A stretch of 64,000 nucleotides of DNA, from NCBI GenBank assembly GCA_965240325.2, contig OZ251229.1, positions 558,001 to 622,000 on the forward strand, read 5' to 3'. The stretch's first letter is position 1, and the number at the start of each line of letters is the position of its first letter. The position numbers and the translations under genes were made by a program. The notes under the pieces are model-generated. The model saw nothing but the letters and a program-made list of their open reading frames with translations. It searched no databases and was not told where the DNA came from. Source of the stretch: Rebecca billardiae RCC1528 (Eukaryota; Protista; Haptophyta). Below, piece after piece: positions 1-64,000 of this stretch.

Positions 1-13
1 GCGCATGACTAGG

Positions 14-169
14 ATGCACCTGCAATTCTTGCAGGGTATCATCGGGTTCGACGAGGACGACGAGGAGGGCGAGGGCGAGTTTGACGACGAGGACGGGGAG
101 GAGGATGACGACGAGGACGAGGACGAGGACGGCGAGGATGGCGCGGAAGAGGAGGAGGAGGACGCATAA
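14..169 (+). CDS. 3' end of a gene with a highly acidic C-terminal tail (partial; start is outside or unclear)
   Basis: Reads LQFLQGIIGFDEDDEEGEGEFDDEDGEEDDDEDEDEDGEDGAEEEEEDA, then TAA at 167-169; GAC/GAG codon periodicity. Confidence 0.6.
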   Translation: MHLQFLQGIIGFDEDDEEGEGEFDDEDGEEDDDEDEDEDGEDGAEEEEEDA

Positions 170-1591
170 GTGTGCGCTCGGGCGCCTCCCGGCCTGGCGC
201 TCGCTTTGCGCGCAGGTTGCGCGTGTGCAGGTTGCTCGCAGCCGCAGGGGAGAACTCGAGCAAGCAGCACGCGGCATGCGGGGCCCGGTGGTGATGCTAT
301 GCGGTGACGCCTGTGGGTTGCTCGTCTCGTCACGTCGTGGGGTCCTCCCGCGGCGCAGCACGCGATGGATCGCGCCGCGCAGGCGAGGCACGGGCACAGC
401 CGCCCTTCACGTGGCCACCGATCTGGGCGCAAGGCAGCACTCGCGGCTCCACGCCACATTGCGCTGTCTCAGCGACCGCGACTGAAGCCGGCTTATCGAG
501 GCGCCAGTCGGCTTCTTTGACCTGAGCTCGGCACACGCCGGCAAACATATGCGTGCGCCCAATTCGAGCTGCTGAGCTGCGATTCGGGAGGTGGGCGGCT
601 CAGTCAGCGCGCTCTAAGCTGCTGCTCCGCATTGCTGGTTGACGCAGTGTCATTGACTGGCCTCTGCGATGCCGGTGTGGTCTCACTCACAGGAGGCAGC
701 TGGGTGGGCTGCACCGGCGGGGCGGCGCGGCTGGCCAGCAGTCGACGGGCGCGTCTTCGAGTCTTGGCGGGCTGTCGCCGGCAGATCTCGGTGACGGTCG
801 CCGCACGGCGTCGCACCATGATGACGGGTCCGACGTCACTCGGTCTCGGACTCGGTGGCTGTGCAGGCCGCTGCCAGGCTCTAGTACTGTCTATTGAACC
901 TCAGGCTAGCTAAGTTTATTCGGCAGTTTATTAGAGCAGACTCGTCAGCAGCAGAATAATAACTGCTTATTAGTATTATTATTCAGAAATAAGCCCCGCG
1001 CCCGCTGACGGCATTATCATCGCGTCGGCATTTATCTAAGCCGCGGCCGGGCTGCGGGCATCCGTCATCATGATATCACGGGCCTCATGATGAGTCACTG
1101 CTGAATTGACCGTCATGGCTGTCAAGTGGCGAGTCATCGCCGCCCGCCCAGCGACGGCGTAGAGTGACCGTTCAGTACTGTCTGAAAACTTTACAGACTG
1201 ACTAGTAGTAGGACCGTACGCCCTATACGCCGCCTGCTGTCGTACGTGCGGACTGCGGGCCCTAAAACGTCAATAATAATTCGGCAGCCAGTAGCTTACG
1301 TCATCTGGGATGAATAACGGCGCGAGCGAGTAATACTACGCTGCCATGCCGAAATTATCGGAGGATTCGTCTCGGAGGCAACAGCCCGGCGAGGCCGGGC
1401 GAACACTCCGTGAACTTTCGACACAAAACACTCTACATGTTACCAATAAGCATGAGAGACGCACACAGCTCCGAGCTCGAGCTGCATCAGGCGAGATACT
1501 CTAGCTAAGTCTAAGACTTCTAGGACTATAATTATAAATTGTTGCTACTGATGATCGATTCTGGAGTATGATTTGACGGCGCGGCACGTAC

Positions 1592-1780
1592 ACGGACACA
1601 GTCTGATCCGACAGGGCTGCGTGTAGTCTGCAGCCTGAAAACCGTTACACGGCGGGGTCGCCGGAGGCGGCCGGAGGCAGAGGGTGCCGTGTAACGGCTT
1701 GGCTGCAGACTGGGTCAGCTGCGCGCGGAGGCCGATGCTTGGAGGCTGTGATGGGTATACCCCGTAACGGATCACGTCCG
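1592..1780. repeat. Nested inverted repeat (MITE-like fold-back, about 190 bp)
   Basis: Inner arms gtctgcagcc..ccgttacacggc (~1626-1653) and gccgtgtaacgg..ggctgcagac (~1686-1710); outer arms cggac..tgatccg and cggatca..gtccg. Confidence 0.45.
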
Positions 1781-2039
1781 CGTGACTGGGGCCAACTCAG
1801 CTACATAAAGTATACCGGTACGTTGTGCCAAACAGGATGGATGACCTGTGCAGCGCGATCTCAATCTCGTCATGCAGAACACGTGCTTCGTAGCGGCTAG
1901 GACGAGGTGCGGGGACGATGAGATGGGAGTGCGCTGCTTGGAACCGAGCAGCGGACCGCGGAGCGGTTGCCGCTGCGGCTTGCTGAGTAGCCGTGGTCCT
2001 GTCGCGCAGCAACTCAGTGTGCAATCTACTGCAGCGGCG

Positions 2040-2912
2040 TCAGCTCATCACGAATGCCGTGAGCGCTTTGAGACGCGCCTTTGCTAGCGCCGTCTCCAGG
2101 CGGCTGGACTCTGCCTCGAGCTCGCTGATCTTCTCGTCGTTGGCCGCCACGCGCTGCCTGAGCTCGGCGGTGATGCTCAAGGAGGCGCGCCTAGTGCGCC
2201 GGCGCATGGGCTGCTCGACATCAGCGCGGTACTCCAGCGCCGGGCGCTTGAGCGGCGGCGGCCTCTTGGTCAGAGTCTTGGTCGGCTCTGTCGTACACGC
2301 GAGGTTCGGAAACCACTCGCGCAGCGTGACATCTCGTGGCTGCACTCTCAGCTGAAACAGGGAGTGCCGCATCGACGAGAGCACGTTGAGCTTGAAGGCG
2401 ATACGGCACTGCCCACCTTCGAGCCACGCGCACGGCTCTTGCAGCTCTGGGAGCTCTAGCGAAGCTGGCAGCTGTGCGTTCAGCAGGTCCTCGACCTGCT
2501 CGCCGCTGGCCGCGTACTCGCAACGAAGCTCAAGCTGCACCGGGTCGTGCGAAGACACCTTGGTGCTCCGGTCACTCGCGAGCACAACGTTGACGACCAG
2601 GGTACGCACCCGGCCCTTGAGCAGAATGCGCTGGCCTTCTGTATCAATCGCATCGGCGGCTTCCTCGAACGACGCTACCAGGGCATAGTTGTACAACGCG
2701 GCGCGGGGTGCGGGCCTGGCATCGAGCGGTCCGCAGTCTTCGGGCTTCATTGCCGTCAGCTTCGGAAAGTCGACGGGCGGATGCGCCTGGGGTACGCGGT
2801 CGATCTGAAACACATCGAACGCGCTCGTACCGTGGAGCTTCTCCTCCTCCCCCTTCACCGGGCAGCACATGGCCATGGGCGGAGGGAGGAGGCCGGGGCG
2901 GGCGCGAGACAC
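2040..2912 (-). CDS. Hypothetical protein, possible beta-sandwich (CudA-like) DNA-binding domain with C-terminal coiled coil
   Basis: 290-aa ORF with coding-like codon use; FKLNVLSSMRHSLFQLRV...TEPTKTLTK, basic stretch RRRTRR and heptad tail; start may be the ATG near 2876. Confidence 0.55.
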   Translation of the reverse strand: MSRARPGLLPPPMAMCCPVKGEEEKLHGTSAFDVFQIDRVPQAHPPVDFPKLTAMKPEDCGPLDARPAPRAALYNYALVASFEEAADAIDTEGQRILLKGRVRTLVVNVVLASDRSTKVSSHDPVQLELRCEYAASGEQVEDLLNAQLPASLELPELQEPCAWLEGGQCRIAFKLNVLSSMRHSLFQLRVQPRDVTLREWFPNLACTTEPTKTLTKRPPPLKRPALEYRADVEQPMRRRTRRASLSITAELRQRVAANDEKISELEAESSRLETALAKARLKALTAFVMS

Positions 2913-3759
2913 GAGTACGTGGGTTGGACGTGTCCCAAATCACCGGACGACCCGCCAACCGTGCGGCATTGTCAGCTGTCAGCAGGACCGCGCGCGAAAA
3001 ACTCGGCTCGCCCGGCACTCGCCCGCCCGCCCGCCGCCGTGCACGGCGGCCGGGCCGCTCGCGCCATCTCGAGCCTGCACATCGATCTGCTAGTCACGCG
3101 CGCATGCGATAGTGATGTATGCCCCCGCAGCGGCTCGAGCCCCGAGTCGAGCCCATAGCGCTGCGCGCGCGCGCGCTTGCACGCGAGCGCCTGGGCTGCA
3201 ATTTGTGCGGCGCCGCGGGTGTGCGTGCTGCTTCAAGGCGCGGAGCAGGCGAGGACGAGGAAGGCGCGCGGCGCAGTGAGGGGCGCCGGGTGGCTCTGCG
3301 GCGGCTCAAGCCCCGCGCCGCCTCCGCAGCCCGACCCCACGGCCGCAGGAGCGCACGGCGCGAGCGGCCCCGCACGACGGCGGGCGGGCGAGTTATGCCA
3401 CTCGCGAGCGGCGACCTTGCGATGAGTGAGCCTCTGCCGCGCCGCGCACTGCGAGTTGTGGACCCTGGATACCCTTGCGGACCCGAGACACTCGCAACTC
3501 GCCGCGGCCTTGCGAGACAAATCCACGTTCCTCAAGGGCGGCCCCGCACCACGATGGCAGCCTCGCACGGCGCGGCTCGAAGTCGGAGCGCTCTCATCAC
3601 AGATGACGTACGCGAATAAATTAAAAACCCGATACGAAATAAACACGCACCTGGCAGCAGCCGCTGCGTACTAGGGAGACCCGCCCCTGCCTCATTGTCA
3701 CACACACAATCGAGGATCCGAGAGAGCCCCTGCACCTGCACCAGGCCGTAGCAAACCCA

Positions 3760-6381
3760 TTAGCGCACGACTCTCGACTTGAGCAGCAGCGGTGCGTCGC
3801 TTCCCGGCGGGCGCAGGGAGAAGAGGGCGCGCGCGTACGCCGCCTCGTCGCGCAGCGTCGTGCCATCCTCGATGGCTCGCAGGACCGCGAGCACGTGCCC
3901 GCGCATGCGCTGGCGCCTCGGCTGCGGGATGCGCCGGTCCCAGAAGTGGCGCGCGTGGTCGGCCAGCGCCACCTCAATGGTGAGCAGGAGCGCGCCGAGT
4001 GGCGGCGCCGTCATGCCCTGCGCACCCAGCACAGCGCTCAGCGCGCCGTGGTACTCGCCGACCCATGCGTGCCAGGCGGTGGCGTCCCGCCCCAGCCACG
4101 CAAGCAAGGAGGCCACATCCTTCGCTGGCGGACCGCGGCCGGCATTTTCAAAATCGATCAGCTGCACCGAAGGCTGCGCGCGCGCCGACGACAGAGCGCG
4201 CCCGGCGGCGCGGGCTGCCGCACGCGTCCCGTTCCGCGCGGCGCGCGCTGAGGCGGGCCCGGCGGAGCCGAGCCGCCGACGGCTGGCGCGAGACCCGGGG
4301 AGCCGCGCGAACAGTAGGTTCTTCGGGTGCATGTCGCCGTGGACGAGGCACACCCACGGGCTCGCGTTCAGCCACGCCTCGAGCGCGCGCGCAGCGAGCG
4401 CGAGCCGGGCCCACGGCGGCTCCGCCTGTGCGCGCAGCCTGCGCAGGTCGCCCCGCGCGTCCCAGTCGTCGAGGTTGTACCAGCCGCCGCGCGCGCTGAG
4501 GCCACCCAGCTGCTCGTGCGTGATGCCCCACGTCGAGCCGTGCAGCCGCGCGAGCGCACGCAGCGCGGCGCGCACGTGCGCATCCGCCAGCACCCACGTG
4601 TCCAGAGCCGCGCCGTGCACCAGCTCCGTGCACAGCAGCAGGCCCTCCGCCGCCGTGTCGAGCACGAGCAGCGGGCGCGGCATCGGCACCGACGCGGGCG
4701 GCGCGGCAAGCCGCGCCGCGTGCCGCCGGTGGAAGACCCACTCGTTGTGCAGGCTGTCGAAGCGCGCGCGCGCGGCCCTCGACGCGTTGGCGCCCTCGCG
4801 CGGCCGGAAGGTTTGCTTGAGGAGGACGCGCCCGCCGAGGGCATACACGTAGCCCGTGTGCACGCCCCCCCAGCTCAGCGATTTGAGCACCTCGACGCGC
4901 GCATCGCCGGCGCGCGGCGCGAGGCCGGGCCCGTGCGTGCGCTCGATCGCGGCGAGCAGCTCCGCCGCGCGCAGGTTGCTGATGACCTGCGGCGCGCCGG
5001 GCGCGGGCGGCACAGGGCCGTGCCTGCGCGCCGAGCTGCTCGACGCGTCAGCTCCGCAGTGGCTGCGCGCGCCCCCGACGGCGGCGCGCTTCTCAGCCGG
5101 GAGCGCGGGTGGCGCGGGTAGCGCCCACCAGCTGTGGTCGTACTCCTGCTCCGACGCCGCGTCCATCCGGCCGGCGAACAGGTCCGCGCTGGAGACGAAC
5201 TCATCCGGCCGCACGCCGATGCGGCCGAGCAGCTCGGCGACGACGTCCGCACCCGGCACAAAGCGCAGCGCGCGCGCGCGATGGCGGTATGCTGCCTCGA
5301 GCCCGCGCACCGCGCAGTCGGTGTCCGCCGCGGCGGGATACTTGATGGCGAGCGCCGCGACTGACGCGGTCAGATGGCTCGGGTACGTCACTTCGTTCAC
5401 GAGCAGCTTCGGCGGCTTGCCGTCCGAGCGGGCGCCCAGCACGAACACGTCGAGTCGGAACCAGTCCGCGCCATACGCGTCGCCTATCGTGCGCGCGATC
5501 GCGTGCAGCCGCGGGCGCAGCCGCTCGAGCACGGGGCGGATGAATGCGCACGCCTCCGCCTGCCACCATCCCCCGCGCGAGTACGCCACGTGCTCACAGC
5601 GCACCGCCGCGGGCTCGCAGAAGGAGACGAAGACGAAGCCCCGCTTCCTGCGCCTGCGCTCTGGCACGTACTCGACGGAGGTGGCCACGCCCGAGCCGAG
5701 GATGCGCTGGCCCGCGCCGTCGAGCGCGACGTGCACATTGAGCTCAAGGGGCCGTCCGGGCTCCGACTTCGCCGCAGCGCGCGTGCCCGTCGCGGCCGTG
5801 GGCGGCGGCGGGGGCGGCGGCAGGGACCCACCGACGAGCGGCTGCACGAGTATGCCGCGGTGCTCGTACGGCAGCCCCCACCCACTCCACATGCGGCAGT
5901 GGCCCGGGCAGATGTCCTTGGCGATGCGTCTGAGGCCGGCCATCGACATGTTGAGCGGTTTTCGCACCATGTGCACGCCCATGCCGCCGCCGTCCGTCAG
6001 CGGCTTGATCACGACCGCAGTGTTGGGATGCGCCCGCGCAAACGCTTGCACGGCCAGGCGCAAGGCCGTGGGCGAGTACTGGGGCCAGCGTCCGAGCCGA
6101 TGAGTGCAGAATGCCCCGTAGATGAGGGGCACTTGTGGCAAACCGAGGGCGCGAAGGAGAGCGCCCCCCAGCAGCTTGTTCTCAAGCAGACCAAACGTCT
6201 GCCCTCGCCTGTAGCGCCGCAGCTGCCAGCGCAAGCGCGTGGCGTTGGTTGGCGTGATCGAGAAGCCCGCCGCCTCGATCTCGGGGAGGAGGGAGAAGTC
6301 CGAGCTCACACGCGTCGGCTCGGGCGTGGCGTGCGGCGCAAGCGCCGCGAACGCCAGCAGGAAGGCCACGCGCGCCCCCGT
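3760..6381 (-). CDS. TupA-like ATP-grasp domain fused to an APH/choline/EcKL-type small-molecule kinase
   Basis: ATP-grasp motifs ENKLL, VVIKP..GGGMGV, RGILVQP, WFRLDVF, LVNEVT; kinase motifs LLKQT, LVHGDMHPKNLLF, LIDFENAGRG; hydrophobic N-terminal segment; start uncertain (ORF beyond ~6400 is the antisense shadow of the next gene). Confidence 0.75.
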   Translation of the reverse strand, partial: TGARVAFLLAFAALAPHATPEPTRVSSDFSLLPEIEAAGFSITPTNATRLRWQLRRYRRGQTFGLLENKLLGGALLRALGLPQVPLIYGAFCTHRLGRWPQYSPTALRLAVQAFARAHPNTAVVIKPLTDGGGMGVHMVRKPLNMSMAGLRRIAKDICPGHCRMWSGWGLPYEHRGILVQPLVGGSLPPPPPPPTAATGTRAAAKSEPGRPLELNVHVALDGAGQRILGSGVATSVEYVPERRRRKRGFVFVSFCEPAAVRCEHVAYSRGGWWQAEACAFIRPVLERLRPRLHAIARTIGDAYGADWFRLDVFVLGARSDGKPPKLLVNEVTYPSHLTASVAALAIKYPAAADTDCAVRGLEAAYRHRARALRFVPGADVVAELLGRIGVRPDEFVSSADLFAGRMDAASEQEYDHSWWALPAPPALPAEKRAAVGGARSHCGADASSSSARRHGPVPPAPGAPQVISNLRAAELLAAIERTHGPGLAPRAGDARVEVLKSLSWGGVHTGYVYALGGRVLLKQTFRPREGANASRAARARFDSLHNEWVFHRRHAARLAAPPASVPMPRPLLVLDTAAEGLLLCTELVHGAALDTWVLADAHVRAALRALARLHGSTWGITHEQLGGLSARGGWYNLDDWDARGDLRRLRAQAEPPWARLALAARALEAWLNASPWVCLVHGDMHPKNLLFARLPGSRASRRRLGSAGPASARAARNGTRAAARAAGRALSSARAQPSVQLIDFENAGRGPPAKDVASLLAWLGRDATAWHAWVGEYHGALSAVLGAQGMTAPPLGALLLTIEVALADHARHFWDRRIPQPRRQRMRGHVLAVLRAIEDGTTLRDEAAYARALFSLRPPGSDAPLLLKSRVVR

Positions 6382-6654
6382 GGTGGTAAGCTGCTTGCGC
6401 AAGCCGCACGGGCGCCGTCCAGTCGGCGTCGGCGGCGGGTGGCCTCGGCCGTGCGCCAAGCCGCCAACCGGCAATAGGGATTCTCCCGCCGGACTACTAC
6501 TATTTACAATGATGGCGTAAATATGAGCAACGATCTCCGACGTCGAGATCCTTGGCGGGCTGAATAGCAGCAAGAGTCGGCGGCGCGCGCACCGTCGGGA
6601 GCAACTGCCAGCTCGTCGCCAGCCCAGCGCGGCACTGAGCGCGAGCGCGAGACC

Positions 6655-7815
6655 ATGGCGGCGCTGCTGTGCAAGGCCATCTTTCTGCCGTGCCAGTACG
6701 CGGCCAAGTGCCTCGGCGAGGCGTGCCAATGCTGCGGCGAGCTCATGCAGCCGCTGGTCGATTGCTTCTGCAACCCCGAGTACCCGTTCTCCGCGTGCTT
6801 CTTCCTGACCTTCCTGGGCACGTTCGTGCCCGGCGTCCTGACGATCGGCATCGTGCTGTCCAACTTCAGCCTCGTCTCCCAGGCCTGCGCCACCAGCGGC
6901 CTGCACACCGTCACGCTCGTGCACGTGCCGATCTTTGTGGGGCACTTCCTCTTCGCGTGGTACCTCAACAACCAGTTTGTGGAGGTGGACCGCGGGCGGA
7001 AGGTGATCAGCAAGTTCTGGTCGATGTTCCTGTACGACCCCGCCGTGCTCGTGTACATCCTCTTCCTCGTCTTCAACATCGTCTGGCTCGTGATGACGTC
7101 GAGCGCGATCGCCGCGGCCGAGACCGAGGGCTGCTGCGACCAGGTGCCGTCGCTCTGCCAGATGGCGACGGCGTGCGTCGCGCTCGAGGGGGCGTTCTTC
7201 GTGATCGGCCCGTGCATGGTTGGCTTCTCGCTCATGAACGAGTGCTGCAAGGCCGACGAGCAGCAACGCGAAGAGGCGCGCCAGCGCCAGGCGCAGATGT
7301 ACGCCCGGCGCGGCGGCGGCGGCAGCAACGCGCCCATCCCGCTCAGCACGCGCCTGCTGGCGAGCCTGCCGATCATCGGCTGCTTCTTCCGGCCGACGCA
7401 GCAGCCGCAGGCGTACGCGCAGCCCGCGCGCGGGGGACAGCCGCCGCAGGCCCAGGTCGTGCAGGCGCGCCCAGCGGGGTCGACGATGGAGCGGCCGGGC
7501 CAGGCGCAGTACACGCCGCCGCAGCCCGCCGTCGCTCAGGCATACGCCTACCCGGCGTCTGGGGGCGGCGGAAGCGGCGCGGACTCGGCGCCGCCGCCGG
7601 CGTACTCCGCGCAGCCGCAGCCGTACCAGCCGGCGCAGGGAGGCGGCGCGGGGCCATCAGCGCCCCCAGCGCCGCAGCAGCAGGAGGAGAGCACGAGCGC
7701 CCTGATGGGCAAGCTCGCAGGGAAGGCGGCGAAGGGCATCGCATCAGGTGTAACTGCCGGCGCGAGCGCGGTGAGCAGCGCGCGCAATAAGGGCCCCACC
7801 CCGGCCCAGCGCTAG
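6655..7815 (+). CDS. Multi-pass membrane protein with Cys-rich N-terminus and Pro/Gln-rich tail
   Basis: gaccATGg start; about 4 hydrophobic segments; strong GC3 bias; intronless 386 aa. Confidence 0.85.
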   Translation: MAALLCKAIFLPCQYAAKCLGEACQCCGELMQPLVDCFCNPEYPFSACFFLTFLGTFVPGVLTIGIVLSNFSLVSQACATSGLHTVTLVHVPIFVGHFLFAWYLNNQFVEVDRGRKVISKFWSMFLYDPAVLVYILFLVFNIVWLVMTSSAIAAAETEGCCDQVPSLCQMATACVALEGAFFVIGPCMVGFSLMNECCKADEQQREEARQRQAQMYARRGGGGSNAPIPLSTRLLASLPIIGCFFRPTQQPQAYAQPARGGQPPQAQVVQARPAGSTMERPGQAQYTPPQPAVAQAYAYPASGGGGSGADSAPPPAYSAQPQPYQPAQGGGAGPSAPPAPQQQEESTSALMGKLAGKAAKGIASGVTAGASAVSSARNKGPTPAQR

Positions 7816-8588
7816 GAGCCGCGCGCCGACATGCGCGCTCATTCGCAGTCGGCTATGGCAAGGGCGGGCGGGCGCATGGCTGCAGCGACAGCGCAGGCCA
7901 TCTGCGAGGTCCCAGCCACTAAAGCCAGCACCGCGCCGGCACTGACTCCGGCGCGGCCGGAATGCCGGCGGCGCCCGGCGTCCATCCAGGCATCCACTAA
8001 AGCTAGCCGGTTCAGGAAAGGCTGTGCCCCCGGCTTCAGTGGGTTCCCAGTGGCGGCATGCCGCCCGGCTCGTCGCCCCAACGCACCTGCTCGCCTAAGT
8101 ACTGTGAGCGCTCAGAGCGGGATCCCGGCGTCATCGCGTCCGCGCCGCGGCCGGCCGCCGGCCGTGACCCGTGGACAGCGGTGTGTCCGGCGGCCGGCCC
8201 GGCGGGCGGCGCCGCCGGCCGCCGGGGCGGCGCCACTCGGCACTCTGCGTCACTGACTCACGGTGAGTCCGCGGCGGCTAGCGGGGTGCGGATGGCACAC
8301 TACCGCCGGGCAAGTCGTTAACTAAGTAGAGTGTACTGAGTTATGTAGACTACCGATAATAGTAGCATCAGCTGCTATACGACATGTATACTGTATATAT
8401 ATATATTCATATACATATATGCATATATACATATATGTATGTATATGTATATATATGTGTATATATATACTACTTTTTCCAGCATTGTATGTCAGAAAAC
8501 GTGATGACTGATGATGCAGATCGGCGGTCGGATCGGACGGCTTGCTTTTAACTCACTAGTCACTAGCACGTGCGCTCAGCGTAGTGAC

Positions 8589-9031
8589 TAGTGGGGTCAG
8601 AGCTCCGACCGTTACACTCCCGGGTGCCACAATCTCCCGAAATCTCTCAGCATGAACTATCACATGGGTATTTACTTGGACGAACTAGTTAGTAGGCGTT
8701 AAGGCTTAATTCCAGGGTGTAGAATCCGCCTGTGCCAATTTCAGACGGCCTAAATGTGATCTAGACTCCGGTGCGATTCTGGTGCAAATAGCGAGATCAC
8801 CTCGGAGGTCGTGTATCTCCCCTACTAATGTTGCCGCGAGATCGCGTCGAGATTGAGGTCGTATATCTCCAGTATGTGACATATTTTTTCGCAAAACTTG
8901 TCAGCGTGACCCCAGCTCATTTCAGGCGAATATTGACATATCATCCCGCCGAAGTTTGAGAGCCTCATCTCAAGACGACAGGAAGTTGGATTTTGGGCCA
9001 CGCACCCCCCAGTGGGGCTCTGACCCCTCTA
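8589..9031. mobile_element. hAT-like MITE (443 bp)
   Basis: 18-bp TIRs TAGTGGGGTCAGAGCTCC and GGGGCTCTGACCCCTCTA (16/18); 8-mer CGCTCAGC right of the element and 8 bp upstream of the left end. Confidence 0.7.
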
Positions 9032-9286
9032 CGCTCAGCGCAGAGCGCTCGGCTCGTTCACGTTGCGGCACGGCGCCCGATCATCGCGCTTAGAGTTAGA
9101 AGTTAGAATTCGACAGCCGACATAAGTCGTATATAGTTATTGTCTGTCGTCGTTATGATGCGACGAGCGCGACCATGTCTGTGCATTGAATCGTCGTCGA
9201 TCGTGTCAAAATCGTCGTGCTTTGTCAAGGCTTTGACGGCGCGGGCGGACGGCGGTACGGATGCAGCTGCTGCTGCCTGCTGGCTG

Positions 9287-10874
9287 CTATCGCGTCTCCT
9301 GCGCCATCGCATGCGAAGCAGCTTCGTCGTGATGCTGCTCCGACGGTGGCGAGCCCGATCGAGCGCGCAGAGACGGCGGCACGCGCGACGGTAGGCCCGT
9401 GCCCGCAGCTGCGAGCGTGGGCTGTCCGAAGCTCGCAGGGACGCCGCCCATCGCATTCGGCGGCGTCGAGCGCCTCTGCTGCGACGGGGCCGCGGAGCTC
9501 GAGCCACCGCCCTGCTGGGACGGCCCGTGCCCCGCGCCTGCCGCCCAGTACGGCGCGCTGCCCGCGTCCAAGGCGGCCGAGCCTCCGGGCTGCGGCATGG
9601 AGCCGAGCGGAGGCGGGATGATTCTGCCCGGGCCGATCGCGCTGGTGTACGGCCTGGCAACTACCGCGGCCGAGTGGCTGCTCAGCGCCTTGCCGTTGTC
9701 CAGGAAGAGAGTCTCCTCGGCAATGTCCACTGCGCACAGCGCGACCGCGCATGCGCGCACACGGCACGCAGGGACAGGCGTGCGACGCGGGGCGGAGCAG
9801 ACGGAGTCAGTCCGTGGCCGCGGCCGAGGCCGCCGCGCTGGCGGGGCGGGAGTCGCACGCGCGCCTCACGCCCGCCCGCCCGCCGCAGCGCACAGCGCGC
9901 GCCCGCACGCTCAGCGCGTGCAGTGCGCGCCGCGCGCATGCAGCTTCTGCACCTGTGGAGTACACGTGGCCCGCCTCCGCGGCGTGCAGCGCCGGGTCGT
10001 CTGTGAAGAGCAGCGCCTGCGCCCAGTCGAGCTGGCGCGCACGGCGAGACGCGCGCAGCGGGCGGGCAGAGGCGGCACGCGCGCGGGGGCGCGGGTTGGG
10101 TGGGTGGGTGGGCAGGGCCACGGCGTGAGTGCTGCCCACGGCTGCACCTGCCGGGGCTGCAAGCGGGGGCCGGCGCACGTGACCGGCGCTCTCGCTCGCG
10201 CGGCCGGCTGAGCGGGGCACGGCGCACGCGCGCGCCACACCTGCAGCGAGCTCGGCGATTCGCCGCCGTCGGCGCCGCCGCCCTCGAGCGCCGGCGCGCG
10301 GCGCGCGTAGCCAGAGTAGAGCAGCACGCCGTCGAGGTACACCTCGAACTGCTTCACCCCGCGCGCAGGCGTCTTTGCGTAGTTCCACAGCTTGAGCATC
10401 GACAGCCGCATCGCGCTCGGCAGCCTCACGCTCACGCCCACGGCCTCGCCCGCGCTCCACGGCGCGAGCCACATGTGCGAGTCGTCGCGCGTGGCGTGGT
10501 GCCCGTCGACGAGCTTGTCCGGCGTGCGCGGGTCGCCCGAGATGTCCGGCAGCTCGTTGATCGAGTGCGGCTCCGCGCTCACGCACGCCGGGTCGATCGC
10601 CACCTCCGCGCCCGCCTCGTCAAACGCCGCGATGCCGTTGAGCCCGACGTAGTGTCTGTCGCCCCACGTGCACAGCAGCCTCAGCTCGAGCAGCTCGCCG
10701 TACGGCAGGCTGGGCAGCACGTAGTCCGCGCCCGGCCCGCCGAGCGCGCCGTCGTCCGCGCCCTCCGCGTCCGCCTCGCCCACCGCGCCCGCCTCGCCGC
10801 CGCCGCCGCCCGAACCGCCGCCACCTGCGCCTCCGCCTCCGCCTCCGCCTCCGCCTCCGCCTCCGCCGCCGCCT

Positions 10875-10918
<44 letters not shown>

Positions 10919-12280
10919 CACCTCCTCGAGCACCGCGTGGCGCACGCCGAGGGGCATCCCGCCGTCCACGCCCGAGTTGGTGCGGTTGAGCCTCGCGGGC
11001 GGCACGCGCCCAGCGCGCAGCGCCGCGTTCGTCTGCGGCCGCGCCGCGGTGAGCAGCTCGGCGGGCACCTCGCTCGCGCTCGGCCGGCAGCTGACGCCCG
11101 CGGCCGGCGGTGTGCTCGGCGCGTCGCGGCTGCGCCCCGCGGTGCGCGGTCGCTCCTCGTCCGCGCCGACACCCGCGATGAGCGCGGCGAGCTGCGCCTG
11201 CTGCTGCGCGACCGGGTCGTGCGCCTCGACGCGCGCGAGCACCGCCTCGTCCGTCGTGAACAGGATCACCTCGGCACACGCCGCCGCGTCGTGCGCCGAG
11301 CCGGGCGCCTTGTTCACCTCACCCGCAAAAACCAGCTGCCCGTCGAGCGAGAGCTCAACGTGCCGCGCGCCGCGGAAGGAGTGGATGCGCGACTTGTTGT
11401 AGTTCCACACGCGGACCATGGCGAGCGCGACGGGCGCGTCGAACGACACGTCGACCGTGTGGTGCCCGCCCGCCGTGTACGGCGTGAGCCACATGTGCAG
11501 CTCGTCGGTCGTGTCGTTCACGCCGTCAAACAAGTTGGAGACGACGCGCGGGTCCGCGCCGTAGCCGGGCAGCACGTTCACGTCGGCGGGCTCGGCGCGC
11601 AGCGTGGAGCGCTCGGCCGGGCTGAGCTCGAGGCGCTCGCCGCTCGACGTGAACAGGTCCAGCCCCGCCAGGCCCACGTAGTGCGGGTCGCCCCACGTCG
11701 AGCGGATATCCAGCCGCAGCTGCCGGCCTCGCGGAAGCAGCGGGGGCACAAACTGCGGGCCGCCCAGCACACCGCGCGCCGCGGCGGATTGCTGCGCGGG
11801 CGGGGCGCCGAGAGCGAGCCCGACGAGCTTGTCGGTCGTGTCGGGTGAGACTGGCGTCGACGACGCCGCGCTGGACGAGACTGACCTCGTCCCACAGCCC
11901 GAGCCCGCAACCGCGTGCGCGTGCGGTCGCCCGGCCGCGCCCGCGCTCGCGACGGCTCCGCCCGCAGCGAGCGACTGGTGCGACGAGTCCTGCGGCGAGG
12001 CACCGTCGGCGCTGCCGGCGGCGCTCGAGCCGGATGGACCCGGCCTCGGGCGCGTGTGCATCGCAGCCGCTTTGAATGCCTCCAGAGAGTCCCACCCCTC
12101 GTCCTCGCGCATGACAGCGCCGCCGCCGTGGCCGCCTCCGTGGCTGGCTCCGCCGCCGCCTTCGGAGGGGGCGGCAAGGCCGCCGCGCTGTCTGCGCTGA
12201 ACCTCCGCGTGCGCTTGGCCGGCGTTCGCGGCGTGCGCATCGACCGATGGGGCGGCGCCCAGCGCGCTCGCCTCGCACAT
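9287..12280 (-). CDS. KATNIP: Katanin-interacting protein KATNIP/KIAA0556 (DUF4457), ciliary
   Basis: Two repeats of STWGD.HYVGL.G....P.D.N.L...DPR...L.DG...T.D..HMWL.P and WNY.K; introns 10032-10240 and 9730-9952 (GT-AG) restore the frame; poly-Gly linker; start uncertain. Confidence 0.88.
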
Positions 12281-12915
12281 GCTGCGGCCCCGTGAGCGGC
12301 CACGCGGGAGCGGCTGCGATTGCGCCCGCTCGCCAAGCTCTGGGAGTGGCACGGCGTGCTTGCTGGCGAGCTGCGAGTGGTCCGAGTCACCTGCGCGACG
12401 GGGTGAGCGAGTGGTGGGGGCAGTGCGCTCTGCAACGATGAGCGCCCAGGCCGTGGCTGCGACCGCTCCCTGCCCCCCCTTGCGCGGGCGCGCGGGCGTG
12501 CGGCCAAAGCGCGGCGGCGCGAGTGCGCACCGTCCTGCAGCCACACTGGCCGCAAGTCGCCCATTGTGGCCGCCGCGGTGCGCGGCCCTGGACACGCTCC
12601 GCCTGGTACTCACGCCGTGCGCCCCTGCCCGCCACGCCCTCCTTCGCGTCGGGCGGCGCGGCCGCTGCCCGCGTAAGGCGAGCAGCCGTGCTTGAAGGGA
12701 GCAGCCCGGCTGCCCGGGCTGGGCTGCCTGCTGCCGTCACCACTCACTACTCTGTGGGCAAGCTTGGCGGCTTCTCTCAAAATAATCGCCATTCTTTTTG
12801 TTTCCGGCTGCTGGTTCGGTGTCAGCGCGCTGGCGCCCCCCGAGGCGCCGTGGCAGTTTCATCGCGCCTCGAGTCCTCGACGGCCTGGGTGGGCGTGGAG
12901 CCAGAGGTCGCCACT

Positions 12916-14539
12916 ATGCCGGGCAGGTTGCCGCTCAAGAGCGACACGTCCCTGCTGCGTGCGAAGAATCAGCGCACGCCACTCGGGCCCGATTCGGCGG
13001 GGAAGTCGCTCGTGCCGTACGTCGCCAATGACAGCAAGGCGACGCCCGTGGGCGCGTTCCATTACTACGCGTCCGGCAGGCTAGCACTCTTTGAGAACCG
13101 GATGTATGCAGGCAACTACTACTGGCTGTACGCGGACAACGACCGCAACACGGTGCTCTGCCAGTTCGACCCCCTTGGGCAAGGCCATGCCACCTTCCCC
13201 AACGGCAAGCTCCGGATCACGAGCACCAAATCGGGCGGCACGTTGCTGAGCGAGGATGGCTCCATCCTGCGCTCGTGGACAGACGACAAGCCGATGACCG
13301 GAGATGGCGTGACGATCCCGCTCAACGCGGCGGCGGTGCTCACGTTCCGCGATCGGTACAACATCAACCTCAAGGTCACGCTCGGCGGCCAGGCCTTCGA
13401 CTTTGAGCTCGGCGAGCAGCTCGCGCACTCGGCGGACAACTACGTGAACAACGCGCTCGGGCAGCACAAGCTCGGGCCCGACCGCGGCAAGTACATCATG
13501 GACACGGGGCGCATCGACCGGGACAAGGGGAAGCCGGGCGCGGTGGACCTCTCGAAGAAGACGCGCGTGACCACCGACGACCTCAGCATCGAGGCGCTCC
13601 ACTCGATCGTGCACAGCGCAGATGAGATGCACGTGCGCGTGCAGGGCATGCTCGCGCAGCCTTGGATCGAGTCGTCCGTCATGCCCAGCCGCAGCTTCAA
13701 CGAGACGGGCGACCCGCGCACGTTCGAGACGTCGATGAACGACCCGCGCTGGGCGTCGTTCCTCGGCCGCACGCCGGCCTCGGACTACGCGCCGCTCCCC
13801 GTCTCGAGCGTGCTCAAGAACGCGAGCGGCCGGTACCGCAGCGGTGCGGGCACCAAGTCCAAGCGCGTCAAGCTGCCAGTCGCGCCCGCGCGCCGCTTCG
13901 ACGACTACATCGCGGGCGAGGTGCCGCAGGACTCGATTGTCGTCGTGTGCTGCCTCGCGAGCTGGCTGCCGCAGTGCAGCCGCGCCGAGCAGTGGCTCGA
14001 GAGCCTCAACGGCGAGCTCAAGGACGAGGGGGCGCAGCCGGGCAGCCCGGGCGCGTTCAGCCTGGTCAAGTACGACATGAGCGCCTCGCGCGTGCTCAAG
14101 GACAGGTACAACATCAACACGCTGCCCATGTACCTCATGTTCTACGGGGGGCGCCTCGTGTACGCGTCGAATGTGCTCAACGGTTACGGCACCTCGAAAG
14201 AGGACATGCGCGCACAGGTGCGCCGAGCCGCCGCGCGTGCGCGCGCGGCGCGGGTCTGCTGCCGACGAGCACGAGTGCTCAGGTGCAATCACCGCCGCGC
14301 TGCGACTCACACGCGCACCACGGCGCTCCCCCCGCGCGCGACCTTGTGTGCAGGCTGCGGAGTCATTTGCAAACGCGCAGGCGGGCCAGTTCTTGCCCGA
14401 GGGGTTCCGCTTCGGGAAGACCGACAATAAGCTCACCGAGGACATGGGCGCGACACTTGCTGGTCTTCGAAAGGCAGGCAATGGGGTGGACGCGAGTGGC
14501 TCGATGATCTCGTCTGGCAGTGGCACAGGTGTGAGGTGA
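12916..14539 (+). CDS. FAM194/C3orf20-like protein with C-terminal thioredoxin-like fold
   Basis: YYASGRLAL...LCQFDPLGQGHATFPNG...GGTLLSEDGSILRSW; RYNINTLPMYLMFYGGRLVYAS; intron 14218-14353. Confidence 0.75.
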
Positions 14540-15070
14540 CGTACTGCCTCCGCCAAGGGGACGAGTGACGACTGCCGCCATCTTCAGCATTATATGATGA
14601 TGCTTATGATGATTATTGTCGTCCGACAGATGATATCATATCTAACTCGTAACTGTAAACTGTAAACTGACACCGTTCCGTGGCAGTAATGAATGTAATG
14701 TCTAATGACCGACTATCGGCGACTATGTCTATGATGTGACCGTAACTCACTAGACTGCATGAGTGTGCGCTCTGTGACTGTGAGTGCTGTGACTTGTCAC
14801 TTGTCAGCAGCGCATTAATTGACGAGTAGTTACGGACTGACTGGCGGCAGACATTGCGGCGTTATTATTTATTAATAATAAGATTATGATGATGGCATTA
14901 TCCCGGTGTGTCGAACTGTGAAGTCACTTAGCACTACTCACTGTCTCAGTCAGATCGAAGTGTGACTCACGGTCTGTCCGTGTTCGCGTGTGTCGCGTCT
15001 CGGATCAGACTACGAGTACGGCAGTGATCGTCCGATCGATCTGCAGATATCAGTAGTGACAAGCAATCAC

Positions 15071-15071
<1 letters not shown>

Positions 15072-15116
<45 letters not shown>

Positions 15117-15121
15117 TATAT
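15072..15121. repeat. (TTA)n microsatellite
   Basis: Direct read. Confidence 0.95.
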
Positions 15122-15737
15122 CAGTCGCATTATCTAAATTATAATCTGCTGGTATCTGCTGCCATCTGACGACTGAATCTCGGAGTGATCTGATAATCAT
15201 CTGCGCTGGTTATCATCATACGATTTGACAGCTAGCCCACCGTTCATGTTTGAGTCGTTATTTGACATCATGAATATTTTCAAATCGGAATCACGGCGGA
15301 GACACCGGGGTCCTAATGTCAGGTCGGTCTGACTAGTTTAAAAATTATTATTTATAATAATTATAACTATTGTGACTCGGACCGTCGACGAGGTCGCCGA
15401 TCGTTAGACGTTAATCGTAGTTATCACCCCCCGGACGTCCGGCGACCCGAGCCGGACTGGTCAAGACTCAAGTCTGGAGCGTTGCGTACTGTAGCATCAG
15501 CTCCCACTGGGACCTGTCCTTCCTCGCAGAGATCGCGGCTCGGATGACTCCCGAACGCACTGGCGCCGCGGCGGCGGGCACAGCCAGGGCCCGGCCGTAC
15601 TGTGGCCGGAGCAGCGAGGCTATGATGCCCGGCCTCGCCCCCACGGAGCAGCCCGTGCCCTCTGTGCACGCCGAGACGCTGCGGAGCCGATGCGCTCGAG
15701 GCGCGCTTTCGACAGGTGTGCGCACGTGCAGCAATCG

Positions 15738-17111
15738 TCATCGCCGGTCCGCATCCGGGCGTGCCCCCATCGCGTTGGGATCCATCGACGCGTAGAACGT
15801 CGGCTTCCCGAACGGCCCGTCCTCCGCGGTCCATGGCTGCGGCTGGGCTGGCGCCGCGATCCCCGGCGGCATGCGCCCACCGCGCGCCCCGTCCGCCTGC
15901 TGCTTCGACTTGCCCCACTGCAGACGTGCGCGCTGGCCGCGCACAGTCAGCGCGTTCACGAGCGCGCGCGCAGCCTCCTCCGCAGCCGCGCGCGTCCTGA
16001 ACTCGACGAAGGCGCACTGCTTGGCCTCGAGGATGGTGATCGAGGCGATCTCGCCGTACGCATAGAACTGGTCGCCCACCTCCTCGCGGGTGCACCCTGC
16101 AGGGGGCAGGGGCGAGGCAGGGGGCCAGCCGCTCGATGTGAGTGACTGGATGGCCGCGCTCTGCTCGGCGCGTGGACACGGGGGCACGCAGCGCAGCCGG
16201 CGGCAGGCGGAGGACGCGGACGCACCTTGCGGCAGCGCGCCGACCCACAGCGTGGTGATCGACTGGTCCGCCGGCGGCTCGATCGACGCCGCCTTGCTCT
16301 CGCCCTTCTTGAGGTACTTCTGCGCGAGCTGGTCCTCGGACACGACGCCGTGGTACCGGTTCCGGATCGACTCGTTGCGGTTGCCCTTCTGCGCCTCCTT
16401 GAGCTTCTCCTTGATGTCGTCGACGGCGGGGTCGAGGGACTTCATCACCGCGACGGGGCCATCCGCCTCCAGCCTCGCGGTCAGGTCCTTCGCCAGCTCC
16501 TTGTGGTTCGAGTTGAGCTCCGGGAAGCGGTAGGTGCCGTTGCACGGCCGGAACGGGCACTCGCGGTTGAGCACGCGCGTGCACTCGCCCTTCACCCAGA
16601 ACGAGCAGAGCTTGGGCAGGTTGCGGTCGTAGTGCGGGTTGGGCCGCGCGATCCCGCGCAGCCGCTCAAAGTCGTGCGCGCTCGCCGCCTTGCCCACGCC
16701 CCCGCCCACCTCGAGCCGCCCGTCCATGAACGCGCGCCGCTCCTGGTCCCAGTGGAACTCCTTGTTCACGTCCGACTGCGGGCGGGCGCTGGCGTCGGGC
16801 CCGGCCTGGAGCAGCGTGTCTCGCACCGCGACGGGCACGTTGAACGCGAGGTCCATGAGGCACGTCTGGCACACGCCCTTCGCCGCCGCGACCTCAGGCG
16901 CGATGATGGTCTCCTTGTAGCGCGCGTCCGAGCCAGGCTTCCAGCGGAAGGCCGTGTACGGCCTGCCAGAGATCTTGCACTCGCGTCCGTGTGGCATCTT
17001 GATCATGCGTAGGTACGGGTTCGGGCCGAGGCACGTCTCGCACAGGATCGGGAAGTCCTCACCCAGCTTGAGCCCCTCGGGGGGCGCGGCGGCCTGCTGG
17101 AGCCCTGCCAT
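15738..17111 (-). CDS. RBM22: Pre-mRNA splicing factor RBM22/Slt11
   Basis: EDFPILCETCLGPNPYLRM, GRECKI..RPYTAFRWKPG, CQTCLMDL, CSFWVKGECTR, PPADQSITTLWVG, RRM CAFVEF; intron 16097-16225. Confidence 0.95.
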   Translation of the reverse strand: MAGLQQAAAPPEGLKLGEDFPILCETCLGPNPYLRMIKMPHGRECKISGRPYTAFRWKPGSDARYKETIIAPEVAAAKGVCQTCLMDLAFNVPVAVRDTLLQAGPDASARPQSDVNKEFHWDQERRAFMDGRLEVGGGVGKAASAHDFERLRGIARPNPHYDRNLPKLCSFWVKGECTRVLNRECPFRPCNGTYRFPELNSNHKELAKDLTARLEADGPVAVMKSLDPAVDDIKEKLKEAQKGNRNESIRNRYHGVVSEDQLAQKYLKKGESKAASIEPPADQSITTLWVGALPQGASASSACRRLRCVPPCPRAEQSAAIQSLTSSGWPPASPLPPAGCTREEVGDQFYAYGEIASITILEAKQCAFVEFRTRAAAEEAARALVNALTVRGQRARLQWGKSKQQADGARGGRMPPGIAAPAQPQPWTAEDGPFGKPTFYASMDPNAMGARPDADRR

Positions 17112-17290
17112 CCTCCGTTCCCGCGATGGGAGCGCGGCCCGTGCTGGAGAGCTTCCGCTCCGCCGTCCGGTGCAGTACTCCGGACTCCGGTCCTGCGCAC
17201 TCAGTGCTCGCCACGGCGTAGTCCAAACCGTGCCGGGTGGGCGCCAGTCGCGCCCGCACGCGGCCACGCGCGAGTTTCACCGCCTGCAAC

Positions 17291-19969
17291 ATGGACGCGC
17301 GCGCTCTCGTTGGCGAGCGTGTCGAGCTGCGCGGCCTGCAGAAGCGTCCGGACCTGAACGGGCGCATCGGCCGCGCCGTGTCGTACGACGAGGCGGCGGG
17401 CCGCATAGGCGTCCGGCTGAGCGCCACGGAGCAGGTGCTCGTGCGCATGGAGAATGTGACGCTGAGCGGTACGCACACGGGCGGGCCGACGGAACATCGC
17501 GGCGCGCAGTACGCCGAGTATGCGCAGATGGCTCGCGTCATCGGCCTGGAGAACCCGCACCTCATGATGGTCATCGGGCGCAGCACGCCGCCCGCCCCCG
17601 CCGACTGCCCGCCCCTCTTTGAGCCTCCCGCGGAGGAGGCGTACGTGCAGCCAGCCATCTCGGAGATCCTGTCGCGGCTGCGCGGCGGCGGGCAGGCTGT
17701 GCGCGACGAGCTCGCCCTCTTCCTCTCCAAGCTCGCGCGCTGCCCCGCCAGCGGCCCGTCGGACCAGCTCCGCGCGCTCGTGGAGGTGGCGCATCTGAGC
17801 AGCCTGATGCAGCACGCGCGCCTGGCTGCGCAGTGCACCGCCCTGCCGCTGCTCGAGGTGTACACCGCGCTGATCGAGGCGGGGCTGGTCGAGACCCTCG
17901 CCGCGCTGCTCCTCGCGCCCGTCCCCGCGCACCTCAGCGCGCACCCGCAGCTCCCCGCGCTGCAGTACCACGTGGCGAGCACGCTCGGGCTGCTGTGCGA
18001 CACGCAGCCGACCGTGATCAGGGGACGGCCGGCGCAGCGCTCGCGCTTCGCGGGGATCGAGAGGACGCCGGCGCTCGTGGCGGCGCACGCCGAGCGCATC
18101 GCGGCGTCGGGCGCCATGCCCAAGCTCCTGACCCTCGCCGTCCCGCGCCCGCTCACTGAGCCCACGGCCGCGGCGCCGGCGGGCGCGGCGCCGGCGGGCG
18201 CGCCGGCGGACGCCGCCGCGCCGCAGCTGGCCGCGGCGCCGGCGCCGGCGCCGGCGGAGGCGGAGGGCGCAGTGCCAGACGGCGGGTACCTCGCGAGCGT
18301 CAAGGCGATCTGGGCCCTGCGCGCGCTGTGTGAGGCCTCGCCCATCGCCGCGAAAGCCGTCATCTTCGGCCGCGACGGTGGCCTGCACCCCGCCTTCTCG
18401 CGCTCGGACCTCCTCAGCACGGCTGACCCCGAGTACTGGCAGCGGCGCGCGGCCGCCGAGCTCGAGCGCGAGGGCGGCGTGCCGGCGCACACGCGCGCGC
18501 TGCTCGGGGTCGGTGTGCAGGGCTCGACGCAGCGGCTGGAGGACGTGGACCCGCGCATGCTCACCGACGTGGACATGGACACGCGGCTGCGCGAGCGCGC
18601 CTCCGGCGCGCACGAGAACAGCGTGGCCGTCCTGACGGCGCTGGTGCGCGCGGTGCCCCGGCTGGGCGCAGCCGCCATCAGGCACGGGAGTCTGATGCGC
18701 GGGCTGCTGCTGCCGACGATGCTCGACCCGCTCGTGAACGAGGGGGACATTGTCGACCGGATGTGGCAGGAGACGGGGCGCGCGCTCACGCCGGCCACCT
18801 TCGACGGCGACGGCGCCGGCGTGCACACGCGCGGTGCCATCCTTCTGCGCGCGCTGTGCGCGCACGAGCCCTGCGCGGCCACGCTCTCGCACACCACGGC
18901 GGACCTGGAAGGAGCGATGGCGGTGAAGCTGTTCTTGCCGGGCGCGTGGCCGCTGGACGAGTGGGTCGGGCTGCTGCGCGAGCTGTGCGAGCGCGACCTC
19001 GAGCTCACGCGCCGCGAAGGCCCTCCGCCGCCGTTCGCTGCCGAGCTCGCCGCCGCGCGCGCCGCCGCGCCCGCCGCCGCGGCTGCGGGCCGCACTGCTG
19101 ACGCCCCGCGCGCGCTCAGCTTCATGCTGGCGGACGAGCGGCTGCAGTTCGCGCTGTGCTCGCTCGCGCACCACGTGTGCACCAACGCCACGCTGCTCAG
19201 CATCGCGGCGTCCTCGGCCCTGCGCGCGCTCACCGCCTGCCTGAGCGCGCGCGACCCCACGGACGCCTCTGGCCTGCTCGCCGCTCTGGTGCGCGCCGGG
19301 CTCGACCGGTCGCTCACGCGCGGGATCATCGAGTGGGGGCCGGAGGAGGGGCCCGACGGGGCGGGCTCGGACTCGAGCGTGCACCGCGACGGCTTCGAGA
19401 TCGTCCGCGCAGAGCTCGAGGCCGTGGAGGCCACGATGCACGAATCGGCGCGCGCGAGTGCATTTGAGAGCTCGCGCACGTACGCGTGCGCGCTCGGGGA
19501 CCGAGATGAGGCGGGCGCGCGCGCGCTGGCCGAGCGCGCGCAGGCCGTCGCGGACGGTGGCGAGCACGCGCGGGCGCGGCAGATGTTCGCCGACGCGCTG
19601 CGCAAGGTCTTCCCGGGCGAGCCCGCCGCGGCCGACGTGCTGATGCTCCGCGCGACAGCGTTCAGCGCGCACTTCCCGTCCGATGAGTCGGAGGGGCCGG
19701 CCGAGGACGACGAGCCGAGCGTGCTGGCGCTCACGCACGCCATCGCGCTGCGGTGCGACATGTGGTTCGATCCAGAGGAGTTCGCCGCGCTGGCGCTCAT
19801 GCGCGGGTACGCCTTTGCGCGCCTCGGGCCGGACTTTGTGGGCGCGGCGCGCTCTGACGCCGCGGTGTGCATGGCGTTTAATCCGAAGGACAAGAAGACA
19901 GTCGCGCTGCTCAGCGCCCTGCAGCAGATCGAGGAGGCGGCGGGGCCCAGCTCGGAGTTTGGACCATGA
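17291..19969 (+). CDS. Large helical-repeat (ARM/TPR-like) protein with small N-terminal SH3-like barrel
   Basis: N-terminus VELRGLQKRPDLNGRIGRAVSYD...RIGVRL; Leu/Ala-rich helices; TPR-like end AARSDAAVCMAFNPKD; GC3-biased ORF. Confidence 0.7.
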   Translation: MDARALVGERVELRGLQKRPDLNGRIGRAVSYDEAAGRIGVRLSATEQVLVRMENVTLSGTHTGGPTEHRGAQYAEYAQMARVIGLENPHLMMVIGRSTPPAPADCPPLFEPPAEEAYVQPAISEILSRLRGGGQAVRDELALFLSKLARCPASGPSDQLRALVEVAHLSSLMQHARLAAQCTALPLLEVYTALIEAGLVETLAALLLAPVPAHLSAHPQLPALQYHVASTLGLLCDTQPTVIRGRPAQRSRFAGIERTPALVAAHAERIAASGAMPKLLTLAVPRPLTEPTAAAPAGAAPAGAPADAAAPQLAAAPAPAPAEAEGAVPDGGYLASVKAIWALRALCEASPIAAKAVIFGRDGGLHPAFSRSDLLSTADPEYWQRRAAAELEREGGVPAHTRALLGVGVQGSTQRLEDVDPRMLTDVDMDTRLRERASGAHENSVAVLTALVRAVPRLGAAAIRHGSLMRGLLLPTMLDPLVNEGDIVDRMWQETGRALTPATFDGDGAGVHTRGAILLRALCAHEPCAATLSHTTADLEGAMAVKLFLPGAWPLDEWVGLLRELCERDLELTRREGPPPPFAAELAAARAAAPAAAAAGRTADAPRALSFMLADERLQFALCSLAHHVCTNATLLSIAASSALRALTACLSARDPTDASGLLAALVRAGLDRSLTRGIIEWGPEEGPDGAGSDSSVHRDGFEIVRAELEAVEATMHESARASAFESSRTYACALGDRDEAGARALAERAQAVADGGEHARARQMFADALRKVFPGEPAAADVLMLRATAFSAHFPSDESEGPAEDDEPSVLALTHAIALRCDMWFDPEEFAALALMRGYAFARLGPDFVGAARSDAAVCMAFNPKDKKTVALLSALQQIEEAAGPSSEFGP

Positions 19970-20301
19970 GGGCGACAGAGGGCCCCAGCGCATCGGCCGC
20001 AGAGGGCGCCGACGGGTAGGTGTGAGCGGCCGCCCCCGACTGCGGCGCCGACTTCGCGTCGTCATATGACAGCAGGCGCCATTTGTTGCCTGTTGGCCGG
20101 CAGCGCCGACCTTGCTGCTGATGCTGCGCTGCCGCCCAGCACATTGTCGCGCGTCGGCTGACTATACACTATATATGATGCTGATGATCGAATATCATAT
20201 ATCGATCATCATAATCAGCCGCCGATGCATGGCGGCGCTCACACTCGACGCCGGATGCGCCCGCGCCCGCGACTCACGGAACGAAGTAGCTATAACTATA
20301 T

Positions 20302-22835
20302 GTCTAGCCACTCCGCCATGCCCGGCTCGTACAAGGCGTCGGGTACGAATGGACTCTGGAGCTGGATGGTCGCGGCGCGCGGCGTCGTGGAGTAGACAGA
20401 CCACAATGATCAATCATGGAACGATCAGGTTAGCTATGTTGGGATTTGAGCAACGAACGACAGCGGGCGCTGGCAGCGGCGTGGCGGTTGAGCTGCTGCC
20501 CGAGGTCGAGAGGGCGCCCGCGAGTCGTCAGTCACTGAGCAAGGTCGATTAAGGCTGATGGCTCGCTGACACTGCAGTGCTTCCATATCCGCCAGAGGCC
20601 GAGGGTGGGCGGGCGGGCAAACGATGAAGCGTGCGGGTTGACGCGACAGCGGCGAGAGCAGGAGACCATATTGCATGAGGGGTGACGCGGCGAAGACAGT
20701 AGATGATGTCGTCGCGCCGCCGAACGATCAGGCGGGGAGCCGGGCCACACAGACAGCCAGCGACCTTACCGAGCAGAGGGGCTGCGCGACTGCGGTGCAC
20801 CTCCTGCAGCGGAGAGTGCACCCGGCAGTGCTCGATGCAGGCGATTCCCTTGCCCAGCTCGGCGCCTTCGTCGTGAGCAGCCCCATGGCGCCCCCGAGAG
20901 CGAAGCCTGATCGATCCGATGTGAGCGGTAACCAACCGAGTCCTGCGGGTGCGCCGCTGTGGGCCAGATTGGCAGCGCACCAGGACTCCTGCGCGCGGCG
21001 GTGCGCACAGGACAACGCAGGAATGCCGTGCGAGCCGGATTCTTGGCGTCGCTCATAGACACTCAGTTATAGGTTCCCTATAACGCCACGTCTAGCCACT
21101 CCGCCATGCCCGGCTCGTACAAGGCGTCGGGTACGAATGGACTCTGGAGCTGGATGGTCGCGGCGCGCGGCGTCGTGGAGTAGACAGACCACAATGATCA
21201 ATCATGGAACGATCAGGTTAGCTATGTTGGGATTTGAGCAACGAACGACAGCGGGCGCTGGCAGCGGCGTGGCGGTTGAGCTGCTGCCCGAGGTCGAGAG
21301 GGCGCCCGCGAGTCCCGTTTATAAGTTGGAGCGGGCGTCCAAGTAGTCGTTGATGAATCCCGTTTAGAAATAGAAGAGACGAGGACTGCGCGGCCGCGCG
21401 CGCACGATCGATCGCGACGCGCGGCGAGCAGACACGCGTCAGAGTGCGCCGCACCCGCGCGACGCACGGGCGCGAGGCGAGCGCGTATCTCAAACGATGA
21501 AGCGTGCGGGTTGACGCGACAGCGGCGAGAGCAGGAGACCATATTGCATGAGGGGTGACGCGGCGAAGACAGTAGATGATGTCGTCGCGCCGCCGAACGA
21601 TCAGGCGGGGAGCCGGGCCACACAGACAGCCAGCGACCTTACCGAGCAGAGGGGCTGCGCGACTGCGGTGCACCTCCTGCAGCGGAGAGTGCACCCGGCA
21701 GTGCTCGATGCAGGCGATTCCCTTGCCCAGCTCGGCGCCTTCGTCGTGAGCAGCCCCATGGCGCCCCCGAGAGCGAAGCCTGATCGATCCGATGTGAGCG
21801 GTAACCAACCGAGTCCTGCGGGTGCGCCGCTGTGGGCCAGATTGGCAGCGCACCAGGACTCCTGCGCGCGGCGGTGCGCACAGGACAACGCAGGAATGCC
21901 GTGCGAGCCGGATTCTTGGCGTCGCTCATAGACACTCAGTTATAGGTTCCCTATAACGCCACGTCTAGCCACTCCGCCATGCCCGGCTCGTACAAGGCGT
22001 CGGGTACGAATGGACTCTGGAGCTGGATGGTCGCGGCGCGCGGCGTCGTGGAGTAGACAGACCACAATGATCAATCATGGAACGATCAGGTTAGCTATGT
22101 TGGGATTTGAGCAACGAACGACAGCGGGCGCTGGCAGCGGCGTGGCGGTTGAGCTGCTGCCCGAGGTCGAGAGGGCGCCCGCGAGTCCCGTTTATAAGTT
22201 GGAGCGGGCGTCCAAGTAGTCGTTGATGAATCCCGTTTAGAAATAGAAGAGACGAGGACTGCGCGGCCGCGCGCGCACGATCGATCGCGACGCGCGGCGA
22301 GCAGACACGCGTCAGAGTGCGCCGCACCCGCGCGACGCACGGGCGCGAGGCGAGCGCGTATCTCAAACGATGAAGCGTGCGGGTTGACGCGACAGCGGCG
22401 AGAGCAGGAGACCATATTGCATGAGGGGTGACGCGGCGAAGACAGTAGATGATGTCGTCGCGCCGCCGAACGATCAGGCGGGGAGCCGGGCCACACAGAC
22501 AGCCAGCGACCTTACCGAGCAGAGGGGCTGCGCGACTGCGGTGCACCTCCTGCAGCGGAGAGTGCACCCGGCAGTGCTCGATGCAGGCGATTCCCTTGCC
22601 CAGCTCGGCGCCTTCGTCGTGAGCAGCCCCATGGCGCCCCCGAGAGCGAAGCCTGATCGATCCGATGTGAGCGGTAACCAACCGAGTCCTGCGGGTGCGC
22701 CGCTGTGGGCCAGATTGGCAGCGCACCAGGACTCCTGCGCGCGGCGGTGCGCACAGGACAACGCAGGAATGCCGTGCGAGCCGGATTCTTGGCGTCGCTC
22801 ATAGACACTCAGTTATAGGTTCCCTATAACGCCAC
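20302..22835. mobile_element. Head-to-tail trimer of an 873-bp non-autonomous element with a subterminal hairpin
   Basis: Copies 2 and 3 have an exact 873-bp period; each unit starts GTCTAGCCACTCCGCC and ends GTTATAGG-TTC-CCTATAAC-GCCAC; array flanked by ATAT on both sides. Confidence 0.85.
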
Positions 22836-23102
22836 ATATAGCACTTAGCAGCACTCAGAGTCATTTCGAGTGACGAAAATCATCAGCAGACAGCAGTGAT
22901 ATGTCATCGTCAGCAAGCTCTGCAAGCTGCTGCGCCATAATTATTGTCGTAGTCGCGTGCTGATTATTTAAGATATGATGCGCCGTTATGCTGCTGATGA
23001 TGACTTTGTCTTATATTATTTATTGAATAAATATATTAATATGGCGCAGCATCGCGCGTCGTATGGCCCGGTAGTCTTAACAGTACGACTCTACTATTCT
23101 CA

Positions 23103-23132
23103 CTCTCTCTCTCTCTCGATCTCTCTCTCTGA

Positions 23133-23188
<56 letters not shown>
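23103..23188. repeat. (CT)n microsatellite
   Basis: Direct read. Confidence 0.95.
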
Positions 23189-23189
<1 letters not shown>

Positions 23190-23556
23190 GCACATTGACA
23201 GATTCGCGATGAGGCGCGCATTGTAGTCCGCGAGCACAATAATAATAAGTGAACGAATTATCATCGTCATCAATGATTGATGATGATGACAGGCAATACG
23301 GGCATGGCTGCTCGGAGTGCTGATCAGACTCATCACGGACTCACTACGACGTCGACTCTGACGACCCGATCGTCATCGTATCATCATCATCATCGTCATT
23401 GTCGTAGCAGTTAAAATGCTGGAGTTTGCCGACAGCTGCTGCCGCTGGCCAGCGGCAGGCCGCTGCAGGCCTGCTGAGTGCTGACTGACTGCGCGGCGTA
23501 GTGCCTTGATGCGCGCATGATGAGTTGCGCGTGATCGCGGATGCATCACACCGTCT

Positions 23557-24612
23557 TCAGTTCAAACGGTCCACCGTACCGTCAATGGCAGCATGGACGA
23601 GCCTCAGCGACGCTGCGGGCCCGGTGCCACCCAGCTGTGCAGGGTGTCGGATGGTCCACCGCTCCGCAACGTCGAGCTGCTCGGCGCTCGGGTACGGCGC
23701 CACGCGCACATACCCGCCCTCTCCGTGCAGCCACACGACGAGGTTGGTGCGCTCGCCCGACACGATCGGGAGCGCCGCGTGGCGATACGCACCCAGGTGC
23801 AAGATCGCCATCCCCGGCTCGAACTCGACCGTTCGCGCGCGCCCGTCGCCGTCGACGAAGCGCAGCGCGGACCCTTGGAACGCGCTCGAGTCCTCGTTGA
23901 GGTTGACGTTCAGGGTGGCGACGGACGCGTCGCGGTGCTCGGCAAGTTCGACGTCCTCGCAGCTTGCGTATCGGACGGTGAAGGCGTAGTGCTCGCGCGC
24001 ATCGCCTGGCCCGACATGCGCCGGGAAGAGCGCGTGCGCCAGCGGCCGCACGTATTCGGCCACCAGCCCGTCCACCCAGGCGCTCAGCGGCAGGTCGCTC
24101 AAGATCAGCCCGTACCGGTTCATACCGTTCGGCCGGCGGGTGGGGATGCGCGCGTCCGAGAGGCGCGTGATCTCAGCGCGCAGCTGGCGCACAAAGCCCG
24201 GCGTGAACAGCCGGGCTGCGAACACGCCGGGGATCAGCTCGTGCCAGAGAGCACGCACGGCCGCCTCCGCTTCGGCGGTCTTGAGCTGGTGAGCCGCGCG
24301 CATGGCCTGGCGTAGCGCGGACGGGACGGCTGATTCTGCGTCCCATGCGCGCAGGCGCTGGTCCCCCAGGCCAAAGTCGCGCCAAGCCCCGTCGAGCAAC
24401 GGGCCGTGAGCCTCCCACCAGTCCGCAGCCTCCAGCTCGCCGTTGCGCGTGCTCGCCGCCACGGGTGCCTTCAACGCCCTCGCCCGGGCGACAAGCGCCG
24501 AGTCCATTGACGCGCGCGCGGCGCGGGCGGAAGTGCTCATCAGTACGGCGCGCATGGCAAGCGGCACGAGCACTGCGATCAGTGGTGGCAGGGCTACGTG
24601 CAGCCACGACAT
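23557..24612 (-). CDS. 2OG-Fe(II) oxygenase, OGFOD2/PLOD-catalytic-domain-like, with N-terminal anchor
   Basis: RRPNGMNRYG, AFTVRY, HRDAS (HxD), TLNVNL, HLGAYRHAALPIVSGERTNLVVW. Confidence 0.88.
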   Translation of the reverse strand: MSWLHVALPPLIAVLVPLAMRAVLMSTSARAARASMDSALVARARALKAPVAASTRNGELEAADWWEAHGPLLDGAWRDFGLGDQRLRAWDAESAVPSALRQAMRAAHQLKTAEAEAAVRALWHELIPGVFAARLFTPGFVRQLRAEITRLSDARIPTRRPNGMNRYGLILSDLPLSAWVDGLVAEYVRPLAHALFPAHVGPGDAREHYAFTVRYASCEDVELAEHRDASVATLNVNLNEDSSAFQGSALRFVDGDGRARTVEFEPGMAILHLGAYRHAALPIVSGERTNLVVWLHGEGGYVRVAPYPSAEQLDVAERWTIRHPAQLGGTGPAASLRLVHAAIDGTVDRLN

Positions 24613-24758
24613 CTCCGTCCGCCCGTCGAGCAGGCCGCCATGCGCTGGAGACCCACGCGAGCCACGCACGCCACAAGCCCACAACCCCCGCCGGCCGCCA
24701 GACACAAAGGATGGCGGCCCCGGCAAGCACCGCCCCGGCTTGAGTAGACTGGACGACC

Positions 24759-26261
24759 ATGGGCCCTGCGCGCGCACTCATTGCCATTCCTGTCCTGCTC
24801 GGCGCAGTCTGGGTGCCACCAGGCGTGCGCTCCTCTGCCACAGAGGACCAGATTCAAAGCGGGATTGCGGACAGCCAGTACGCCATCTTCGGCATGGCGT
24901 GCAGGTACAGGGCGCACAACATGCATGTCTTCCTCACGACCCTGCGTGGCGGTGCATGGTTCGCCGGCGATGTGCACTTTGGAGTCGACGAGCAGCTCGA
25001 CGCCACCACGCATGCTACCTTGCGCGCGCACAACGTGATCACCCATCTTGAGCCGTGTGCTGAGGTTGTCTCTGAGCACGGCGTCAACCGCGGCCCGCAT
25101 GGCCCGCTGAAGAAGTGGCTGGGCTCCCTCAACCAGCGCCGGTACCACCACTACCTACGCTGGATGGAGGGGGCGCGGGGATACACGCATCTGTGGTTCA
25201 TCGACGTGCGCGACGTGCTTTTCCTCGCTCATCCGTTTGAGTTCGCGCGCGATGGCTCGGAGCACGGGCTTGGCACGACTGACGCACGGCTCCGCCTCGA
25301 CGACGACCTCGCTCTCTTTGCGGAGGACAGGTACCTCAGCCCGTGGCAGCTCAACTGGCTGCACTATTGCGTCGGCTACGAGCACATGTGCGCCATGCTG
25401 GCTGCTGGCGTGCCCAACGCGTGCGGCGGCACTGTCTTTGGCACTGCCGCTGCGCTCCGCAGCTTTGCCGAGCACATGCTACGGGAGGCTTCCGTGATGG
25501 CGAATCGCACCAACTGGGCTTGCCATCAGAACGACCAGCCGCTAATCAACAGCCTTCTGTTCAAGCGAGGTGTCACCGGCACGCCCGCTGCCGTGCCGCC
25601 GGGCACGCCGGGCCACGAGGGGGGCAGCCCTGCACTTGGCAGGGCACCCACCTCCGATCCCCTTCTCAGCATGGCGTCCCACAACGACGCCTTCGGCCGC
25701 GTGAGCGTGTACGGCAATGGCGTGGTCCACACACAGCGCCACCCTATCGCGAGCTGTGGCAGCCTCGTCGAGGCTTTTCACGAGCGCTACCCTCGCAGCA
25801 TCCACGATGGCCCTGGCAGCGCAGCCCAACAGCCATCTGCGAAGTCTGCCGGCGCCCCCGGGCGACCCGCGATTGTGCACAAGTGGCAGGAGTGTGCAGA
25901 GCTGCTGGCACTCGTGTGTGGCCAAGTTGCGCCGGCGGCGCTGCGCCCACCAGCATGCAACGATCTGCCCGCGAACACAGACCAGCAGGGCGGCGTGGGC
26001 ATCGGCAGCAACTCGACTCACAGTAGGCGAGGGCTGGAAGTGGCAGGCATCGCGCTGCCAGCAGCACCAGCAGGCAGCGCGCTTCTGCCATTCCCACTTA
26101 TTCCAGTTCCACTGCTACGACCCATCGGCGTCGTCGCGTCGGCTCCGCGTCGCGCCCTCAGCCGTAACGGTAAGAGGTTGCCCCGCTTGTCGCCGAGCAG
26201 TGAGCGTCGCGTTCGAGAGAAGCGGCTCGTGCAGTGCCGCTTCTCCATCACTACTACATAG
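24759..26261 (+). CDS. Secreted or Golgi GT-A-fold glycosyltransferase-like protein
   Basis: Signal peptide; RRYHHYLRW, FIDVRDVLFLAHPF, CGGTVFGT, NDQPLINSLL, IVHKW. Confidence 0.72.
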   Translation: MGPARALIAIPVLLGAVWVPPGVRSSATEDQIQSGIADSQYAIFGMACRYRAHNMHVFLTTLRGGAWFAGDVHFGVDEQLDATTHATLRAHNVITHLEPCAEVVSEHGVNRGPHGPLKKWLGSLNQRRYHHYLRWMEGARGYTHLWFIDVRDVLFLAHPFEFARDGSEHGLGTTDARLRLDDDLALFAEDRYLSPWQLNWLHYCVGYEHMCAMLAAGVPNACGGTVFGTAAALRSFAEHMLREASVMANRTNWACHQNDQPLINSLLFKRGVTGTPAAVPPGTPGHEGGSPALGRAPTSDPLLSMASHNDAFGRVSVYGNGVVHTQRHPIASCGSLVEAFHERYPRSIHDGPGSAAQQPSAKSAGAPGRPAIVHKWQECAELLALVCGQVAPAALRPPACNDLPANTDQQGGVGIGSNSTHSRRGLEVAGIALPAAPAGSALLPFPLIPVPLLRPIGVVASAPRRALSRNGKRLPRLSPSSERRVREKRLVQCRFSITTT

Positions 26262-27288
26262 TTATTCGTTATACGTAGGCAATCGCAATCGTCACGCGCG
26301 GGCAATGTTAAGAAGTCAGCAGATCGAGCAGATCCCACGGCAGACGGCTAGTCGTCGTCTCGGTTTCTTATTATAGCCGTTCGGTAGCCCGAGCGCCTAC
26401 GGCGTCTGAATTTCTACTGACTAAGTATATATATATATATAGTATTCCGCTTACGGCGTAGTCCGCCCGACGCGCAGGCGCGGCCCGGGGGGCGCCTCGG
26501 AGGGCCCGCACTCCGCAGGGGGCAGAGCCCCCAGCAGAGCCTCTTTAGCGTCCCGGCCGGCGAGGCCGAGGGCCCAAGAAAAAATTGGGCGCGGGCACTT
26601 TTTATGGCGGAGCGCGCAAATCTGGCATTACCGTATGTTGCGCATGATGCCGGCGCACTGCCAGTGGTCAGAACGAAGCGTATGCTATGATGACGTGACT
26701 TGGAGTCCACCTGGCTATTAGGCGCGCGCCGCCCACCGCAGCTGACGTGTCGCCCGAACCGCGGGCTCCGCTGAGTGATGAGTCCGCCGGCGCCAGGACG
26801 TAGTCTCGGTTTCTTAGTGGGACTGTGCGTATATAGCGAACCAGCCTATCGCTAGTCTCAGTTTCTAGGCCAGATCAACAGATAACTAGTAAGTCTCAGT
26901 TTCTTGCCCGCGATTGCCTGTACTACTACTTAATAATGAGTAGTTAAGCCACGGTTCCGCAAAGCGGCGCAGATCGTGATCGTCCGAGTCCGTTGATGTA
27001 GTCGTCGTCTTATTATTCTGTCTGTAATAAGCGAACCTAGTACTGTAGTAGTAGCTCACGCCGGACGGAGTTGACGTCTCATTCCGATCGTCGCGCTGCG
27101 CATGACCATGTCGCCGGTCGGTCAGAGTCTCAGACTCACTACTATATATATATATATCCTCATCATACTGAACGTATTAGAAACCTGATCCGCTACTACA
27201 GTACAGTAGTCTAACAAGCAGGTTACAACAAGGAGTACACGCCCAAGGACGTACGTACCGGACGCAATTGAATAATTGATGATATACA

Positions 27289-27341
<53 letters not shown>

Positions 27342-27543
27342 CGAATATGATGACGCGATAACAAGGCACTACGCGGCGCTGACTGACAGCAGGCTGCGCT
27401 CTGCTGTTGATGATTCGTCGCACACGTGCTGTGAGTGACAACGGTCAGTGACAAGCTGTCGACAGTGAGTTTAAATCTGACTACCGGCCAGGCCGGCGGG
27501 CGGGCGGGGGGTGAGGCGGCAGAACTCTCAAGTGCGGTCGTTG

Positions 27544-28467
27544 TCAGCCGAGGTCAGATGCGCGAGCTTCGAGTTCGAATGGTACCGGTGATGCATCAAT
27601 GACGAGCGCGTGCGAAATATTCCCTGGATGGGCGAGCGTGAGGCGGAGCGCATGCAAGCATAGGCGCCCAGCGCACAGTGACTGTGTCGCACTGCGGTGC
27701 ACGCCGTCGGCTGGCTCGGCTGCAGCGGATGCCCCGTCCGGCCCGAGCATTGTCGCAGGCGCTGCGTCGTCACGAAACAGAGCCGATGGCGGTGCGTACA
27801 GCGTATCACCCACGATAGGATGACCCATTGCAGCCATGTGCACGCGCAGCTGGTGCCGCCGCCCTGTGACCGGTCGCAGCAGCAAACGCGTGAAGCGCCC
27901 ATCAGCAGTGCGGCGCAGCGCCCGCCAATGAGTAGTGCTCACGCGCCCACGCTCCCCAAAGTCGATGCACTGGAACGGCGGACGCTCTGGGTCGGGCCGA
28001 ATGGGCAGGCTGACCGTCCCGTGCTCTGCACGGACGTTCCCGTGCACGTCCGCGATGTACTCCTTCGCAGTCGTGCGCTCAGCAAACTGGCGGTTCAGGT
28101 GGGCAGCCACCTCACGTGAGCGCGCGAATACTACGACACCGCTCGTCTCCCAGTCCAGCCGATGCACGACCGACAGCTTAGCTTCGCCGAGCTGAGCACT
28201 TGCACGCGCAGCGAGGCTGTCCTTGATGTGCCTGGTGTTCTCCGTGGGTAGAAAGGCGGGCTTGTCCATGGCCACCACCGCTTCGTCCGCATGCAGCACG
28301 CGAGGTGACCGCGCGGTCGCAGCGAGTGCCCGCTGCTTGTCTGGCGAGGTGTACTGCCCAGCCGTGGCCCACGCGAAGCGAAGAACGCGATCATCCGCGG
28401 TGTCGGCGCATAGAAATGCGTGGTCCGACCCGATGCGGTCCAACACCCCCGGGATCGAGGCCGCCAT
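27544..28467 (-). CDS. RluA-family pseudouridine synthase
   Basis: MDKPAFLP, VHRLDWETSGVVVFA, KEYIA, PVTGRRHQLRVHMAAMGHPIVGDTLY, RLCLHA. Confidence 0.95.
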   Translation of the reverse strand: MAASIPGVLDRIGSDHAFLCADTADDRVLRFAWATAGQYTSPDKQRALAATARSPRVLHADEAVVAMDKPAFLPTENTRHIKDSLAARASAQLGEAKLSVVHRLDWETSGVVVFARSREVAAHLNRQFAERTTAKEYIADVHGNVRAEHGTVSLPIRPDPERPPFQCIDFGERGRVSTTHWRALRRTADGRFTRLLLRPVTGRRHQLRVHMAAMGHPIVGDTLYAPPSALFRDDAAPATMLGPDGASAAAEPADGVHRSATQSLCAGRLCLHALRLTLAHPGNISHALVIDASPVPFELEARASDLG

Positions 28468-28560
28468 CGTGCGTGAGTCTGGGTCGAGAAACTGTTACAA
28501 ACAAGCAGCAGGCGGCTCTGCGGCACTGGATGCCGGCCTGCTGCCGGGACCCGCCTGGCC

Positions 28561-29502
28561 ATGCTCGCATGGTCGCCGTCGGTGCTGTCGACGAGCCCGT
28601 CGGACCTCCCGCCGACTGACATTGGTGCGCGATTGCTCTATGCCCGCCATCAGCGTATGGAGGCAGAGAGCAAGCGCGACCTCCTGCGAGCCCGGCTCCG
28701 CCTTCTCGCTGCCGAGCAGGAGCAGCTCGCCGCGCAAACTCGGCAGAACATGCGGAGCATTCGGGAAGCGCACCTAGGCAAGGAGGAACGGAGCACGCTC
28801 TCGCGTCTCGCCGAGGAATCCCGTTCGCGCCTGGCTGAGTCGCTTCCGCAGGACACGCTCGCGATGCGCGCCGAGCAGCGCAACGCCATCCGCGCAAGCC
28901 GGCTCGCCGCGCTCGACGAGAGACGACAGGTTGTGCAGTCGACGCACGCCGAGCGGGACGCGCACGCGCACATGATCGCTCAGCTGGACGCGCAGGAGCA
29001 GCGGCGGGCGCAAGAGATTCATCAACGCGTGCTCGAGCAGCGGCAGCGTGGCGAAGATCTGCGCGCATACTCTGCGCACGAGCGGCGGCGAGAGGCACGG
29101 AGCACGATCGACCAGCTGCGGCTTCGGGACGCCGAGACGCTGGCGCGCGAGCGTGAGGAGATGCAGCGCGAGAAGGCGAAGCTTGAGCGCAGCGAAAAGG
29201 TGCTTCTCGAGCGCCTCGCGCACAGCCAGGCCGAGGCACTCGAGGCAAGCGCGCGCCTGGAGGCTGTCACTGCGACGCGCCCCAGCCGGCATGGGCTGTC
29301 CCCCCCACCGCCACCGCGCACACTCTCGCGTGGCAACATGCGACGGCCACCCTCGCGGGCAGCTTCGTCGATCAGCACGGCGCGCGCGTCGTCGCAAGCG
29401 CGCAGCTTTGGCGGTGGCCCGTACAAGCAGTCGCTGCGCGCTATTCCGCCGCAGATGGCGCGCTCCTTTGCTGGTGGCAGCATCAGCATGAGCAGCAGAT
29501 GA
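28561..29502 (+). CDS. Coiled-coil hypothetical protein
   Basis: 313-aa E/Q/R/A-rich helical ORF, divergent from RluA. Confidence 0.7.
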   Translation: MLAWSPSVLSTSPSDLPPTDIGARLLYARHQRMEAESKRDLLRARLRLLAAEQEQLAAQTRQNMRSIREAHLGKEERSTLSRLAEESRSRLAESLPQDTLAMRAEQRNAIRASRLAALDERRQVVQSTHAERDAHAHMIAQLDAQEQRRAQEIHQRVLEQRQRGEDLRAYSAHERRREARSTIDQLRLRDAETLAREREEMQREKAKLERSEKVLLERLAHSQAEALEASARLEAVTATRPSRHGLSPPPPPRTLSRGNMRRPPSRAASSISTARASSQARSFGGGPYKQSLRAIPPQMARSFAGGSISMSSR

Positions 29503-30199
29503 CCCGGCACCGTACGGTCTGCGTACTCTGCGTGACTCTGCGGACAGCCGGTCACTCGCGGACTCGATCGGCTGCTCGATCGCGGTCACCGGATTGACCG
29601 GCGGTGACCGGTCATCGTCGTCACGCGGATGTGCTGATGTCACTATTATAAATGATCGGCGTAATGATCGGCTACGCCGATCTTCGGGTAGTTAGTCAAC
29701 AACGTCGATCGAAGTTGAGGGCGCACGGCCCTGGTAGTTGTCGCGTTCGTCTTGGCACCGAATCACGATGCGCGCGCCCGGCGCGTCGCCGTGCAGGAGG
29801 CGCGGGCGCGAGTAATCGACGCGATCGACGGCCTCGGGCCCGAGTAGTCGGGGGGCTGCGCCGTGTCGGACTCGACGCGCAGCAGCCGCAGCGCCTCCGC
29901 CCGGTGCGCTTCGGGCAGCCCTGCTGTGGCCGCGCGCAGCGCGGAGATCGTGCTCGGCAGCTCCGTCCGGAGCTCGCCGGCGAGTCGGCGACTCGCCCGT
30001 CTCAGCCCGATCGCACAGCCTCGCGCGCTCGGCGGGATCGGCGCAGCGTCGGACGAGCCCGCGCAGCTCGTCGTCGGCGTCGGCGGGGAAGAGCGTCGCG
30101 AGCAGGCCCGGCTCGAGCCTGTCTACGACCTCCCGCAGCCGCAGCAGCCGCTCCTTGCACGCCCTCTGCGTCTTCCCCTCAAATGCGGGCCACGCGCGA

Positions 30200-30745
30200 T
30201 GCGAGGTCGCCGAGAGCGCGCTGCCCGCCCACTGCAGCGCCAGCTCGCGCGTGGACAGCGGCACAGGCTGCGGCCGCGGGCCGCCTGGGCGCACGCGCGC
30301 GCTCTCGACGTGCGCGCCGGGCACGATCACGCCCGCCTCGAAGAGCCCGCCGATCACGCGCGAGATGAGCTCGCTCTCGTTCCGCGCCGCCGGCGCCGGC
30401 GCCCGCGCCCGCGCCGGGCGCCGGCGCGCGCGTCTCACACAGCAGGGTGTGGCGATCGCGCTGGGCGGGCGCGGCGGCGGGCGTGAGTGCGGAGAGCAGC
30501 GTGACTCGGAAGCACGGCTGCGAGTCGTCCGGCAGGTGCAGCACGTGCGCGCCGTCGCGCAGCGCGCCGCCCAGCCTCCCGCGCACGCCGAGCCCCAGCA
30601 TGTGCGAGTGCCGCAGGTGCGGCCGCGTGCTCGCGCGCCGCGTCGAGCGCGCCGCCGCGCGGCGCGACAGAGTCAAGAAGCGTGTCGAGCGGCGCGGTGG
30701 AGAGCAGCGCGGAGTAGCGCACGCGCTCGCCGCCCTCAAGCACCT
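30200..30745 (-). pseudogene. Frameshifted fragment of eukaryotic-type UDP-galactopyranose mutase / FAD oxidoreductase
   Basis: Three frames in order: GERVRYSALLSTAPLDTLL; LRHSHMLGLGVRG..LHLPDDSQPCFRVTLLSALTP..TLLCET; NESELISRVIGGLFEAGVI..QPVPLSTRE; the 5' half is absent. Confidence 0.6.
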
Positions 30746-32060
30746 GCCCGATGGATGCACCGCCCAGGCCCCTCGGGCAGGCACCACCGAGCTGCCAGCC
30801 AAAGTGATAGCCGCCGCCCGCCGTGGCAACGTCCCTGCTGCTGCCGCCGCACTCGGCGAGGAGTTGATTGAGCGGCCTGCTGCAGCCCAAGCTGGACGCG
30901 GGCACAGCAGCGCCCGGTGGCAGCGGCTCCAGCGCGCTGAGCGAGGCGAGAGGCGTCACCGCGCTCGGCGCGTCCGGCGTCCGTGGCCCAGGCCCCTCGG
31001 GCCCGCTGCTGCTGCTGCCTGCGGCCGCACGCGGCGTGGAGTCGAGCGCAGAGTCTGCAGCTGCCCGAACGCTGCAGCAGCGTCAAATGGCAGCGGCTCG
31101 AGCGTGATAGGGGAGGCGAGGGGCGTCAGCTCGCTCGGCGCGTCCGTCGCCCAGGTCCCTCGGGCAGGCACCACCGAGCTGCCAGCTGCAGCGACTGCCG
31201 CCGCCCGCCTTGATACCATCCCTGCTGCTGCCGCCGCACGGGTGCGGAGTCGAGCGCACCTCCTTCTGCTCCGGCTGGGCGCGGACACCGCAGCGCCGGA
31301 TGGCAGCGGCTCCAGCGCGCTGGGCGAGGCGAGCAGCGTCACCGCGCTCGGTGCGTCCACCGTCCAGGCCTCTCAGACGAGAGCCGCCGAGCTGCCAGCT
31401 GAAGTGATAGCCGCCGCCCGCCGTGGTACCATCCCTGCTGCTGCCGCCGCACTCGGCGAGGAGTCGAGCGCAGCTGCTGCAGCCCAAGCTGGACGCGGGC
31501 ACAGCAGCGTCGGATGACAGCGGCTCCAGCGCGCTGGGCGAGCTGAGCAGCGTCACCGCGCTCGGTGCGCCCGGCGCCCAGGCCCCACTGGCGCGCAACT
31601 TTGAGCTGCGAGCTGCTGCGCCCGCCGTCGCCCGCCGTGGTACCATCCCTGCAGCCGTGCGGCCGCATCAGCAGCGTGGAGTTGAGTGCCGCCGCTGTTG
31701 GCGCGGGTGCTTGAAGCAGCACCGGATGGTTGGTCCTGCACGTCTGAGCACAGTCATGCACCAACTGCTCTCCTGGATGCGTTGAGATACCAGGGCTCAC
31801 CATCCGTGATCCGTGCTCAGCCTCTCAGCCTCGCTGAGTAGAGGACAGCACCTCGCCCGCTCGCAGATATGCGGCGGTGCCGTCTCCGCTTGCTGTCCGA
31901 CAGCAAGTAGAGGACAGCATGCCAGCGCCAGCGGGCACCGCCGATGCGTGTTCGGTGCCGGTGAGTGTTCGCCGCAGCTCGGCCGTCACTGCATGGTGAG
32001 CGAGGATGAGATGAGTGACAGCACTGTTCACTGCAGTGAGCAAGGGTGATGTGCACCGGT
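30746..32060 (+). pseudogene. Degenerate tandem (~170-215 bp) repeats encoding ankyrin-like remnants
   Basis: Recurrent gcggctccagcgcgctg and gccgccgtggtaccatccctgc; translations LDAG..D.SGSSAL, AAARRGTIPA, TALFTAVSKGDV; many frameshifts. Confidence 0.45.
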
Positions 32061-32274
32061 GTGGAGGCATGTACAAACGTACCGTACCGGCAGCCCCTGC
32101 TGCTTGCCCCTTCCTTCTCGACCTTGATCGCTTCCTCAACGCGCTGCTCCCACGCATGAGCTCTGCGACGCCGTCGGCCCTGCCCACCGGCGGTCCACAG
32201 GCGGTGACGCCCCGCCTGGGCTGTGAACAGCTGCCCCGTGCTGAGCCCAGCCCCAATTGCAGCAAACCGCAAGC

Positions 32275-35200
32275 CGAGGCTCCGCCAGCGGAGCTCAGTT
32301 CGAGTCGAATAGATCAGCGAGCTCGGCCAGCGGAGTTTGAGTGTCAATATGGATATGATTGGTATGATTACGTTTATTAACGATTCGCATTACTCCAATA
32401 TGACATACGGCGCCACCAAAGCTCCGCCAGGGGAGCTCAGTTCAAGTCAAGTGGGTCATTAATAATGACATTCGGCGCAGTCGAGGCTCCGCCAGCGGAG
32501 CTTAGTTCAAGTCCAATAGATCGATATTCGATCTGCGAGCTCCGCCAGCGGAGGTTACGTGTCAATATGGATGATGATTACGGTTAACGGCTTCGCATTA
32601 CTCCATCAATATGATATACTGCGCCACCAAAGCTCCGCCAGCGGAGCTCAGTTCAAGTCAAGTGGGTCATATCAATAATGACACTCGGCGCAGTCGAGGC
32701 TCCGCCAGCGGAGCTCAGTTCAAGTCCAATAGGTCTGCGAGCTCCGCCAGCGGAGGTTACGTGTCAATGTGGATGATGATTACGGTTAACGGCTTCGCAT
32801 TACTCCAATATGGCATACGGCGCCACCAAAGCTCCGCCAGCGGAGCTCAGCTCAAGTCAAGTGGGTCATCAATAATGACACTCGGCGCAGTCGAGGCTCC
32901 GCCAGCGGAGCTCAGTTCAAGTCAAATAGGTCTGCGAGCTCCGCCAGCGGAGGTTACGTGTGAATATGGATGATGATTACGGTTAACGGCTTCGCATTAC
33001 TCCAATATGGCATACGGCGCCACCAAAGCTCCGCCAGCGGAGCTCAGTTCAAGTCAAGTGGGTCATCAATAATGACACTCGGCGCAGTCGAGGCTCCGCC
33101 AGCGGAGCTCAGTTCAAGTCAAATAGGTCTGCGAGCTCCGCCAGCGGAGGTTACGTGTGAATATGGATGATGATTACGGTTAACGGCTTCGCATTACTCC
33201 AATATGGCATACGGCGCCACCAAAGCTCCGCCAGCGGAGCTCAGCTCAAGTCAAGTGGGTCATCAATAATGACACTCGGCGCAGTCGAGGCTCCGCCAGC
33301 GGAGCTCAGTTCAAGTCAAATAGGTCTGCGAGCTCCGCCAGCGGAGGTTACGTGTGAATATGGATGATGATTACGGTTAACGCGGCTTCGCATTACTCCA
33401 ATATGACATACGGCGCCACCAAAGCTCCGCCAGCGGAGCTCAGTTCAAGTCAAGTGGGTCATCAACGATAACATTCGGCGCAGCCGAGGCGCCGCCAGCG
33501 GAGCTCAGTTCACTAGTCAAGTGGGTCATCAATAATGACGTTCTGCGCAGTCGAGGCTCCGCCAGCGGAGCTCAGTTCAAGTCAAATAGGTCTGCGAGCT
33601 CCGCCAGCGGAGGTTGAGTGTGGATACTGTCATATGGATTCTGATGACGGTTGACTGCTACGCATCACTCCAATATGACATACGGCGTCACCAAAGCTCC
33701 GCCGGCGGAGCTCAGCTCAAGTCAAGTGGGTCGTCAACAATAACATTTGGCGCAGCCGAGGCTCCGCCAGTGGAGCTCTGCTATTCACTAGTCAAGTGGG
33801 TCATCAATAAGGACATTCGGCGCAGCCGAGGCTCCGCCAGCAGAGCTCAATTCAAGTCGAATAGGCCAGTGGGCTCCGCCAGCGGAGGTTAAGTGTGAAT
33901 TGTCGGGCTACCCGGACTCGCCGGATACCCGTGTGACACCGAACGCGAAGAGCTGCTCGAGGGCTGCTTAAGCGCGAGGTGAGTAATCACTACAAGCTGG
34001 TGATTACACCTTTCGTCAAGGATACGTTCATTTACCTTCCACTCCAATAGTCGCTCATTAACTACTCCCGTATGCGATGCTCTACCCGCTTACCGGGGCG
34101 ACGCAGATACATACGGAGATCGTGGCTTCCACAAGCCACGTTACCGGTGTTAAACCGATTGGGCGGGGCTGCTGCCTGGTCAGTCAGCTGCCGGCCAGGC
34201 CAGCCAGCCGCCAAGGCGAGGTTCGGGGCCGCATCCTCTGGTTGCCCCCCCCAGTCAGGCCAGGGCCCACTGCCGTAGGCCGAAGCCACACGCCTTCGTT
34301 TCGAGAGCCCTAATGTCTCAGATGAATATGGATGATGATTACGGTTAACGGCTTCGCATTACTCCAATATGACATACGGCGCCACCAAAGCTCCGCCAGC
34401 GGAGCTCAGTTCAAGTCAAGTGGGTCGTCAACAATAACATTCGGCGCAGCCGAGGCTCTGCCAGTCAGGAGCTCTATTCACTAGTCAAGTGGGTCATCAA
34501 TAATGACACTCGGCGCAGCCGAGGCTCTGCCAGCTGAGAGCTCAGTTCAAGTCAAATAGGCCAGTGGGCTCCGCCAGCGGAGGTTACGTGTGAATATGGA
34601 TGATGATTACGGTTAACGGCTTCGCATTACTCCAATATGACCTACGGCGCCACCAAAGCTCCGCCAGCGGAGCTCAGTTCAAGTCAAGTGGGTCGTCAAC
34701 AATAACATTCGGCGCAGCCGAGGCTCCGCCAGTGGAGCTCAGTTCACTAGTCAAGTGGGTCATTAATAATGACATTCGGCGCAGTCGAGGCTCCGCCAGC
34801 GGAGCTCAGTTCAAGTCCAATAGGTCTGCGAACTCCGCCAGCGGAGGTTGAGTGTGAATACTGTCATATGGATTCTGATGACGGTTGACGGCTACGCATC
34901 ACTCCAATATGACATACGGCGTCACCAAAGCTCCGCCGGCGGAGCTCAGTTCAAGTCAAGTGGGTCGTCAACAATAACATTCGGCGCAGCCGAGGCTCTG
35001 CCAGTGGAGCTCTATTCACCAGTCAAGTCGGTCATCAATAATGACACTCGGCGCAGCCGAGGCTCTGCCAGCAGAGCTCAGTTCAAGTCGAATAGGCCAG
35101 TGGGCTCCGCCAGCGGAGGTTAAGTGTGAATATGGATGATGATTACGGTTAACGGCTTCGCATTACTCCAATATGACATGCTCCGCCACCAAAGCTCCGC

Positions 35201-35375
35201 CAGCGGAGCTCAGCTCAAGTCAAGCCAGTCATCAATAATGACATTGGCCTAGCCGAGGCTCCACCAGCGGAGCATTCGTGGAACGCCCATGCTCCGCCAG
35301 CGGGGATTTTTCGTGGCCACAAAAATCTCCGCCGGCGGAGGGTCTGGGTCTCCCACGATGCTCCGCCAGCGGGGA
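32275..35375. repeat. Array of about 40 GCTCCGC-CA-GCGGAGC palindromes in 197-bp and ~260-bp higher-order units
   Basis: Direct read; 197-bp period (32970/33167); 3 or 4 palindromes per unit; spacers are themselves repeated. Confidence 0.95.
33901..34322. mobile_element. Solo-LTR-like insertion (422 bp) in the array
   Basis: Starts TGTC, ends TCAGA; 5-bp duplication TGAAT at 33896-33900 and 34323-34327; removal restores the unit gtgtgaatatgg. Confidence 0.75.
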
Positions 35376-35387
35376 TTTTTTGTAGTG
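35376..35387 (-). mobile_element. CACTA (En/Spm) terminal inverted repeat, right end
   Basis: TTTTTTGTAGTG reads CACTACAAAAAA on the minus strand, directly terminating the palindrome array. Confidence 0.75.
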
Positions 35388-35436
35388 ACTGCCCTGATGG
35401 AGACGCACAGTATTGTACTGTCAATCTCGCCTGCCT

Positions 35437-35484
35437 GAGCTGTGTGCGTCTCTGATTCTTTAGAATCAGAGACGCACACAGCTC
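35437..35484. repeat. Perfect 23-bp-arm palindrome within a cluster of GAGACGCACA motifs
   Basis: gagctgtgtgcgtctctgattct-TT-agaatcagagacgcacacagctc; further motif copies near 35400 and 35509. Confidence 0.9.
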
Positions 35485-35605
35485 GAGATTACAGTTTACT
35501 AAGAATAAGAGACGCACACAGCTTTTAAAATTCCCCTTTATAACGGGCTCCGGGTGATCAGACTGGCGGCCGAAGCCTCCAGCCCTACCCTGGCCAGCCC
35601 CCAAC

Positions 35606-36682
35606 CAAGGGTGGTCAGGGTCGCCGACTCCAGTGGCGTCCGGCGCCGGAGGTTCACCTCCGATTTTTTGCAGCGGCGCGGCGCGCGGGGCCGCCGCCGC
35701 TGTGGCGGGCCGCTCGGGGCGTGCACGGCGTGGGCTCGTGCGGCCGCTGCCGCGCACGCCGAGCGATCCGGCGCGGGCTCGCGGCTTGTCGATGGCCTCG
35801 CGCGCCGCAGCGCGACGCGCGCCTTGCCTAGCTTCGCCTGTCTCGCGCCTTGGCCGCCGTGCACGCGTGCGCCGCCAAACCGCAAGCTCGGCATACCTCT
35901 CAGCCGAGCGTGCACGTGCCTTGCGCGACGCGACGCGGGCATTGCCGCCAGGCGATGTAGGCGTAGTGCGAGCGCGCGCCGTGAAGCCTCGGCGCGGATC
36001 GAGAGTGTCTTCAACGTCTCGGTCAGCTGTCGACAACTGCTGACGCATCAACCACCAATGGACATCACGGTCCTCCGTTGAACGATGGGCTATCGCGACG
36101 CTGCGACTCGTGAAGACTAGGCGAGCGTTGTAGCCAAAACGATGAACGCCACTATGACGTGTGTGTGAGCCTTGCGTGACGATGCGACGTGACGATCGCC
36201 CCGGCAAGAGAGTCAGTCGTGCAGCTTTCAGCACTGCTCAACGAACAGACGGTCCACGCGCGTACGCGGCATCATTTCATTGTTCTCGATCCGCGCCGAG
36301 GCTTCACGGCGCGCGCTCGCACTACGCCTACATCGCCTGGCGGCAATGCCCGCGTCGCGTCGCGCAAGGCACGTGCACGCTCGGCTGAGAGGTATGCCGA
36401 GCTTGCGGTTTGGCGGCGCACGCGTGCACGGCGGCCAAGGCGCGAGACAGGCGAAGCTAGGCAAGGCGCGCGTCGCGCTGCGGCGCGCGAGGCCATCGAC
36501 AAGCCGCGAGCCCGCGCCGGATCGCTCGGCGTGCGCGGCAGCGGCCGCACGAGCCCACGCCGTGCACGCCCCGAGCGGCCCGCCACAGCGGCGGCGGCCC
36601 CGCGCGCCGCGCCGCTGCAAAAAATCGGAAGCGAAGCTCCGGCGCCGGCCTCCGCTGGAGTCGGCGACCCTGACCACCCTTG
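35606..36682. mobile_element. Fold-back / long-TIR element (399-bp arms, 279-bp spacer)
   Basis: 35606-36004 is the near-identical reverse complement of 36284-36682; no TSD recognised. Confidence 0.85.
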
Positions 36683-36766
36683 CTCACCCAACCTCAAACC
36701 ACTGACCGAGACACCAAGTGCCAGGCGAGATTGACGCCCAGCCCGCCCGGGCGGCCCGAGCCGGCG

Positions 36767-38041
36767 ATGGCGGCGCCGCTGCTGTGGCTGCTGCAGCTGT
36801 ATCTGCTCCTGCTTCCCACCCGAGCCGCTCCAGGCGCTCCCAGCGATGCATCTATCGTCTGGCAGACGTGCATCACCGCCATCACAGCGCGGCTGTACCG
36901 TGCTTTGCGCACCCACATCCCAGTGACGCCCGACGCACCCGGCCCAGTCGTGCTGATCGACCCGGCGACACACGGAAATATCGGGGACGTCATGCTGTCT
37001 GCGGCAGAGTTCGTGGCGCTCAAGCATCTTGGCTGGAGCGATGACCGCATACTCGTCTGCGCCGGGCCGCAGACCCAAAACTTCGGCGAGCCGTGCTTCT
37101 CGCCCGAGGGCGGTATTACACCCACCGAGCTCCTGAAGGATGTGCCTTTCGTCCTGTACCACGCAGGGGGAAACTGGGGCGACTTATACCTGCGCGTGCA
37201 CGGCATACGGCTCAAGCGGATGATGGCTCTCTTGCGTGCGGGCACGTCCGTGCTCTCGCTGCCGCAGAGCCATCACTACAGCAGAGACTCCTCTGCCGAG
37301 CGTGACAGCGCAGCACTCCACCAGGCATGGCAGGCGAACCTCACCCTCATGTGGCGGCAGGAAGACAGCTACCGATGGGCACAGAGGCAGATGCCCGCCT
37401 TACGGCACGTGGCCGTGCCGGATATAGCCTTCCTTCTCGCCCCGCTCGAGCCATCACGGCCCGCGCCACCGGAGCGCTCCAAGCACATCCTCTTCCTGCT
37501 GCGCAAAGACAGGGAGAGCACAGTGGGCGTGGGGCAAAGTGGGCACAGGTCATCGGTGACGTCGATGCGGGAGAGATTCATCGCCGAAGCCATTCGTCAG
37601 CTTCGTGCTGAGCGTGGGCTGCCGGAGAGCTGCTGCACCTTCGCCGTGGTGGACTGGCAGGACGCGTTTGAAAGCTACGCGCCAGCCCTCCACAAGCTCA
37701 TGAACCGCGCCCATTCGGCGCGAAGGAAAGGGAACCAATCATCCGGCGTGCTGTTCCCATACAAGTATGTGGTCACAGCCGGCGTAAATCTCCTATCGTC
37801 GGCCTCGGTGGTCGTGACGGACAGGTTGCACGCGAGCATCATGGCGTTGCTCATGCACAAGCATCATGTGATTCTGGACAACAACTATGGCAAGGTACAA
37901 AAGACCAGAGCCCTGGCCTTCAGCTCTGCGCGTGCGTGCAGCGACAGACGCAGCCTGCGCTATGCGGTGGCAAGCAACTTGACCGATGCGGTGGCGCAAG
38001 CGGTGGCTATAGTGACGGCCCTGATGAGTGGGGAGCACTGA
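36767..38041 (+). CDS. Polysaccharide pyruvyl transferase (EpsI/EpsO/Pvg1-like), with signal peptide
   Basis: HGNIGD, AGGNWGDLY, VLSLPQS, WRQEDSY, PDIAFLL, LFLLRKDRES, VVTDRLHASIMALL, ILDNNYGKV. Confidence 0.92.
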   Translation: MAAPLLWLLQLYLLLLPTRAAPGAPSDASIVWQTCITAITARLYRALRTHIPVTPDAPGPVVLIDPATHGNIGDVMLSAAEFVALKHLGWSDDRILVCAGPQTQNFGEPCFSPEGGITPTELLKDVPFVLYHAGGNWGDLYLRVHGIRLKRMMALLRAGTSVLSLPQSHHYSRDSSAERDSAALHQAWQANLTLMWRQEDSYRWAQRQMPALRHVAVPDIAFLLAPLEPSRPAPPERSKHILFLLRKDRESTVGVGQSGHRSSVTSMRERFIAEAIRQLRAERGLPESCCTFAVVDWQDAFESYAPALHKLMNRAHSARRKGNQSSGVLFPYKYVVTAGVNLLSSASVVVTDRLHASIMALLMHKHHVILDNNYGKVQKTRALAFSSARACSDRRSLRYAVASNLTDAVAQAVAIVTALMSGEH

Positions 38042-38741
38042 GCAGTGACGGCGCTCGTCCTGAGCAGAGCCGTCCGGCCGCAGCGTGTGACGCGCTGATA
38101 ATTGACGCTGAGACTGAGTCACTGATCGAGCGGTCCGATGCGGCGATTGCCGGGTCGTGTGGTGATAGACGACGAGGCGCTGAGCCTGAATAAATCGACG
38201 ATGACTACGATCTGATCGATCATCACATACGACTACTGTCGTATGTGCAGTGACTACTGATATGGGCTTCGTTCGGCTTCTGTCCCCCCCCCCCCCCGGT
38301 CAGTCCGGTCCGACTCGGGTCTGAGTCACAGTGGAGCAGAAGTTACATGGCTTGTACTGCGACGTACAAATATAGCTACTAACACTACAATAATCGTGAA
38401 TCGGCTGGCGGGATCGCCGCCTCTGATCGGCCGATCTACAATAGCCCCCGTAGACTCGGCCAGTACTCAGTAGACTCCACCCCACTCCCCAGCAGGCGGT
38501 CCCTTGGACGATATTATTAGCTACGGCCCTAGCTAAATGGATCACCACTCCATGCACACCTCCAATAGGTTCCGACTCTATTTTCCATAATTAAATACCC
38601 AGTCCGGGTACCATTTTCGCATATGTATACAGACGACACGTCAACACTCACACTGTGTCCGGAACATTCCCGGGCTGTGCTGAAATCTGAGTTTCAAGGG
38701 ACGGGTAATTACATGCATCATGCCGCGCGCGCCGAATCCTG

Positions 38742-41751
<3,010 letters not shown>

Positions 41752-41979
41752 CTGCTACTATTAACTATACAGATTAACTACAGTGTCAGACTGTACAGAC
41801 TAGCACGGAGCTTTCGAGAATAGAGCGCAGAAGTCCTACGGAGCTAGACTGAGTGTGTAGTCGTCAGTCTTGTAACCGCCGCCAGCTTGACGAGCGCAGC
41901 AGCAATTGACAGAATTGTCGTGCGAATGAACCAACCGGCCCCGCCGCGGGCCGCGCCATCGCGCCGATCGCGGCCATCG

Positions 41980-43437
41980 TCACTCTGGCGGCGCCTGACC
42001 ATCTTCGAGCGCACGTATCATGCCTCCGACATCATCGCCCATCAACTTGGACGTGTTCACCAGGACGGCGCACTCACGAAAATAGTTGGGCCGCTTGTCG
42101 ATCATGAGAGCGTCGCAGCCAAATGGTGTATGGTACACTCGACTGTACTCCACACCGTTCCACCCGCTCAGCCCCCGCTTGTCGTAGTGATCTGGATCTG
42201 GGCGCTTGCAGGGACGCATCTGCTTGCCACCAGCCCCCCGATCAGGCACGGCGTCACAGGTCACGCAGATCTCGACCACGCCACACCGAACCACGTCCGT
42301 CTGGAGGAACACCGTCCACGCCAGCCCCTGCCCGTGTGGGCCGACGAGGATGCGAGCCCCGAGCACCAGCCGCAGCTGCTCTGCGAGGGAGAGGTCCTCC
42401 ATGTACACGACTTGCACGGTGTACCCGTGCGGCAGCGTCGCCCCCTCGACGGCGCGTCGCACCTCGGCCGCGTTCACGACCATGCGGCCGACGGCCCGCT
42501 GGCGCCGTGCTGGAGGTGCGCTGCTGCCAGCATCGGCACTCATGGCCGACGGTGTGCTGATGCTGCCTCTTGCCTCGCTTGCGGGCGCAGACCCGACTGG
42601 TGCGCGCCGGAGGATGAGCAGGACACGCCGCTGCGGCACTGCTGGCAAGGGTGGCGCCGTCACCGGGGCTGCCCTGCTCATAGCGCTGATCACACGTGCG
42701 CGGAAGCTGGCCAAACGCGCCCTGCCATCCACCATGCCAGCACTGCGCAGCTGCGCAGAGTGCCCGCCCAAGAGCAGATCGTAGCACACACACCTCGGCT
42801 TTATGCTCTGCCGTAAGCTTACAGCAGGGGGTCCTGGCCCCAGTGACAGCATGAAGAGCTGCAGCCACGGCCATGTCGTCGCTTCGCCTGCCGGCCATGC
42901 CGTCTCAGAGACAGGGATCACGTCCACGACGCCTGGCAGCGAGGATCTGCCGCCGCCGACGCTGTCCCGTGCCGAGAGAGCGTGCGAGCCGTTGGCGCCG
43001 AGCGCGCGTACGAACCACTCGGACGCCGGCACAAAGTGGTGGAGCGCGTGCCACATGTTGGTGTAGCAGCTCGAGATAGCCATGAATGCCATCGAGCCGG
43101 GCGTCGCAGGCATGCAGTGCTTTTTGCGCCCACCCCAGCTCCCAGCCATCATCCTGCGAAAGCCAACTTTCATTGCTTCAGTGTAGTATTCAGGCAACCA
43201 CTTGATCCCGTGAACTGCGCTGCGATTATTCCCGAGGCTTTGCGTAGCGGGCAGCCCATTGACAGCCCGAGCGGCTATGGCTGGTCTCTTGCGCGGCATG
43301 ATTGCGACGCATGCATCCGGCAAGACCCACTCGCCCGGCAGCAGGCCATCGAGGAATGGTGGCGGCGCTGAGAGGACGGGAGCGCCGCGCGCATTCGTTC
43401 TTGCGAAGGTCACCAACGCCACGAGGATGGCGGCCAT
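41980..43437 (-). CDS. Glycosyltransferase family 61 (DUF563/EOGT-like), copy A
   Basis: Signal anchor; NMWHALHHFVP, VLLILRR, R.VVNAAEV, MEDLSLAEQLRLV, ILVGPHGQGLAWTVFL, VVEI. Confidence 0.88.
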   Translation of the reverse strand: MAAILVALVTFARTNARGAPVLSAPPPFLDGLLPGEWVLPDACVAIMPRKRPAIAARAVNGLPATQSLGNNRSAVHGIKWLPEYYTEAMKVGFRRMMAGSWGGRKKHCMPATPGSMAFMAISSCYTNMWHALHHFVPASEWFVRALGANGSHALSARDSVGGGRSSLPGVVDVIPVSETAWPAGEATTWPWLQLFMLSLGPGPPAVSLRQSIKPRCVCYDLLLGGHSAQLRSAGMVDGRARLASFRARVISAMSRAAPVTAPPLPAVPQRRVLLILRRAPVGSAPASEARGSISTPSAMSADAGSSAPPARRQRAVGRMVVNAAEVRRAVEGATLPHGYTVQVVYMEDLSLAEQLRLVLGARILVGPHGQGLAWTVFLQTDVVRCGVVEICVTCDAVPDRGAGGKQMRPCKRPDPDHYDKRGLSGWNGVEYSRVYHTPFGCDALMIDKRPNYFRECAVLVNTSKLMGDDVGGMIRALEDGQAPPE

Positions 43438-43699
43438 CAGCGTGTAGAAGCAATCTGAGGCGCGCACGCCGTCGATTAGTCAACAGCACGCGCGCGTGCA
43501 GTCGCCACAATGCCGGATCGCATGCTGCGGCTAAAATACAAGCAGTGGTGAAGTGGCGGCCAAGTGGGCCGTCCATCGGGCTGTGTCGCTTTCGAAGTCG
43601 ACTCTCAACACCTGACAGGCAAGCGGCAAGGAGGCGAGGTCGCTGCTGCGCAGAGGTGCGGCCGGCCCGGGCGGGTTGGCGGGCGGCGGGTGGGGGTGC

Positions 43700-45169
43700 A
43701 TGGCAGCGGTCCTTTTGGTGTCCGCACTTCTCGCGCCAAGAAAAGCTCACGGCGACACGGCCATCCTATCAGCGCCGCCACCGTTCCTCGACGGCCCCCT
43801 GCCCGGCGAGTGGGTCTTGCCTCACGCGTGTATTTCCACATCGCGCAGCACCAGACCGGCCATTGCTGTGCTGCCCGCGAGCGCGCATAGCATCGGGCCA
43901 TTGCACCTGTTGCACGATGATAGCGCAGTGACGTTCGTAAGCAATCTCCCTCGCTTGTACTCGGAGTCCGGGAGGAAAGGCGTGAGCAAGCTGCGCGCTA
44001 GGCGCTGGACTAGGGGCCATCCCAAAAAGCACTGCACGCCTGCGATGCCCGGCTCGATGGCATTCATGGCTATCTCGAGCTGCTACACCAACATGTGGCA
44101 CGCGCTCCACCACTTTGTGCCGGCGTCCGAGTGGTTCGTACGCGCGCTCGGCGCCAACGGCTCGCACGCTCTCTCGGCACGGGACAGCGTCGGCGGCGGC
44201 AGATCCTCGCTGCCAGGCGTCGTGGACGTGATCCCTGTCTCTGAGACGGCATGGCCGGCAGGCGAAGCGAAGACATGGCCGTGGCTGCAGCTCTTCATGC
44301 TGTCACTGGGGCCAGGACCCCCTGCTGTAAGCTTACAGCAGAGCATAAAGCCGAGGTGTGTGTGCTACGATCTGCTCGTGGGCGGGCACTCTGCGCAGCT
44401 GCGCGGTGCTGGCATGGTGGATGGCAGGGCGCGTTTGGCCAGCTTCCGCGCACGTGTGATCGGCGCTATGAGCAGGGCAGCCCCGGTGACGGCGCCACCC
44501 TTGCCAGCAGTGCCGCAGCGGCGTGTCCTGCTCATCCTCCGGCGCGCACCAGTCGGGTCTGCGCCCGCAAGCGAGGCAAGAGGCAGCATCAGCACACCGT
44601 CGGCCATGAGTGCCGATGCTGGCAGCAGCGCACCTCCAGCACGGCGCCAGCGGGCCGTCGGCCGCACGGTCGTGAACGCGGCCGAGGTGCGACGCGCCGT
44701 CGAGGGGGCGACGCTGCCGCACGGGTACACCGTGCAAGTCGTGTACATGGAGGACCTCTCCCTCACAGAGCAGCTGCGGCTGGTGCTCGGGGCTCGCATC
44801 CTCGTCGGCCCACACGGGCAGGGGCTGGCGTGGACGGTGTTCCTCCAGACGGACGTGGTTCGGTGTGGCGCGGTCGAGATCTGCGTGACCTGTGACGCCG
44901 TGCCTGATCTGGGGGCTGGTGGCAAGCAGATGCGTCCCTGCAAGCGCCCAGATCCAGATCACTACGACAAGCGCGGGCTGAGCGGGTGGAACGGTGTGGA
45001 GTACAGTCGAGTGTACCATACACCATTTGGCTGCGACGCTCTCATGATCGACAAGCGGCCCAACTATTTTCGTGAGTGCGCCGTCCTGGTGAACACGTCC
45101 AAGTTGATGGGCGATGATGTCGGAGGCATGATACGTGCGCTCGAAGATGGTCCGGCGCCGCCAGAGTGA
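43700..45169 (+). CDS. Glycosyltransferase family 61 (DUF563/EOGT-like), copy B
   Basis: Same motifs as copy A; near-identical over the C-terminal ~380 aa. Confidence 0.88.
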   Translation: MAAVLLVSALLAPRKAHGDTAILSAPPPFLDGPLPGEWVLPHACISTSRSTRPAIAVLPASAHSIGPLHLLHDDSAVTFVSNLPRLYSESGRKGVSKLRARRWTRGHPKKHCTPAMPGSMAFMAISSCYTNMWHALHHFVPASEWFVRALGANGSHALSARDSVGGGRSSLPGVVDVIPVSETAWPAGEAKTWPWLQLFMLSLGPGPPAVSLQQSIKPRCVCYDLLVGGHSAQLRGAGMVDGRARLASFRARVIGAMSRAAPVTAPPLPAVPQRRVLLILRRAPVGSAPASEARGSISTPSAMSADAGSSAPPARRQRAVGRTVVNAAEVRRAVEGATLPHGYTVQVVYMEDLSLTEQLRLVLGARILVGPHGQGLAWTVFLQTDVVRCGAVEICVTCDAVPDLGAGGKQMRPCKRPDPDHYDKRGLSGWNGVEYSRVYHTPFGCDALMIDKRPNYFRECAVLVNTSKLMGDDVGGMIRALEDGPAPPE

Positions 45170-45431
45170 CGATGGCCGCGATCGGCGGCGATGGCGCGGC
45201 CCGCGGGGCCGGTTGGTTCATTCGGACGATGACAATTGCTGCTGCTCGTCAAGCTGGCGGCGGTTACAAGACTGACGACTACACACTCAGTCTAGCTCCG
45301 TAGTCTCTGTCCTCTATAAAGTTGTGCTAGCATGCAGTCCACTGATGTGGCTAGTCCGTTAGATCGGGCCGACGATCCTTACTGAAAGCGGCGGCGGCGG
45401 CGGCGGTTATTATATTATTTCGATATCGATC

Positions 45432-45434
<3 letters not shown>

Positions 45435-45485
<51 letters not shown>
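45435..45485. repeat. (GA)n microsatellite
   Basis: Direct read. Confidence 0.95.
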
Positions 45486-45487
<2 letters not shown>

Positions 45488-45736
45488 ACTGGCACTAACT
45501 ACAGTAGTAACTCTAGCTACCGTAACTAGAGCCGTACAATCTACGACTCGGACTATGACATCGGAATCGTACATACGGATCGGATATTCGGCGCGGCGCG
45601 CGCGGCATGGACGACGGACGATTAGTTTGCAGCAGCAGTCGTCTGCTGCTCGCGCGGCTCTACTTCATCACGACGACATATGCCTGCTGCTGATCACGTG
45701 ACATGGCCGAGGCCGACGGTGTCAAGCCGTTAGCGC

Positions 45737-48700
45737 TCAGCCGCCGCGCCCGGCGCCGTCCGCGGCGCCCGTCGTGCGCGCGCAGACGAAGTGGTGGTAT
45801 GGTCGCGCGCCGGGAAGCGAGGAGCGACAGTTGGAGACTACCCAACCTTGTGGCGTGTGCAGTGCGCACGCGGTGGGCGAGTCGCCGCGCGGCACGTTTG
45901 CCTCCGACGTGTCGGCGGCGGGCACGCCATGGTCGCCGTGCTCGGCTGCCTCGCCGCGCGCCCAGCCGGTGTAGTCCGCGGGCGCCAGCGCGCTGCCGTC
46001 CTCCGCCCACCGCCAGCGGCCGCCGGGGGTGCGCCAGAGGCCGATCCACGCATAGGCGGAGTCGACGGCGCGCATGCACTGCACGAGCCGATCGTCCTCC
46101 GCCGTGCGGACGCTCGCGAGCGCGCCGCCCTCGGCCGCGCACGCCGCGCGCGCGTGCGTCCACTCCTCCATGCTCGGCGCGCCGAACGGGCGCGCGCGCG
46201 CGCTCGAGAGTCGATAGCTGAGCGCGGCGCCGGCCGACGCGCTGGGCCGCCAGCCGGCTTCGTCGGGCGCGTGCGCTGCGAGCAGCGCGGCGCACGCGCC
46301 GCAGTCCGCCTGGCCTGTGCCGCCGAGCGCGGCGCCGAGGGCCGCGAGCGCGCCGAGCGGCAGCAGCGCGAGCACCGCCCAGCAGAGGCCGCGCAGCGCG
46401 GGCACGAGCCAGCGCGCGGCCGGCCCGCGGCCCCCGCTGCCGCTCGAGGAGCCGAACGAGTTGGTCGAGGCGTTGGCGCTCAGGGCGGGGTTGCCGGAGC
46501 CCCGGCGCGAGCTCGCGGCCGAGTGCCCGCGCGCCCTGCCCGTGACAGACGCCACGTGGCCGCGCGCCCCGGCCTCCTCCTCATCGTCCGAGCCCTCATC
46601 GGCGCTGCCGCGCGCCGCGACCACCGCTCCGACTCCGAGCAGGCTCTCGGTGGCCTCGGCCTCAAACGACGCGTGCGCGGCGGCGGAGGCCTCGTACAGG
46701 CGCGCGTGGTGCAGCAGCGCGCGCGCGCGCTGGTTGAACGTGTCGAACGAGCCGCACGCCACCTCGATGCACGCGCGCAGCCGGTCGTAGTCGTCCTGCA
46801 TGGCGCACGTTGCCTCGGCCGCGTCAAAGGTCGCCAGCTCGGCCGCGTGCGCGCCGGGCAGCATGCGGATCTCGACGCCCTCCTGCGCGGGCGCGTGCTG
46901 CCGCGACATGGCGCCCGAGAGCGTGGTGCCGAGCGAGCACGCGGAGGAGACGGAGGCGTTCGACGCCGCGCGGACGAGGCGCGGCTTCGTCGGCGAGTTG
47001 AGCAGCGCGCCCGGCGTGCCGCAGCCGCCGCCGCTCAGCCGCTCAGCCAGCTTGGCCGAGCTCGCGCCGCCGAAGGAGCCGCCGCGCTGCCGCCACGGCG
47101 ACGGAGACGCGGCCGCCGACGAGAGAGCGCCGGGCAGACGCAGAGCGCCCGGGTCGAGCGTGCGCCGCTTGAAGCTGCCGGTGCCTCCGCCCGCGCTGTG
47201 CTCGCCCGCGGCGGCCTGCAGCGCAGCGACCACCGCCGGGGAGCTCACGTCCCCACTGCCGCTGCGCTCGGCACGGCCGGCGCCGCGCCCGCCGCCACTT
47301 GCCCGCGTCGTGGGTGTGACGGGGCTCCGAGCGCCGGTCGGCGTGCGGAGGTCCTTGGTGGGCGGCACGTCGACGGAGAGGCCGGCCGGGCGCGTGGGCA
47401 CGGTCGAGGGGTCCGGCTCGCCCTCCTCCCGATGCGGCTCGAGCCCCTCGTCGTCGGGCGCCGAGCGCGGCGTCAGCACTGCCGACGAGTTTGCATCGGA
47501 CAGCGCGGCCGACGCGCGCGTCAGCCGGATGGGCGGCGTGCGGCGGCCGCGCTCAGGGGCCGCGTCGGCGTCGGCGTCGGCGGCGGGCTCGGCCGCGGGC
47601 GCGCCGACGTCGGGGCGCGAGCCCACCGTCGAAGCGAGCGTCGACTCGTCCCGGGCCTCGCCCTCCGGATCCTCCCGCACCGCACGCGAGAGCGCGCCCA
47701 GCTCTCGCTCTGCGCTACGCTCTGCGCCTCGCCCTGCGCCGTCCTCCGGCTCAGCGGACGGGAGGGCGGGCTGCACGCGCGAGCGCACGCCGCTCGGGCT
47801 CGTGTCGGTGGCCTCCTGCGCGGCGAGGAGCGCGGCGCTGATGCGGCTGGGCGAGGGCGGCGGCACGCCCACGGCCGCCGCGCCGGGCACGCCCAGCTGC
47901 CCGCCGCGCGCGCCCCCGCCACTCCGCACCCTGTGCAGCACGTCTTCGGAGCTGTGAGCGCGCCGGGCGAAGCCGCCGCGCAGCATCGGCGGCGGCGCGC
48001 GCCCGTGGCCGTTGGCGTTGGCGACGCCGTGCGAGCCGCCGCCGCTGCAGCGCGTGGAGCCGTCAAAGTGCACGCTCTTGCTGAAGCTGCCCGCGCCGCC
48101 GCCGCCGCGCTCGTCTGCCGCCAGGCCCATGTCTGTGCGCCGCCGATCGACGGGCGTGACGGGGCCGCTGCGCGCCGGGGGCCGGGCGCTGCGACGCCCG
48201 TCCGCGCTCGCAGCCTCGCCGCGGCTGCTCGTGCCGCCCGCCGCGGCGCCCGGCCCGGCGGCGGGGACGGCGGCGAGCTCGCCGGGCGTGGAGCACGAGG
48301 CCGCCGAGCTGTGCGCGCCGCGAGCGAACCGCTCCGGGCTGCTGGCGCGCAGAGACGGGCTGCTCAGCCGATCGCTGGCAGTGCCGCCGCCGCCGCCGCC
48401 GGCGCCGCCGTGCGCGCCTCGGCCCTGGTGCATCTGGTCGAAGACGAAGAGCTCGATGGCGCACCACATCCGCTTGAGGTACGTCGGGCCCGCGAGCACG
48501 AGCAGCGAGCGGCAGCCCGCCAGATAGATGGGCAGGTGAGGCAGGTCGCGCGGCGGGTCTGTCTGGTCGATGCACGCGCGGTCCAGCCACAGCCGAGGCT
48601 CGCGCCCGTAGTACCTGACGAACTGCGCGCGCCACGCGCTGAGCGCGCTCCAGCGCGCCGAGGCGGAGTCATGCCAGCTGCACGCGCGGCGGGGCGGGGA

Positions 48701-50127
48701 GGCAGGAGGGCACGCGCGCGTGAGCCGCGGCGGCGCGGCGGCGCGCACGAGGCCGCGCCGCGCGCGTGCGCGCCGCACGGCGCGTATAGCGCTCACGAGT
48801 GAGACACAAAGGCGTCGACGCCGTCGATGGCGGCCGGCTCGGAGAGCTCGTACCACGAGTTGTCGACGGGCGCGACGCTCGCCGAGCCGCCTCCGCCGCC
48901 GCCGCCCGCGAGCGAGAGCATCGCCGCCGCCGACGGGAGCTCGGCGCCGCGCGGCGTCGGCTGGCGCGCTCGCTCAAAGACGGCGGGCGTGAGCTTGTCC
49001 GCCGAGATGCAGCGGAAGCGGGACTCGGCGGTGGCGATGGCGTGCTGCGCGTCCTGCGTGGAGCCGAGGAGCGTGGCGATGCCCGCGGCCGCGGAGACCC
49101 CCTCGCCCCGCGCCGCGAGCCAGTTGTGCACGCGCAGCTGCACCGACGGGTGCACGCAGAAGGCCGCGCCGCCGAGGGTGACGGCCACAAACAGACCCAT
49201 CGGCAGGAGCGACGCCTCCGGCCGCGTGGGCGTGGGCGCGAGGGCGAGGGTGGCGAGGAGGTGGTACGCGCCCGCCGCGGCGTGCGCGGCGTACACGCAG
49301 CCCGCCACGCGCCACAGCCGCAGCAGCAGCCGCCGCGTCGGCACCGAGCCGCGCCGGAGCGCGACCGCGCCGAGCAGGTAGCACGAGCCGCACGCGCACG
49401 CGCCCGCCGCGTACAGCAGCGCGACCGCGTCGAGGCGGAAGCGGAGCGAGCCGCGGCACGCGCGCGCGCCCAGGTCGTGCTGGACGTGCGCGAGCCCCGC
49501 CGCCGCGCTCGCGCCGCACGCCACCGCGAGGAACACCACCACGAACCACGTCACCGCGCGCACCGCGTGCGCGTCGGTCGGGGGCAGCGCGAGCACGAGG
49601 AGCGGCAGCACGGCGCTCGCGAGCGCGCCGCCGATGTACCAGAGGGCGGAGTGCGCGGGCGTGCCCGCGTACAGGCCCGCGGCGATGAGACCAATCAGCA
49701 CGCCCGCCGCGAGTGGCGGCCAGCTCACGCGCCGCCGGTACGAGCGGCCGGCGCGGCGCGCCTCCGCGAGCTGTGCCTGCATCCGCTCGATCGTCGGCTC
49801 CGACGGGCGGCGGTAGCGCGTGGACTCGGCGGTGGCGGTTGTCGGCGAGGGCGGCGTCGCCTGCTGCGCGGGGCCAAGCGTGCGCAACCCCAGCCGACGC
49901 CGCCGCTTCGAGGCGGACGAGGCCGGGCTCCGCTCGTCCGACTCTGTCGAGCGCGGCGACATGTTGACGCTGTGCCTTGCCGCCGCCGGTGCCAGCGCGC
50001 TCGGCTCGTCGACCGGAATCTGGCGCGTGACGCGCAGCGGCATGCCGCCGACTAGGGCGACCTCCGCGTCCGCGCCGCGGCGGTCAGCGGCGGCGCCTGT
50101 GCTCGCATCGGTGGCGGCTGGCGACAT
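45737..50127 (-). CDS. Multi-TM + TIR-like domain + TM + C-type lectin receptor-like protein (~1420 aa)
   Basis: Intron 48678-48796 joins DAFVSHS|WHD; LWLDRACIDQ, LPIYLAGCRSLLVLAGPTYLKRMWCAIELF; CTLD W..ARAAC...GGALASV, AWIGL, WRW.DG, YTGWARGE, FVC. Confidence 0.85.
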
Positions 50128-50363
50128 GCTTGACGCTGCGCCCGCGCGCAGGGGTCTCAGCGCGACCCCCCACTCTCGGTCGTCACGGGGGCGCGAGAAC
50201 AAAATCCGTGTCAGTGTCTCCGTCTGCGCCGGAGAGAAACCGAGTGGACTCTCCCAACTACATACCTACTGGAGCTCACGCAGGACTGCTCGGTTAAACA
50301 GGCGGTTCGGATGATTTAGATTGCGAGGTGGGTGCCTGGAGCACTCAATCCCGTCCTGATGAT

Positions 50364-51979
50364 GGCCCGCGGTGCAGGGCGGAGCGCGCAGCGTGGAGCC
50401 CGCACCAGCGGGCCCGAACCACGTTTCAAAAAGATCTTTGATCAAGAAAAAAGGGACGGGGGGCGATTTTTAGGGCTGGCGGAGACCGAGTTTCGAGTTT
50501 TTGAGATCGCATAGAGAGGTCTATTAGGCCGAAAATAAGCGCGTCCAGCTCATTCCCTTAAGTAAAGTGCGATCTGGACGTCAGCTGGACGTGACATTAA
50601 CGTAACGGTTCGTTACGAGCGCGATTTTGTGGGTAGACTCTCGTTCATGTGTGATAGTTTGCCTCCGCCTTGATGAATATGAACTTGGCTTCGCGGCGGT
50701 TGGTATCTAGAGTCTAAAACCCGCAAGCCTTATTGAAAATACCCGCGCAGCTATTCGTTGCCAGCCCATTCCATAGTCACTGACTTACCGAGCTGGCGAG
50801 CTCAAAACCTGCCGTCGTCGCAAGGACGACGTGCTGTGCAGGTTTCTTCTGCTGGGGTGGCGAGCGAGCCTCGACGACTCTTGGTTGGTCCGCAAGGGGG
50901 CGCTCGATGGGCAGGTGCGCGTGGCAAGTGCCGAGTGGCGCCTGGAGCGCGCGTCTGCGGCGGGTCCCGACGGCCGTCGACATCGCGTTCGTGCCCGCTC
51001 ACTAGTCACTCCGCACGCCCCTGCCGCGCCCTGTCGATGCCTGCGCGGCCGGCCGGCGCGCCGGCCGCGCCGCCGCCGCCGCAGCCGCCGCCCTGTGTTC
51101 GGGCTCTCGCAAGCTCGGGGGCAGCGGCGCATGATGCCGGACTGATCGATCTCGGAGTCTCCGACTTCACCACACGCCCCCCTTGCCATGCCTCTCCGCC
51201 AGGGTCTCCCAGAACTCTTCTTCAGAGCAGGCGCAAGTCGAACTCGGAACTGGCCGCGGCCCCGCGCGCCGTCGGCTCCCCGTGGCTGTCAGCTCCGCGT
51301 GGCCTGGGCGCCTGGCGTGCCCAGAGCTGGCCGTGCCTCTGCGACGCGTGCCGAGCCTGACCGAGGTGTGTCACCCCGTGCACGCGCGGCGCGCGCAAGC
51401 ACCGGTGCTGCATGGCTGCTCGCACCGTGCTCCCTGGCTCGCGGTCAGTCAGCTCGGCCGCGTGGTGCCTGGTGTGCACGTAGAGTCGCGCTCATGCGTC
51501 GCTCACGCCTCGCGCCCGCCTGTCGGCCGTCGCGCAGGCGCGCAGGTCGAACCCTACTGACCTGCAGATCATCTACTCCTGCGCTGCTGGCGTCGCGGCG
51601 ACGACGGTCAGCGGCAGGCCCGAACGAACGGTCGAATCCGCGCGGTCCCGCGCCGTCCGGCTCCCTGGCTGTCAGTCAGCTCCGCCGGTGGCCTGGCGTG
51701 CAAGAGTCGCGCTCGTGCGTCGATCACGCCGAGTCGCATCCGCCTGTCGGCCGTCGCGCACGCGCAGGGGGTCAGGTAAGGGCCGTCTGTGATGAGGGCA
51801 GCTCGGCCGACGACCGACATCCACACTCGGCGCACGCCGGCGGCGGCGCGGCGCTGGGGCGGCGCGCCGCTGGATGGAGTCTAGTTACACGTGTACGGGA
51901 CGACTGCGACGGAGGGTGCACCGCCACCGCGGGCCCCGAACTACGTTCGTTCTACGGAAAAGGACCGCGGAACGCGGTC
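50364..51979. mobile_element. Dispersed ~1.6-kb non-autonomous element, copy 1
   Basis: Shares both ends and much of the interior with 59223-60892; AT on both flanks; hairpins at each end. Confidence 0.85.
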
Positions 51980-52911
51980 ATATGAGACCTCACTGCTAAT
52001 GAGGTGCTATTACTATTATTTTATTATTTTATAATAATATAGGCAAGTCAGAGTTGGATGAATATCCCTGGGACGGCAATATGAGTTTGATATCGATCTT
52101 GAGCGCATCAGAATTCATCAAGCAGCCCTGAAACGCTACCAATCAAGGCAGATCGCAGTACATATCTCACTTGTACCAATGAGGGAGATCGACCGGACTA
52201 CTCCGGCGCGTGCGGCACCCAACTGCAAAGCGACCCGCCCCGATCGTGAGCGGTCTAAAAACGGGCCGCCGTCCAGCGCCGCACTGACAGCCGGGCCTGT
52301 CGCGTGATGATGAGCGGAAGGCGAGGGTCTCGCCGACATCAGCAAGACGAGAACGCCAACCGACGGGGCAATGTTGCCGCGCTGAGGACTTAGCCTTAGT
52401 CAACACGGGTGACGGACTACTAAAAACTATTACGACGCGGTTCGGCAGCGCGGGCAGTCTCATGGAGTCATGCGCTCGACCAGGAGGCCGCGAGTTCCAG
52501 TGTGTGGGGCGTGGCCTGCGATGCGACATGTAGGGCGGGCGCATGGAAATGAGGCGGTCGCGGTGTGGGATACGCGCGCGACGCTTCGGCCGCCTCCAGC
52601 TCCGCCCCGCCTGCTGCTAGTTGCCGTGCCGCATCACTCATTCTGAGGCCATCGAGGGCCCCGTCAGGGCACCCACGGTGTTCCCAAGCATGCGCCTGCC
52701 GTGCACCGGCACGCTTGCCAGAGCTCGTGCCCAGCGCGTACTGGCCACCGACAGGCGATCGGCTGGCTTGACTGACGGGAAGGAGCGTTCGCGCGCCACG
52801 AGCTCGTATGACCCATGTCACCCATCGGCCATCATAGGTACGCTCCTGGTTTTCCGGATCGGCTCTCGGTTCCTCAACAGGACTCTGGCAGTGGGACTGC
52901 GCACTGCCGGG

Positions 52912-54633
52912 ATGCACGCGTCATCCTTCGCGATGCGCCGCCCGCAGCAGCTGCTCGCCGCGGCGACGCTCTCGGCGGCCGCCGCCGCGACGGGCTCGCT
53001 AGCCCGCGGGTCTGAGCCCAAGCGCGTGTGCGTGATCGGTGCGGGCGCCGCCGGCCTCGCCAGCGCGCGCCGGCTGCGCGAGGCCGGTCACTCGCCGATC
53101 GTGCTGGAGCGAGGCGACACGGTAGGGGGCCTCTGGGCGCTCGGGCGGCGGCCGGGCGGCGTGCTGTACGACGGGCTCGTGACCAACCTGCCGAAGGAGG
53201 TCATGGCGTTCCACGACTTCCCCTTCGACCCCGCGCTCCCCAGCTACGTCACCGCCGCTGACATGGCCACGTACCTGGAGCGTTTTGCGGACGCGCACGC
53301 GCTGCGACCGCTCGTGCGCCTCGGCTGCTCGGTGCGCGACGTGTCGCCCGAGGGCGCGGCGCGCGCGGACGAGGGGCTGGGCGTGGCGCGCTGGCGCGTG
53401 CGCTACGACGTGCACGCCGACGCGCCCGCCGAGCCGCGCGAGGAGAGCTTCGACGCGGTCGTCGTCGCGAACGGTCACTACGATCGGAGCGTCACGCCGC
53501 CGCTGCCCGGCCTCGCCGAGTTCGAGGCGGCGGGTGGGCGCGTGGAGCACGCGCGCGCGTACGACCGGCCCGAGCCGTACGCGGGCAAGAGCGTGCTCGT
53601 CGTCGGCGCCCGCGCCTCGGGCACCGACATCGCGCGCGAGATCTCTGCGCACGCCGCGCGCGTGCTGGTCGCTGACACGGCGTGCGCGCCGCGCGACGAC
53701 GCGCCCGAGCGCTTCGAGAGCGCGTTCGCCAAGGCGGGCGCGGTGTGGCGCGTGCCCAGGCTCGAGGGCCTCGACGGCGCGCGCCGCGCCGCGCGCTTCG
53801 CCGGCGGGCTGGAGGAGGCCGGCCTCGACGTGCTCCTCTTCTGCACGGGCTACGACTACGACTTCCCCTTCCTGAAGGGGAAGTCTGCCGCGCTCCTCCC
53901 AGGCACGGCGCCGCCGCCCAGCGCGGCCCGCGCGGCCGGCGCGGCGGACGGCGGCGCGGAGGAGCGCGGCGTGATCGGGCCCGGCGCGGACGCGGGCGCC
54001 GCCGTGGCCGCCGCGCCGCCCGCGCCGGGCAGCCTGGGCCTCGCGTGGGGCTCGCGCCGCGTGCACCCGCTCTACCTGCAGCTGTTTGCGGCCGCGGCGC
54101 CGTCCCTGTCTTTCATCGGCATCCCGCACTCGGTCGTGCCCTTCCCGCTCTTCGACGTGCAGGCGAGGCTGGTGGCGCGCGTGCTGGGCGGCGAGGCCGA
54201 GCTGCCCGGGCTGCCCGCGCGGCTGTCCGCCGTCGACGAGCTGTACGCCTCGAGGCGCCGGCCGGAGGACACGCACCACCTCGGCAGCCAGCAGTGGGAC
54301 TACTGCCGCCAGCTCGGACGTGCTGGGGGCTTCCTCGACGCTGAGCTCGAGGCCAAGCTGCGCGCCGCGGAGGCCATCTACGACGACGCGTCGGTGCGCC
54401 GGCCGCGCTACCCGGGCGCGGACGACGTGTACCGGCAGAATCAGTACGAGCTGCTGCCGAGCACACTCGCGGCCGGCGCGACGGTGGGCGGTGCAGAGCC
54501 GGCCGGCGGCGGCGCGGCCACGGGCACGTGCGCAAGCGCGCCGACCACCACGCGTGTCGGGCGCGCGCGCGTCACGCTCGGTGACGGCAGCGGCTCGCAC
54601 GAGTTCGAGTGGCCTCTGCCGTCCGCTGCGTAG
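52912..54633 (+). CDS. Flavin-containing monooxygenase (FMO, class B)
   Basis: VCVIGAGAAGL, VGGLW, LYDGLVTNLPKEVMAF, VVVANGHY, HARAY, VLVVGARASGTDI, FCTGY; alternative ATG at 52933. Confidence 0.95.
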   Translation: MHASSFAMRRPQQLLAAATLSAAAAATGSLARGSEPKRVCVIGAGAAGLASARRLREAGHSPIVLERGDTVGGLWALGRRPGGVLYDGLVTNLPKEVMAFHDFPFDPALPSYVTAADMATYLERFADAHALRPLVRLGCSVRDVSPEGAARADEGLGVARWRVRYDVHADAPAEPREESFDAVVVANGHYDRSVTPPLPGLAEFEAAGGRVEHARAYDRPEPYAGKSVLVVGARASGTDIAREISAHAARVLVADTACAPRDDAPERFESAFAKAGAVWRVPRLEGLDGARRAARFAGGLEEAGLDVLLFCTGYDYDFPFLKGKSAALLPGTAPPPSAARAAGAADGGAEERGVIGPGADAGAAVAAAPPAPGSLGLAWGSRRVHPLYLQLFAAAAPSLSFIGIPHSVVPFPLFDVQARLVARVLGGEAELPGLPARLSAVDELYASRRRPEDTHHLGSQQWDYCRQLGRAGGFLDAELEAKLRAAEAIYDDASVRRPRYPGADDVYRQNQYELLPSTLAAGATVGGAEPAGGGAATGTCASAPTTTRVGRARVTLGDGSGSHEFEWPLPSAA

Positions 54634-55371
54634 TGAGCAGTGCAGGGGCGCGCCCACACTTCAAGCATTCGTCGTCGGCCGTACACAGCAGTCTCTGGTC
54701 GACGACTGCATGATGGAACAACGGCAGCACGCAGCGGCATGCGCAGCCTGCGGCTGCGGTCAGGCTAACAACAGACTCTGCTGGGGGCACCCTGCTGGGA
54801 TGCCTGATGCCAGCTTGAGCTGGGCTCCAGTGGGAACTGGGATTCCATGCGCATCAGACTCAGCAGTCTCATTGAGGATAGCGCAGCGCATCATCAGCGG
54901 TAGCGTCTCAGATGACCGACGAGTCGGCCGGAGCGGCAGCATGACGGCATCGCAGAGCCGGGCGCCGGTCATGCCGACGCTGCTGCCCGAGCCGGCTGCC
55001 GCTGCGGCGTCGGCCGCGGGGGCCCATCCGAGCTGCCATGCAGCATCATTAGCAGCATCATACCATGATGCATATATCCAGCGCAATCTGCTGAGGCAAG
55101 CTGCAGCTCATCATCGGTGACTCGCGCGTCAGTGACACCGCCGCCCGTCTGGCGTCGGCGGCCAGTCTGCGAGTGCGGCGCCCGTCTGCCCGGACCGCGC
55201 CGGCCCGCAGAGTGCTGACGGTGCAACTGAGTGCCGTGAGGCATCGGCGCTGTGCGGATGCATGCGGATGCATCGACGCCATCATGCTGCCACAGTCCAG
55301 CCATCTGGGCCATGCGCTTCGCGGACGATCACAGTGGGCCATGCTTGTGCCTTCTGGTCGAGCAGCTGCGC

Positions 55372-56187
55372 TCAACCTTGAAGGCGGCTCCGGATGGTGA
55401 CCTTGCGCAGCGGCTTGCCGGCGGTGCAGTACAGCTCGGACGAGCCATAACGGCAGCCCTTGGCGGGCTTGGCGCGCCCGTCGATGTCGCCCGCGAGCGC
55501 CTGGTAGCCCACCGTCTTCCCCGACTGCACTGTAGGGAGCCCATCGAGGCGCTCGAGGACGTCCAGGCCTCCCACGACCCGGCCGACAATAACGTGATCG
55601 CGATCCAGCTCAGGCGCAGCGCGAGTCGTCACCACAAACGCGCCAGCAGCATCCGTGCCGCGGCGCATGGTGACGATCCCGGGCGCGTCGTGTCGCAAGC
55701 GGCCGTCGTCATTGTCACCCTGCACGTCGGGGGGCACGCGCAGGTTGTACACCGACGCCATGGCGCCGCCGTCCACCCGGGTGCCCTTCACGACACGCCA
55801 CACCGTCGACCCGTCGTACGTCATGGGCGTGCTCTCGTAGGTGATGCAGCCTTGGACGGCACGCGCCTTCTCCAGCTTCTCCTTCTCAAAGAGGCCGTCG
55901 TTTCTGCTCGACTCGTCGCACGGCGCGGCGTACTTGCCTGCGCACAGCTCGCTGAAGATCCTCACCGCCTGGGCGTTCGCTGTTGGCTCAAGCGCAATCG
56001 TGAGCTCGCCCAGATCGCCATCAACGGCGCTGGTGAAGCCTAGAGTGGCGGTAAGCGCGGCGTGTGACACAGCCACGTGAACAGGCGCCAGAGGCAGGGC
56101 AGCCGCCACGCGCAGGACGCTCCGCCGCGACAGTGCCGCACGGCCAGAGACCGCGAGGACCCAGAGCGGGCTAAGCGCCACCACCAT
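55372..56187 (-). CDS. Divergent cyclophilin-type PPIase, probably plastid thylakoid lumen
   Basis: FSELCAG, YDGSTVWRVVKG..VDGG, LRHDAPGIVTM, FVVT...PELDRDHVIVGRVVGGLDVLERL, KPLRKVTI; hydrophobic N-terminus then SRRSVL twin-Arg motif. Confidence 0.88.
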   Translation of the reverse strand: MVVALSPLWVLAVSGRAALSRRSVLRVAAALPLAPVHVAVSHAALTATLGFTSAVDGDLGELTIALEPTANAQAVRIFSELCAGKYAAPCDESSRNDGLFEKEKLEKARAVQGCITYESTPMTYDGSTVWRVVKGTRVDGGAMASVYNLRVPPDVQGDNDDGRLRHDAPGIVTMRRGTDAAGAFVVTTRAAPELDRDHVIVGRVVGGLDVLERLDGLPTVQSGKTVGYQALAGDIDGRAKPAKGCRYGSSELYCTAGKPLRKVTIRSRLQG

Positions 56188-56372
56188 CGTTATTGTCCGC
56201 CGCAAAATAATGACGACTACGGCAATCAGGAGAATAGCCACCGTCCCGTCGGCCCCGCGTCCGGGCGCAAGTCGGACGCCGCCCGGGCCAGCCTCCCTCC
56301 TCCCGACCGTGTGTGTGGCAGCCCAGCGGCAGCGCGCCCGCACGGGTGCAGCGGCGGTGCGCTCGTCGCGTC

Positions 56373-59168
56373 ATGTCGAACGCATCCGGGAGCAAGCTCT
56401 CGAACGTCCGCCGCAAGGGCGCTGAGCTCGTGCGCGGCACGGCGCAGGCTGCAGGCGCGCACGCGCATCGCGCCGCCGCCCGGCTCGCGCGCGCGGGTGG
56501 CGGCGCGGAGCGCGGCGCGGCGGGCGTGCACGCGCGCCTCTCTGCGGTGTTCCCGCGGACGACGCTGCTCGCCGAGATTGAGACCGAGCTATCCATCGGC
56601 CGCGAGCTCGGGCGCGGCCGCTCGTCCGTCGTGTGCGAGGCGATGGAGCACAGCACGGGCAAGCTCCGCGCTCTGAAGGCCATCTCCACCGCGGTGCTCG
56701 CCTCCGATTCGGACGAGCTGGACGCGCTGGTGAACGAGGTGCGCATGATGGCGCGCATGCCGCCACACCCGCACGTAGTTGCGCTCCACCGCGTCGTGTG
56801 CACGCCCGAGATGACCTGCCTTGTGCTCGACCTCGTCGCGGGCGGCGACCTGCTCGGTCCGATCGAGCGCGGCGGTGCGTACTCGGAGCCCACCGCGCGC
56901 GCGCTGTTCGCGCAGCTGCTGCTCGCCCTGGAGCACGTGCACGCGTGCGGCGTGGCGCACCGTGACCTCAAGCCCGAGAACGTGTGCTTCGTCGCCTCGC
57001 CCACCTCGATGCACCTCAAGCTCGTCGACTTTGGCCTGGCTGAGCTCACGGACGGCGGCTCGGACATGCGCGGGCTGGCGGGCACCGCAGTGTACGCGGC
57101 GCCAGAGGTGCTCGCGTGGTGGTGGGCGGAGGCGGAGGCGCGCGGCGAGGACGTGGAGGCGGCGGGCCCGCCGCCCGCCGCGCCCGCCGCGCCGTACGGC
57201 CTGGCGTGCGACGTCTGGGCCGCGGGCGTCTGCCTGTACGCCATGCTGACCGCTCAGCTCCCGTTCGCGCAGGAGCTGCCGCTGGGCGAGCTGCACGGCG
57301 CGACGACGGCGGGGCCCGAGATGCCCGCGGAGCACTGGGCGCACCTGTCCGCCGAGGCGGCGCAGCTCGTGCGCGCGATGCTCGCGTTCGACCCGCAGCG
57401 CCGACCCACCGTGAGCGAGCTACTCATGCACCCGTGGTGCGTCGCGCAGAGCGGCGCGGCCGCGGGCACGCGCGCCGCGTGCGCGCTCAACGTGGATGGC
57501 GTGACGGCGCGCGTGTCCGTCCGGATTGAGCTGTTCCCGCGGCAAGCGGTCGCGCCGCACGGGCACGCGCCGCCGCGCGCTCCCGCCGTCCCGCCGCTCG
57601 CCGCCGCATGCGTCGAGGCCGGTGCGCCCGCGCGGCCGCCGGGCGCGGCCGCGCCGCCCGAGGCGCGCGGCTCCGGCGTGGACGACAGCGCCAGCCTGGA
57701 GCTCCTCGGGGCTTTTGCCTTCCTGCCGTACGCGTTCGCTCCGGCGGACGGAGGCAGCGCCGAGCGGGAGAGCGCACCGTTCGTCGGCGCCGTGCGCTTC
57801 CGCGTGCACTGGCGGCACGCGCCACACGGCGCGCCGTACAGCGCCGCGCACGGCGGCGCGCGCCTGCTCGGCGCTGTGCACAGCAGGCTGCGGCGGACTG
57901 GCCGCGCGGCGGGCGGCGCGGACGGGGCGGGTGATCGGTGGACGGCCGAGCGGCGCGCCCTCCTGGAGCGGCCCGACCCCTCGCCGCTCGTGCTCACCGT
58001 GTGCGTCACGGCCGACGGCGTGTACGTCCTCCAAGGCGAGGCCGAGCTCGACTCTGTCGAGCGCGCTCTGCTGCCTGACGCGGGGCAAGCGCCGCCGGCC
58101 GCTGAGGCTGAGGCGCCGGCAGCACAGCCTCGGCCAGCAGCGCCCGAGATCACGCGCGCGCGCGCCCACGCGACAGTCGACGTGAGTGCGGAGGGCGCGT
58201 ACGCGCTGCTGAGCGGGCACATGTCCGCTGTCGAGCTCGCCGCGCACGCCGACGACGAGGAGGCCGCGCTCGCCTTTGGCCGCTGCTTTGCGTGCGAGCA
58301 GGGCGCATTCCGACTCTTCTGCGAAGCGCGAGGGCTAGTGTGCCCGCCGGTGGCGACGCCGCGCGGCGCGGGCGCCGAGGGCGGGCTGAGTGGCGCCGAG
58401 GGCTTGGCGGACGACGGCAGCCGCCGCGCGGCGGACGTGGTGGCGCGGCTGCCGAACCTGCAGCCTCGTCGCTGGTTCGCGCGCCGCCCAGGCGAGTCCG
58501 CGGGGGCGGCGCCCGCGGCCGCCACGTCGGAGGAGTCCGCAGGGCAGCTAGGGGACGAAGACTTCCTGGCATCGATCCCACTCGCCGACGCGGCGACCGG
58601 CGCGACGGTCAGTCCGGCTGGATCGTCGGCGATCGAGCAGGCTGGCGGAGGCGAGCCGGCACCGTCGCTGCCTGAGCTGCCGCCTCTTCCGCCGCTGCCT
58701 CCTGAGCTCGCCGGCCCCGAAGCAGACCCGGTCGCGCTCGTGCCTGCCGCCGACGGTGAGCCCAGCACGCCCGTTGCCTCGCACTCGGCTCGTGCGGCGG
58801 CGGGCAGGCCGCACTCCGCCGGGCCGGCAGCTGCTCTGCGCGTGCGCTCGACGCTGCAGTCGCTCGAGGAGCGCAGAGCACACTGGCAGCGCAATCTCGG
58901 CAACTGGCGGAAGGGTGGCGCTCCACACCCGAGCGGCGGCGGCACCATCTTGCAGCTGGGCGACGAAGGCCCGGCTATCGCTCGAGACGATGCGGCGCTG
59001 GGCGCTGTGCCCGCGCCGCTCGGCGACACAGACGCGGCGGCGAACAAGGCGGCGCTGCGATCGTCGCAGGCGCTGTCGGTGGATGCTGGTGCGGCGAGCG
59101 GCATGGAGCCCGCAGCCTACCAGGCTGCTAGCTTCGCCGACAATGACGAGCAGCAGGAATTGCCCTGA
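56373..59168 (+). CDS. CAMK-like Ser/Thr protein kinase with long C-terminal extension
   Basis: LGRGRSSVV, ALKAI, HRDLKPEN, DFG, GTAVYAAPE, DVWAAGV, RRPT..ELLMHPW. Confidence 0.95.
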   Translation: MSNASGSKLSNVRRKGAELVRGTAQAAGAHAHRAAARLARAGGGAERGAAGVHARLSAVFPRTTLLAEIETELSIGRELGRGRSSVVCEAMEHSTGKLRALKAISTAVLASDSDELDALVNEVRMMARMPPHPHVVALHRVVCTPEMTCLVLDLVAGGDLLGPIERGGAYSEPTARALFAQLLLALEHVHACGVAHRDLKPENVCFVASPTSMHLKLVDFGLAELTDGGSDMRGLAGTAVYAAPEVLAWWWAEAEARGEDVEAAGPPPAAPAAPYGLACDVWAAGVCLYAMLTAQLPFAQELPLGELHGATTAGPEMPAEHWAHLSAEAAQLVRAMLAFDPQRRPTVSELLMHPWCVAQSGAAAGTRAACALNVDGVTARVSVRIELFPRQAVAPHGHAPPRAPAVPPLAAACVEAGAPARPPGAAAPPEARGSGVDDSASLELLGAFAFLPYAFAPADGGSAERESAPFVGAVRFRVHWRHAPHGAPYSAAHGGARLLGAVHSRLRRTGRAAGGADGAGDRWTAERRALLERPDPSPLVLTVCVTADGVYVLQGEAELDSVERALLPDAGQAPPAAEAEAPAAQPRPAAPEITRARAHATVDVSAEGAYALLSGHMSAVELAAHADDEEAALAFGRCFACEQGAFRLFCEARGLVCPPVATPRGAGAEGGLSGAEGLADDGSRRAADVVARLPNLQPRRWFARRPGESAGAAPAAATSEESAGQLGDEDFLASIPLADAATGATVSPAGSSAIEQAGGGEPAPSLPELPPLPPLPPELAGPEADPVALVPAADGEPSTPVASHSARAAAGRPHSAGPAAALRVRSTLQSLEERRAHWQRNLGNWRKGGAPHPSGGGTILQLGDEGPAIARDDAALGAVPAPLGDTDAAANKAALRSSQALSVDAGAASGMEPAAYQAASFADNDEQQELP

Positions 59169-59222
59169 TGAAATCAGTCGAAGTATCGATGATGACGACT
59201 GAATACAAGTAGTCGCTTATAT

Positions 59223-60892
59223 GGCCCGCGGTGCAGGGCGGAGCGCGCAGCGTGGAGCCCGCACCAGCGGGCCCGAACAACGTTTCAAAAAGATCTTTGA
59301 TCAAGAAAAAAGGGACGGGGGACGATTTTCATGGCTGGAGGAGACCGAGTTTCGATTTTGAGACGACTCCCTTACAGGTGCATTAGCGTCGAAAAAGGTC
59401 GCGCCCACGGCAAGTTCATAGTAAAGCGTGGAGTGACGCCCGTCCAAAAAACTTCACGCCCTTTAGGATCCCTAACGTAACGAACCGTTACAAGCGATTT
59501 TTCCGGCCAATGAGATTGCAGCAAGGTCCAAGGTCAAGGAGCGATGACGTATCTAGATACAGATTGCCGCGAACCGATGTGACCATGTACGTCCCTTGAA
59601 TCAGTTGAATCAACTATTCAATCGCGCCGTGTCTGTATCAGGAGCCGACGAGGCAAGGGTCAGTAGCCGATGGGCCAACCTCGGCGAATCTCAATACTAT
59701 CTGACGCGAACGGACTTGGTTGGGCGCGCGCGTGGCCCCGGGCGGCGGCCCACCAGAGGCGGCCCGCGTTTGGAGGCGAGCCACGGGCACGAGGCTCACG
59801 AGCGACCGGGTGAGGACGGCGATGGGCAGGTGCGCGCGGCGAATGGCGCCTGGAGCGCGCGGCTGCGGCGGGTCCCGACTGCCGTCGACATCGCGTTCGT
59901 CGTGCCCCCGCTCACTCCGCGCGCCCCCGCCGCCCCTGCCGCCCTGTCGATGCCTCGGCGCGGCCTTGCGCGGCCCCGGCGCGTCCGCGAGCCGGCGCCG
60001 CAGCCGCCGCCCTGTGTTCGGGCTCTCGCAAGCTCGGGGGCAGCGGCGCCTGATGCCGGACTGATCGATCTCTGAGCCTTCGACTTCACCACGCGCCGCC
60101 CTTGCCATGCCTTTCCGGGGTCTCCCAGAACTCTTCTTGATTGAGAGAGAGCAGGCGCGCCGACGATCCGAGTCCATCGTCGGTCGACTCTGAGCGAGGG
60201 CTACGCCTCGGAACTGAACGGTACTCTACGAGGAGGACGAGCTGCGCGGGCGACGGTGGTGCGTGACGTCCCCAGAGCTGGCCGTGCCTCTGCAACGCGT
60301 GCCGAGCCTGATCGAGGTGTGTCAGCTGCCCGTGCACGCGCGGCGAGTGCGCGAACCGGATCACCGGTGCCCTCGCACCTCGGCACCGTGCTCCCTCGGG
60401 CTGTCAGCTCCGCGTGGCCTGGCGTGCACGTAGAGTTGCGCTCATGCGTCGATCACGCCTCGCGCCCGCCTGTCGGCCGTCGCGCAGGCGCTGGTCGAAC
60501 CCTACTCGGACCCTACTCCTCCAGCCCTACTCCCGGGCGCTGCCGGCGCGGGGGGTGACCCCGGGGACAGCGGTCAGCAGCAGCGGCCCGAACGAATCCG
60601 CGGCCCCGCACCGTGCTCCCTGGCTGTCAGCTCCGCGTGGCCTGGTGTGCACGTGGAGTCGCGCTCATGCGTCGATCACGCCTCGTCGCATCCGCCTGTA
60701 CACAATCGGCGCCGCGCCGGCGGCTGCAATGGGCCCGCCCGGCGCGGCGGGCGGCGGCGCGCCGCTGATGGAGTCTAGTTGTACGGGCATATGCAACTGG
60801 TCTGTCAATAGACGACTGCGACGGAGGGTGCACCGCCACCGCGGGCCCTGAACTACGTTCGTTCTACGGAAAAAGGACCGCGGAACGCGGTC
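59223..60892. mobile_element. Dispersed ~1.67-kb non-autonomous element, copy 2
   Basis: Starts GGCCCGCGGTGCAGGG, ends GACCGCGGAACGCGGTC; ATAT on both flanks. Confidence 0.85.
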
Positions 60893-63127
60893 ATATTGTA
60901 TAACTAGTAGGCTATTCTAATATCTATGTCTACGACCTCGCCCTAATCCAAGGGCCGCCCTTTATCACGATGCGCTGCTGACCGGAGTGATGACGACTAT
61001 ACTAGATAGATATCGGACATACTTGATGCAGCCAGTCCGCCGGGACCGGCGTGCTCGTTCGAGTGAGTCGTCGTCCGGCGGCGGACGTACGCGGGACGAC
61101 GGGCACGACGGCCCGGCGGACTCCGTGGAGCGGCTGAGAGCGGCGGAGACCGCGCGGAAGACAGACCGGCGCAGACCGGCCTCACCGGGTACTGAACTGG
61201 CGGCGGCGGGCAGCCGCCGAATCTTGACTTGTCCTTATTACCTTATAATAGCTACGACGCGCGACTTAATATATATAACTTGACAGATAATAATAAACTT
61301 CGTCAGTGACTTGTAGTTGTTAGGTCCGGATTGTCCCGGACGAAGACTCGGACGACACTATCTACGACAGGTCCGGCGCCGCGGACTGACAGTCAGTAGG
61401 ACGATCACCGTCCGAAGGCAATGCTCCGAAGCCCAGCAGTATCATCATTCAATGATTCATCAATAAGTAAGTATATATTTAATTACGACTTAATAATAAG
61501 CTATTAATAAATTGAAGTCGTATCTCTGAGAGTCCGTGCGTACCATCACGGTAGCGGTCGTCGACGTCAACTTTAATAAACGAATAACCGATCGTCCTAA
61601 GTTGCCAGAGACCGAGACGACGATGACTCCGAGTAAGGATGATGACGCCTGCTGATGACTAGCCGCACACAGGGCTGTCACTACCGCAGTACCGCTCGAT
61701 CAGTCAGGATGGCGCGGATGCGCCGGATCAGACGCACTGGCGCGGCCAGAGCCAGTTACCAGTAGACTCGGGGAGATGATTCGGCGACGCAGCACCGCCG
61801 GTTGCTCCACGCCGCCGGCACCATGTCGCGCCGATCGTCTGACGATGTGCAGAGACAGGGCGACGGAGCTCGGAGCCACGAGGAAGGACCAATCCCAAAC
61901 AAGGGTGATCAGTCAGCCTCAGTCGTGGTGCACTGTAGTGTGAGCGGTGGCTCAGAAATGCCCAGGCCACGGCTCACATCACAGTACACTGCTCCGAGAC
62001 GCGGGTCCGTATGCGTCGCAATGCCGCGGCGTTCGGGGCGCACTCGCACGCCGCGCTCTGCTGCTTGGATGGCAGCGCTTTGGGCAGCGAGAAATCGAGC
62101 TGCTCATCGTCCGACGTCTGCGCGGGCATCGCGCGGCGCGCCCACGCCGCCTGGTGAGCTGGCGCGCAGGGTGTGCGGACGCGAGTGCGTCGCGAGGCGG
62201 TCGCACGCCGTACGCGTCGCGGTGCGCGAGTGCCATGCGCGTAGGGGCGCCGGCTACGTGCATGCCGCACGGGCGCAGCGCCCACCTCGTCGAGGTGCCA
62301 GCCGTCACTGCGCAGCTGCTCATCATAAAAATCGTCGTTCAGTCCATCCTCGCCCTGTGCGCGCGTGCGCGCAGCGTGGCGCATGGTAACACGGCCGTGA
62401 GCGTGGGTGAGCTCGGCGCGGGCCCAGCGCGCTGCCCGTGGTCCCGTGCGCACACCTCCACAATGGCGCCCCCGCCCTTGGCCGGCGGGATCTGCAGCAT
62501 CGCGTAGCCATCCTTCTGCCTGGTGGACGCGCCGCGATCACCTGGTGGCGGAGCCCGCGTGCGAGATCGATGCCGCGCGCCGCACGCGAGGACGCGATCC
62601 ATCAGCGAACGCCGAAGGCGGCGGGCCTCGGCATCAGAGTGGGCACGCTCGCAGACGTGGCGCATGTGTGCGCGCGCGCAGGAGCCAGCGCACCGCTGTA
62701 GTTGGCCGCACTGTGCTGCTCACCACGGCTGCGATTCGTGAGCAGGCCAGTAAGGGAGCTTGACGCCATTTCGCCGTCAGGCTCGCTGTGCTCGGCCTCG
62801 CCGTGCTCTGCCGCCGCGAGCTCGGCCCCTGGGTCGGCACCAGCCATCCACGTGAGGCGCGCCGCCTCCTGCTTCCGCGACGGCGCCGCCTTGGCACTCT
62901 CCTTGAGCCCTTGTCCCCCCGGCTCTCGATCAGTGCTTCTGAGGCCATGCGAGCAGCTCGGCACGGGGATCGCACCGGACGCACGTCGTCGCCTGGCCCT
63001 TACCCGCAAACGCCAGCATGGATGCCACCCGTTTCCCCTACATACCTTTCATAGAAGCGGTCCCTTGCCCCTTGGCGGTGGTCTGGGTGGCGGACGCCAT
63101 CGTAGCCCCCGCCCCAAACACAAAATC

Positions 63128-64000
63128 ATGCAGCTCCTGCTCAGCACACCCAGCACACGCGTGATCGACGGCGTTGACGCGGCTGTGTCCGTCCGCGAGC
63201 TGTATGACGCGGTCGCCCGTGCTCATGGCCTGCCGATGGCTCGACACTACCTCGTGCACCACGGCGCGCGGCTGCCGCCCGATGGCGCACAGAGCCTCTC
63301 CCAGATTGGCGTTCGCGGCGGCGATGTCGTGCGCGTGGTGCCACGCCTCGTCGGCGGCGGTGGGGACGGCGGGGCGTACCCGCCGACGGCCACCGAGCTC
63401 AAGTGGATGAATGACATCGGCGGCGGAAGCAAGCGTGGCTCTTGGGCCGTGCTTGGAGGCTCCGTGCGCCGCACGCAGTTCGAGAAGATCTCAGTCGGCC
63501 TTCAGCGGTACGAGTCTTGCGCGACGTGCGCGCTGAGCGGCGAGGCGCTCAAGAGCCCGGTGGTGGCCTGCGCGCTGGGCATGCTGTACAACAAGGAGGC
63601 GCTCATCGAGGCACTGCTCGCCAAGGCCACACGCCCACTCGATGAGCGATTCGCACACATCCGCTCGCTGAAGGACGTCCACAGCGTCACGCTCCACACG
63701 GACCCTGAGCACGACGCCCAGGGCGCGGCGACGTCCGCAGCCGCGGGCACGGATGGTGCGCAGCAGCGAGCCCCTTTCCACTGCCCGGTGACCAAGCTGC
63801 CGTTCAACGGGCGGCTCCCGTTCTTCGCCGTGCGGCCGTCAGGGCACGTCGTCTCCGAGCGCGCCCTCGCGATGATGGAGTTCAAGGTCTGCCCGGTGAC
63901 GGAGCAGCCGCTCGCGCCGGCGGCGCCCGCCGCGGGGTCTGGCGGGCCGAGCGAGCTGCCGAGCGAGAGCCGACGCTTCCACCTCTCCGCGGACCTCCTC
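63128..64000 (+). CDS. RTF2: Replication termination factor 2 (Rtf2) with N-terminal ubiquitin-like domain (partial)
   Basis: MQLLLST...VRVVPRLVGGGGDGGA; CALSGEALKSPVVACALGMLYNKEALIEALL; FAHIRSLKDV; FHCPVT.LPFNG; SGHVVSERAL; runs off the window. Confidence 0.92.
   Translation, partial: MQLLLSTPSTRVIDGVDAAVSVRELYDAVARAHGLPMARHYLVHHGARLPPDGAQSLSQIGVRGGDVVRVVPRLVGGGGDGGAYPPTATELKWMNDIGGGSKRGSWAVLGGSVRRTQFEKISVGLQRYESCATCALSGEALKSPVVACALGMLYNKEALIEALLAKATRPLDERFAHIRSLKDVHSVTLHTDPEHDAQGAATSAAAGTDGAQQRAPFHCPVTKLPFNGRLPFFAVRPSGHVVSERALAMMEFKVCPVTEQPLAPAAPAAGSGGPSELPSESRRFHLSADLL

What the first reader, a model, noticed from the sequence alone, without database searches (positions are those of the whole stretch)
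45737..50127. Candidate Toll-like-receptor analogue: TIR-like domain wired to a C-type lectin ectodomain
Seen: one spliced gene encodes about 6 N-terminal TM helices, a domain reading FVSHSW..WLD..CI..LLVL...YLKRMWCAIEL, a further hydrophobic helix, and a terminal C-type lectin domain. Known: FxSH/Y and WCxxEL are TIR hallmarks, the Glu of WCxxEL is the catalytic residue of NAD-cleaving TIRs (SARM1, plant and bacterial), and CTLDs often bind glycans. Inference: an extracellular lectin sensing prey, bacterial or viral glycans could drive a cytosolic TIR NADase signal in a unicellular alga. I do not recognise this architecture as characterised.
Basis: partly seen in the sequence, partly recalled or inferred. 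Interest (0 to 1): 0.85.

Follow-up and report, generated by a model that had tools for sequence, protein, structure and literature searches.

The report
Algal membrane TIR-like protein with lectin domain
This very GC-rich haptophyte alga has an intact two-exon gene for a seven-helix membrane protein with an immune-type TIR fold inside the cell and a C-type-lectin fold outside, so it looks like a surface receptor of a large unstudied protist family, but this copy has about 505 extra residues inside the TIR fold and no activity or transcript has been shown.

Summary
On the minus strand, ATG 50127 to stop 45737, with one 119-nt GT..AG intron (48678-48796), encodes 1,423 aa. The parts in order are a disordered N-terminus, six membrane helices, a TIR-superfamily domain, a seventh helix and a C-type lectin-like domain (Pfam PF00059, E 1e-9).

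The TIR-like domain matches a profile of a family with more than 5,000 clusters (E 7e-49 and 6e-11). Every invariant residue is kept, including the Glu of WCAIEL. A confident model of the closest homologue's domain (Diacronema lutheri) matches only TIR domains, with SARM1 at Z 10.2. It misses the Pfam TIR and HET thresholds.

It has strong in-frame codon periodicity, so it looks translated.

The lectin-like domain lacks the EPN/QPD and WND sugar and calcium motifs, so glycan sensing is unsupported. No RNA run was listed. The single-gene reading rests on an intronless collinear D. lutheri homologue.

Relatives elsewhere carry N-terminal lectin or LRR ectodomains on the same 6TM-TIR core. This scan had already noted about ten such genes in this genome. 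A 2025 paper describes membrane TIR proteins in another haptophyte, without lectins.

The parts
48797..50127 (-). Coding exon 1 (residues 1-443 plus two bases of codon 444). It starts at the first ATG of the ORF.
   Evidence: The same ORF (P0153, 444 aa up to the stop inside the intron) is found at 100% identity on two independent Logan contigs.
48678..48796 (-). Intron of 119 nt, GTGAGC...GTGCAG, phase 2, 85% GC.
   Evidence: Removing it gives an ungapped match to the family profile across the junction.
45737..48677 (-). Coding exon 2 (residues 444-1423, with the stop at 45737-45739).
49801..50127 (-). N-terminal segment predicted to be disordered and Arg-rich (residues 1-109). It is not conserved in the closest homologue.
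   Evidence: pLDDT is below 50. P0002 aligns only from residue 107 onwards.
49153..49800 (-). Six-helix membrane core (residues 110-325).
   Evidence: The AlphaFold model has pLDDT of about 85-95 over six long helices. Hydropathy peaks agree. The core aligns with the cores of P0002, P0137, P0147 and P0118. No convincing match to a solved fold was found.
48856..49152 (-). Conserved juxtamembrane linker (residues 326-424), including the AAAxIAxLxG-type helix shared across the family.
   Evidence: Consensus of alignments A3 and A4; helices at 327-370.
48425..48855 (-). TIR-like domain, first two thirds (residues 425-528; betaA to alphaC; spans the intron). Motifs: FVSHSWHD, WLDRACIDQ, LLVLAGPTY, RMWCAIELF.
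   Evidence: Family profile positions 3-106, 151.9 bits, E 7e-49. All invariant residues are present.
48452..48454 (-). Codon of Glu519 (the E of WCAIEL), the candidate catalytic residue.
   Evidence: It is invariant in 85 family representatives. It aligns with the Glu of WCLNEL in the SNC1 TIR domain and of WCQYEL in a TLR TIR domain.
46877..48424 (-). In-frame low-complexity insert (residues 529-1044; A 17%, G 16%, S 13%, R 11%, P 10%) in the alphaC-betaD loop of the TIR-like domain.
   Evidence: The Glu-to-Cys spacing is 548 aa here, against 34-86 aa (median 42) in 85 relatives. GC3 is 0.92 against 0.77 and 0.72 at positions 1 and 2. The excess of 0.175 compares with 0.022 +/- 0.012 in shuffles, and it holds in every 100-codon block. 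The gene frame has no stops, against 5 in each other sense frame. No Pfam match. No other copy in the window. The first 225 residues are confirmed by independent contigs.
46706..46876 (-). TIR-like domain, last third (residues 1045-1101; betaD to the C-terminal helices).
   Evidence: Family profile positions 128-174, 28.5 bits, E 6e-11. It is collinear with P0002 residues 424-480.
46412..46705 (-). Low-complexity linker (residues 1102-1199).
46325..46411 (-). Seventh membrane helix (residues about 1200-1228). Arg residues lie on its N-terminal side, and acidic or neutral residues with Cys lie after it.
   Evidence: Hydropathy peak of 2.15 at 1208-1226. It aligns with the corresponding helix of P0002.
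45773..46207 (-). C-type lectin-like domain (residues about 1268-1412). The four canonical Cys are present, but it has EAA and WVV in place of EPN/QPD and WND.
   Evidence: Pfam PF00059, E 1.3e-9, 39.2 bits against a cutoff of 22.6. PDB matches to PLA2R (3e-15), NKG2D (6e-14) and DC-SIGN (6e-8). Motif alignment with P0137 and P0147.

Best explanation
This is one intact gene and a paralogue of a haptophyte family of multi-pass membrane proteins. The family is built on a conserved core of six membrane helices followed by a cytosolic TIR-superfamily domain. In this gene the core is followed by a seventh helix and an extracellular C-type lectin-like domain. The most likely working model is a cell-surface receptor. 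A ligand bound by the ectodomain, probably not a classical calcium-dependent sugar ligand in this copy, would change how the membrane core packs or clusters. That change would bring TIR-like domains together so that the invariant Glu cleaves NAD+ or makes an NAD-derived signal. This copy also carries a translated, disordered insert of about 505 aa in a surface loop of the TIR fold, which could tether partners or hold the domain in check. Shown here: the gene structure, the domains, the TIR fold of a close homologue, the conservation of the Glu, and the recurrence of ectodomain plus 6TM-TIR designs. Inferred: the topology, ligand binding, oligomerisation, enzymatic output and any immune role.
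For: Gene model and splice. TIR fold: the domain of P0002 (57% identical to this gene's core) was modelled with an 85-sequence alignment (pLDDT 88.5). All top 50 Foldseek PDB hits are TIR domains (SNC1, RUN1, SPARTA; E from 2.4e-4). The top 20 hits of an independent aligner are also all TIR (SARM1 Z 10.2, RPP1 Z 10.0). The nearest ESM Atlas clusters are haptophyte TIR-named proteins, followed by plant and bacterial TIRs. Sub-threshold PDB sequence hits are almost all TIR, with the Glu aligned. Family size and invariant residues. This gene keeps them all. The architecture occurs as one gene elsewhere: P0002 is encoded by one uninterrupted 2,370-nt ORF in the D. lutheri assembly, which was annotated with RNA-seq guidance (PMC8379373). 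It is collinear with this gene from TM1 to the lectin domain. Sensor modules recur: P0137 and P0147 have a signal peptide, an N-terminal CTLD, one TM, the same 6TM core and the TIR-like domain. P0118 and P0040 carry LRRs in that position. Positive-inside counts are about 15 Arg on the cytosolic side and 5 outside (read). TIR domains from protists and a green alga are catalytically active, and TIR genes respond to virus in another haptophyte (10.64898/2026.04.20.719644; PMC12489294).
Against: No transcript evidence was available, as no RNA run was listed. The fold was modelled on a homologue, not on this protein, whose domain is split by an intron and a 505-aa insert. An insert of that size is an extreme outlier in the family and might impair folding or self-association. 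The domain does not reach the Pfam TIR or HET thresholds. The CTLD lacks the canonical sugar and calcium ligands. The 6TM core resembles no solved protein, so how a signal would cross the membrane is unknown. The topology is predicted only.
Confidence: 0.5

Rival explanations
1. The same protein, but the TIR-like domain is not an enzyme. It would act as a HET-like or adaptor-type interaction or cell-death module, for example in self/non-self or gamete recognition between algal cells, with the CTLD as an adhesion or recognition surface.
For: 58 of 85 family domains give sub-threshold matches to Pfam HET at the WxDxxCIxQ motif, as does this gene (E 0.054). HET is a fungal cell-death and allorecognition domain with reported remote homology to TIR (PMC10197012). 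Many animal TIR domains act as scaffolds. The CTLD resembles the non-sugar-binding NK-receptor type (NKG2D, CD69 hits) and lacks sugar motifs.
Against: The Glu is invariant in 85 of 85 representatives, along with the FxSHSWxD and WxD motifs, which suggests a conserved active site rather than only an interface. TIR_2 hits are stronger than HET hits (2.4e-6 against 1.4e-3). No HET cluster appears among the nearest Atlas folds.
Confidence: 0.2
2. This particular copy is a decaying or neutralised paralogue. The giant insert in the TIR fold and the degenerate lectin site would mean it no longer signals, even if its relatives do.
For: The insert is about 12 times the family's median loop length. The CTLD ligand motifs are lost. 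The family is large, and another copy in this genome was noted as split by a stop codon (s1-365424). A mobile element sits 237 bp upstream of the ATG in this assembly but not in two other read sets.
Against: The frame is open for 1,423 codons, with 3.4-4.6 stops expected by chance in the insert alone. The insert keeps strong in-frame GC3 bias. Every invariant family residue is retained in both halves of the domain. The insert lies in a surface loop with lower model confidence (pLDDT 72-76), where other members also carry smaller insertions.
Confidence: 0.15
3. The gene model is wrong. Either the low-complexity stretch hides one or more introns, so the real protein has a normal TIR loop, or the locus is two genes.
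For: There is no RNA evidence. This genome's introns are as GC-rich as its exons (85%). No public protein of 538-1,713 aa for this locus was found. Long open frames are common at 80% GC, and an antisense ORF of 1,003 aa also exists.
Against: Third-position GC excess in the gene's frame holds in every 100-codon block of the insert (z about 12 against shuffles), which a sizeable intron would not show. The antisense ORF has its GC excess at codon position 1, not 3 (frame arithmetic). Both halves of the TIR-like domain, TM7 and the CTLD are in the same frame and collinear with the intronless homologue.
Confidence: 0.1

Closest known systems
Membrane-anchored TIR-domain proteins of the haptophyte Gephyrocapsa (Emiliania) huxleyi (PMC12489294, New Phytol 2025)
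   Same: Both are from haptophytes. [quoted passage not shown] Both have structural similarity to plant and SARM1 TIRs. Those proteins were proposed to have an immune role because their expression changes during virus infection.
   Different: No C-type lectin domain, no TIR-TM-ectodomain order and no giant loop insert are described there. That paper selected genes through Pfam TIR families using HH-suite, and I did not test whether they belong to the family profiled here.
Toll-like receptors (LRR ectodomain, one TM helix, cytosolic TIR)
   Same: Both have an ectodomain of a pattern-recognition type outside and a TIR-fold domain inside. Some relatives of this gene even carry LRRs (P0118, P0040).
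   Different: This protein has seven helices instead of one, a CTLD instead of LRRs, and its ectodomain C-terminal to the TIR. It does not reach the Pfam TIR threshold. Human TLR TIR domains are known as scaffolds, whereas this family keeps the enzyme-type Glu. No shared ancestry of the whole architecture is implied.
NAD+-cleaving TIR domains (SARM1, plant TNL TIRs such as RPP1, RUN1 and SNC1, bacterial Thoeris ThsB, SPARTA)
   Same: These are the best structural matches. The Glu in the alphaC WCxxE motif aligns.
   Different: Sequence identity is about 10-18%. The WxDxxCIxQ block and the invariant H-S-W of the first strand set this family apart. No activity has been shown.
Fungal HET domain (Pfam PF06985)
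   Same: The motif pattern is shared: an xSYxW-like first block, WxDxxCIxQ, and a later W..E block. HET has reported remote homology to TIR and is linked to cell death. Sub-threshold Pfam hits occur in most family members.
   Different: The match is below the Pfam threshold (14.3 bits against 22.5). The taxa differ (marine protists rather than fungi), and so does the membrane-bound context.
Animal C-type lectin-like receptors (NKG2D, CD69, DC-SIGN, PLA2R)
   Same: The CTLD fold is significant by sequence, and the four canonical Cys are present.
   Different: The EPN/QPD and WND motifs are absent, as in NK-receptor CTLDs that bind proteins. The domain is attached to a TIR-bearing multi-pass protein rather than to ITAM or ITIM tails.
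Other 6TM-TIR/HET-TM-CTLD genes noted by this scan in the same genome (e.g. s1-371892, s1-367709)
   Same: They have the same domain order. The closest public homologue, P0002 (D. lutheri KFE25_010547), is of this type.
   Different: This copy is about 1.5 kb longer because of the insert in the TIR loop. It has one intron within the FVSHS|W motif, whereas P0002 is intronless.

Membership tests
TIR domain superfamily | Flavodoxin-like alpha/beta fold with a parallel sheet (betaA-betaE) and surrounding helices. | tested here: met
   The test used the domain of the closest homologue (P0002:305-486), not this protein itself. The model has pLDDT 88.5. All top Foldseek and VIA-align hits are TIR domains. 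Both halves of this gene's domain match the same family profile.
TIR domain superfamily | Match to a curated TIR profile (Pfam PF01582 or PF13676) above its gathering score. | tested here: not met
   No TIR hit for this gene at E <= 1-10. Among 85 relatives, 44 give sub-threshold TIR_2 hits (best E 2.4e-6) and 10 give TIR hits.
TIR domain superfamily | Conserved Glu at the start of alphaC (WxxxE), required for NAD+ cleavage in enzymatic TIRs. | tested here: met
   Glu519 in WCAIEL is invariant in the family. It aligns to the Glu of SNC1 WCLNEL and TLR WCQYEL. That this Glu is the catalytic residue in plant TIRs rests on established knowledge and on PMC12489294.
TIR domain superfamily | NAD+ hydrolase or cyclase activity, or homotypic TIR assembly. 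| not testable with these tools
   This needs a biochemical assay.
HET domain (PF06985) | Match to the Pfam HET profile above its gathering score. | tested here: not met
   E 0.054, 14.3 bits against 22.5, covering only profile positions 45-61. 58 of 85 relatives give sub-threshold hits (best E 1.4e-3).
HET domain (PF06985) | Induction of cell death or heterokaryon incompatibility. | not testable with these tools
   This needs an experiment.
C-type lectin-like domain (PF00059) | Profile match above threshold and the four conserved disulfide Cys. | tested here: met
   39.2 bits against 22.6. PDB CTLD hits reach E 3e-15. Three Cys columns are invariant in the four-way alignment, and the first Cys is also present.
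C-type lectin-like domain (PF00059) | Calcium and carbohydrate site: EPN or QPD tripeptide plus WND. | tested here: not met
   This gene has EAA and WVV at the aligned positions, whereas relative P0137 has QPD and WDD. The Pfam and PDB alignments stop before this region.
Toll-like receptor | LRR ectodomain, single TM helix and a C-terminal TIR (type I membrane protein). | tested here: not met
   The ectodomain is a CTLD, there are seven helices, and the ectodomain is C-terminal.
Haptophyte 6TM-TIR-like family (defined here by profile A2) | Full-length match to the family profile with all invariant residues, preceded by the conserved 6TM core and the AAAxIAxLxG linker. | tested here: met
   E 7e-49 and 6e-11 for the two halves. 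The core aligns with P0002, P0137, P0147 and P0118. The only departure is the 505-aa loop insert.

The most novel reading that the evidence does not exclude
Haptophytes and other marine protists may have built their own pattern-recognition receptors from a 6TM-TIR core. Interchangeable 'one helix plus ectodomain' cassettes (C-type lectin, LRR and others) are attached at either end of that core. These receptors may signal by Glu-dependent NAD+ chemistry. In this copy, a 505-aa disordered insert in the TIR loop would add a regulatory or tethering layer not seen in any described TIR protein.
Probability: 0.3. Interest if true: 0.8.

Novelty: new variant of a known kind. Interest (0 to 1): 0.58.

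Why it matters
How unicellular algae sense viruses, bacteria or prey at their surface is largely unknown. TIR genes have recently been tied to virus resistance in a bloom-forming haptophyte (PMC12489294), and protist TIR domains have been shown to be active enzymes (10.64898/2026.04.20.719644). A large family of more than 5,000 sequence clusters places a TIR-fold domain directly behind a membrane core, and it repeatedly acquires lectin or LRR ectodomains. That gives concrete, testable receptor candidates. It would also be an example of TLR-like logic assembled independently, from different parts and in a different order. This copy offers a natural test of how much a TIR fold tolerates in its alphaC-betaD loop.

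Tried and rejected
- RNA evidence: the look-up of sequencing runs listed no RNA run, so read laying could not be used.
- Public model of this locus: a word-indexed protein search over the C-terminal half was swamped by low-complexity words and returned nothing. No public full-length model of this locus was found. Only the unspliced exon-1 ORF, P0153, turned up.
- The 6TM core: its model (pLDDT about 90) found only generic helical bundles (Z <= 9.4) and weak class-B GPCR rows (E >= 0.13, TM about 0.25). I do not treat these as evidence. A language-model search returned only unnamed haptophyte clusters.
- Rfam: no hits in the window.
- Wider distribution: family motifs found no relative in IMG/VR viral contigs. 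They found only two MAG contigs among prokaryote genomes, which I did not follow up.
- Cluster look-ups: these gave no organism names.
- Rejected, a hidden long intron in the insert, because of codon periodicity.
- Rejected, the 1,003-aa antisense ORF as a gene: its GC excess falls on codon position 1, and all homology is on the minus strand.
- Rejected, a repeat-expansion origin of the insert: only short 3-24-nt repeats are present.
- Rejected, a second family member in the window: none was found by profile search of all six frames.
Full report
**Organism and setting.** The region is about 77-81% GC and is flanked by 50-58% GC intergenic DNA. The closest public homologue is Diacronema lutheri KFE25_010547 (P0002). 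That genome is 73% GC (PMC8379373). Exon 1 of the gene occurs at 100% identity on Logan contigs from two runs, ERR14847148 and ERR14847151. I take the window to be D. lutheri or a very close relative (Pavlovales, Haptophyta).

**Gene model.** The gene lies on the minus strand.
- An ORF from ATG 50127 ends in ...DAFVSHS, followed by a stop. A second ORF in another frame continues with WHDSAS... and runs to 45737.
- The two are joined by a canonical intron, GTGAGC...GTGCAG, at 48796-48678 (119 nt, phase 2).
- The spliced CDS is 4,272 nt and encodes 1,423 aa without stops.
- Splicing makes the family-profile match continuous across the junction. Residues 425-528 align to profile positions 3-106 at 151.9 bits, against 126.1 bits for exon 2 alone.
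- No RNA run was listed for the region, so the splice and the single transcript are not shown directly.
- The indirect support is strong. P0002 has the same order of parts and aligns collinearly from TM1 to the lectin domain. It is encoded by one uninterrupted 2,370-nt ORF in the D. lutheri assembly, whose annotation used RNA-seq.

**The TIR-like domain.**
- Pfam gives no hit above threshold. HET reaches E 0.054 over the WLD..CI motif only, and TIR gives nothing.
- I built a profile from four homologues and searched 1.84 billion representative proteins. It found 5,256 clusters at E <= 1e-3 and 1,022 at E <= 1e-30.
- In 85 representatives the invariant residues are F, H, S, W, D (FxSHSWxD), W.D (WLD), L, P, G, and R.WC..E. 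This gene keeps all of them.
- Scanned one by one, 58 of the 85 domains give sub-threshold HET hits, 44 give TIR_2 hits (best 2.4e-6) and 10 give TIR hits.
- The profile's weak PDB sequence hits are almost all TIR domains (SNC1, TLR15/TLR2, SIGIRR, RPPT-TIR). The family Glu lies on the Glu of WCLNEL or WCQYEL, and DAFxSHSWHD lies on FDAFISYSEHD.
- This gene's domain is broken by an intron and an insert, so I modelled the domain of P0002 with the 85-sequence alignment. The model has pLDDT 88.5 and pTM 0.86.
- All top 50 Foldseek hits against the PDB are TIR domains (E from 2.4e-4, TM about 0.4-0.56).
- An exhaustive, Foldseek-independent aligner also ranks only TIR domains in its top 20: SARM1 at Z 10.2, and IL-18Rbeta and RPP1 at Z 10.0.
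- The ESM Atlas search finds haptophyte clusters first (TM 0.79-0.87), some auto-named TIR and one fused to H-NOX. Plant and bacterial TIRs follow at TM 0.54-0.59.
- My conclusion is that this is a TIR-superfamily fold carrying HET-like sequence motifs. It forms a distinct, very large and mostly haptophyte family that Pfam does not capture.

**The insert.**
- The profile match stops at residue 528 (just after WCAIELFVFDQM) and resumes at 1055. The strand VEIRMLPG lies at 1045-1052.
- The spacing from the invariant Glu to the next conserved Cys is 548 aa here. In 85 relatives it is 34-86 aa, with a median of 42.
- The extra residues (about 505) are rich in A, G, S, R and P and have no Pfam match.
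- They contain only short repeats and have no second copy in the window.
- They sit in the alphaC-betaD loop, which is the least confident part of the model (pLDDT 72-76).
- The stretch behaves like translated sequence. GC at codon positions 1, 2 and 3 is 0.77, 0.72 and 0.92. The third-position excess of 0.175 compares with 0.022 +/- 0.012 in 2,000 shuffles (maximum 0.079).
- The third position is the richest in every 100-codon block. The gene frame has no stops, whereas 3.4-4.6 are expected and the other two sense frames have five each.
- The 1,003-aa antisense ORF has its GC excess at its own first codon position, so it is a by-product of the sense frame.
- Independent contigs confirm the first 225 residues of the insert, with one Asp-to-Glu difference. 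Both contigs end at 47760, inside the insert.

**The membrane core.** An AlphaFold model of exon 1 with a 71-sequence alignment gives six long helices at residues 110-325, with pLDDT of about 85-95. The first roughly 100 residues are disordered. Searches against solved structures return only generic helical bundles and weak GPCR rows, so the fold is uncharacterised. A short helix with the family motif AAAxIAxLxG follows the sixth helix.

**The lectin-like domain.**
- Pfam Lectin_C is above threshold, and solved CTLDs match at up to E 3e-15.
- All these alignments end before the long-loop region.
- I aligned it with two relatives whose CTLDs match the whole Pfam model. This gene has EAA where P0137 has QPD, and WVV where P0137 has WDD. 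The disulfide Cys are conserved.
- The fold is therefore a CTLD, but the classical calcium and sugar site is absent. The best hits include NKG2D and CD69, which bind proteins.

**Topology (predicted).** Arg residues cluster before TM1, in the TM4-TM5 loop and after TM6. I count about 15 on that side against about 5 on the other, reading. Arg residues also precede TM7 (1208-1226), while the segment after it is acidic or neutral and Cys-rich. This places the N-terminus and the TIR-like domain in the cytosol and the CTLD outside.

Independent support comes from relatives with the opposite order.
- P0137 and P0147 have a signal peptide, an N-terminal CTLD, one helix, the same six-helix core and then the TIR-like domain.
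- P0118 and P0040 have LRRs in place of the CTLD, and P0124 has an EF-hand.
- In both layouts the core starts and ends on the TIR side, and the ectodomain hangs on one extra helix.
- The P0137 cluster has 14 near-identical members on 2.2-3.5-kb contigs from several sources. That fits single transcripts, although the library type is unknown.

**Comparison with what is known.**
- Remote homology between HET and TIR is published for fungi (PMC10197012).
- In Gephyrocapsa huxleyi, TIR genes with an extracellular region or multiple N-terminal helices and a conserved Glu change expression during virus infection. No lectin fusion is described there, and the authors say those genes lack additional NBS or LRR domains (PMC12489294).
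- A 2026 preprint shows that TIR domains from several protists and Chlamydomonas are active NADases.
- I found no paper on a TIR-CTLD membrane protein in algae.
- This scan had already noted about ten 6TM-TIR-TM-CTLD genes in this genome, two of them followed up with the same reading. It also noted H-NOX, nucleoside-hydrolase and PA-7TM fusions of the same domain.
- What this locus adds is the giant insert, the loss of the sugar motifs, and the observation that ectodomain cassettes attach at either end of the core.

**Mechanism and verdict.** The best reading is a surface receptor whose ectodomain controls self-association of a cytosolic, probably enzymatic, TIR-like domain. All steps beyond domain identity are inferred. 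The rivals are a non-enzymatic HET-like role, a neutralised paralogue and a wrong gene model. None is excluded without cDNA and biochemistry. I rate this a new variant of a known kind, of moderate to high interest.

Noticed in passing
window 50364-51979: This 1,616-bp segment lies 237 bp upstream of the gene's ATG. It is absent from two independent Logan contigs (L001, L002) that otherwise match the window at 99.8-100%. The empty site reads ...CATAT|CATCAGG..., which suggests a 2-bp AT duplication. A diverged second copy lies at about 59223-60892 (95% identity over the first 143 bp, 73% over the last 1,075 bp). It looks like a polymorphic mobile-element insertion in the gene's promoter region. 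It contains an internal duplication of about 224 bp (51438-51541 and 51665-51765).
   Followed up: partly
window 47760 (L001 and L002 ends): Both short-read contigs that carry exon 1 stop at exactly the same base inside the low-complexity insert. This suggests a coverage drop or a polymorphism at this very GC-rich stretch.
   Followed up: no
window 48371: There is one nucleotide difference between the window and contig L002. It changes Asp to Glu (GAT to GAG) at residue 546 within the insert.
   Followed up: partly
window 45410-45574: A (CT/GA)n-type simple repeat, read as SLSLSL... in one frame, lies in the AT-richer intergenic spacer.
   Followed up: no
L006 and L007 (MAG contigs RGVM01000075.1, CBDDTI010000524.1): Two contigs labelled as bacterial MAGs encode a partial relative of the TIR-like family (37-39% identity over about 50 residues). 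They could be eukaryotic contamination of the bins or genuine distant bacterial relatives.
   Followed up: no
P0005 (1,110 aa, metagenomic): The top hit of the profile search has two matched stretches of the TIR-like domain and about ten hydrophobic helices, so it may be a tandem or duplicated version of the core.
   Followed up: no
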